Below are positions 1 through 64,000 of a stretch of 64,000 nucleotides of DNA, in pieces; within the stretch, counting starts at the first letter, position 1, and every line of letters begins with the position of its first letter. The notes under the pieces are model-generated. The model searched no databases. It saw only the letters and a list, made by a program, of their open reading frames with translations, and was not told the origin of the DNA. The position numbers and the translations under genes are program-made. Source of the DNA: Orbicella franksi (Eukaryota); the NCBI GenBank assembly GCA_964199315.1, contig OZ116708.1, positions 27,776,001 through 27,840,000 on the forward strand. Reading direction: 5' to 3'.

Positions 1-1114
1 TTGTCGCTAAAAAATAGTAAAACGAAACAAAAACGAGACTGCTTTGCAGTCTAGTTCTAACTCAGATTAAGGCACTTAATTTCAATTTAACTCAATTTTA
101 GGTTGCATTTTTCTGACGGAATTGTCGACAGTTTTCGTGTTCAAGCAGAATATCATGTAAGTAATACTGTGAATATTTTCGGCGCGACTCTATTGCTGAG
201 AAACCAGTATTAAAAACCTTGACCTTTAAACCGTCGATCACACCACCTCAGCTGATTAAACCACGCGCCATCACATGCTTGTATAATTTCGTACACAAAT
301 AAAATTCGCGAGCGTTTTTACCAGAGGAGAGAAGTGATAAAATTACGTAAGAGTAGAGTTATTCTAACTGTTAGTTATTTAACGCGAATGGAAAGAAATT
401 AACAGAAACGGGATTTTTGTTAGTAATTATCTTGCCTGCTTTTTCTTGAACGTTTGCCCTCATTTTAGATCGCAAATTAAATTAATTCAATAAAATTTTG
501 CGTTCACTGTGCCATCGATTGTTAAATCGACATCTGATTTCTCCTTACATCATCAATACATTGTCGAGTAAAAGGGCAAAAAGAATAACGAAGATCATCA
601 ACTTTCACTGCAACATAATGGGGCAAAAGATATGTTAATTTTGGTTCTACCTTACACAATTGTCCCTACAAATAGTGTGTGTAAACACAGCCAGTATGTT
701 CGTATTCTCGGTAAAAGTTCAACCTCATTCAAACTCCTGACTAACTGAGTCTTGCTGATAATGATCTCTTAAATCTTCTGCCTTCAGCAAAAGTTCCCGA
801 CATAAACAATGTCAAGAGTTTTAAAAAGTTACATCCAGCTAGCGCCCAGACTTCTACTCCGACATCAAATTCTTTGTGCGCGCCGAAGGGATTTGTGAGA
901 TAACTCTGGGGTAACAACCAACGAACGGCAGAGCAGCTTTTCTTAAAATTCCGGCCATGTTGTTTTGAGGGTTTTTTTAAAGAAAAATGTTGTCACAACG
1001 AAAAGTTCGGTGAAGCTTTGCTCAGCTGGTGTAACATCAAGAATTCGAAACGCATTTTAATTTAACGAAGTTGCGCATTTTATGTTAAGGAATGAAAAAA
1101 TTTTCAAGGTTCAC

Positions 1115-20665
<19,551 letters not shown>

Positions 20666-22321
20666 GTTGGACGAAGAAAAATATCAACTTTTCGTACATT
20701 TCATTCCGAAAAGAACTATGGGAAGAAAGAGAAGGCCGCATTGCAGCGCGCATTGCTTGATGGGAATTCAAAAGATCGCGGGAAATGTAAAACTATCCAA
20801 AAATCTCTTCAATATTGGCCACTTCTCAAAGCTGCTCAGATTTTTAGATCTCAGTTCAGCCGGCTTGATCGGCTTTCAGGCCTTTCGTGAGGAGTCTAAA
20901 TAACAATAGGCACTAGGTACTTTTGCTTGCAACTTTGTTGTTCCATTTATGAGACAAGTGGCACAAGACGTTGAGTATTGTAACACCCCCTGAAACGGAC
21001 TGTCTCGCAAAATTTTCGTTGCGTTAAGTGTTGCGAAAACCGTGGAAGTGGTGACATGAACAAAAACGTTTTTAAAGAAAAAGAGCACAATGTCCAAAAT
21101 CGTGCCTGGTTGCATAAATCTAAGAGCCTGTGCACATATTGCACTGAAATAGACTTTATGACTTTAATTAAACTTCGAGTGATCGCGTTAATTGTCTCTA
21201 TGACTCAAAATCAAAACCGATCAAACATCTTTTCCTGCACTTGCCACCAGTCGTACAATTTTTACCTATGAGTTCGGATTGGCTTATTAATTCACTCTTT
21301 GGGGCCGTTTTGGCTTTGACCAAAGTTCGTAAATTTTTCTGACCGATGACTGAGTCGAACTGAATCAGGTAGAGTTTGGACTATACCGGGTTTTACTGAC
21401 ATCAGCTCTTTACATGTGAAATTTAGAAACTAGTCCAATTTAGTATAAACTAGAAAGTCTAGAAGAGCAAATTTAGTTACAATGTCAAGTTTGAAGGGAA
21501 GAAAATCAAATGCAAAAATACAAAAACTTACAACATTCAGTGTCAATTGTGTGGCTGGGTGCAACTCCTGCCAAACAGCGAGGGAAACTTTTCTCAATTC
21601 ATTTGACGTTTAACAGCAAAAAATATCTCTTAATGTTTAAATTGCAGAACTTCAAGTTTCAAATTTGTTACAGTTACTACAGATAACCATATGGCACAGA
21701 TTCTATCAGTTTCACGCATCTACAATTTTGCCAGACTAAAATTAACTTTTGATGACTGAAAGATAAAACAACACTGTCATGGTGTAAACAAAGATAGCCC
21801 TGTAGGCTTCTGTTGACAGTAATTAATGATGCGCGTAATATCTGATAACTGAGAACCACAGCTGTGAAGACTTGCCCTACATTTGGGTGCCTCCAGGGAT
21901 TTGAAACTCGCCTGACCCCAATGAGGACTAAGAAAACACCGTAAATACGTCAGGTACCTTTTATGACACAGCATCCTCTATTCTAGAGGCAAAGAACTGG
22001 GTGGAATTCCTAAAATTAAATTATCTGACGTTGACCGATGAGTATTTAAGTATCGGAAGAAGTCTCTATGTCGGATTACTGAGTATTTTATAAACCATAT
22101 ATATTAAACTACAGAAGGAAATCGTTCAACCATGTCTTCCTGAGAGAAGATCAGGCCCTGTTTAGGACAGACTTGCCTGAAATCCTTTCCCCTTTTCAGA
22201 GCATTGCGGCCAAGAGCCATAACCTGTGCGGCGGTAAGTCCCGGTTTAAGCCATATAAGAGAGTATCCCCGCCCCCGACCCGGCGAGAGGAGATAGTTTC
22301 TATCTGGTTAGCTTATCTTAC

Positions 22322-23571
22322 CAGTGCATTCATAAGACAGACAGTAAACTGTGTCTCTGTGTCCTTTCAGCATATCAACCAGCGCACCTTCAGTTGTATC
22401 GTACACCTTTGAAGTTAACAATGTATGCATTAGTTTCCATCTCACAGTACAGAAAACAGAATATTGCTAAAGCTTTATGTTCGCAGATTAAACAGGGCGT
22501 TATCAAAAGGTGGAGAGTTCACATCATGTTTCATAAAGATAAAATGGTCATAGACATTTTGTTGAGTTCATGATCCATAACGTTTTAATTTGAGGGGCGA
22601 AAATTAAAATCAAACCTCCATTCTCCTCTCGCCCATGGTTACTTTGGCAAGAGGAGATGCTGATCAGGGCGGGTAAGGTTAAGTGAAGAACCCGGTCATT
22701 TAATCTTTAATCCGCCTTCCCCAAAACGGCTCACGAAAATCCCTCTAATTCCTTGATCATGGAGAATAGAGTAAGGTTCATTTGTTGTACTCATTTGTTT
22801 AATTATTTACAATGCCAACTTTCGTATGCTCTGTTAATAAATCATATTTTCAAATCGCCACCTTGAATAGACTGATTTGTTTGGAATGCCGAGTGTCAAC
22901 TGTCAGTTTGCGGTTTTCTAATCCCACACGCCATTTAATCACCTAAAAAAGACTTACATGGGGGTAGCTACTTGAAGTAGAAAAATAATACGCGACCTTC
23001 TGAATTCTCTTTGTATTTCACCGTTTAATATGACGGGGAAATAAAATCAATTAACACGGAAAATATTTTGTTTTTAATTAATTAAGCAATATCTCGTGTA
23101 CAGTGGCGAAAGATTTCGTGAGCACCACTTTAGCCGTTAGAACCATTTGAGCGCATTATGACATGGAGATGACAGCAAGAACGCGTTTTCTCAAATAAAT
23201 CAATACAACTTTGTCCATTTGTAAACAAACTATGAAAATCAGGCCCAGAACCTTCTTTCACATATATCTGTTTCGTTTGTAAATGTATAGTTACCAAGAT
23301 TAAGTTTCCAGCAGCAATGAGGATATACGAGCCATTAGGGCTGAAGATTAGGTCGTAAATCCTATAGAAAACCCCAAAAAGACATGACATTAGTAAACTT
23401 GGAGTTCACGTGGATAAAACTACACGAGTTGTCTGCCTTCAGATGGCTATAACGTAAACTGAATGTGTTTTAGTGAATAAAATCGCGATTCTCATATACC
23501 CACCACTGAGACTGCTTTGATTTATCCACAACTTTATCCAACCACAATCTATTCACTCGGGCCAGAGCCAT
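22322..23571 (-). CDS. Divergent duplicate of IFT122 coding exons 1-3 (alternative N-terminal cassette or short paralogue)
   Basis: Exon 1' 23571-23504 [22 protein letters not shown](W); exon 2' 23361-23295 [22 protein letters not shown] (67 nt, same as canonical); exon 3' 22406-22322 [28 protein letters not shown](G) (85 nt, same as canonical). GT-AG sites are present, phases 2/0/1 match canonical, and there are no stops. Confidence 0.85.
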
Positions 23572-24672
23572 AGTCGCAGCGATCCCCTGTTAACAGGGCT
23601 TAAGTGTTGAAGTTGAAATGCATTTGAAATGCTCGTAAATCTAAATGTGACGCGTGGAGAAAGTTTCTGGCAGTGCTCACTCATAATCCGCCATTGTCTA
23701 GCTTCTGTTGCGTGATCAGAGATCTAAAGATTGTATGAAGTTTCCAAAACATGTCTGGAACGTACGTAACGGAAAACGAGTTTAATAGCGAACCGTGTTG
23801 GCGTGGAATGACCTCAAAAAAATGATTGAACAGTCGGGTTGCATGACATGACTTATAATATGTCAATTATATACAAAAATATATACATATCTGTAGAAAA
23901 ATCTTACTTAGGAACAAAGCTATGTTGTAAATTAAAAATACCCTAAAATGTTTGATAATAAGATCAAGATGTTCACGCGTTCTGTTTAAAATAAAGTACT
24001 TTCCGCGACCTAGTCAGTTAAGATCAGTATTTCGTCCTTGATTTAATAACTTGAAAATGGTGTTCCATTCTTGGATGTTGTCGACAAAAATATGAAGATT
24101 TGTTGACTTAACTCTCAAGATAAAACATTACAGTTTGAACGCACATGAAAACTGTGAAAAGAACAATCACTGAGAAAGTTAATTGACAAAGTACGATGGA
24201 GTAAAAAAAAATGTTATGAATAACAACATCAGCATAATAAAAATAATAGAGACTGAAGTGAAATGAATCTACGACGAAATTTTGGAGATGAAATCTGAAG
24301 ATTGTTATAAAAAATTTAATGGCCCGTCTGAACTTTTTCAGATTTTTTTCAGCCATACGGCATACATTATTTGCCCCTGAAAAACCGCTTGTAAAGTTAC
24401 ATTTCAATTTAAACATCTATGCTCAGGAAGTTAAGCTAGGCTTTTAGCATGTCTCAGAACATCACGCAATACAGAAAGGAAGTCAAAATAAAGATCATGT
24501 CTAATAATAGTGAAGTGTTGAGTTGTTTTTATCTTCTAGAATTTCAGTCGTGCTATACTGCAGGCGCAAAAACAAAACAACAGTCAGTCATCTTTCATTT
24601 CCTTGTTTCAAACCGAGCTTTATAAAGGTAAATATTATTTTGAAGTTGATTAACTGAATTGATGCATATGGG

Positions 24673-25548
24673 TTGTCGTTGATCAATGATTCTAGAAAAC
24701 GTAATCAAGAACAGATTAGCTTCAGAAATGCCACAAACGAAGTGAAACGCACTAAGGGGAAGATGCAGAGTTCGAGTAGAATTCCACGGCGAGTAAGCGG
24801 TGAAGGAGACAGTGTTTCCTCTAATACGGACGTGAAAAAAGGCAAGCAGGAGACTCCTCAGAAAATATCATTAACTGGTCAAGGAAAAACTGCCAAGTTA
24901 TTGCGCCAGAGACTGGCATTCGCGTTAGCAACCAACACGAAGCTAAAATCGGATTCTAGTAACAGTGAGTCTGATCCAGAAACTACTGGTAAAGGGTCAA
25001 AGACTCAAGAGGGGAGAAAAACATCAATTCCACGAAAGATCTCTCAGGAAACTACGAAAAAAACAACTGAACAGCAGCATCTGTTAGGGGAGAAAAACAA
25101 CGAGGGCAATATACCAGATGCGAGCGAAAGAAGTCGGAAATTTGGAACAACGCAGTCTTTTTTGAGGAATGGCATTGATAATATTGAGCAAGGAAAAATA
25201 TCAACGGCGGATTTACCGAGACAAAAGAGACCCACGCGACTTTCCAATTTTTCTTCGGATATAAACAATGAAGTGCTCACTAACAATAACACAGCTGTGA
25301 CACTGTCACGAGATCCACCGAGCTTCAACGAGTCATTACCGAATATTCACGAAATAGCTACGAAGAAATCCAAAGGTATCACTTCGCTGGAACATGGCAA
25401 TTTTGACGTTATAGAAAGGGAGTTGTCCAAGCTAAAAGTGGAAATGTATAAAACGTTGGAAGATTTTCAAGAAATAAATGCCGTAACTGAAGGTGTGAAA
25501 ATGAAACTTGAAGAACTAAGGAGAGACAGAATTCGCTCTGCAAGCTAG
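24673..25548 (+). CDS. Orphan single-exon ORF: Ser/Lys/Thr-rich disordered region with C-terminal coiled coil (261 aa from first ATG at 24763)
   Basis: 876-nt open frame in AT-rich DNA; SRIP and TSIP motifs; heptad-like C-terminus IERELSKLKVEMYKTLEDFQEINAVTEGVKMKLEELRR. No family recognised. Confidence 0.65.
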   Translation: MSLINDSRKRNQEQISFRNATNEVKRTKGKMQSSSRIPRRVSGEGDSVSSNTDVKKGKQETPQKISLTGQGKTAKLLRQRLAFALATNTKLKSDSSNSESDPETTGKGSKTQEGRKTSIPRKISQETTKKTTEQQHLLGEKNNEGNIPDASERSRKFGTTQSFLRNGIDNIEQGKISTADLPRQKRPTRLSNFSSDINNEVLTNNNTAVTLSRDPPSFNESLPNIHEIATKKSKGITSLEHGNFDVIERELSKLKVEMYKTLEDFQEINAVTEGVKMKLEELRRDRIRSAS

Positions 25549-25926
25549 ATAATATTGGAAGCCCATGCACAGAAGAGTTGCTTTGGGATCGCTAAGGCTG
25601 CAGTGGTCTAAGTAAAAGACGGAACAAAACAGAAAAACACTTCATGCATTTAACCGCCCTCATATTGTTTCTCAAAATTTATTCCTGCTCTTAAGTGCCC
25701 ATGAAGTAAAAAAATAATTGCTGCTTATTTGAAAGGCCTTTCAAAGTAAAGAATGGCATTTTCTTTTTTGGAATATCTTTTTCGTTTTAGAGATATTTAC
25801 GTTTTTGTATTATGCAAATGAGGAAAATGATGACGTCATAGGTGGTTCCACTAAAACAGTACATCACTCAATCGAGAATAACTCTAGAAATATTAAAGCG
25901 GCGTTCTTTAAATTAATCCAGAAATT

Positions 25927-27325
25927 CGTGGTTATGGCGCACGAATGGTTGGCACCTTTAAATTCAAGAAAGGCGAAATCCTGAAAACTTTAGTTAGCCA
26001 AGAAGGAGGCGTGACCACATTGTCAGCTTCTGGCGGGGGAGAGGAGGGTTACTTTTGTCGTACACTCTAATAACACCCCATTGATAATAGCCGGGGGAGG
26101 TGGAGGAAGACAAACACTGAGCGCTCTGAATACCAACTGTCACGCAATACATCCGGGAATTCAGGGTTTGCTGCCTGTTGTGGAAGTGCTTGGACTGGGG
26201 GAGTAATGGCAAGCCACCAAATACTGCCGACAGTGGTTTTTCAGGTCAGTGGTTATCCGCAACCAAACTTAAAATGTCACTAGATCATAGTTAGCTCAAA
26301 GCTAGTTTTCCTGCATGAGCAAAACGTTTAGTGCATTCTAACCGCGCGGAAACCGAGACGAGAGCAAAACTGCGGCCCGAAATAACAATAAGGGTTAGAA
26401 CCTTAAAGTAGTTTACTATTTTCTTCATCTCATTAACTACCTTTTTAAGCAAAAATACACTGATATCGCAAGAGAATTCATAGCGCTAACGTTCAGTTTT
26501 TTATCATACACTTAAACGGATGAAAAACAACAACAACAACAACAACAAAAAACAAATAAGCGCTCGCTCCTCTTAATTAGATGCAACCGACCAGTTACCT
26601 GTAATTTGCTAGATAAGCAATAAGAAAGCCTGTCTCTTTTCCTAGCAATATGTGGCTCAATTTCCTTTACACGCTCTCTCCTCTGCGTTAGAAACAACAT
26701 AAACAACAACAACAACAACAACAACTAGCTTCATTTGCATGACCATAAATACATACAGGGTTGCAAAAGCTTTTGTAAACGAAAACGGTAATGATTATCG
26801 TGAACATAAAGGTTATGATGCAGCAATCAAAAACAAAACCTCGAAGAGAAGGCTAACCTGTGTTGCAGGGCGGCTGCAACAAAGGCGAGAGAAGGCCTGT
26901 TATTCAGGCATTTATCAGAGTAACTGCAATATTTGCCTAGCAACAGGATATGATTGACAGCGTTAACAGCATGCTTCCTTTCTCCCCAGGAGGAGGTGGT
27001 AGGGGATTCCTGAAAAGAGGACGAAGTTCGTTCGACTAGGGTGGACTATATGGAAGAGGTGGAGAAGGCGGGCAAGGATTCCTCCAGGGTGGAGTGGAGG
27101 GAAGGTCATTATTAAATAATGCTACAGGAGGGTTCGGTGGTGGTGGAGGATGTTACGGAAATGGAGGGGGTGCTGGAGGTGGAGGCAGCTACTCAGGGGG
27201 TACTAGTGGAGGTAACGAAACTAACTCCTGCGGGGATGGTGGTGGTTCATATAATGACGGAGAAGAACAGAGTAACAGTTGTTGTTACGATGATAAGGGG
27301 CACGGGGTTTGTGTTTGTAAGCTAG
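25927..27325 (+). pseudogene. Glycine-rich ALK/LTK-extracellular-domain-like gene remnant (expanded anthozoan family)
   Basis: RGYGARMVGTFKFKKGEILKTLVSQEGG, a +1 frameshift, then TFVVHSNNTPLIIAGGGGG; intron 26245-26989 (TCAG|GTCAGT...CCCCAG); then GGGGRGFLKRGRSSFD*GGLYGRGGEGGQGFLQGG...GGFGGGGG...GGGSYN...CCY...GHG with in-frame TAG at 27037-27039. The 5' end is cut by a repeat. Confidence 0.8.
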
Positions 27326-29386
27326 GCCTGTTAAAATATCGTAAAATGGCGGTTATAGTCCCCATCCAGGTCCGTTTCAAGACCGTTCAAGGCCAATCTG
27401 TCAGCTGAGGAAAAGACATACAGTTCTATTCTAGCCCCATCTAGATAAAAGCCCTTAATCGCTCAACTTTTCTTTTTTAATTTACAAACGTCCTTATAGA
27501 GCTTTAACAGAGATAGACCCTGAATAAGTTTGGAACTAGAGTGCAGATCAAAACGTTTGATCAGTGGTTTCCTTTCTATATATCTCTCATCAGAAATTCT
27601 AAGTCATGTCCTGTTAGCAATTTAATTTAATTTCTAAACAAAATCTCCCTTATAAACCTCCCGATATATAATCAAACCCAGTTATCAGTTCCATCCAAAA
27701 CCTTTTACGAAGCTGTATAAGCCCAGTGCTCATAGCCAGCATTTATGCTGCTTTATTGGTTTGCTTTCTGGTTAACGAAAACATCACAGGAAGGGCCTGT
27801 AATGGCGGGTAAAAAAGCTCAAAATAAGAACTCTGTGGCACTCGTGTAATGCGCAAAGCAAAACAAACTCCAGTTTATGATTTTCGTTTCCTCTCCCTTG
27901 TATTGCACTGCATATCATTACTACACATAGTTTTCGCAGATAACGAACGCACGTACGTCAAAAACGTAGCAGGCTTTTGGTGGCTACTTTCACCCAAGAG
28001 ATAAGTAGTATACTTCTCATGAACGCTTTGTATATCTTAACTCTAACGATAGTCATCTCCGTACAGAATGAGAAGAGATCAATGAACAAGAATTTACCCA
28101 GTCTGTATAAAACACTTTCTTTCCAGCTGATGTTAGAAGGAATTACGAGTCATCTATTTCGCGAGCATGTTGACTCTTTAAGCTAGGGACCACATCATAA
28201 TGATTAACTACAGGACTCCTGTCAACTAGGGAAGGTTTCAGAAAACTGCCATGTCAACGTTCACTTTAAAAGGAATAATCCCAAGCAAATTTTGTTAGAC
28301 AAGATGTGAGATACAGATTTAATTATACATCTTGCCAAAGTTTCCCACGCTTTGCTGCACGGTCTCTTGAGAAGTCAATGTCCTTTGTAATTAACGTTTA
28401 CTCGCAGAAACTGAACAAGTACAAGTTACTCGAGAGACAAGAGCGGTTTCCGACTTTGTTACTCAAAAAAAGACTTTAAAATGTTTAGTAGTTAATAAAC
28501 TAATTAAATTTAGAGGTATAAAAGTATCAATATTGTAACATATAAGTGTCGTAAGTTTGCAACCCACTTCTTCACGTTACGTTTGTAAAATTCAAGTAAA
28601 GCTTACAATAATGTTCATTTTATTTTTAGTTGATGCGTTTATTTAGCCAATCTGTGAGAACCTAGAACAGACCAAAGAAAACCGTATCATTGTTGTTTAT
28701 GTTTTCAAATTTTGAAAAGGTTTAATCCTGAAACTAGGTTTATTGAGTAAAGTGTAAATGATTTTTCTGAGTACATTCAACTGTACATTCTGTAAAACCC
28801 TCTTCTCGTTAATAACCTCTAAGGCTGAAACTGGCAAAGCTTTTGATCAAAGATCAAAAGCTAAGAGCATCGACTAGAAGAAGACACCACGTCTTTATTT
28901 TATCAATTGGTGTCAGTGACGTATTAAACTTAGCTCTAAACATAGCCTCGCAGCATATAATAATATTTAACTTGATGCTGTGCACAATACTGTTTCAGAG
29001 CGTCAGTTTTCGACTGAATAATAAGAAGTCTCAATCTCAAATCAGCGTCAGTTCAGTTGTTATATTGAAAAAAAGAAAGTATTTGAAAGAAAATAACTGG
29101 TCTTGAAAAGCCGGCGCTACCCACACCGCAAAAGTTTCTTTCTCTTTACGTGCGACGCATATACTCGACTCTGAGAAAGCGACGGCTGTACTGACACGAA
29201 GAGGAGTTCAGAAAAAAAAACGATTACTGACAGTCTAAGCGCAAAATTTTCACAAAGATACTTAATTTAATAATCGTGTTTTCCACGCTTAGTTGTTTCT
29301 TTAGCAACCCGGGCATAGCGTGAAAATTAATTAATTTTAATCTTGTAAAACAAGTGTACTGTCTTCTTGATTGGACATTTCCTAAC

Positions 29387-29400
29387 GTTGCTATGGAAAC
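29387..29400. promoter_or_regulatory. RFX X-box-like motif GTTGCTATGGAAAC
   Basis: Exact fit to the X-box consensus GTHNYY-AT-RRNAAC; target gene unknown. Confidence 0.3.
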
Positions 29401-32400
29401 AATCTTAAACAAAACTGAAAACGTTCCAATTAATTTTAAAGGTTAAATTTATCTTTCCATGTATGTGAAGATACTGCAAGGATTGAGGTAATTGCTTTGC
29501 AGTATTTCGGCTGGCCAACAACAGCCTTCTTCAGGTTTATTGAAGGAAAACGTGCGTTTACATGAATTGTTGCGCGATGTCGGTCAAGCCACATTGATGG
29601 CAGGTAGATAGATGCCAATAAATGCTGCCAGGACAGTGAAAACAACGATGGTTGCCAGAGGTGTTAATGTGACGCACCCGAATATGGCACTTAAATAGTG
29701 CAAAATAATATAAAAACGAAGTCACAACAATTCACAGAAAGAAAACAACTCGTATCAGTTGGCGTGAACAGGCTGAAAGGAAAGTGGACTAGATTTGAGG
29801 TTGTTTAAGGGTAGGTCGACTTCTAGAAAGTAAGTAAAGGACTCATATTGTTAGGTACGTTTTCGATCAATTCTCTTTCGAAACTGTCACAATCCAGAGC
29901 AAAATTAAGTAAATGGCAAAAACATCAAAAGCGACTTGCTTTGGCGCATCTTCAGTCCTGAATCTTTTCCGTAAAATGTTTCCTAAATGAATTTCAAACT
30001 TCAGTTTTATTTTCTATTTAGCGCAATGTATTTCAGGCCATCTGTGTCCTTGTTTTCTGGATTATTACTAACGGTTTTCACAGCGAAAATTTAGGAATGG
30101 TAATGAAAGCAGAATGCAGAACAAAAGTTTACGTATTTCATATTCTGGAAGTTTCAAAACGGAGGTAAATGGTACGAAACTGTACTTGAAACGTTTTAGG
30201 AAGAAAATCAAATGAAAAGGACATTTGGGTATAACTCACGTGGTTGTCCTCTTTCACAGAAATTTCGGAATATAAGGTTTCATTCGCCACACGAAATTTG
30301 TGGGGATTCAAACCGGAAATTTTTTGGCCGAATGGAAAGCGCCCGGTGTATTAACAAAAAAAGCGTCAAGAATTTACCGTTGCTTCCCGAGGAGCGCGCA
30401 CTTGCCTTTCGTCAAAGAACAGCGCGGAACAGGGAGCGCGCCGCTTGATAGCTAGTCCGACAGAATTCCACGCGCACCGCGTTTCAACAATAGAGGGACA
30501 CCTGGGAACTATCTAGTGGAGACGGTAACATAATCTGTCCGTTCTTCCAATCAGCTAAATACATCATGACGAAATGGAGCTAATCTGATTGGCTGTTATT
30601 AATGAGTATAGTTTCGGGTTTGTCTCCTCCATGCCACTTCTACACAGAAGGCTGCCAAGATGGCAGAGTGTAGCTATAAAGAAAATACACTTCTTTGTGC
30701 CTTTTCCGGAGACAAGCTTGACATTCACGCACAAGCCTCTCAAGTTCATTTTGCTATATTAATCAGGCTGTCTGCTTTCAGACAACAATGCACTTCTCGG
30801 AATCAATCAGCACTTCGCATTTACACCATAAAACCAATCAGGGTATCTGTAAAAGTTTTGGGTGTATTTAGCATTGTAAATATCCTGAACTCCCTTCTCG
30901 GCTTTCTAACGAACAGCTTCAAAAACGGCGTAAATTATTTGTGGGGAGGAGAAAAATTGTGAACGTTGGTCAAGAAATGTTATGTCGCTGTGTCAACTGC
31001 TGATCGCCACTGGTACACAGGTATAAATTGTTTTAACTACCTAACATGCTTTAAAACGTTTTTAAAGGGTATAGACACAGGTTTTAAGAGATACAGTACA
31101 AGCCAGGAGTTTACAGTGCAGGTCAGTTTAGCTACTGTCAAAATGAAAACTGACAAACAGTCATAGCTTAATAATACATACACACACGAAATGACAAAAC
31201 GCCCACCACAAATGTAAACAAATGGTCAAAATTTTCAACTCTAAGATAAATCGTATTTACCGTTTTAATATTACAAGGCGAATTGACCACTGACTAATGA
31301 TAGAAACTTCTGATTAAAATAAGGCTAAAACACCATAATTACCGCCGGCAATGTGTCTCTCTTCACCATCTTATGTGAAATAAGACGACCAAGCAAATTT
31401 GTAACTCTGGGCAACAAACAAAACAGGCGAAACTAGAATATATCAGAAAATCACCCAGATATATATTGCCAACCAAACAGACATTTTACATATTCTTAGT
31501 TCTACTACAAAGCCCATAGTGCCTAACGCAGTTTTCGCGTTGACTTCTAAGTTCGACAAATAACGCCGACTTTACTCTTGAGAAAAACAGAACGTGATCA
31601 TCATTTCTCAATTACTGAGCTTCATTGTGTATTTTGCTCAGGAAATTTAATTACAGTCGTACATAACGATGGAAAGAAATATTTAACCCTATTAACAAAT
31701 GGAATGCTTGGTTCTTTCACTGGAACTAGACGAGCGAAAAGAAACAAATAGGTCCCTGATATTGCTTTTTTCACTCGGGTGTTGAATTTCACCAGGAGCT
31801 CCACTTCAAAACTCGATTCTTTACGCAAAAAAATAATCTTGAATTCAAAAATCTACTGAGGCATAAAAAATGTTTAACGAATATCTGGATCACTGTGCTT
31901 TTATTTTAAGGCACTGAATTTATGTTCTCCAGTTTTAAAAGAAAAAAGGTTTCACCACGCTTTCATACTTCCATATTTGACTAATTTAAGGGAGACATTA
32001 AACACATAGAAATTAAACACACAAACTTAATTGAAAGAGCATTTTCATAACAAAGGATTTTAAAACTGTTTTTGAGTCTTTTGTCCAAATTGTTTAAACG
32101 GTTAATTTTTAATCTTAAAGATCTCTTTAGCACATAATGTGTAAGTCTTTTCGCTGGCAATGTTCAAAATTAGTTCATGTCGAAAAAATACCGGAAATTT
32201 CTAAGTATGTTTAATATTAGAAAAAATAGAAAGCATTTTCCGTGTTTCTGTCAAGTTTTAGTATAAATCTACTACGTCTCTGATTTGCTGCGCTACTCAC
32301 TATCTATTCTGTTGTAGATGGTGCGTAGCCTAGCAGTGCGCGCTTGTTAACGAACTGGTGGCCGCTTCTTTGCGTTTTCTAAGTGTCTGTGAAGAGGATT

Positions 32401-33076
32401 TAGATAAAGTTTTGAACAACTAGTAGATCAGTATACTAAAACAATTAGATTATTCGCTTTCGATTTCCATGCGTGGTGGTTGACGATGGCTGCACCCTTG
32501 TCAATTATCTCGCGATAGAAATATTTGTGCAAAATCTTGGAGGCAACTCGTTAACATCAACTGTTGAGCTTTTCAAGCCATCAACTTCTAATTGAGTTTT
32601 TGCAGGGCATAAAGCAGTTCCTGAAAGGGCCAGAAGAAGTGTTAATGTAATACACTGGGAACACGCCCTTCTTTTTCGTGGTGACGCGAAGTAACGCTCG
32701 AGATTAAAACTGGCCGCGCTATGACGCGAACTTAAATAACGCGCGCGATGAAAATTTTGCGCGAGAAACTTTGTGTGTAACAAAATTGACTCGTCCTGTG
32801 CACTTAAACTTCTGCTTCGCTATTTACTTCGAGATTGTTACGTGCAATGTTTTAGCAATAATTTTAGTGGTATCTGCCACGGTGCAGCTTAAAGCTGTGC
32901 GCAATGTTACATCGTGTGTTAGGACCAAGTTAGCTTGTTACACAAGTAGTAGAACATGCTTAATAATCTGGAATTGCTTCTACGCGGTAATCTACAAAGC
33001 ATGCACTGATCAAAACCCGCCGGAGCACAGAGAACGCCAGAACGCCCAAAACAAGATCAGTTACGTTTCAGTTTAA

Positions 33077-33528
33077 GGTGGCTCAAAACATTTTCCAGCA
33101 CTTAGATTTTGATGGGTCATTATAACCACTCTTTGTCGCTTGATGCTTCAATCATGGTATCAAAAAACTGCCCAATCATTGGTGAACACGTTGTTGTCAT
33201 TTTCGTGACACAATAGGTTATCATAGCAACAGTATGACCTGCTAAAAACACTCTTTATTACAGCTTTAGGGGCTTATAATTCAAAAACCGCACTTTGGAA
33301 TTTTTTTATATTATCAAATTTTAATAAGCATGATAAGATGCAACCTTTTGGCAAAGTTTAAAAAACCTCCGTACGTAGGGTTTAGTGCCACCTTAAATTT
33401 TCAAAACTGATAACAACGTGTTCACCAATGATTGGGCAGTTTTTTGATACCGTGATTGTAACATCAATTGATAAAGAGTGGTTATAACGACCATCAAATC
33501 TAAGTGCTGGAAACTGTTGTGAGGCACC
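33077..33528. mobile_element. Non-autonomous DNA transposon with TTAA target duplication and ~120-bp TIRs (Kolobok-like)
   Basis: TTAA-GGTGGCTC... and ...GAGGCACC-TTAA; arms align as inverted repeats; RR/YY termini. Confidence 0.75.
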
Positions 33529-33544
33529 TTAAAACAAGTTTAGT

Positions 33545-33800
33545 GGTTAGCGATTAGCGGTTAGTAATTAGTGTAAGCGCGACGCGCGTGAGTGGTCCGG
33601 TGACTAAAAGCCTTGCCGGGGTCATGTAACGTGTTCTTGGTGAAGCACTTTACTCTTACGCTAAATCTCTCCGCCCAGGTGTATAAATGAGCACAGGCGA
33701 GCTGTTAATGGAAGCTGAAAGAATTCTGGGAAGAATGGACAAGCTTCCTATCCGGGGGGGGGGGGTGTAAAAACTCCTTGCCACTGACGTCATGCTACAG
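33545..33800 (+). mobile_element. SINE-like element
   Basis: Core GTGTTCTTGG...CACTTTACTCT...CTCTCCGCCCAGGTGTATAAATG; degenerate reverse copies at about 5290-5368 and 12975-13120. Confidence 0.55.
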
Positions 33801-34364
33801 AGGACACCGCGGGGATCACAAACCACTACTAGGCTTATAGTTAAGACGAACCACTAGGCCTGTAGTTAAAACACGAGTTAGAGAAATCGTATTCGATTTG
33901 ATTTGAGTATAAGATCGGACATTTTAATGGTAGCAATGAAACTTTCTAGCAATGCTAAAGGTGGACGGAACTTACATCATCAACAACAACAACAAAAAGC
34001 ATTAAGGTGATATAATCATATTTAAATATTATCATTATCAGTCCATTTTAATCATATAACAAAATTCTAGACTGTGATCGGTGCTCTGCACATCTATTTG
34101 TCACGTACTTGGCGCGCGATCACAGGGTGCCCAATTACATATCTTGTAATTGGATACCTATAATCGGACAGCTACACCGGCTTTTTTGTTCAAAAGAAGT
34201 TCTTAACTACTTCTTAATCCCGAAATTTGTTATTGATACAATTGATTAGTAATTGGACCAGATAGAGTACAATTCAAGGGGTAATCATGCTTGTAATTTC
34301 AAATCGGCTTCGATCGCGCCGGGCCCTTGTCTGATTTTGAAATTACTCGCGCGTTTACTCCCTG

Positions 34365-34548
34365 AATAGGCCATTTCGGAGTTGCCTTTTGCCTCTGTAT
34401 CAAAACGAGTCTAAGTGCGAAACCATTCATATGAAAATGAGTTCCGCCCACAGGTTCATTTTCATGCAAATCAAACTTATATTCTTAAGAAAGGTTTTGC
34501 ACGAAGACTTGGTATCAAACAGAGGCACCAGGTAACTCGGAAATGGCC
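34365..34548. mobile_element. MITE (Harbinger-like) nested in another repeat
   Basis: Ends GGCCATTTCGGAGTT / AACTCGGAAATGGCC. Confidence 0.65.
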
Positions 34549-37500
34549 CACTGTGCTCCACCATAGTTAGCACTACTAACTATGGCTCCGCTCGGTCCTA
34601 TGGCTATTACTAAGAGCCTTTCCATACCACTGTTTTGGTTCACTCGGTATAAATTGGATCAGATCCTTTCCTTTAAGTAAGTGAGTAAGCTTGTTAAGAA
34701 CACAATTCTAGCAGGTTCTTAACCCGACAAGTTACCACTTCACACGTCAGCACATTCGGGAAACCTTTGAACTGAAAAGTCTGGCTTTGACAATCATCCT
34801 GGCTGAACAAAAAATTCATAAATGAATAATTACATTTCACCTCCACAATCATGTGGTTGAATGCTACCAATCACATTGACCGGCAGTGCTAATCGCTAAA
34901 TCCTTCGATCTGACAGCAAAAAATTAGTGTTAATTTTTATTCGACATCGTCATTGTTATGATCGATAACTCACAGGGTTTCCTATGATTGCGGAAGACAT
35001 CATTTAGCCTCGCAAATTTATTTGATTTAACGGCATTTTTTACTATTCGTCAGGCAAGGTTAGAAAACTGAAAGTTACTGAAGGTTAGTACTGAAATATT
35101 GATTGTACAATTTTCTATTGAAGTTTCCTCTGATGTAATTTGACAAATTTATTATCTAGCTTATATCATTTGCGACGAAGACAGCTGAAAAAACGTAAGA
35201 TCCTCATTGAGTGTTGTTACTTTTTGCGACAGCTTCTTGTTTCTCAGTTTCTCGCTCGCCCAGTACAATCACCTTTTCGTTGGGTGGCTTTCGTCTTCAA
35301 ATCAATTATACGAAAATTCTAGCGCAAAACATAACAACTTCTTTATTACAGTTGGTCAACTTGCATGATTTGTACACCAATCCTCTCTGACGAGAGGTAT
35401 CCCCGCTTTTGTTTAGTTACTCACCATTTTTGTTTTAATAACGTTGAAAAAACCGTACACCAAACAATTGCTATAACGTCGTTTTCCGAAACATTATTTT
35501 TCATTACTTAAATATGTAAACTGCAATGATACGGAACTTTACTTAGTCGTGTCTGAATTTTACCGTCGAAATTTCGGTTTCTGAAAAATGAGAAAAAAAA
35601 ATCCTTCCAGGAACTGAAGAAAAAGGATAAGTACAAATCTTTCTCTCTCATCTTTGAATTATGTTTATTCACGTCGAAATACTTGTGTCTTAATATAACT
35701 GAATTTTATTAAACCTGACAGGCGTTTCCAATTTCTTTCCGTTCTTAATATTGGCATCGTTTAAAATCAAAACACTGTTTCAATCACCCATAATTATTCT
35801 GTGACAGTTAGACGCTTTTATTTAATTTTCCTGGTTGATTATTGTTTGCACTGTGTCAAAACAGCTTCTGTGCACCTGTAAGTTTGACAGCGTCTGCCTC
35901 GACCCCAGGCATACCTCTTTTTGTTGCGCGTCACGTGTGGAGTTATGGGCCTGTTGCACGCGCGCTGCGTTTCGCGGGGTAACCATTAAGCACTGCACAC
36001 CGACGAAATGCAACGTCGCATGGAAACCAGGCAGTAACTGCGTAAAAAATACTCATAGAGCGATTTTGAGGCAGCTATATTGTTGTTCCAAAGCAATGGA
36101 AATTCGCGGTTTGCATGAGAAAAGAGTAAAAGAAAAGATATTGTATTGCCATCACAAAGTCGTGTCAAAGCGCAATATACTGCATATGTTCCACGCTATC
36201 TTAAATTGCATGTAAAGACTGCCGAAATACTCGTATCCAGACCCTCGCTTCCATCCCGGCCTCATCTCATTTGAATTAGTCCTCTTTTGACAGAGAAAGA
36301 TAGTATATGAAATGTGCAGTACTGAAAATTGTACATTTAGACATTAGAGTTAGAAACTACAAAATACAAAAAGTTTTTAAAGACAATGTACTATACACTC
36401 TGAAAGCATTATTGCTGTCTTTAATGGTATGCCATAACCTCCTTAGCATTCCCAAGAGATGCTTCTTTTTCAAAATTTTAATCCATCTGTTGTTCAAAGT
36501 AAACAGTTTAGAATTCAAGAAAATTGACGCATTCATCGCTACCATAAGCTAAGGTGGCAGTCTTGATTTGAAGACAGACAAGACTGAAAGCAAGGTTTTT
36601 ATTCTAAAACAGAAGGTGAGGGTTAGCTGTCAATTCTGTGTTCTTTAGAAAAGGAACTAATCTGTTGGAATCAAACCTGACTGGAACGTCTGTGCCTATG
36701 TTCATACAAGCTCTTCCTTATTTTAATGATGTGTTGGAGTGATGTCTCGTTGCTCTAGTTTTCCCATCACTCTGCCAATTGAACAACACACGATTTGAAT
36801 TACGTACAGACATGCTCACAAAGGCTGATAAGCAACTGTAGGTGAAATCTGGGAAAACGTTACTCTATACAAAGTTCGAACAGTTATAATCCACAAGTTT
36901 ACCAATTGAGCGAGTAAATTGCTAGCAACGACGACTCAGCTAGACAGGAGCAAAACATAATATAGCCAGCGAAATTAAGAAAGGTTTACACCAGGATTTG
37001 CTGCACTTATAAACACTGTGGCATTAATAGCATTTTGTTGGTTTCCACTGGGAGGTGTAAAGCGCCATTAAGTCTGCTAAACGTTATTAAAATCGTATAT
37101 GTAATAACAAAACGCTGCACTAAAACTTGGCCATTAGAATCAGTTCTTTCCCTGAGGTGCTTTGGTTATTTTTTTTTGTAAATGTTGGACTCGGAAGTTA
37201 AATGAATTTTTTTTTTTATACAAAGAGCAAGTCGAGTCTATAAAGCACTTTCGAGAAATTGGAACTAATGAGACAATTTGACAATAGGCTTTTGTTTGTT
37301 TTATACCATAAGCTCGCGCGAGTAAAGAAAGGGCGGCCAACAATCCTAAGTACCTCCTGTGTAATTAAGGCTTAGTCACACAGTCTTGCACTGTGATTAA
37401 ATGGAACATGTCGGTTTTACCAAACGGTATTGTTAGCACCAGGCTTCTAATAAACTTTAAAAAAGGACGACGCTTTTCAGTTTTAAATACACGTTTCGAC

Positions 37501-38167
37501 AGTAACTTCTGTCATCGTCAGTTACTACTAAAGTGAATTTGATAAAGTTAATATACGAGTTTTTACAATAGGTGTTACCTAGAGTAACTTACATAACAGG
37601 AATAAAATACGCGGAATTGAAAACTAAAGAATAACAGGCAAATGCAGAAAAAACATGCAGAAAAATATAAATGAAAGAGACAAATTATCATGATGAATTT
37701 GCTGATTTATAGCAGGCTTCTCCCAATTAATGTTCACGGTTTCTTTAATTTATTCTTGAAACTTTCTTGTGTTTAAAACTGAAAGGCGTTGTGCTTTTAA
37801 AAGTGTATTATTAACCTGTCGGTTCTGAGAACTGGTTCACGAACAGACTGAGACAAACGACATAGGTCCGCATCGCGTGCACAAATGAGTACGTCACATA
37901 ATATAGTACTAGGTACAAATGTGTGATTATTATTTCTAAAATAATACAGCAGGGTTGTAAGCTTAGATTTCTTTCAATGTTAAAACTTGTTGCCGCTTAA
38001 ATCCTTAAGAAATCGAAAGCATAGGATAAATATAACTTCCCAAGTTTATCAGATTACCTTTCTAAGTTCTGCAATTTCTTTCTTATTTCTTTTGTAGCTA
38101 GCAAGAAAGAAAAGGAGAGACAAGACAATCAGTGACAATATCTTCTCGATTAAAATAGAGCATTAAG

Positions 38168-39217
38168 ATGGCTGGTACAACAAAGAATTTGTCGCAATAT
38201 AACGTCTCGGCACATGACAGTTACGAAGGGTTTACACTCGATACAGAAATGAAAGTGATTTTTTCATTCCTTGGTTTGGCTGCCTTTATAATTGCGCTGG
38301 CAAACAGCCTTGTATTTGTGTTGGCTTGGCACATGAAATACCTCCGCACTAAAACCAACTTTTTCCTTCTCAGTCTAGCGGCGAGTGACTTACTCGCAGG
38401 AGTCCTGGTGATACCGCTGGTGATATCATGTAATGTAGTAAGAGTTAACGAGTCGATATGCATAGCGATGGACATCTGCCAACGTGGGTTAGCTATTTCG
38501 ACAATTTTACACCTCTCATCTGCTGTCATGGAACGATACCTGAAGATCTCGTCGCCTTTTAAGTACGCCTCCATTGCCACAAAACCGCGCATTGCGGCTG
38601 TTTTGATTTCCGTGTGGATAACCGCAATTTCAGTATCGCTGGCTCAGCTACTCCTCATTTCCTCACCAGACATAATGAACATTTACCTCATCTACAACGC
38701 AACGGTCCTTTCGCTGTTTGTGTTCGTGCCATTCATCGTTACCGTTGCAGCCTTCATTCGCATCTATGTCATCATGAAACAGAGCAAAAAGTCAAGACAG
38801 AATTTGACTACGTTAGGGAATAACAACAATGTGCAGCGGAAGAAGAAACAAAGACGCAATGTCAAGCGATCATTGATAGTTTACTTTGTTATGTTGGTGT
38901 GTTTCGCCTGTGCATGGTTCCCGTATTTTTTCCTGACTCTATTAATAGACTTGGACACTTCACTTATGACCAGAATCCCGCAGTGGGTAAACGTGATGCT
39001 TTTTTTCCTAAAAGTCAGCTCAGCGCTTTTCAATCCGTTTTTGTTCACATTTTTTAAAGCGGATTTCCAGAGAGCGCTGCAACAAATGGCTTCAAGAAAC
39101 TGGAGCGGAAGAAGCGATGCTACCAAAGAGATCACGCGAAAATCTGGGTCCTACCGCTCTGCAAACCGATTCACATATCACACACACTTAAAAGAAAATC
39201 AATTTGAGATGTATTGA
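38168..39217 (+). CDS. Rhodopsin-like class A GPCR (aminergic/adenosine-receptor-like, cnidarian orphan type), intronless CDS, 349 aa
   Basis: Seven hydrophobic segments with LANSLV (N1.50), LSLAASDLLAG (D2.50), C3.25, MERY, W4.50, CFACAWFPY and NPFLF. An acceptor at 38097 suggests a 5'UTR intron. Confidence 0.93.
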   Translation: MAGTTKNLSQYNVSAHDSYEGFTLDTEMKVIFSFLGLAAFIIALANSLVFVLAWHMKYLRTKTNFFLLSLAASDLLAGVLVIPLVISCNVVRVNESICIAMDICQRGLAISTILHLSSAVMERYLKISSPFKYASIATKPRIAAVLISVWITAISVSLAQLLLISSPDIMNIYLIYNATVLSLFVFVPFIVTVAAFIRIYVIMKQSKKSRQNLTTLGNNNNVQRKKKQRRNVKRSLIVYFVMLVCFACAWFPYFFLTLLIDLDTSLMTRIPQWVNVMLFFLKVSSALFNPFLFTFFKADFQRALQQMASRNWSGRSDATKEITRKSGSYRSANRFTYHTHLKENQFEMY

Positions 39218-41752
39218 AAACAGAGAAATAGCTTGAATAGTAGATTATACAACGACGAAGGACTTGAGACGCAACCTCTTTTCTTTCTCTGCATTCCTCG
39301 AGGGATGAGGAGTAAGGACCCATCGGGACGAGGATTTTCCCGCGAGTGAGAGGTCTGGTGACGTGCTCCGCAGAGATCTGTTCAGCGCCTCTTATTGGTT
39401 CTCACTTACGCGCCAAAGATCAAAACGGCCAAAACCGACCAAAACCAATCAGCGACCTATCACTGAAGAGCTACGTCATCAACATGGGATTTTTAAGACG
39501 AAACTCTGACGTCACTCAAGCTAGAGAACAGCTATTTCGAGTGCGTGAAGAGAGGCATCTGTTTATTTCGGTTAATAACCGAGAAAAGCAAACATTTTGA
39601 TAATATTTTAGCTGTAGGATTGTTCTACATTACAACAGCATAGTCTTGACATTCTCTCATAATGTGCTGCATCTGGCAAAGCTGTCGTAGATTTTTTTTA
39701 CTGCCGAACCGTGCTTGTCTAACCAATCACGGAAGAGATTTTCATTTGATTGTCGAAAAGTAACTGGTTTTGCGTCAACTACGCTACACGATTGGCTTTA
39801 AACATTCGCGCAACTTTTTCATCCAATCAGAAGTAAAACCAAAACCAATTCTGACTCACTCGCACTCTTTTTCCCGCGAGTTTTGATTGGTTCACTGTAT
39901 TGTCCGTGTTCTTTGTGATTGGCTAGAGTGATTACTTTGGTTTTGGTTTTACGACACTCAGTTGAAAACTGCTCTACTATCTTTTTATCCGAATGATTCT
40001 AAAGGACGTCAAACTGTGAACCTTCTGTGCCCTCTCAACCGCCTGACATGTTTTCCCGCGCTTTGCACGTTTTCCTGGGTCTGTTCCATCCGTTACATGT
40101 CAGTTTTACCGCGTTTTTCAGCAAATATAAATTTTTGCTTTGGGATCTAGTTGGTTTGTCGTGCAACTAGCAGGCATTAATGATTGTTTGTTTTCAAAAT
40201 TGTTTACGATAGTTGGATTGACTCGCATGATGTGCACGTGAGAACATTCTTCTGGAAGCCTGAGTAGAGGCCACAACTTCGTTCCCAGGGTGCTTCTCAT
40301 TTCAAAGGTGGGGCAGCGCCCTGGAGAGGAGGTTTTGGAGGATAGTATAGTCAAAAGTATCGTCAAATTAGAGTCATTTTAGAGAATATAGATTTGAAAG
40401 AAATAAACAGAATACTGTGATCAAATATCGCGCGCAGCAGTTATTTCTAGTGGACCGACTACTAATTAGGTGTCGCTAAGCTCGACACCTAATCTTTGCG
40501 TGACGATAACTGGAGGTGAATTGATGCAGCGTTAGGCGCGATATCTACACTGCACAACACGCCTCGTGCAACACGGCAGCTGTTGTAGAGGGTATAGTAA
40601 TTGCAACGAATGTGAGCTCCCCTTCTGCCACGTTGCGCGCAGTGACATGACACCTATCAATCACTTCTCGCTCTCTGGCTATCCAATCTCTCATGCACCC
40701 AAACACAGCGTTTCTTTTTTTTTTTCGAATTGGAAACGCACTTAGTAGCTGTGATTCATTTCCCTTGCCGCTTACTTGATAAGGTGATCGTCCCCTTCTT
40801 GGTAACTTGAATATCACAATAATCTTTTCCCCTCGAATGCAACAGCCCGTGACTAAGATCCAAGGGAAAACGGGCGCTTCATTTCTACAAGTCTCGTACA
40901 AGTTAGTTGGGAGAACTCCAAAGTCGAGTACTATTTACGCTAACCCACGCCTTAAGCTCGATTTTAACTTTGAGAAACTCCCAAACGTTCTCGAGTGTTG
41001 ACCTAAGGCCATGCAAAAAAGCGCATTTTCATGTTTTTAAATAGGATACGTTTTTATGAAGAAAATCCAAGAGTGTGTACCCCGCGAGCAGTTAGTTTCT
41101 CCTAGGCCAACAAGAGAGAGAAACCGACTGCTCGCAGGTTGAAGTTTATGTGGAACAAATTTGTCCTAGATAAGTTAGACTCGTTTCAATTCCAGAAAAA
41201 GCCAGAATTTATTATCCTGTTTTGTATTACACTCAAACAATTCTTTGTGCAGACTCAAGATACTCCGTTGAATATTTTACGTACTTCCACTGAAGTAAGG
41301 CACTCTATATTGCCCACACTGTTCATTTTATACTTCATGTTTCGTTTGCTATGGAACACTCATTACGTGTAACCTCTCACAGACATTTCAATTTGGTAAT
41401 CCGAGGATGTATTTCGTTTCAAGAACACATGTCTAGAGGTTTCTGTAAACAGATACTGCAACACTGTTCAGTCTTGCTACTGGCCAATTCTACGATATTT
41501 TCCTGGTTGAAGAGTAATTATGGGTTTCAAATCAAACACCAGCCTATGTCATTAAACATTACAAAGTTGTGTATAAGCTTTTGAAAAAGCTCAAGAACTT
41601 GTCAGAGTTCTGAAATTCTGACAGGTCTCTCCTACTACGGCATCAGATACGTTAGTTCACACATTAAGCAAAGTTTGGCTTCCAGTGATTAAGCCTTAAA
41701 AGAAAGTTTTCAAAAGTGTTTTCAAAGTTCTCATATTTAAGAGAAGTCTCTT

Positions 41753-44700
41753 TTAGTTTGGCACCAGATCGTCAATGGACTTTCCTTCCATAAGACACTT
41801 CTCCATGTCAACAAGAAGCTTGACGCCATCGACGACTTTCTGAACGAGTTCCACCTCAGAGAAGCCCAGTCGGTCCAGATTTGACACGTCAAAGATGCCG
41901 TCAGTAGAGGCGGTGTCCACTCCTCCAGTTCCACGCTTCTGTAGGCGCAGCTTCTTGAGGATGTCTTCAAAGCGCTCGTCTTTTGATAACGTGGGTAGTT
42001 TCACGTGCACGCCAGCGCGCAAGCCCGTGCCCAGATTAGATGGGCACGTGAGTATGAACCCCAGATGCTTATTCCACATGAATGCTTTACCTTTCTTTTT
42101 CATGGCGTCCTCGATCTGTTGAAGACCTTCACAAAAGCGAGTGAAGACTTCTCTCATGTTGCCGCCCTTTTGCATGGAGATGACGCGTGTATGGTCCTCT
42201 TCGTTTACCCACACCAGCACGGTCTTCTGGTCGTTGTGCCAGATCCCGCGAGCATCGGGCCAATCCCGAGCCATCCCGGAAGACAAAAGCAGTGGTGAGA
42301 CCGGTTTATCAAACAGGAAGTGGTCTTCAATCAATTGATCTTGCTCTTGTGGTGTCATCTTATTCAAGGGGTAGTACTTTCCTTGTAAACTTCCTTTTAG
42401 CGTGTCTAAGGCTTCCACTACGACCTTCTCAACTTCCCGGCGTTCGGCACGGGTGCAGTGAGGTGGTAAGGCCAAACCCCGGATGCTGCGCCCAGTCCTA
42501 ACACGGCTTGAGAGGACGAAGTTGCTGTCCAGGTCTTCGCCTCCAACAAGATTTTGTGCGTTCAAGTCGGTCTTGTGAAGCGCGTCCTTCTTGTAGCCGT
42601 TGTGGCGTCCCTCGATCACGGGATCAAACAACTCAGCAAAGACATCGTAAGACTCTTCATCTCCAGCGACACAGCCAACTGTCATGATAAAAGGGTGGCC
42701 TGGATTGTCTACGCCTGTCTGAATGGCTTGGTCCAACGTGAAGCCTGAAGGTGTCTTCTTCACGGAAAGCTTGTCGTAAATTTCTTTGGTCAGGCATCTC
42801 GACATCCAGTTGTTGTGCTGGGAAAGATCTGGAAAGTTGCTGACTGTTGTTACTTCTCCTTTCTCGGCCTCGACAACGATTTGCCGCGCGGGTGTACCGG
42901 ACATGAGTTTCTCATACAGGCTGGTGATAGGTTTTCCGGCCTCCAGTTCTTTCTCCATTACAATCAGCAAACTGACACCGTCGACTACACACTGCACCTG
43001 CTCCACTTCAGACGATCCCAGTCGGTCTGCATTGGAAATGTCGAACGTGCCTCCAACTGCCTCGGTGTCGACACCTCCAACACCACGCTTTTGAAGACGA
43101 AGCTTCTTCAGGATGTCGGCGAACTCTTTCTGTTGGCTGACATGGGGGATCTTCAGGTGCACCCCACCCCTAAGTCCCGTCCCGAGATTGGACGGGCAGG
43201 TCAGAATGTACCCTAGATGTTCGTTCCACATAAATCCATATCCTTTGCCTTTAATGGCAGCTTCAACTTTGTTAAGTCCGGTGCAGAAACGCTCGAAAAC
43301 ACCTTTCATGTTCCCGCCCTTCTCCATGGATATAACACGAGTGTGGTCCTCTTCATTGACCCAGACGAGAAAGTTCTTTTTGTCATTGTGCCAGATCCCG
43401 CGGGCATCAGGCCAGTCCCGAGCCATGCGGGACGCGAGCAGAAGAGGAGACACAGGCTTGTCGAATAAGAAGTGGTCTTCGATAAGCTGCTCTTGTTCCT
43501 TCTCCGTCATCTTTGCCAGTGGGTAATACTTCCCTTTGAATTCGCCGTCCAAGGAGTCCAGGGCCTCGGTCACCAACGCCTCTACCTTGCGCCGCTCAGC
43601 TCGTGTGCATTGAGGTGGCAAGCTAAGATTCTTTATGCTTCTGCCGGTCCTCACTCGAGACGACAACACATACTTCTCATCAAGCATTCCACCAATAAGA
43701 TTCTCAGGATTCAAATCGGTTCTGTGGCGATCTGTCTTCTGGTATCCTCCATGGCGCTTCTCGATGACCGGGTCAAAAAGGTCTGCGAAGACTTCGTACG
43801 ATTCTTCGTCGCCTGCAACACAGCCCACTGTCATGATGAAAGGATGACCTGGATTGTCCACACCGGTTTGAATGGCCTGATCTAGCGAGAAGCCGCTTGG
43901 AGTTTTCTTGTCGCAGAGCTTTTCATAAATCTCCTTTGTGAGGCATCTTGCCATCCAGTTGTTATGCTGCGACAGATCAGGGTAGTTTCCGCTTGAAGAC
44001 TGGGAGCTAAAATGTTAACGAATCTTTGTCAGGATATGAAAAGACATATTCAAATAAAGGGAACTTTAAAAAGATCATGAATAATTGAGGGGACAGTGTC
44101 ATGGCTGATTATCCATAGTTGTCTTTCCTAATTTTCACAATACTATACAGATAGTCAATATTAGACAACATAAACACAAGTTACGAAGGTAAAACTTGAA
44201 AAAATGTAAGCCAAGTGTTTCATGTTGCGCCATCCTTGAAGAAGCTCAATTTACCGCTTGCTTCCTCAAGAGCGATCAGCTTCTAATTTCTCCTTACCGT
44301 CTCAATATATTGTCAATCTGACAGGTAATGAGAAAAAAGAAAATCAAGAACGTCGGTATATCCTTGTGATTATTGAGAAGAATTAATATCACCATCTGCT
44401 GGAAGGTTCTTACTAAGTGCCATGACCTCTTTTTTACTGTAACATATTTAGGTTCACCGCTTGCTCCAGGGCCTCACCTACGAAGCTTACACCAAACCGA
44501 AACTTGAGAAACATAATAGTTATGCAACGTTTTCTCGTGGTATTTTCTCGGTATGCACAGCTGGACGCTCCATGGTATACCAAGGCAAAGCGTTGGATAC
44601 TGAACTATTTTACACTACGCCATAGACAAAACAGTGGCCAACACACTTAATCAATGCGTCATTCGCGGAGTGCACGATGGGAAGGTTGGGTGTAATACCG

Positions 44701-47700
44701 TTAAGTGTCCAATAGCTTTCCTGTTTTCTGACTGGCTGTTTCTTTTTATGGCATGGGTATAGAACATATCATGACGTAATTTACTGAACGCATCTATGAA
44801 CAACGTACGAGCAATGATGACAAAGCCAGTGTATCTCCAGTGTAAGCCAGCCCAACCTTGTGGTGCGCCATAATTTAAACATTTCTAGTAGTGTAGTGGT
44901 TTACCTTGCTGCAGGTTTCGGTGCTGCTGCTTTCTTCATTGTCGATTCAGCTTGAGGGTTTTGTTCTACTTCAGGAGGAGGTTCTGGGTAAAAGCAAATA
45001 CACACAATCAGTTGATACCATGCCTAAAGGTTAACCTGTTAACACGTGCGCCGTGAGGGAAAGGGTGAAAAAAGAATCGGCGGGCGGAACGAGCCAAGAG
45101 GAGGCTAGAGTGAAATATCTGCGAGAACAAGCTTGGCCTCAGAGATTTTTTGTTTGGCCATTATCCATCCCCAGAGGGGCGAGGAGAAAAAAAACCTTTG
45201 CATCGTAAAGGATGGCACTGAACGAAAAAGCGACACCTAGACACAAGATACCTAGTGAAGATGCTTTGTTGCCGAACAGACTTTGCCGTCGGACTCACAG
45301 ATTTCGTCAGAAGAGACGAGATGATCAGGTCAGAACTTGATCTCTTAATTTCTTAAACTGGGGCACTCCGGCTGTTCTAATAATAACCAAATCGGCACTA
45401 AATAACGATTACGCGGCTCAACGCAATAGGCTGTGATTGTCTAGCTGGATTTTGGTCTTAGAAGGGTAGCTTCCTTTTAATGCAGCCACGACAAAGAGTT
45501 GGTTTGACTTGGAATACTCGAAAATATTCAAACTCCGTTCGTAAACAGTAAAAGCACCCGAAAAACGTTTAGATTGTGTGGCTAATCTTCACTTTCCTGT
45601 GGGATAAACCCTCGCGGAAACTACGTGGAAAGTGATCAGTATTCATGAAAACTTGCAAAGAAAACAAATCAAACAACTATTCACTAACGATCTAATGGGA
45701 TAAGCGAACACCGACGCTAATCAACGTTTGTGTGGCTCATATCGCAAATGGCTGTGACTGGCTAACTGGACTTCGAATAAACTGGCGGAACGGTCTAAGA
45801 ACGGCGCCATTCCCTTCAAAAATTGAGTTCAACATGAAAAACTCGAAAATATTCAAACTTGTTTGTAAACGACAAAAGGTATAAAAAGAACGCATAGATT
45901 ATGTCACCAATCTTCAACGTTGCTTGATGAAGCGCACGGAAATCATCTAGGAGGTGAGCTGTTTTCATGACAACAAATAAACAAAACAAACAGAATTGAA
46001 AGCAATATGTAAATATCTTAATGTGATCAAAGGTGTTCCATTGTACATGGACAGGTGAAGCCAAGTGGTTCCACAGTTCCTGTCCATTGCACGGACAGAT
46101 GATTCAGAAAACATCAAACTGAGTTCACAGTTCAACTTATGTGAATTTAAGCGGATTGGAAACATAACCAGGTTGTCGTTATCCAAACATGATTCAACCA
46201 ACGATAGTTTTAAGGGATTAACAGGAACAATAGCTGTCAACGAGTTCGTCGCAAACGTAATTGAATGGTTCAAGAATATGTCACCAACTCGAAAAGAACA
46301 AAAGGGAAAGTATTAAGCCGCGAAAAAAGTTTTCCAGCTTGAATTCCTGTTGCTTAGCAACAACCTGGTTTACCAAACAAGAAGTACAGATCACGGTTGT
46401 GGTTAGCTTAAAGAGAAAACTCTGAAATAAATATCAGAGAAATGGTGTGCAGTTGCTCTTACGAAATCTAATAACTAAGCCAAATCAAAAAGTGATTGCC
46501 AAAAATAAATAATAAAATATATACAATTGTGTGCTAACACAATGTCCATTCTCCGAGTCATCCATTGTACATCAAAAATTACTGAAGCGTTGTAAATAGC
46601 CATATTGAAATAAAACAATGTAAGCTGAGGCGAAATGCAGTAGTTTATGCAGTACATTGTTTTATACAGGGGAGTGTTACAGGAAAATAGATAAAAAAAT
46701 AAAGAGCTCAACCGAAATAGAGCCGTATTTTGGTGACGAGTTCTGCTGTTCATCATTTTCTTATGTCAGAATGTAGCCGAAGTGACTTCTTGGAGTGCCT
46801 TCATTAGCAACAAGCAATTTCGTAAACTTACTTTGTAAATCACTTTATACGTATATTTTGGCTATGAGCACTTCATCAATCTAACCGCCCATATTCTTGT
46901 AGACGTTTTAAATTGTTACAAATCCTTATAAATGAAGAACATGTTTCATTTTCAACTAAGATGCACCCTATTATAACCATTTTGCTATTTTGTTGAATTA
47001 TCAAAATCGATTGTACATAACTTTTGACATTTACGCGTTTGTGTATTTGAACTGAAAAATGATCTTCAAGTTGGAGATAAAACTAGTAATTTCATAACTG
47101 CATCACATGATGAAATTTGCAAGGATGGACTAAATAACGGCCTACCCACTAAACAGTGAAACTTACGGGGGAAGGGTGATGGAAACCAATATTAGCAAAT
47201 TGGAAGCGATTGTATTGATAATAAATTCACAGTAAATTATGATGCCATCGCGCTCTTAGAGCTTCATCGCATTAGTATAGTAACATTTAACAAAACGAGG
47301 CTATCAGTTTTAGTTGTAAATATGTCTTGTGGACTTTGAGGTCACGCTGAAGATAACGACTTTAAATGTCCCCTAAAATATCAATAAGATGCCGGCGAGC
47401 TATAAGTTCAATACCGTGTCAATTCACCTGTTACCTGTTCGTCAAATGATGCGATGTATCTGAATATAAGTTCTGTCAGAGAATGTCTAGAGGACAGACT
47501 TTTCAAATACATTTTACTATCATTGAGTAGAAATTACAAGGTTGTTTTCAAAAGAGTGTCTACGAGTTAAAATGACTTTGAGTAGATAACTATGAAAGCA
47601 AGTGTGGAGATGTTAATCGAACTAACCGAAATATAACGTGTTTGATTTCTGGTCAACACAGTTTAGATGAAGAATAACTGTTCATTTAATGACAGAGCTA

Positions 47701-49518
47701 GTAGAAGCTGAGTTGTTTTATCTACTGTCTTTATTTACTTTATATTAGCATATGTGTAAAATAACAACACTTTTCGTCGCTGTTAACATTTTGGGTGTTA
47801 CTTTGTAAACGTTTTTTAAGACTCCGGTTAAATTGAAAGCAGGAGTTTCAAAACCTCTTCAATATGCTTGTTTTTATGATAAGCAAATTTTTGTGCGTGT
47901 TTTAGCGGCATGCTGTTTTACACGTACACTTTCACAACGATTTCCCAACATATTCTGTTCCGCAAAGAGCAGAGGAAATAGCAGTCACCTACAGGAAAAT
48001 GCTAAGTTTAAATTTATGCAAATAAGCCATCAGCTAGTAAGTAAATTAGCCATTTCACCCTGAGTAGATTTTCCTAGATTTTGTATATATTGGTAAGGGA
48101 CAATTAAAGAGTTGTTTGGCTCAGACAAAATTTTGTTGTCAGTTGTTAGAGTTCTAGTTATGCTGCCATTTTGAAAATATGCAAATTAGTTGTAAGTAAT
48201 CTCGCAAATGTAAGTTGTGTTGATTCTTGATCTGTTGATTAGGGAAACAGAGTTATTTGGAGAAGAAAAACCTCTTGCAATTCGCGCAAGATCTAAGCAT
48301 ACAGCGGGTGGAAAATTGCGTCAAAATATCTTCTGTAATCAAATTAAAACGGAGACAAAATCAAACGCCGGCAATACACGGGAAATTTCGAAAAATTCGC
48401 TCTCGTTGAAAACACTATAAATAATGCATCGCAAAATGGCTGACTTCTCGCCAGCTACAATTTTCTGTTCAAGACGTTGACAGTTATAATGGATGCCAAA
48501 CATTCTGTTTCGCTCAACAAACGTGACCCACGCTAGAAATAAGGTGTACGTAAAAGACACAAAAGACAGCAGTCACCATCTGACACTTCTGCTGCATAAC
48601 CGATAGTTAACAAAAATAAACAGAGCCAGAGGCAGAGAGCGAGCACTCAGAATTTTGAAATCCGCCATGGCCGTAAACCAACATGCAACCTTAATGCGAG
48701 TGACTGCCGTATTCGCGAGCGCAAGTATATGAAATTTCTCTCTTTCAAACGCTTTGCATTTTCTAAACGCGTCGAAGGGGTCAAATTTATCGCCACTAGG
48801 GAAAAACATTGCCGCGCTTATTATATGATCAAAGGGATTATATAGATTCAATTCTACTTACATTAAACACCAAAAGTATGATTTTTGTCTCCTTTCTGAG
48901 TTTCCAGGCTCTGGACGTCGGAGATATCGGATACTTTCAAAGCAAGATTTGGTAAACTACGGTATAAAGTTCTGCCTAATCTTCTTCTATTTACCGGTTG
49001 CTATGTGTTCATCTGGTAAATTAATGCGACATGCAGCTCAATGAAGTATTATTTTCGATGAAACGAAATACTGTAAACTGAATCCCTTACTTGACTATAC
49101 TAGTCCTTGATAAATCTGTAATCTCAGGCTTGCTATATCCTGACCTTTTCCTGCTAGGATTGATGACAAAACGCGTGCGCAAATCTGTTGCAAATTCGAT
49201 TGAATTTACAATGTCCGGCGACCTCTGCTCCAGAGAAAGCGACAGTCGTTCTAGTAAATGTTCAAGGAAATTGGCTCAAATTCCACTTGCTTTAACACAA
49301 TATTTGCGATTAGTTTTGCTGAGTTCCCAGGTGCTGTGATAGATATCGGAAACGAGGAGTTTTACCGAGTTGAAGGATATCGTTGCTATGCACTCCGTCT
49401 TGCATATTCAAGCCGTCACGCAGCGCGAACCAAGTATTATAATTTACGACAAATGAAATAAGTTGAGTCTCTTACCTTTCGCCGGCGGAGGAGAAAGTTT
49501 CGAGCCTCCGCAACCCAT
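41753..49518 (-). CDS. CK: Two-domain creatine kinase, flagellar/membrane-targeted type, 791 aa, 3 exons
   Basis: Exons 49518-49476 ([14 protein letters not shown]), 44983-44905 ([26 protein letters not shown]) and 44006-41753 join in frame. Two complete phosphagen kinase domains, each with [38 protein letters not shown] and GGVDT (creatine-type specificity loops). Confidence 0.95.
46349..46361. promoter_or_regulatory. RFX X-box-like palindrome GTTGCTTAGCAAC in CK intron 1
   Basis: Perfect half sites GTTGCT/AGCAAC with a 1-nt spacer. Confidence 0.3.
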
Positions 49519-52500
49519 CACAGCTCTTGGTAAATTCCTTAACCACCCCGATAACTTAACTTTGGTAGGCCAGCTGATTTCTATTCCTGACTGATTGATG
49601 ACAAGCAGCGCGCGAAACTACGTTCTAAGTTTCTTAAATGGTAATACGTCACAAAACCAAATTAATGCTAATCAATGGCCCAAAGGTTGTAACAGGATTG
49701 CCAATGAATTTTCAACAATATTGAGTTGCATAATAGGTCCTTTGCAAAACCTGCCAGATGACTTCTGAAATCTTAAAGAAGACGGTTTTAGTACAAAATG
49801 GAATACCGAAGTGGAGAAAAAGTGATGGCTTGTTATTTGTAAGGTTGCAACTTTGACTATAGAACTCGTGGCGTTGTTAGTAAGGCAGTTAAAAAACATT
49901 CTAATTAAATAAATTAATATTTGAGTGGAAATGTTGAAATGGTGTTCTTTTTACTTTGTAATAAATCCGTTCACTGACTAATCTTGATCGATATAGGATG
50001 ATACTGGCCTCGTTTTTTTTTCGTGCGTGATCATCACGCGGATTATAGACTTCGACCGCGTCTCGGTCCATAACCACGCTAACTTGACCTTACGCTTGAG
50101 CAATAACGCATATCTTTAATTTGCTGCATCATCAGCATACTGTACACCAATCTGCATAACTTGAACGAAGAATAAGTTTACAGAACAATCTTTGAACGCT
50201 ATAGTTAGTAAATGAGCAGCGAAAGCTGATATGATTCTTGATGATTTGATGGCTACTCAGATCTCAAGAAGTGTAGTGAAACTTGACCGAGCATAAATCC
50301 GTCTAACTGACCCAAAATCGAGTAAATGTGAACTCTATCACGATATCATAAAACCAGGGATTTCGAACTTCAGCTGAGGTAACTTTATAATAAAAATACG
50401 CAACTGCAGTGCAACTGCAGGTGCGATATCAGAGACATACAAACAGTCTCGTTATCTGCAAACATTCAGGTATACATTGTTCTTTCAGTTTTATGCATAC
50501 CAAGATATCCATTACTTGTTCTAATCAGACCACCGGAAATCTAATGACAGACCTTTACATTGTTGTTTAAAAACGTTATTCATGCAAGAAAACAAAAGAG
50601 GTCTTAACTCTATGACAAGTGAAGACTAAGAAACAGAAGAGGTATTGCCCAATGCCTACAAATTATAAGCCGTGGTCTGTATGATATTAATATTGCTTTG
50701 TGCGTTTAATCGTCTTGAAAACGAATATTCAGCTTGTTCCATTAGCTTGTTCGCTCTCTGTTATACGTTTCTCTGCTAAAGTTGTCTTGAGGGCCGGGTT
50801 CTCGTTCTTGCTTTTCAAGCAACAAATCTACTTGTTTTACTGCAAATAAACAATCCTACAACAGTTCAATTTGATTTTGACATGAAAATTGTGTAACAAC
50901 CAATCAGGTGCGAGATGAAAGCGCAAGGAAAACAAACAGATGGAGAGGATCTTGATTGGAGCTGAAGAGGACCAAATTCAAGATGGCGTCCGGCTAGGAT
51001 GAAGCATCTTGAAAACTTCATCACTTTTCTGCATGAATTAAGGAAGCAATACAGAATTTAATTGAACTATCGGGAGAGAAAACTATCCAGTTCTCGTCGT
51101 AAAGTTGTAAAACCGCTCAATGCAAGTCTAAGATTAAAGAAATATTGTTTACAAGTTTATACGTACCCTTAGTGTCAGAGGCTCTTATCCTCTTTATTTC
51201 ATTTCATTCACATTTGAGTATCCCATCCAAACTGCAGTCGATCAGAGCAGTTATTCATTGCTGGCGACTGTTTAATGGCTTGGACATGACGGATAAAAAC
51301 TATTCTCTGTTGTTCGATATTATGGATAAACACAATAAGGGACCGGCGTTTTCTCCCCTTCTTTTCAGAATTGTCGTTTTCTTTGTGAAACATTAGTCGT
51401 GTCTTCCTGATGCCGTTATTTATCACCGATATATCGCCATACATGTATTAACCCGGAAGTGGTTCCAAAACCGATAAATACATCCATATGTTTGATAACC
51501 TGAAGAGCCATTTATCGTTTTCGAAGTGCCGATCATCCCAAAATTAAAAAAATCTTGTCATGTGCCGACAAATGGACATTTGACAAGCCAAAATTTTGAC
51601 ACGATAAGGGGTACCGTACGCGTGCTCGAACCGCTTGTAATATAAACCGAGCTTCTAACTGACTCCTGAAATGTTTACATCGAATATAGAACGCGCTTGC
51701 AGGACGACCTGTTTCCACTTTCAATGCACCCGCTGATGTTTGAGGTTAACTTAGTTTCGATAGCTAGTTGACTATTTTCACTGTCACTGAAATGAATAGC
51801 GAATATTGATTCGACACATTCAACGCTCACCGGCCACTGAACGTATCAGACTCCGCTCCGAATGGGAGCTTCAATCCAGTGACATTCAGTGAAAAACGAA
51901 CGAGAGGGAACCAACAACGTTTACCATTCTTTTGATCATATTAAAAATGCGTAAACAAGTACTAGCTGGGCAAGATGAACGCTTCGCCGATGCCGGTTGC
52001 TGCAAGGCTGTTCTTTTTTGTTCAGTACCTCTGTAACTCAAATTGTACTACATATCTTCTGAACAGATTTGGGATATTTTTTACTTTCACGGCTTAGGAG
52101 AAACAGCCGAGACCGAGTCAAACAAGGGAGGTAAACGAACCCGGAGAAGTTATGGTCGAATTCGGTCGACAGGATGTTGTTAAGGCCAATAAAACATTTG
52201 GTGCACCTTTACTAATTCTCAGCGTATATTAACCCTAGCTTACCTTGTGAAGATTTTAGCCTGATAGTATATCCCGACTGAAAACTCCAGCACACCTTTA
52301 GTCGGTCTCCGTACTGTAGTTGTGATGAATTATTGCAAGCGACGCTGTACTTATCTTACACAAAAAAAATCACTCAACCATATCATGGACCATATTTGTA
52401 TACATTATTAATGATCTGTGCTCTCGAGTATGATGCTTTTCGGCATGGCGATTGGTTTTCAATGTTTGGCCTTATTCTCCTCATGTTTAACTAAAATTTT

Positions 52501-53246
52501 GGATCGTTGTAGTTAACTATTTAGTGAACGCAACAAACTTTCCGTGAACAGTTGCTGACAGCGTTAATAATTCAAGTTTCACAATGGCCCCAGGAATAAT
52601 GCCACTTACATTATTGCAATAATTGTTACGGATATCTCCGAAACATAATACAAGGTTTTCCGCCAAAGTGATCTCTTGAACGTAAGTCAGTAAATTCTGA
52701 TCGCGAAAAATGTGGTCTCAATGACTATTTCTCCACTTTTCCATACGTCACGCAACTGAAAACCGCGCGTAAAGTGAGTGTAAGCCATAAGTAAGCTATA
52801 AATTCTAGCATGCAAACTTAACTGTGGAGACAGATCTAGAGAGCGAAGTTTTACAAATAGTTTGGCCAGACCTCATACTATTTTTGTTTATTCTGTCCAT
52901 CGCTCTGATGACTCTACTGATAAGTAAAAGTATTTGGGACGAGGTACACAAGTCATTCGATGATCTGACCACTCAAATATTGATCAAAGGTCTATTCTGT
53001 TATCCTGATAGAGAAATTCAGGGTGTAGTCCGCAAGAGTGGTCTGTAGGGGAGCCCTTGTGGTTGTCCGTGATCCGTTCCGTTACGGGTAGATAAAACTA
53101 AGGTTTTGATGTACTTATGCTTACGCTTATGCTTGCGTCGTGGCTGTCTTCTCTAGAGCATCGCTAGTGAGTCCCTCGGTCCCTAGGAGACCCGAGGGAC
53201 TGGTATATACCTGCGAGAGACTGGACCCTCTAGCCGACGATCCAAG

Positions 53247-56200
53247 ATGGCGGCTTTTCGAACAGTGCCTGAACGACTTTTGAGACCTGTTGCACGTGCA
53301 TTGTCTGCAAGAAACAGCGACTTTCTTGCTTCCAAAGCCACCCTCGGCAGACCTAGGATGTATCGTGCTGCCCTGTGCAAGGAGCTGGGAAAACCTCTCG
53401 TGGTAGAACAGGTGCCTGCAGTGGAGAAACTAAAGGCGTCCCAGGTAAGCAGACACGATGTGAACTTGTTGTGCTGTGTTTTTTAATGATATGATTTTTG
53501 TTTTTGATTCTTGGCTTGATTGAAAGTCCAACACATACGTTACATTTTTCATTAATCAATAATTTGCATATGGATATCTGGGATGTCATCAAATTCTCCC
53601 AATTAGTATTAACAAATGTATAGAGACAAGTAAAGAGAATTTGTATGTCTCCCAATAAGCTAATAATTCACGAGGAAGTAGGGCGTCAGTCACAAATATA
53701 CATGTATCGCATTCTTCCCACTATCACAAATAATAAGCAATTGCGGGTATATCTTGCTGGTTGCAGGCTGCAGGTTGAAAAGATCTGAGGTGAAGTCGAA
53801 TAAACCTCATTATAATCTATCAAATTTTTACTTGCGCATGATTGGTTTAAATGCGTCACGTGATTGAATATTCCCCAGCCAAACCTGGGGAATATCCAAG
53901 TGATATTCCCCAATTTTCAAACCCACATGTGAACATTGCGAAAAAAAAAAAAAAAAAAATTAATGGATAATAAACATCACCTTACCTTACCTTAGGTCAG
54001 AGTTGCTGTTCATAGTTGCGGCATTAACTTTGCTGACATACTCATGTGTCTTGGAAAATATCAAGAAAAACCACCATTGCCATTTACTCCAGGCAAGTAT
54101 TAGCCAGAAAAAGAGGAAAATGTGTCTCTTTGTGGACATATATCATTTCTCCCTGTCTGTCTGTTTCCCTAGCTAGGTCTATTTTTTAATTTGTTTTGCC
54201 TGTGTTTGTAGGTAACGAAATTGCTGGAGTAGTGATTGAAACTGGAGAAGGTGTAAAGCAGCTGTCAAAGGTGATTACAATATTAGCAAAAACACCTCTC
54301 ATACCCCAAAATGGATACCTAACAGTATGGTTCACAGGGATGTAACTAAGGCCAGTTGCCAGAGTGACCTGTGTTATATACGAGCATCCCATCCAGGTGG
54401 AGCCTTCTCATGTTATGAAATGAAAATTTTAGTGTGGACTACTTTGACTAAAGTGTTGACTTTGTACTATAACAAAGGGGTAACATTTCTTGGTTTGGAT
54501 TTCCTGGCAGGGTGACAGGGTATTTGGACTGGCAGCACTGGGTGGATTTGCTGAAGAATGCATTGTTGAACAGAGTGTGAGTTCTGAAATTATTATGATG
54601 AGAATTTTTGTGCAATAGAACTCCCCCACTGGTCCAGGTACAATGACCATGTTTTAACTTTAGCTGACAATTAAGCAAGTTTGTTCTCTCAAATACAACA
54701 GGGAGATTTTAGACTTCTTTGTGCTTTAAGACAGTCCATCTTAGCAGTCTCTATAAAACCTTTTGATCTGTATAGGAAATAAATCAGAATGTTATGGCCT
54801 TTTCTTTGTGTGCTAGCTTAATGACAATGACTTTTTGTTGTCTACAGGGTCTGTGGAAGATTCCGTCCAATATCGAGTACAATCAGGCTTCTGCATTTGC
54901 AGTTTCTTATGGCACAGCATATGTAGGCCTGACCAACAAGTCCAATACACAGCCTGGGTAAACATGGTTGGTTTAAGTTACAGTGGAATTCCGATTTCTC
55001 AAACTCTTGATTTTTTTGAAACTCCAGATAACTCAAACCAAAGTAGCTTTCCTCTCCTCGGTCAAACTCTGTAATAATAGTTTACCCCAGATTTCTCAAA
55101 CTACTTGTCTGAGTTGATTTTTTAACCAATTTTTGTTTCCCTTGTAGGTTTGAAAAATAAAGATCTCACTGTATTTTGAAACCAACCACAAAGTGATTAT
55201 TTGGTTATCAAGTTTTAATTTGTAGCTCCTGTTGAAAAGAGTTTTTTTTTTTTACTTGTTTTCTGTGAAAAGAATAATATTGTAATTTTTTGTTATCATT
55301 CTAGCCAAACAGTTTTAGTCACAGCGGCAGCAGGAGCTCTGGGCTTAGCCACTGTTGACATCGCAGCCAATGCACTGGGAGCCAAGGTACATGTATGTAA
55401 GGTGGAGATGACCCTCACTAAAAGCTAAAAATTAATTAATCTTTCCCTTGTATTATTCTGTTGTAAAATTTTCGAAGATGCCATGGGAACACAAAACAAT
55501 CATCAGCTGATGGTTCTTCATTTGTTTCCTGGTCTATCAAACTTTTGACAAAGAAAAATTGTGACAGGTATGGCTGGTGTAATGGAAAGGACGTATTACT
55601 GTAGATTGAGGAGTCACAGTCACAGTTCAGAGTGCATGAAGAGATCCCTTTTCATAGGCAGTCTGAGCCCAGACATTGATTACAATCTACTCATGAAAAG
55701 TGTTGTTCTCTTTGAGGTTATCGGAGCTGCAAGCAAGGACAAACTTGATGTTGTTACAAGTATGGGAGCCTCAGCTACAATTGACTATAACAAGGAGAGT
55801 ATAAAAGACAAGGTATTATACACTTATGTATTATTTATAAAAGCTTTTTAGCTCTGGGTGGATGTAAGAATTCTCATAACTGCCTGACTTCTGCTTAACT
55901 AGCTGAACTGGTTCAGTTTAAAAGTACTTTATTCTCAGTGGTGAGAAGTTGGACAGCATTACAGTAATCACTTCCTGGGGAAGCAGGGAGGGATAATTCT
56001 GCCGGGGGTGGGGGGAAATGTCAGCAGCACAAGAATTACTTGTAGAATATACTCCCAATATTCCATACCTTTTTCAATGCCCTTACTATCCCCCTAAAAA
56101 AACAAGGACATGTGCACAAAAATTTTCCAGTCGATAGATTTTTTAAGATTTTTACTGCAGTCAGATAATGAGTTCCTTGTATCGGAAATGAAAAAAAATT

Positions 56201-58809
56201 GGCCATGATAATAAAGCGTGTAGAAAACTACCCTGATTTTGAACTAAAAGAGCTAAAAAGAATGGAATTCAGTGGTGCATGTTGCAAAAAATTCAAACTT
56301 CTAATGGATAGATTTTCTTTATTTTTTCACTAAATGTAGAAAATCAGTAGAGAAAATGATCCATCAAAAGAAAAATAGGGGTCATCGAATGTCCAAGATC
56401 ATTAATTTAAGGCGAAGCTATAGCAAATTATGGCCATCTGCGCTATCATTGTTTGTTTTATTACTTAGTGCGCGCTCGATGCATGACATGGCATGTGAAA
56501 TTGCATGTGCAATAAGGATGCGCAGAAACAATTAGCATGAACGTCCTTAAGCTTAAAAACCAAAAAAATATCCTCCCCCCAAAAATTTCCTGCTGAGATG
56601 TGTTTTAAAGTCTGAAGTCCGTAGGCCAACAATCCTTTATGTCTTCTTGACTCTTTTATCCTTTATTCCCTGGGGGTCACTACAGTTAGCTAGAGTGCAA
56701 AATTTAATTACTGGCAAATATGATCAAACATTTTGGTATTGTTATTAATATTCTCTGTACCAGGTCAAAGAACTAACAGGAGGGAAAGGGGCAAATGTGA
56801 TCATGGAAGCTGTTGGAGGACAGGTTTTTACTGAGTGTCTGAGATGGTAAGGTATCAAAATTAAAATCTTTCACAGTTTTGCCATATGGAGCACTTAGAG
56901 TAACAATCAAGTGTGTCTGTCCATTTGTCCATCCTGCCATCAATCAGTCAGTCCATTTCTAGTCTGTCCATCAGTCAGGCTGTCAGAGGCAAACAGATCT
57001 CTTAAAATGGGTATAGGCTGTATGTATGTAATGTTTGTTATGATTCTCTGATGTTTCTCTAACAATAACGGAAGTGAGCCTTTCGAAGAGAGATTCTTTT
57101 TTTTTTTTTGGTTCAGGTCGTGATACACCAAACCATGCACTGACATCATAACCCATGAAGACTTATTTGAGCTTCCAAACAGTCAAGTGAAATGAATGTT
57201 AGTTTTAGCTTTACTGACATGTTGTTACTAATAATTTATAATTTGTGACTTTTTCTTCTTATCTAGCATTGCATGGGGAGGAGTCGTTCTTCCAGTTGGC
57301 TTTGCTTCAGGAGATATTCCACAGGTACATGTATCTAGAGATGAATTTAGCTCGTGTATGGTCCAATGATGAAAGATGGAGAAAATTTACACCACAGACT
57401 AATAATAAAATTTCTATTTATGACAACATACCAGTGATCATTGGCTGCATCATTGATCATTATAATGCACTCACACTCACTAAGAAGAAACTTGCAATCC
57501 AATTGTCTGTTCTGAGGCTTTATTTAGAAAATTGAAGTTTGAAGGGGGCTTTGCCACATAATAATATGATAATATGAAAAGAAATTTGCTCATGATGGCT
57601 TGCAGTTCTGAATATTGTTGAATAATTTTTCAGATCCCAGCAAATGTTCTCTTGGTGAAAAACTGTTCAGCTGGTAAGTTGTATTTACTCATCTCAATTA
57701 TGTAAAAGGTTATATATCAAAATATATAGTAGACACAATATGTATGCATTGCAGACCTTTATTTAAGGAACCTTTTCAGTCTTAATACCTGGACTGATCA
57801 GGTCTTTTTCTAGAATTGATACATTTGATGGCTTATTAAGTTGCAACATAATCTGCGAGATCTATATTTTGTAACCAGCTGAGTGTTTGTTTTTTCTTTC
57901 TTTGTTTTTACAGCCGGTTTGTTTTGGGTAAGTACTGCTTATTGTAAAGACTTTATTTTCCATACATGTATGTGCTTATAGTCATTTAAACATTACATGT
58001 ATATTAAAAAAATTAATTTTTGTTAATAAACTTACTGTTCTTTACACCATTCAATATCAATAATTTGCAGCAATCTTTTTCCTTGTACTTTCATTAGGGA
58101 TCCCACATGAAGCACAACCCAGCACTTCTGAAAGAGTCTGTAGATAAATCTTTGGAGTTACTTGTGCAGGGAAAGCTCAAAGGACCACATATTTCTGGAG
58201 AATTTGAACTAGACCAGGTACTTACAGCTGTTGTTTGCAGAGATAGACTTAAGACAATCAGTGTAAGACCTAAATAACCTCCAACACAGAATCTCTTTGG
58301 CCTCATCGAGGAAAGACTGCATGATAAGCCGAAAGATTGCCTGCCTAGAAGAGCTACACAAGACATAAATTTGATTATAAAGGCCTCATGGTTTAGTTCC
58401 AGAAAATATCCATATTCCCTCCACAGAAGGGATTGGAATTTCTTGGGGGGTGGGGAGGGGGAGTTCTCTAAAATTAAAACATTTAAAAAATTATTGGAAT
58501 TTCCGGAGGGTTGGGGGATGGGGAGGTATGAATATTTTCTGGAACTACACATTTCTAAAAGACATCTATCTCTACTGCCACATTCTACCAAAGAATAGAA
58601 AGTATTTTTATACCACTTTTAATTATTGAAAGAGTTCAATAATGAAACAGAAAATACATTTTGTTTTTTAGTTTGTTATATTTCATCTGTAATTTATTTT
58701 GCAACAATGAGACTTGCTTCCATTTGATTTATCCCTTCAGGCAAATGAAGCTTTCAAGTTTGTGATGCAGAGAAAGTCGACTGGAAAAGTTTTAATAAAA
58801 ACAAGATAG
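53247..58809 (+). CDS. CRYZL2: Quinone oxidoreductase-like protein 2 (MDR/zeta-crystallin family, NADPH-binding) with Arg-rich presequence, 13 exons
   Basis: Exons 53247-53444, 53996-54092 (VRVAVHSCGINFADILMCLGKYQEKPPLPFTPG), 54212-54270, 54511-54576, 54848-54957, 55305-55386 (VLVTAAAGALGLA), 55717-55812, 56764-56846, 57267-57324, 57634-57673, 57914-57927, 58098-58217, 58741-58809 (RKSTGKVLIKTR*). Phases are consistent. Confidence 0.88.
54981..55171. mobile_element. TA-flanked MITE in CRYZL2 intron
   Basis: TA-CAGTGGAATTCC ... GATCTCACTG-TA. Confidence 0.55.
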
Positions 58810-59096
58810 ATGGGTTGTATGACAACTAGTGAAAATAGTTATGTAAAATAATACAAAGTATGTCACATGTGCATTCATAATCAAGATTATTTTCGTTAGA
58901 AATTATTAACTTAGAGACTAGATAGTAATTTGCAAGACATACAGGACAGTTTGTTGCATCTAAACAACAACAGTTGGTTTCAAAATTTGTTTCATTAATT
59001 ATCTAACATTATAGTGATTCATCAGTTAACATCCAGTGATTACCAGCAAACCTTTGCATTTCCATCAGTTGACAAAGGGTGTGTTTCTGTAAGCGT

Positions 59097-59299
59097 TTCT
59101 GTGAGAAAATCCAAGATTGGATTCTTAAATCTGAAAGAATCTGAGAACGGATTTCAGAGTGGATTCATTGGTTCCTTTGATGCACCATGATCAGAGAGAT
59201 GTTGGATTGATCTGTTTATTAAAGAAATGCAAAATCCGTTTTTCGGATTCTTTCAGATTTAAGAATCCAATCATGGATTTTCTTAAAGAAACGTACCCG
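59097..59299. mobile_element. MITE with long inverted arms
   Basis: GAAAATCCAAGATTGGATTCTTAAATCTGAAAGAATC / GATTCTTTCAGATTTAAGAATCCAATCATGGATTTTC. Confidence 0.7.
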
Positions 59300-59676
59300 A
59301 AGTCTCTGAAAGTCACACAAATGGACACAAATTTTTTACTTTGGTGACAAATCATTGCAAGTTTACTGGTGATTCATCCCAAGTTAGTGACTAATGAAAC
59401 ATGCTTTAACACAGGGTGTTACGGCGCAGCAAGTGACTGCGTAACAGTTAGGTATTGTTATAAAGTGATTATTGAGTAATCATCCATTCAATCTCAAATC
59501 AATACATCAAGTTGAAAAACAGAGCCTACCAACGGTATGTCAGCAGTTTGGGTATTGGTTTGGCTGATCAGAGATTCCAGGAAATTTCAATTCATGCTAC
59601 ACTGGAGTTTTTCTAGGCTTGATTTCCGCCACTCTTGGGTCCATGTGCCTCCCTGAGAAGAGGGAGCAGCTGGTAA

Positions 59677-59958
59677 CAGGGTTCGTACCCTTTTTCAGAA
59701 TCAAATTTCCAGGACTTTTCCAGGACTCGGATTGATTTTTCCAGGACTCTAAAATTCATATTAACCCTTTCACTCCCAAGATCTTAACGTTAATTCTCCT
59801 TACTGTCTGCCATACATTTCATATTTTTTTACTTTAGATTAACAGATTTCCAAAACTTTCCAGGACCAGTAGCCCTTTTCCAGGACTTTCCAGTCCTGGA
59901 AAATGCCACAATAAAATTCCAGGACTTTCCGGGTTTTCAAGGACCCGTACAAACTCTG
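59677..59958. mobile_element. MITE with 6-bp target-site duplication
   Basis: TGGTAA-CAGGGTTCGTAC ... GTACAAACTCTG-TGGTAA; internal TTTCCAGGAC repeats. Confidence 0.75.
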
Positions 59959-61065
59959 TGGTAATCGAGCCTAGAGTTTTTCGTACAGCTTGAATAAGGT
60001 TGATGTGAGATTCTAGATTGCATTGTTGGTACATGTACTTCAAAAACTGCTTGCACATAATTGAAACAAGGTCAACATCTCAGTAAGGACTCTCCTTCAA
60101 TCTGCCAGTATTTGCATGGCACTACTGGCACTTTATCAAATCATTACACATACAGCATACAGTACAGTGGAACCCCAGTATAATGAAGAGCCGAGCAAGT
60201 AGGAAAAAGTGTTTAATATTGCAGGTGTTTGTTGCAATAGGGGTCTGGTCCAGACACTTCACTGGTAGTACTTAACTTTGATCAGGCTAAATGAAACTGT
60301 TGAACCACGGACTTCATTGGATAGGGGTTCATTTTTTTCAGGGTTCCACCATACATTGTACGACAAAAATTGCATCATTTCATTTAACCTCCTCTGGGCA
60401 TCAGCAGAAAATTAATAAACACTCAATTATTAAGAAACACCAGACTACTTATTTACAAAGACCCTTTTAAATATAACTTTATTTTTCTAAATTATTGTGT
60501 AATTGCTATTTCAATTAAAACATAATTTAATTACAATACAACACAGTGTAATTGGCTCAAAACTTAAAGCAAATTGGAAGAGTATGGCTTGCTACAAAAA
60601 GGTTTCAAAGACTCGGCACTCTGTTGTCAACTATAGCAACTGATCTGTTTACCATGTCCATGTTTCGACAAACTTGTTTGTAGTGTCAACTTACCTATTT
60701 ACAAGACGGGTACTGATTAACAATACCCTGTCTCCCTTAACACCTTGTGCTGCTGAAAACTTGAAACAAAAAGTTTGAACATGTATAGTCTTTAAACAGC
60801 AGCAATCAAACACAATCCTGAAAATGCAGGTGACAGTAAAGGCAGATGTGCTCTGCCCAGTGAAATGCTCTTTCAAACCATTTCAACTTAGTCTCTTTGA
60901 TAAGGCAAATCACTTGCATGTAATTATGTTCCATTACGTCACTGCATTTTCAACTAGTTCTTTAGAGGCAATGTCACTTGAAGGCTCCTGGTGAAGATAT
61001 TGAAGAGTCGTGAATAAAATTCCCTTGAAAACAATGCCTAAATATGATTTTGGTGCCTTCCTATG

Positions 61066-63248
61066 TTACTGATATTGTGGTTGATAATCAAATTCTGATC
61101 CAGCTTGTGTTGACTGTGGCGTTGGGTTGAATGGTTTGGGTGGCAGTTGAGCAGGGTCCGGAGGTTGAGGCATCACTGAAAGACAAAGGAAGAAAAGTAA
61201 TCAAGATTATTCAAAACAATCAATCTCCAGGTGAGGGCACTTCCTCTCAGACCTCCTTCAAGTGTCTACTTTATATGTAAAGAGACCTTATGCCACACTA
61301 GTCATAAAAGAGATAAGTGAAGGTGAAGGTTGATTTGACAGGCACAAATGTACATTTATAGTCTTGACAGAAGTGTGAAACTGGACATTTAGTAAAGATA
61401 AACACAAACCTGGTTTAAACTGTTCAGCTGTCATTCTTGTGATACAGATTCCTACTCCTTCAATTAATGCCAACAAGATGGCTCCTACTGCCGCTGATCT
61501 AACAGCTGCTGAGGGTCCACCTACAGATGGTGAGAAACGTATCTTGTCATGTTTGGGAATATAGTGACTCCTTGGGACAACACTTCACTTCATAGTGTGA
61601 CAAGGAGTGCTACAGCATACTTCTCCTGTTGGACTTGATGCAAGTTCATTAAGGGTTATCCCTCAGCATTTTGTTACATTGTCTAAAATATTGCAAGTGC
61701 ATGTACCAATTTAGTTGGAGAGAGGCACTCTAAGAGAAAATTGCCTTGTCCAGGAGCACAGGCCAACAACATGACTAAGACTAGAAACTATTGGTTTGCT
61801 CCACTTCATAGTGTTGTGATTACTTTCATAGATGTTACACAATTATATGATCAACACATTACCTCTTGCGGCTAGCACAGCCCCTGTGATGGCGCCACTT
61901 CCAATTGAGTTCCATGGATCCTCTTTACCTCTTAATCCCATCAGACAGCAGTCGAAAGTAGAAAATAAACCTCCCCACACAGCAAAATTACCTGCAGTAA
62001 CAGATAACCACATTAAAGGCACCTGATAATAAGCTAAGAAGGACCATGCAACAAAACTGTGTAAGTTTAACACCTCCAGGTGAGGAAAGTTGAGAACGTT
62101 TCTAGTGCAGACTACATGTATATTATTGATTAGAGGTTCCTTTGGCAATAACACCCATGTGATTACGACACAGGTTCAGTAAGTTGATATAAACAATAAA
62201 CAATACACAAGATATATGATATCTGAAGAAATAAGCAGCAAATTAGATGAAAACACTTGCTGAGATCTTGACTATATCACAGGAATGTAATCTACCAGGA
62301 AATGTTTTGTTATGCAACAGTTGATGACCAGGGTTGTCATTTAGGGCCTTAACACAAAACACCTGTTACAGCTGACAGGGCTTCGATGATATGTGTAAAC
62401 TTATCTGCTGTTGATATAATTCACCTACAAAGTAACAACTTTGTTACGGATATGAAGATCAAGACAACAGGTGAGTCAAAACTAAATGACAACCCTGCCA
62501 ACAGAATCCAATCCTGCCTTTTTGTCAACTTTGAGAGAATGGTTAAAGGATAAAACAGAAACACTTACCTCCAAGAACAGGAGCCCTTGTTTTAACCGCT
62601 CCTATACTACCATAGAGTCTTTGTCCCTATAAGAAATACCACTTATTATCAGACCTCATATTAGCCAACCAATCAAATGCACCTACATAGACTGTACATG
62701 TAAGTGAGCATTGATAAGAGTCCAGCAGTACACCCGGTTACCAGGATGAGTGATTGTTGAGATTTAAGGAATGCAAACCCAGAACAGTGCGTAAATAAGT
62801 GCATTAACTTCTCCCACAAAAACTCAGTACATTTTCAGCGTACTTTAAATCGTGGAAGTTGGTCACTAACTACGATGAAAATTATGCCACTGACATCTTA
62901 TACAGTTGAACTGAAATATTTCATTAAAGATCTGCCGTATAACATTCCTATGGTTTTAAACGGCCTTAAGTATCACAGGTTATTCTACAAAACGGCAAAA
63001 GCAAGCAAAATGAAACTTACAGCCGGCGAATTTCTCCATCCTTTCACGAAGGAAAAGATTCCACCACCGATCGCGCCCATTGCGAACGCTCCTCCACAAT
63101 CATCCACAATGCGGTAAGGACTTGGAAAAAATCCATGAACAGAAATCAGTTATTGCAGCTTTAAAAAATACCTAGTTTTAAGAGATCCAGCTAATTTAAA
63201 CGGCAAGGAAACGTAAAATTACCAGGGCTCTCTCGCATATTCCTCCAT
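61066..63248 (-). CDS. TIMM17: Mitochondrial import inner membrane translocase subunit Tim17, 6 exons
   Basis: Exons 63248-63223 (MEEYAREP), 63120-63021 ([21 protein letters not shown]), 62626-62569, 61991-61863 ([43 protein letters not shown]), 61520-61410, 61175-61066 (Pro-rich tail, TAA). Confidence 0.96.
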
Positions 63249-63515
63249 CTTGTTTCACGCACGTTTTTATGCAGTTGTGACGCAATCGTTGCAAGTGAGT
63301 TTTATTTCGGTCTCTTATTGGCTTATTAGTTACAGCCAATCACGACGTCTAATAGAAAGCGTAACAAAGACAGCGCTGTGTGATGGGTAATGATGTCTTC
63401 AGCCAATCAAAATACAAGTATTCTCGCGCCAATTTCTTTGATTCCAATATGGCGACAGTTTTGCTGATGAATTTCTCTTACATTTCTTGTCGTTTTGTGC
63501 AGTAATCTCGCCAGT
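63249..63515. promoter_or_regulatory. Bidirectional promoter between TIMM17 and RAD18
   Basis: 267 bp between the two ATGs; CCAAT/ATTGG at 63317, 63336, 63403, 63429 and 63444; YY1-like CAATATGGCG at about 63445. Confidence 0.7.
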
Positions 63516-63772
63516 ATGTTGTCTTTTGTGGATGTGAAAACTTCCTCTGCTAAGTTGGCTGAGTGGAGTCCTTCAGACTGGCCAGAGTCACTACCAGAAA
63601 TGAGGGTAATTTGTTTATAGATAAGCTTATATCGACCATATCCTGCGTGAAATTTTAATAATTTCTGTGTTTAAAATTTTAATTTTTTAGACGATCGACA
63701 ATCTACTCAGATGTTCTATTTGCTACGAATTCTTTGATGTTGCAATGATAATTCCAGAGTGTTCTCATAATT
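63516..63772 (+). CDS. RAD18: E3 ubiquitin ligase RAD18, first two exons (gene continues beyond window)
   Basis: Exons 63516-63605 (MLSFVDVK...SDWPESLPEMR) and 63691-63772 (TIDNLLRCSICYEFFDVAMIIPECSHN) match the RAD18 RING start TIDDLLRCGICFEYFNIAMIIPQCSHN. Confidence 0.9.
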
Positions 63773-64000
63773 GTAAGTTCATTTTATTTAATAATGTCTC
63801 GGAAACGGACAGAAATGTTATCCTCCCAAGACAGAATGTTTCGTTATCATGTGGAGTTTGGAACGGAGATTTAACTGAATTGCGTCAGTTGTTCCTATGG
63901 AATCTCAGCTTGAAGCAAGTCCTACAAGTTCTTATTTTATTACTGTTGGGTTGATAACATTTTTATGTATACGAGACCCCATTCATAGGCTTAAATTATA

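Follow-up and report, generated by a model that had tools for sequence, protein, structure and literature searches.

IFT-A is generally regarded as one machine that does not vary. Its core subunit IFT122 carries WD domains that lie directly below the ciliary membrane and are stacked with the WD domains of IFT121 (PMC10191852), and, in the first IFT122 propeller, IFT139 sits on the top face and the side face is exposed (PMC10066299). Substitutions that derive from tandem exon duplication, in turn, are a described form of protein variation, with 39 N-terminal cases counted in human (PMC8373072). Strict mutually exclusive exons, as surveyed in human (PMC5740500) and as found in Dscam1-type clusters, are internal, flanked by shared exons, and selected by the spliceosome. 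No description of an alternative first exon, an alternative promoter, or an exon duplication of IFT122 was found in the literature. Coral IFT122 very probably possesses two alternative 5' modules, a divergent upstream set of exons (the cassette) and the canonical set, both of which feed exon 4. The cassette is an N-terminal, alternative-promoter, tandem-exon-duplication-derived substitution, a class that is already known.

Locus layout, RNA support, and promoters

In the window (the whole 64,000-nt stretch of Orbicella franksi DNA analyzed here), IFT122 occupies the minus strand and runs down from the canonical ATG at position 20665, with a C-terminal zinc-ribbon exon at 3040-3156 that matches IFT122. 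Three short minus-strand exons upstream of this ATG constitute a divergent copy of IFT122 coding exons 1 to 3 (Table 1). These exons had been proposed in an earlier sequence-only reading of the locus, and translation bore out all of their coordinates; the identities claimed for exons 2' and 3', the lengths and phases, the GT-AG sites, and the ATG context were also reproduced from the sequence. The coding lengths are 68, 67, and 85 nt in the cassette versus 59, 67, and 85 nt in canonical exons 1 to 3, with equal phases. All internal cassette boundaries have AG before and GT after the exon, and the start context is gcgactATGG. Exons 2' and 3' align with exons 2 and 3 without gaps and are identical at 13/22 and 15/28 residues, respectively, and the two N-termini share 37 of 70 residues. 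At the nucleotide level the exons are 60-63% identical, or 0.61, 0.74, and 0.43 by codon position. The likeness is far beyond chance, given the tblastn E-values of 3e-6 and 7e-8 for the two larger cassette exons within the window and the recurrence at 12 other coral loci. A six-frame self-search of 20700-24760 revealed copies of exons 1 to 3 only and no exon 4' or copies of later exons. A long (GAT/CAT)n-type trinucleotide repeat is present at 18860-18925, in the intron after exon 4.

Table 1. Features of the IFT122 5' region in the window
Feature	Position	Strand	Remarks
Head-to-head neighbor ORF	24763..25548	+	261 aa, single exon; synteny anchor
Upstream promoter/transcription start region of the cassette (P1)	23700..23730	-	RNA contig ends and conserved block TCTCTGATCACGC
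Cassette exon 1', coding part	23504..23571	-	68 nt; ATG at 23571; ends in phase 2
Cassette exon 2'	23295..23361	-	67 nt
Cassette exon 3'	22322..22406	-	85 nt; ends in phase 1
Cassette-transcript intron, 3.2 kb	19087..22321	-	Encloses P2, the promoter of the canonical form, as well as canonical exons 1-3
Canonical exon 1, coding part	20607..20665	-	59 nt; X24 joint 20530..20607, 9 reads
Canonical exon 2	20464..20530	-	67 nt; RNA-backed
Canonical exon 3	20293..20377	-	85 nt; joint 19085..20292, backed by 9 X24 reads and by contigs of X13 and X1
Shared exon 4	19008..19086	-	Acceptor for exons 3 and 3'; reads exit at 19008 toward exon 5

The raw reads of two poly(A) RNA-seq runs, along with two sets of metatranscriptome contigs, were mapped to 18930-24800. 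The cassette is transcribed, and its three exons are spliced. The splice from exon 1' to exon 2' (23504 to 23361) and that from exon 2' to exon 3' (23295 to 22406) were each recovered in 5 reads with 4 starts in run X24, in a contig of depth 6.4 in X13, and at a depth of 22.7 in X1. The splice from exon 3' to exon 4 (22322 to 19086) was found in one X1 contig with a depth of 22.7 and is unlisted in X24 and X13. This contig (record 7, 393 nt) consists of the 5' untranslated region (UTR) from 23715, exons 1', 2', and 3', and 28 nt of exon 4, and it carries all three cassette junctions. The joint 19085..22321 skips 3,235 nt and ends in CT..AC, which is GT..AG on the minus strand. All three junctions that had been predicted from the sequence are therefore present in RNA, and the predicted 22322-to-19086 splice, which would give full-length IFT122 with a swapped N-terminus, is borne out by the in-frame X1 contig. 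Support for the last splice comes from a single contig of a single run, whose 28 nt on the exon 4 side are fewer than the 31 nt asked by the mapping tool, and the X24 reads over the end of exon 3' are too few for this junction to be listed. In X1, the contig with the canonical exon 3-exon 4 junction likewise ends after 28 nt of exon 4, the point at which a k=31 assembly graph would have to branch if both isoforms are present.

The canonical junctions are represented by 9 reads each in X24, by contigs of depth 55 in X13, and by contigs of depth 15-167 in X1. By junction counts and depths, the cassette form is roughly a substantial minority of the transcripts, at approximately 10-50% of the canonical level. 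The top figure represents 5 versus 9 reads, and expression is poorly gauged by contig depth. Some cassette transcripts may have a truncated or non-productive fate. In a second species, the proteins P0271 and P0272 from JGI contigs have exon 1' joined straight to exon 2', and these products are independent RNA evidence from another species. Intron retention at 22136-22284 and 19322-19713 was also considered and was rejected, since the contigs there show indels or very high depth and are likelier to be copies of a dispersed repeat with expression elsewhere. In these two stretches the RNA word depth rises to ~2,700 or the contigs carry indels; both resemble a dispersed expressed repeat family, and in other species related sequence comes after exon 3' in the read-through ORFs P0274 and P0275. 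A look-up of the exact sequence of P0274 returned no record.

The sequence-only reading had offered a short stand-alone WD40 protein as an alternative. As a separate gene, the cassette would encode a peptide of ~84 aa. This reading agrees with the Pocillopora damicornis annotation, which reads from exon 3' into the intron, and with X24, in which no read-supported junction leaving exon 3' is listed. However, exon 3' runs on into exon 4 in the X1 contig with the frame kept, the phase-1 end of exon 3' at a GT is kept in every lineage in which it could be seen (see below), and the read-through tails vary among species and are unconserved. One blade and one strand are not known to form a propeller alone, which also counts against such a peptide. 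A separate gene is thus very improbable, and the joining of exon 3' to exon 4 is the preferred reading.

The RNA contigs of the cassette begin at 23715 (X1) and 23725 (X13). These starts coincide with the block TCTCTGATCACGC, which is kept in seven lineages ~150 nt upstream of the cassette ATG. The poly(A) depth is zero at 23830-24221 and, in X24, at 20694-22261. The canonical 5'UTR is short, with no poly(A) reads above 20693 (the depth of the bin 20694-20889 is 0). The two zero-depth stretches indicate that the two transcripts have separate starts: the cassette transcript starts near 23715-23725 and the canonical transcript within ~30 nt of the canonical ATG. The conserved block CCCATAGTTCT lies at ~20700-20720, ~45-55 nt upstream of the canonical ATG, and occurs at the same position in nine other loci; it probably belongs to the canonical core promoter. 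The AG of this block could serve as a splice acceptor in some lineages. A search for the X-box (RFX) motif GTHNYYATRRNAAC with ≤1 mismatch revealed no site at either IFT122 promoter, an absence that is not informative. Across the window, the motif has 35 matches at ≤1 mismatch versus 14 expected by chance, and perfect palindromic matches occur at 29387-29400, 33217-33230, and 45961-45974, none of them at the IFT122 promoters.

The cassette and the canonical exons might also be chained in one transcript, which would produce an IFT122 with an N-terminal extension. In line with this, the Oculina patagonica protein model starts at the cassette ATG and matches the Pfam profile of the first propeller (PF23381) twice. 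This species has, 44 nt upstream of its canonical ATG, a phase-compatible AG with an open frame, and use of this AG would add 88 residues, which fits the 1283 aa of the model if the canonical Oculina protein has ~1195 aa. However, the path is shut by an in-frame stop or lacks an acceptor in 6 of 10 lineages (the window, L003, L009, L005, P. damicornis, and L001), none of the four RNA runs lists a joint leading from 22322 to the region of canonical exon 1, and X24 shows zero poly(A) depth from 20694 to 22261. The chained protein is accordingly considered extremely improbable.

The favored mechanism is one of alternative promoters. The upstream promoter would drive exons 1', 2', and 3', spliced directly to the shared exon 4, and the internal promoter would drive canonical exons 1, 2, and 3, joined to the identical exon 4. 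Pairing of the exon 3' donor with the exon 4 acceptor would remove the 3,235 nt that include the canonical promoter and exons 1 to 3, and transcripts from the internal promoter would never contain the cassette. Isoform choice would then be a matter of promoter use and not of splice-site competition. As both transcripts are in frame, both are predicted to encode full-length IFT122, and the predicted forms would differ only in the first ~70-73 residues, a part of the first propeller made up of the leader, the first WD40 blade, and the opening strand of the blade that follows.

Conservation, age, and selection in corals

Using the 74-aa cassette as the query, 12 short ORF calls were retrieved from other coral assemblies. 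Contigs were fetched for these ORFs, together with contigs anchored on the head-to-head neighbor ORF. In total, 12 lineages were compared: the window, L003, L009/L010, L005/L006, L004 (P. damicornis), L011 (O. patagonica), L014, L013, L012, L001/L002, L007/L008, and L015/L016. Partial views were provided by L001/L002 (exons 2' and 3'), L007/L008 (exon 3' only), and the Tara Pacific scaffolds L015/L016 (exons 1' and 2'), and the taxonomic depth of the related loci was gauged solely as sequence divergence. All of the cassette exons visible in the 12 lineages have unchanged lengths of 68, 67, and 85 nt, AG and GT sites, and open frames, and in all 11 of the lineages showing exon 3', this exon terminates in phase 1 and is followed by a conserved GT. 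Wherever the sequence reaches, the cassette is placed between the neighbor ORF and canonical exon 1. The cassette, looked for in other coral genomes, is thus intact in 12 lineages including P. damicornis and O. patagonica. Cassette intron 2' is ~5.8 kb in the divergent lineage L001 (L001:336-6102) versus 0.9 kb in the window (22407-23294); judged from these sequences, a large change in intron size appears to be tolerated while the exons stay fixed. A full-length IFT122 search from a leafhopper protein returned, among the best 120 matches, only bilaterian and bacterial WD40 proteins.

The neighbor ORF is without a Pfam domain and has 40 related protein clusters in coral assemblies, with identities of 36-99%. 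Ten of the fetched lineages have this ORF upstream of the cassette, on the opposite strand, and the remaining stretches end before it. The neighbor ORF and the cassette may share a bidirectional promoter region.

Public annotations of the cassette disagree and mishandle the locus. In P. damicornis (GCA_003704095.1, L004:6001-8367), the cassette is annotated as a separate 84-aa gene, pdam_00020062, a "hypothetical protein" with three spliced exons. In O. patagonica (GCA_052425735.1, L011:1-8742), the IFT122 model begins with the cassette ATG and has 1283 aa, a length in keeping with the cassette and canonical exons chained. Since coral annotations contain either a separate 84-aa gene or a protein of chain length, orthology tables, expression counts, and single-cell atlases may misassign reads. 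A weak exon-1-like piece, LRKLPFMVDKSHD, which would be the third, is present upstream of canonical exon 1 on the reverse strand of the Oculina contig L011 (4550-4588 of the reversed first 11 kb) and may be due to chance or be left over from a further partial duplication.

A maximum-likelihood tree of the exon sequences separated a cassette clade from a canonical clade, each with 100/100 support, and the resolved groupings within the two halves largely agree. The separate clades and agreeing groupings indicate one duplication older than all of the sampled lineages, without later gene conversion. Between cassette and canonical exons, pS is 0.72 (the synonymous sites are saturated) and pN is 0.315. 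The coral canonical N-terminus is 85% identical to the N-termini of 12 bilaterian IFT122 proteins and the cassette 51%, which indicates that the cassette is the derived copy.

Within the cassette, four phylogenetically independent pairs gave Sd of 72, Nd of 42, and a pN/pS of 0.16 (Fisher 2e-25), compared with a pN/pS of 0.018 for the canonical exons; the all-pair median omega is 0.078 for the cassette versus 0.009 for the canonical exons. Judged by these ratios, the cassette is clearly constrained as a protein, approximately 9 times less tightly than the canonical exons, and its approximately 9 times faster non-synonymous evolution also fits a less important role. Processed or decayed pseudo-exons were considered and rejected, as stops, frameshifts, lost splice sites, and an omega near 1 are not found. 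The cassette could still be a functionless duplicate in decay, with transcription and splicing as mere noise, in agreement with its faster evolution and lower junction counts relative to the canonical exons. Against this stand the pN/pS value of the independent pairs and the count of zero stops, frame-shifting indels, and splice-site losses across the 12 lineages, between which synonymous sites are saturated, and such decay is extremely unlikely. Stops or frameshifts in orthologous copies and a dN/dS near 1 would have spoken against the old tandem exon duplication kept under selection that the sequence-only reading had proposed; the orthologues contain none, and the duplication is supported by the RNA junctions, the intactness across species, the reciprocal monophyly, and the pN/pS. 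The 5' part of the gene would thus have been duplicated once, in tandem, before the 12 sampled coral lineages split. The canonical copy would since have been nearly frozen, and the cassette would have diverged fast at first and later come under purifying selection.

The replaced propeller segment and its meaning

The P. damicornis cassette product P0270 matched the Pfam family PF23381, the first beta-propeller of IFT122, with 58.3 bits against a cutoff of 28, over profile positions 8-68 of 350. The cassette aligns to residues 10-69 of human IFT122 in the solved IFT-A structures. Read as a WD repeat, it comprises one complete blade, preceded by the N-terminal leader and followed by the initial strand of the blade after it. 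The cassette-specific residues include the replacements QC->QW, NRVL->NLIL, QPLKGH->DMLKGH, and YCV->YCL. The replaced positions are invariant in the sampled coral canonical and 12 bilaterian sequences, and the cassette-specific residues are mostly constant across the cassette lineages, the GH being altered in one (L012). The cassette protein is presumably made, joins IFT-A, and alters the surface of the first propeller; a changed blade could, we infer, affect a subunit contact or the exposed membrane-facing surface.

The two isoforms may be biochemically equivalent, with the duplicated module kept solely for its promoter, which would supply IFT122 in a tissue, at a stage, or under a condition in which the canonical promoter is silent; this would be a case of subfunctionalization in expression and not in protein function. 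Purifying selection is expected under this reading too, since folding into the propeller is still required of the cassette; the cassette retains core WD40 positions (IYD, AAGN, VYDT, LKGH, and TVYC), and the two promoters are clearly separate. However, the segment that is replaced is 85% identical between corals and bilaterians and the cassette is merely 51% identical to it, and the fixed residues of the cassette at otherwise invariant positions suggest a changed, selected surface. These fixed changes lean against equivalence without settling the question, and equivalent isoforms are a serious alternative, quite plausible if short of probable. More tentatively, stony corals might build two biochemically distinct IFT-A complexes that differ in the membrane-facing first propeller of IFT122, each serving a different kind of cilium or flagellum. 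Fixed changes such as QPLKGH->DMLKGH would then retune the contact with IFT139 or IFT121 or with a membrane cargo adaptor, and the candidates would include the flagella of sperm, the motile cilia of larvae or of the epidermis, and sensory cilia or those of cnidocytes. A cell-type-specific variant, as in sperm versus epithelium, had been put forward as a possibility in the sequence-only reading.

The IFT122 N-terminus is among the most conserved parts of IFT-A, as its identity between corals and bilaterians indicates. An old, selected, and transcribed alternative to it represents a natural experiment on the role of the propeller surface and a direct handle on whether different cilia use different IFT-A complexes. 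RNA and deep purifying selection together constitute unusually complete evidence for a finding derived from a scan.

Comparison with known systems

Two homologous sets of coding exons lie in tandem inside the coral IFT122 gene, and the joints 22322 to 19086 and 20293 to 19086 reach the same exon, the former on one contig. The transcription starts are separate, as judged from RNA contig ends, poly(A) depth, and the conserved block, and across the 12 lineages each copy is conserved and shows purifying selection. A strict mutually exclusive exon pair was considered and rejected, since there is no constitutive exon upstream of the cassette. Like strict mutually exclusive exons (PMC5740500; Dscam1-type clusters), the two coral copies are homologous, tandem duplicated, of equal length and phase, and included one or the other; unlike them, the cassette has its own start codon and 5'UTR and no shared upstream exon.

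Compared with the first WD40 propeller of canonical IFT122 (WDR10; 8bbe/8bbf and 8fgw; PMC10066299 and PMC10191852), the cassette is recognizably its first ~70 residues but is only ~51-53% identical and carries its own fixed residues at invariant positions. The locus shares with the human N-terminal cases (PMC8373072) a tandem duplicated 5' coding region with a promoter for each copy, the joining of one copy or the other to shared exons with frame and length preserved, and the conservation of both copies across species. It differs from them in that the coral unit is a three-exon block and not one exon, in that the gene encodes a core IFT-A subunit and the lineage is that of scleractinian corals, and in that the swap affects a structural element of a beta-propeller whose identity to bilaterian sequences is otherwise 85%.

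Follow-up and report, generated by a model that had tools for sequence, protein, structure and literature searches.

The window analysed here is a 64,000-nt stretch of the genome of the coral Orbicella franksi (contig OZ116708.1 of assembly GCA_964199315.1, positions 27,776,001 to 27,840,000). It carries, on its minus strand, a gene for a creatine kinase (CK) with two contiguous catalytic domains and two alternative first exons. The parts of the gene, in window coordinates, are as follows.

About 52244-52384, minus strand: exon 1b, alternative first exon, non-coding 5'UTR with an in-frame stop
49476-49600, minus strand: exon 1a, at least 82 nt of 5'UTR and 43 nt of coding sequence (49518-49476)
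44984-49475, minus strand: intron 1, 4492 nt, GT..AG; joint of 44983 to 49476 in a spliced contig
44905-44983, minus strand: exon 2, 79 nt, Pro/Ala-rich tether; in the spliced contigs of X1, X2 and X4
44007-44904, minus strand: intron 2, 898 nt, GT..AG; joint of 44006 to 44905 in spliced contigs
44006-41753, minus strand: exon 3, 2.25 kb, acceptor ttttag/C, terminating with TAA
42908-44005, minus strand: CK domain 1, amino acids 42-407 (Pfam, phmmer envelope)
42860-42907, minus strand: inter-domain linker, amino acids 408-423
41756-42859, minus strand: CK domain 2, amino acids 424-791 (Pfam, phmmer envelope)
41167-41752, minus strand: 3'UTR, about 586 nt, its end placed from the length of the X4 contig (3044 nt)

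Joined together, exons 1a, 2 and 3 give an in-frame coding sequence of 2376 nt, that is, 791 codons and a single terminal stop, the TAA at 41755-41753. The coding part of exon 1a supplies 14 residues, including MGCGGSK, plus one base that opens codon 15, and ends at the donor G/gtaaga; exon 2 encodes 26 residues between the acceptor cccag/AA and the donor AG/gtaaac, and a polyadenylation hexamer begins at 41213 in the 3'UTR. A preliminary description of this DNA had proposed a 43-nt first exon at 49518-49476, spliced through the Pro/Ala-rich tether into the CK, and its coordinates are correct; spliced RNA contigs confirm both junctions. The joint of exon 3 to exon 2 is seen in the contigs of three runs, each belonging to a different study, and that of exon 2 to exon 1a in one of the three (X4), whose contig is colinear with the genome (125+79+2840 nt) and extends 82 nt upstream of the ATG, to 49600. 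All eight sampled exon 1a words occur in 14 RNA-labelled runs. The open reading frame list does miss this N-terminus, as had been remarked, and gives a 733-aa ORF beginning MARCLT. The database entries of this gene are mostly truncated 733-aa ORFs of the same kind, without the true N-terminus.

Described flagellar CKs (fCKs), such as those of sea urchin and Nematostella, are myristoylated contiguous trimers, and cytosolic and mitochondrial CKs are single-domain enzymes. In the Orbicella protein Pfam finds exactly two pairs of PF02807 and PF00217 (E=7e-68 and E=6e-156, respectively), each domain being 72-74% identical to the vertebrate CK-B/M structures. No third CK domain was found in the window or in the whole genome and no CK-like remnant in intron 1, and the length of the spliced transcript matches the genome, so that there is no room for a third domain. 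The claim of exactly two complete CK domains ending in TAA is thus borne out by Pfam, the genome search and the transcripts alike. Having two contiguous domains and not three, the protein is placed by us in the fCK lineage as a variant with two domains and not among the classical trimers.

The two-domain appearance might in principle be an artefact, either a collapsed tandem repeat concealing a third domain, a danger raised at the outset, or a mis-joined gene model. Near-identical tandem domains are a classical cause of assembly collapse, but the two domains here share 73% protein identity and are too diverged for it. Moreover, transcript contigs from at least four coral lineages give two-domain ORFs of 760-796 aa with both start and stop, the independent Desmophyllum genome has the same exon structure twice, and the length of the spliced contig agrees exactly with the genome. 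We consider that an artefact can be dismissed almost entirely.

Both domains are complete and, judged by their residues, apparently active; the tether in front of them is short and disordered. A check against CK-B covered 19 residues of the catalytic site and the creatine pocket, among them Cys283, the phosphate-binding arginines, the NEED box and the pair Ile69/Val325 that sets creatine specificity, and every one of them is unchanged in both domains. Individual domains of contiguous kinases can differ in activity, and in domain 1 Thr322 of the RGTGG loop is replaced by Val and the C-terminal tail is non-canonical; one or both domains might accordingly be dead or shifted to another guanidino substrate. 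The retention of all 19 residues, the fact that the nearest solved structures are true CKs, and the strong purifying selection on both domains (dN/dS 0.03-0.14 against four coral orthologs) make this very improbable, and we infer that each domain is probably an active creatine kinase.

The only solved two-domain templates, 4RF6 and 4WO8, are contiguous phosphagen-kinase dimers like the coral protein, but belong to lineages that are 38-40% and 34-36% identical to it, respectively, act on other substrates and arose by independent fusions. Nor is the coral enzyme an Anthopleura-type two-domain arginine kinase, as its domains, taken one by one, score against 4RF6 at roughly half the values that they reach with true CKs. 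An AlphaFold2 model of the 750-aa exon 3 product has good single domains in a low-confidence arrangement (pTM 0.53), with the linker region predicted to be helical at residues 361-368 and 373-382. Foldseek comparison of this low-confidence model with the PDB gave TM scores of 0.56-0.61 (rmsd 8.5-9.3 A) for 4RF6 and 0.40-0.43 for 4WO8, values at which the modelled arrangement of the domains does not superpose.

The N-terminus links the protein to the flagellar enzymes. MGCGGSK begins at the first in-frame ATG of the exon 1a transcript; Gly2 and Ser6 fit the myristoylation consensus, GCGGSK matches the PROSITE-type pattern G-{EDRKHPFYW}-x(2)-[STAGCN]-{P}, and Cys3 is a palmitoylation candidate. 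The exon 1a form therefore carries the Met-Gly start with Ser or Thr at position 6 that is characteristic of fCKs. An MGC(G)xSK N-terminus is common to the three-domain fCKs of Nematostella, Saccoglossus, Chaetopterus, Ciona and Branchiostoma, and the same N-terminus is found in Desmophyllum P0068 and in the coral transcript P0149.

This shared signature, the grouping in the domain tree and a common gene neighbour identify the gene as the counterpart, orthologous in stony corals, of the Nematostella flagellar CK with its three domains. In the per-domain phylogeny that the preliminary description had suggested, the coral gene falls into the fCK lineage: domain 2 (D2) groups with D3 of Nematostella and of hexacoral-like proteins (support 92/93), and domain 1 (D1) lies inside an anthozoan D1/D2 clade (88/86). 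The convergent downstream neighbour, a 7TM GPCR, is conserved at the Nematostella locus (43% identity, E=1e-65). With the three-domain enzymes of sea urchin, Chaetopterus, Ciona and Nematostella (P0004, 1158 aa) the coral CK also shares the short tether and the contiguous complete domains (70-77% identity per domain), and with that of Nematostella a linker of the D2-D3 type. It differs from the three-domain enzymes in having two domains and an alternative first exon that removes the acylation signal, and from the Nematostella gene, which has introns inside D1 and D3, in having all its domains in one exon. Cytosolic B/M CKs and the sponge 'protoflagellar' CKs of Tethya and Suberites have the same catalytic domain (70-76% identity, all catalytic residues shared), but they are single-domain enzymes forming non-covalent dimers and without an acylation signal, whereas the coral protein joins two domains in one chain after a lipidation signal.

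Two domains are present in every scleractinian relative recovered, namely Desmophyllum, Porites and three further lineages. Two domains together with the MGC start occur in Desmophyllum, with the same three-exon structure, and in P0149 and P0070. The direct orthologs are OS493_034913 of Desmophyllum pertusum (786 aa, same exons) and a Porites lobata entry (755 aa, two-domain, its model N-terminally partial), the identities to the two spanning 86-88%. A search with the 75 N-terminal residues of the Desmophyllum protein gave 13 matches, with no further annotated full-length coral models among them. It had been asked whether two-domain acylated CKs might already be the documented norm in anthozoans. 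In the databases two domains are indeed the rule for all scleractinians recovered, and the architecture is a clade-wide variant rather than a unique one, but Nematostella is trimeric, and our literature search found no paper describing a two-domain scleractinian CK.

Two-domain CKs of the MGC type also occur in sponges, in a tunicate and in a hydrozoan-like lineage, and the same literature search found no paper describing those of Molgula, Amphimedon or Oopsacas. B5MGP7 of Molgula tectiformis (785 aa) resembles the coral enzyme in overall architecture but keeps D1 and D3, and the hydrozoan-like P0087, likewise two-domain, keeps D2 and D3. The proteins of Amphimedon queenslandica (XP_003383985, 780 aa) and Oopsacas minuta (768 aa) have the same architecture, but their domains pair within species. 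By the relationships of their domains, these non-coral enzymes came to two domains by other routes.

For the coral gene the preliminary description had left a choice between domain loss and a retained intermediate state; the linker and the domain tree favour loss, and the intermediate is the less supported of the two. Coral domain 1 bears the tail and the linker that in anthozoan trimers sit between D2 and D3: the linker motif G..AR.I[VA] occupies the D2-D3 position in Nematostella, P0011 and P0079 and the D1-D2 position in all corals. As this D2-D3-type linker is followed by a domain that is the ortholog of D3, one unit of the D1/D2 class has probably been deleted. The event probably took place in the scleractinian stem as an in-frame deletion of one D1/D2-class repeat. 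In the three-domain ancestor the domains would already have been in a single intron-less exon, and the deletion would have kept the tether at the N-terminus, the tail of D2 type together with the D2-D3 linker, and D3. In the three-domain P0011 and P0036 a single exon does hold all the domains; an MGCAPSK exon of the same phase lies upstream in P0036. Which repeat the coral domain 1 represents is less sharply marked: it groups with the D2s at 84/86, while an AU test does not reject its grouping with D1 (p=0.29). Sliding-window identities give a hint of a D1-like N-terminal half and a D2-like C-terminal half, and the half-alignment trees are polytomies.

The opposite history would make two domains the ancestral state of Hexacorallia, the anemones and other three-domain lineages having later duplicated the first domain. 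The anthozoan D1s and D2s together with coral D1 do form one clade (88/86; 99/95 for the C-terminal half), D1 and D2 of Nematostella are 82% identical, with one 60-residue window at 100%, and they were sisters in the first quick tree. This similarity is patchy, however, as gene conversion would make it, and the D2s of Nematostella, of two anemone-like proteins and of P0011/P0036 form one group (90/80) to which coral D1 is sister (84/86), so that the D1/D2 split precedes the branching of the coral lineage. Medusozoans (Hydractinia, Rhopilema) and many bilaterians, in addition, are three-domain. The polarity rests on these medusozoan and bilaterian trimers and on the accepted position of Actiniaria. 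We find an ancestral dimer improbable; of the two histories, the loss of a domain from a trimeric ancestor has the better support.

The textbook example of a phosphagen-shuttle enzyme made by gene triplication is flagellar CK, and its trimeric form has been regarded as conserved all the way from cnidarians to deuterostomes. A two-domain form kept under strong constraint throughout a clade of reef-building corals shows that the domain number of fCK is evolutionarily flexible. Similar reductions elsewhere have kept different domains, and such forms are constructs supplied by nature with which the role of the extra domains can be explored; as the tunicate and hydrozoan-like forms differ in the domains kept, three domains might not be needed for fCK function.

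The second first exon bears on the acylation itself. Of the three contig runs, two, X1 and X2, have dominant contigs in which exon 1b stands in place of exon 1a. These contigs run from exon 2 into sequence that is not found in 43900-49650, the first 30 nt of which match 52246-52275 exactly (chance matches expected: 0). The exon 1b donor is CACAAG/gtaagc at 52244/52243, and its 5' boundary is a minimum set by the 139-nt loose end of one contig. The predicted start of this isoform is Met30 in exon 2 (ACAATGA), from which translation would give a soluble 762-aa form without the anchor signal. A comparable transcript without the MGC start is seen in another coral species, while neither the 5' end of that transcript nor the Desmophyllum locus shows any detectable similarity in sequence to exon 1b. 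Exon 1b and its bypass of the acylation exon are new here. The description of the protein as an acylated CK therefore stands in one part, the dual-acylation signal being present at the N-terminus of the exon 1a form, and is to be restricted in another: because some transcripts of the gene leave out the acylation exon, its product is not obligatorily acylated. Separately, the 762-764-aa cluster members P0288, P0281 and P0287 were considered as isoforms without the anchor and rejected as genomic ORFs running into intron 2.

Sea-urchin fCK is a trimer of contiguous domains that associates with the membrane of the flagellum, and its myristoylated and non-myristoylated pools coexist (PMC3080659, citing Quest et al. 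1997). By analogy with that enzyme and other MGC proteins, the exon 1a form of the coral CK may be N-myristoylated at Gly2 and palmitoylated at Cys3, and such a lipid anchor would hold it on the flagellar or ciliary membrane. There the anchored CK could regenerate ATP from phosphocreatine for axonemal dyneins, at the distal end of the phosphocreatine shuttle. We tentatively suggest, at somewhat less than even odds, that after the in-register deletion to two domains anchoring came under promoter-level control, with exon 1a giving the acylated membrane form and exon 1b the soluble one. If true, this would be a genetic switch behind a division into myristoylated and non-myristoylated pools, which for sea urchin sperm is known from biochemistry alone. 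An alternative first exon would be a simple and testable way to split one enzyme into membrane-bound and soluble pools. As a whole, the reading of the gene as an fCK ortholog with two domains, exon 1a and 1b forms and a deletion in the scleractinian stem appears to us the best explanation, with a probability of about 0.8.

The site of action is a separate matter. Colony metatranscriptomes of several studies contain full-length transcripts whose word depths are 100-290, and with such depth in many of them expression may be largely somatic, in ciliated epithelia, rather than sperm-specific. The gene could then be mainly a somatic CK of ciliated or energy-demanding cells, its acylated form going to plasma or ciliary membranes in general. 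The occurrence of exon 1a in so many RNA-labelled runs and the prevalence of the isoform without the anchor exon would agree with this, but colony samples may contain gonads. In mature testes of Euphyllia, 'creatine kinase, flagellar' and a mitochondrial CK are among the most up-regulated genes (PMC7579821), and in Montipora a CK is the top sperm-enriched transcript (PMC7441918). The flagellar CK contig CL12240.Contig1_All of Euphyllia and g9290 of Montipora are candidate orthologs only. The characterised ortholog class is also sperm-flagellar (PMC3080659). A mainly somatic role seems to us rather unlikely on balance, and the gene is a candidate determinant of both coral sperm motility and ciliary energetics, which bear on fertilisation under stress. 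The somatic interpretation bears on the place of action rather than on the identity of the enzyme, and the two sites may both be true.

The creatine kinase (CK) gene is read from the minus strand, its coding sequence spanning 41753-49518, and its transcripts begin with either of two first exons:

49518-49476, minus strand: coding part of exon 1a, the acylation exon, encoding an N-terminus that begins MGCGGSK, with the ATG at 49518 in good Kozak context (gtgATGG), the last base falling in a split codon, donor gtaaga
44983-44905, minus strand: exon 2 (79 nt), acceptor cccag, a Pro/Ala-rich coding stretch, donor AG|gtaaac
44006-41753, minus strand: exon 3, acceptor ttttag, uninterrupted up to the TAA at 41753
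at least 141 nt including 52246-52275, minus strand: exon 1b, the alternative, non-coding first exon

Joined through exon 1a, the coding sequence is 2376 nt long with a single stop at its end and yields a 791-aa product. Pfam recognises two full PF02807+PF00217 pairs in it (envelopes aa 42-407 and aa 424-791), so that the exactly two complete CK domains ending in TAA of the preliminary description are borne out. The ORF track does miss the N-terminus, as was claimed, since the listed ORF has only 733 aa and begins at an internal Met. Public models of the gene mostly lack the true N-terminus as well, being many 733-aa entries and intron-2 ORFs; the 762-764-aa proteins P0281, P0287 and P0288 of related corals are ORFs running from an ATG in intron 2 (the stretch corresponding to 44007-44100 here) into exon 3.

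Contigs assembled from RNA runs were aligned to positions 43900-49650. The junction of exons 3 and 2 was present in three runs from three studies (898 nt skipped, GT..AG, word depths 100-290), and that of exons 2 and 1a in run X4 (4492 nt skipped, GT..AG), confirming the proposed in-frame splice of exon 1 to the CK. The X4 contig extends to 49600, and no upstream ATG was found within these 82 nt 5' of the start codon. Its 3044 nt (125+79+2840) are colinear with the genome and therefore a third domain of 1.1 kb cannot fit. Every sampled exon 1a word is contained in 14 RNA-labelled coral runs, which is suggestive of its transcription, though pre-mRNA or DNA may contribute.

The count of two rather than three domains also withstood the search for a hidden one. 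When the 497-Mb genome was searched in six frames, the locus gave two CK domains and nothing more, three other contigs gave single-domain CK genes and a fourth gave AK-like genes, and no three-domain CK gene turned up; a permissive tblastn with an anthozoan D1 (first domain) across the whole window found no further CK-like remnant. A collapsed assembly was rejected, the two coral domains, at 73% mutual identity, being too diverged to collapse. As to the rest of the phosphagen-kinase set, G000:C14:4655846-4663049 carries two convergent intron-containing single-domain CK genes (63-71% identity to the query domain), contig C15 a single-domain CK, C5 a more distant CK and C13 the AK-like genes.

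In runs X1 and X2 the main contig departs from exon 2 not into exon 1a but into sequence matching 52246-52275 exactly, upstream of the donor CACAAG|gtaagc. Since exon 1b offers no in-frame ATG and carries a stop in frame, translation is expected to begin at Met30 in exon 2, giving a predicted 762-aa protein without the acylation signal. X2 and X4 bear the same organism code, and both transcript forms are therefore present within one species; in a transcript contig of a related coral (93% identity), too, the 5' end is not of the MGC type and the ORF begins at the exon-2 Met. According to an account of Quest et al. 1997 in PMC3080659, myristoylated and non-myristoylated pools of flagellar CK (fCK) coexist in the sea urchin, and by analogy the coral gene offers a possible transcript-level route to such paired anchored and unanchored pools.

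The coral domains are each 72-74% identical to solved vertebrate CKs, and the N-terminal MGC(G)xSK is shared with the three-domain fCKs of Nematostella, Saccoglossus, Chaetopterus, Ciona, Branchiostoma and others. The per-domain phylogeny that had been proposed placed both among anthozoan fCK domains. Coral D2 clusters with the D3 of Nematostella and of the three-domain relatives P0011 and P0036 (support 92/93), while coral D1 falls within the anthozoan D1/D2 clade (88/86), closest to the D2s (84/86); grouping it with the D1s is not rejected by the AU test (p=0.29), and the trees built separately from the two half-alignments are polytomies. Evidence independent of the tree comes from the atypical tail and linker following coral D1 (..SLY.KL.SG.PAR.I..), found elsewhere only between D2 and D3 of Nematostella, P0011 and the three-domain P0079. 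Taken together, these data indicate that the coral enzyme consists of the N-tether, a D1/D2-class domain with a D2 tail, the D2-D3 linker and D3. Downstream and convergent to it lies an intron-less 349-aa rhodopsin-type GPCR ORF (38168-39217, plus strand), and its 7TM ortholog has the same downstream convergent position beside the Nematostella fCK (43% identity, E=1e-65). This conserved anthozoan gene pair supports orthology of the coral and Nematostella genes.

Introns interrupt D1 and D3 of the Nematostella fCK, while P0011 and P0036 have all three domains in one exon; at least P0036 also has an upstream phase 1 MGCAPSK exon, and its large exon begins in the same phase as that of the coral. 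By gene structure the nearest three-domain relatives are two metagenome-derived animals (L019:1006-4452, L020, L021:9528-13339), with a three-domain fCK in one unbroken exon, a D2-D3 linker resembling the coral's and, in L021, an upstream MGCAPSKNKPGPASK exon. In the simplest reading, intron loss would have yielded one exon holding three tandem repeats, and in the scleractinian stem an in-register deletion by unequal D1/D2 recombination would then have eliminated one of these repeats. The preliminary description had allowed either such loss from a trimer or a retained intermediate state. An ancestral dimer, with a domain duplicated later in anemones, is less parsimonious, since the D2s of separate three-domain lineages cluster together and three domains occur in medusozoans and bilaterians; loss from a trimer is thus favoured. 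D1 and D2 of Nematostella P0004 (L013) are 82% identical overall, 100% in one 60-residue window and at least 90% in several others, a patchiness that suggests inter-domain gene conversion blurring domain phylogenies.

Among 5.8 billion proteins searched, every match of at least 85% identity has at most 796 aa, and no scleractinian-like three-domain protein was found. The gene for OS493_034913 of Desmophyllum pertusum (786 aa, MGC start) is divided into the same three exons; a tandem copy 94% identical to it (L014:17855-17897 and 22716-24962), annotated merely as the 583-aa fragment OS493_034914, begins with MGSGGSK and, retaining Gly2 with Cys3 replaced by Ser, is a possible candidate for myristoylation without palmitoylation. 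The CK of Porites lobata (an N-terminally partial model) and the transcript-derived P0149 (787 aa, MGC start) and P0070 (796 aa, MGCAPS) likewise have two domains. Each coral domain retains 19 of the 19 catalytic and specificity residues checked, and dN/dS of 0.03-0.14 in both reflects strong purifying selection, with the linker relaxed.

The survey of domain number thus found two domains in all scleractinian-like matches; as for a documented norm, a literature search reaching short of the main specialist papers located no paper on a two-domain CK in corals or elsewhere. Two-domain MGC-type CKs are not rare in databases (Amphimedon P0132, Oopsacas P0093 and other sponge-like entries). Molgula P0090 retains D1+D3 relative to Ciona and Styela, the hydrozoan-like P0087 retains D2+D3 relative to Hydractinia, and in sponges the domains pair within species, so domain number has changed repeatedly in the family. 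The coral protein is a real, clade-wide variant of a known enzyme type; what is new is the alternative first exon without the anchor and the map of the parts that were kept. This is of moderate relevance for specialists in phosphagen kinases and coral reproduction and brings no surprise of principle.

As in other MGC proteins, Met1 would be removed, Gly2 N-myristoylated and Cys3 palmitoylated, modifications that may anchor the isoform with exon 1a in the membrane of the flagellum or cilium; the exon-1b isoform would be soluble. The flexible tether could let the two active sites regenerate ATP from phosphocreatine beside axonemal dyneins, with mitochondrial CK supplying the phosphocreatine shuttle. 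The abundant representation in colony metatranscriptomes would also be compatible with a large contribution to somatic or ciliary functions. In mature testes of Euphyllia, the genes with the strongest up-regulation include one annotated 'creatine kinase, flagellar' and one for a mitochondrial CK (PMC7579821), and the most sperm-enriched transcript of Montipora is a CK (PMC7441918); these reports are consistent with the proposed working of the enzyme, though not specific.
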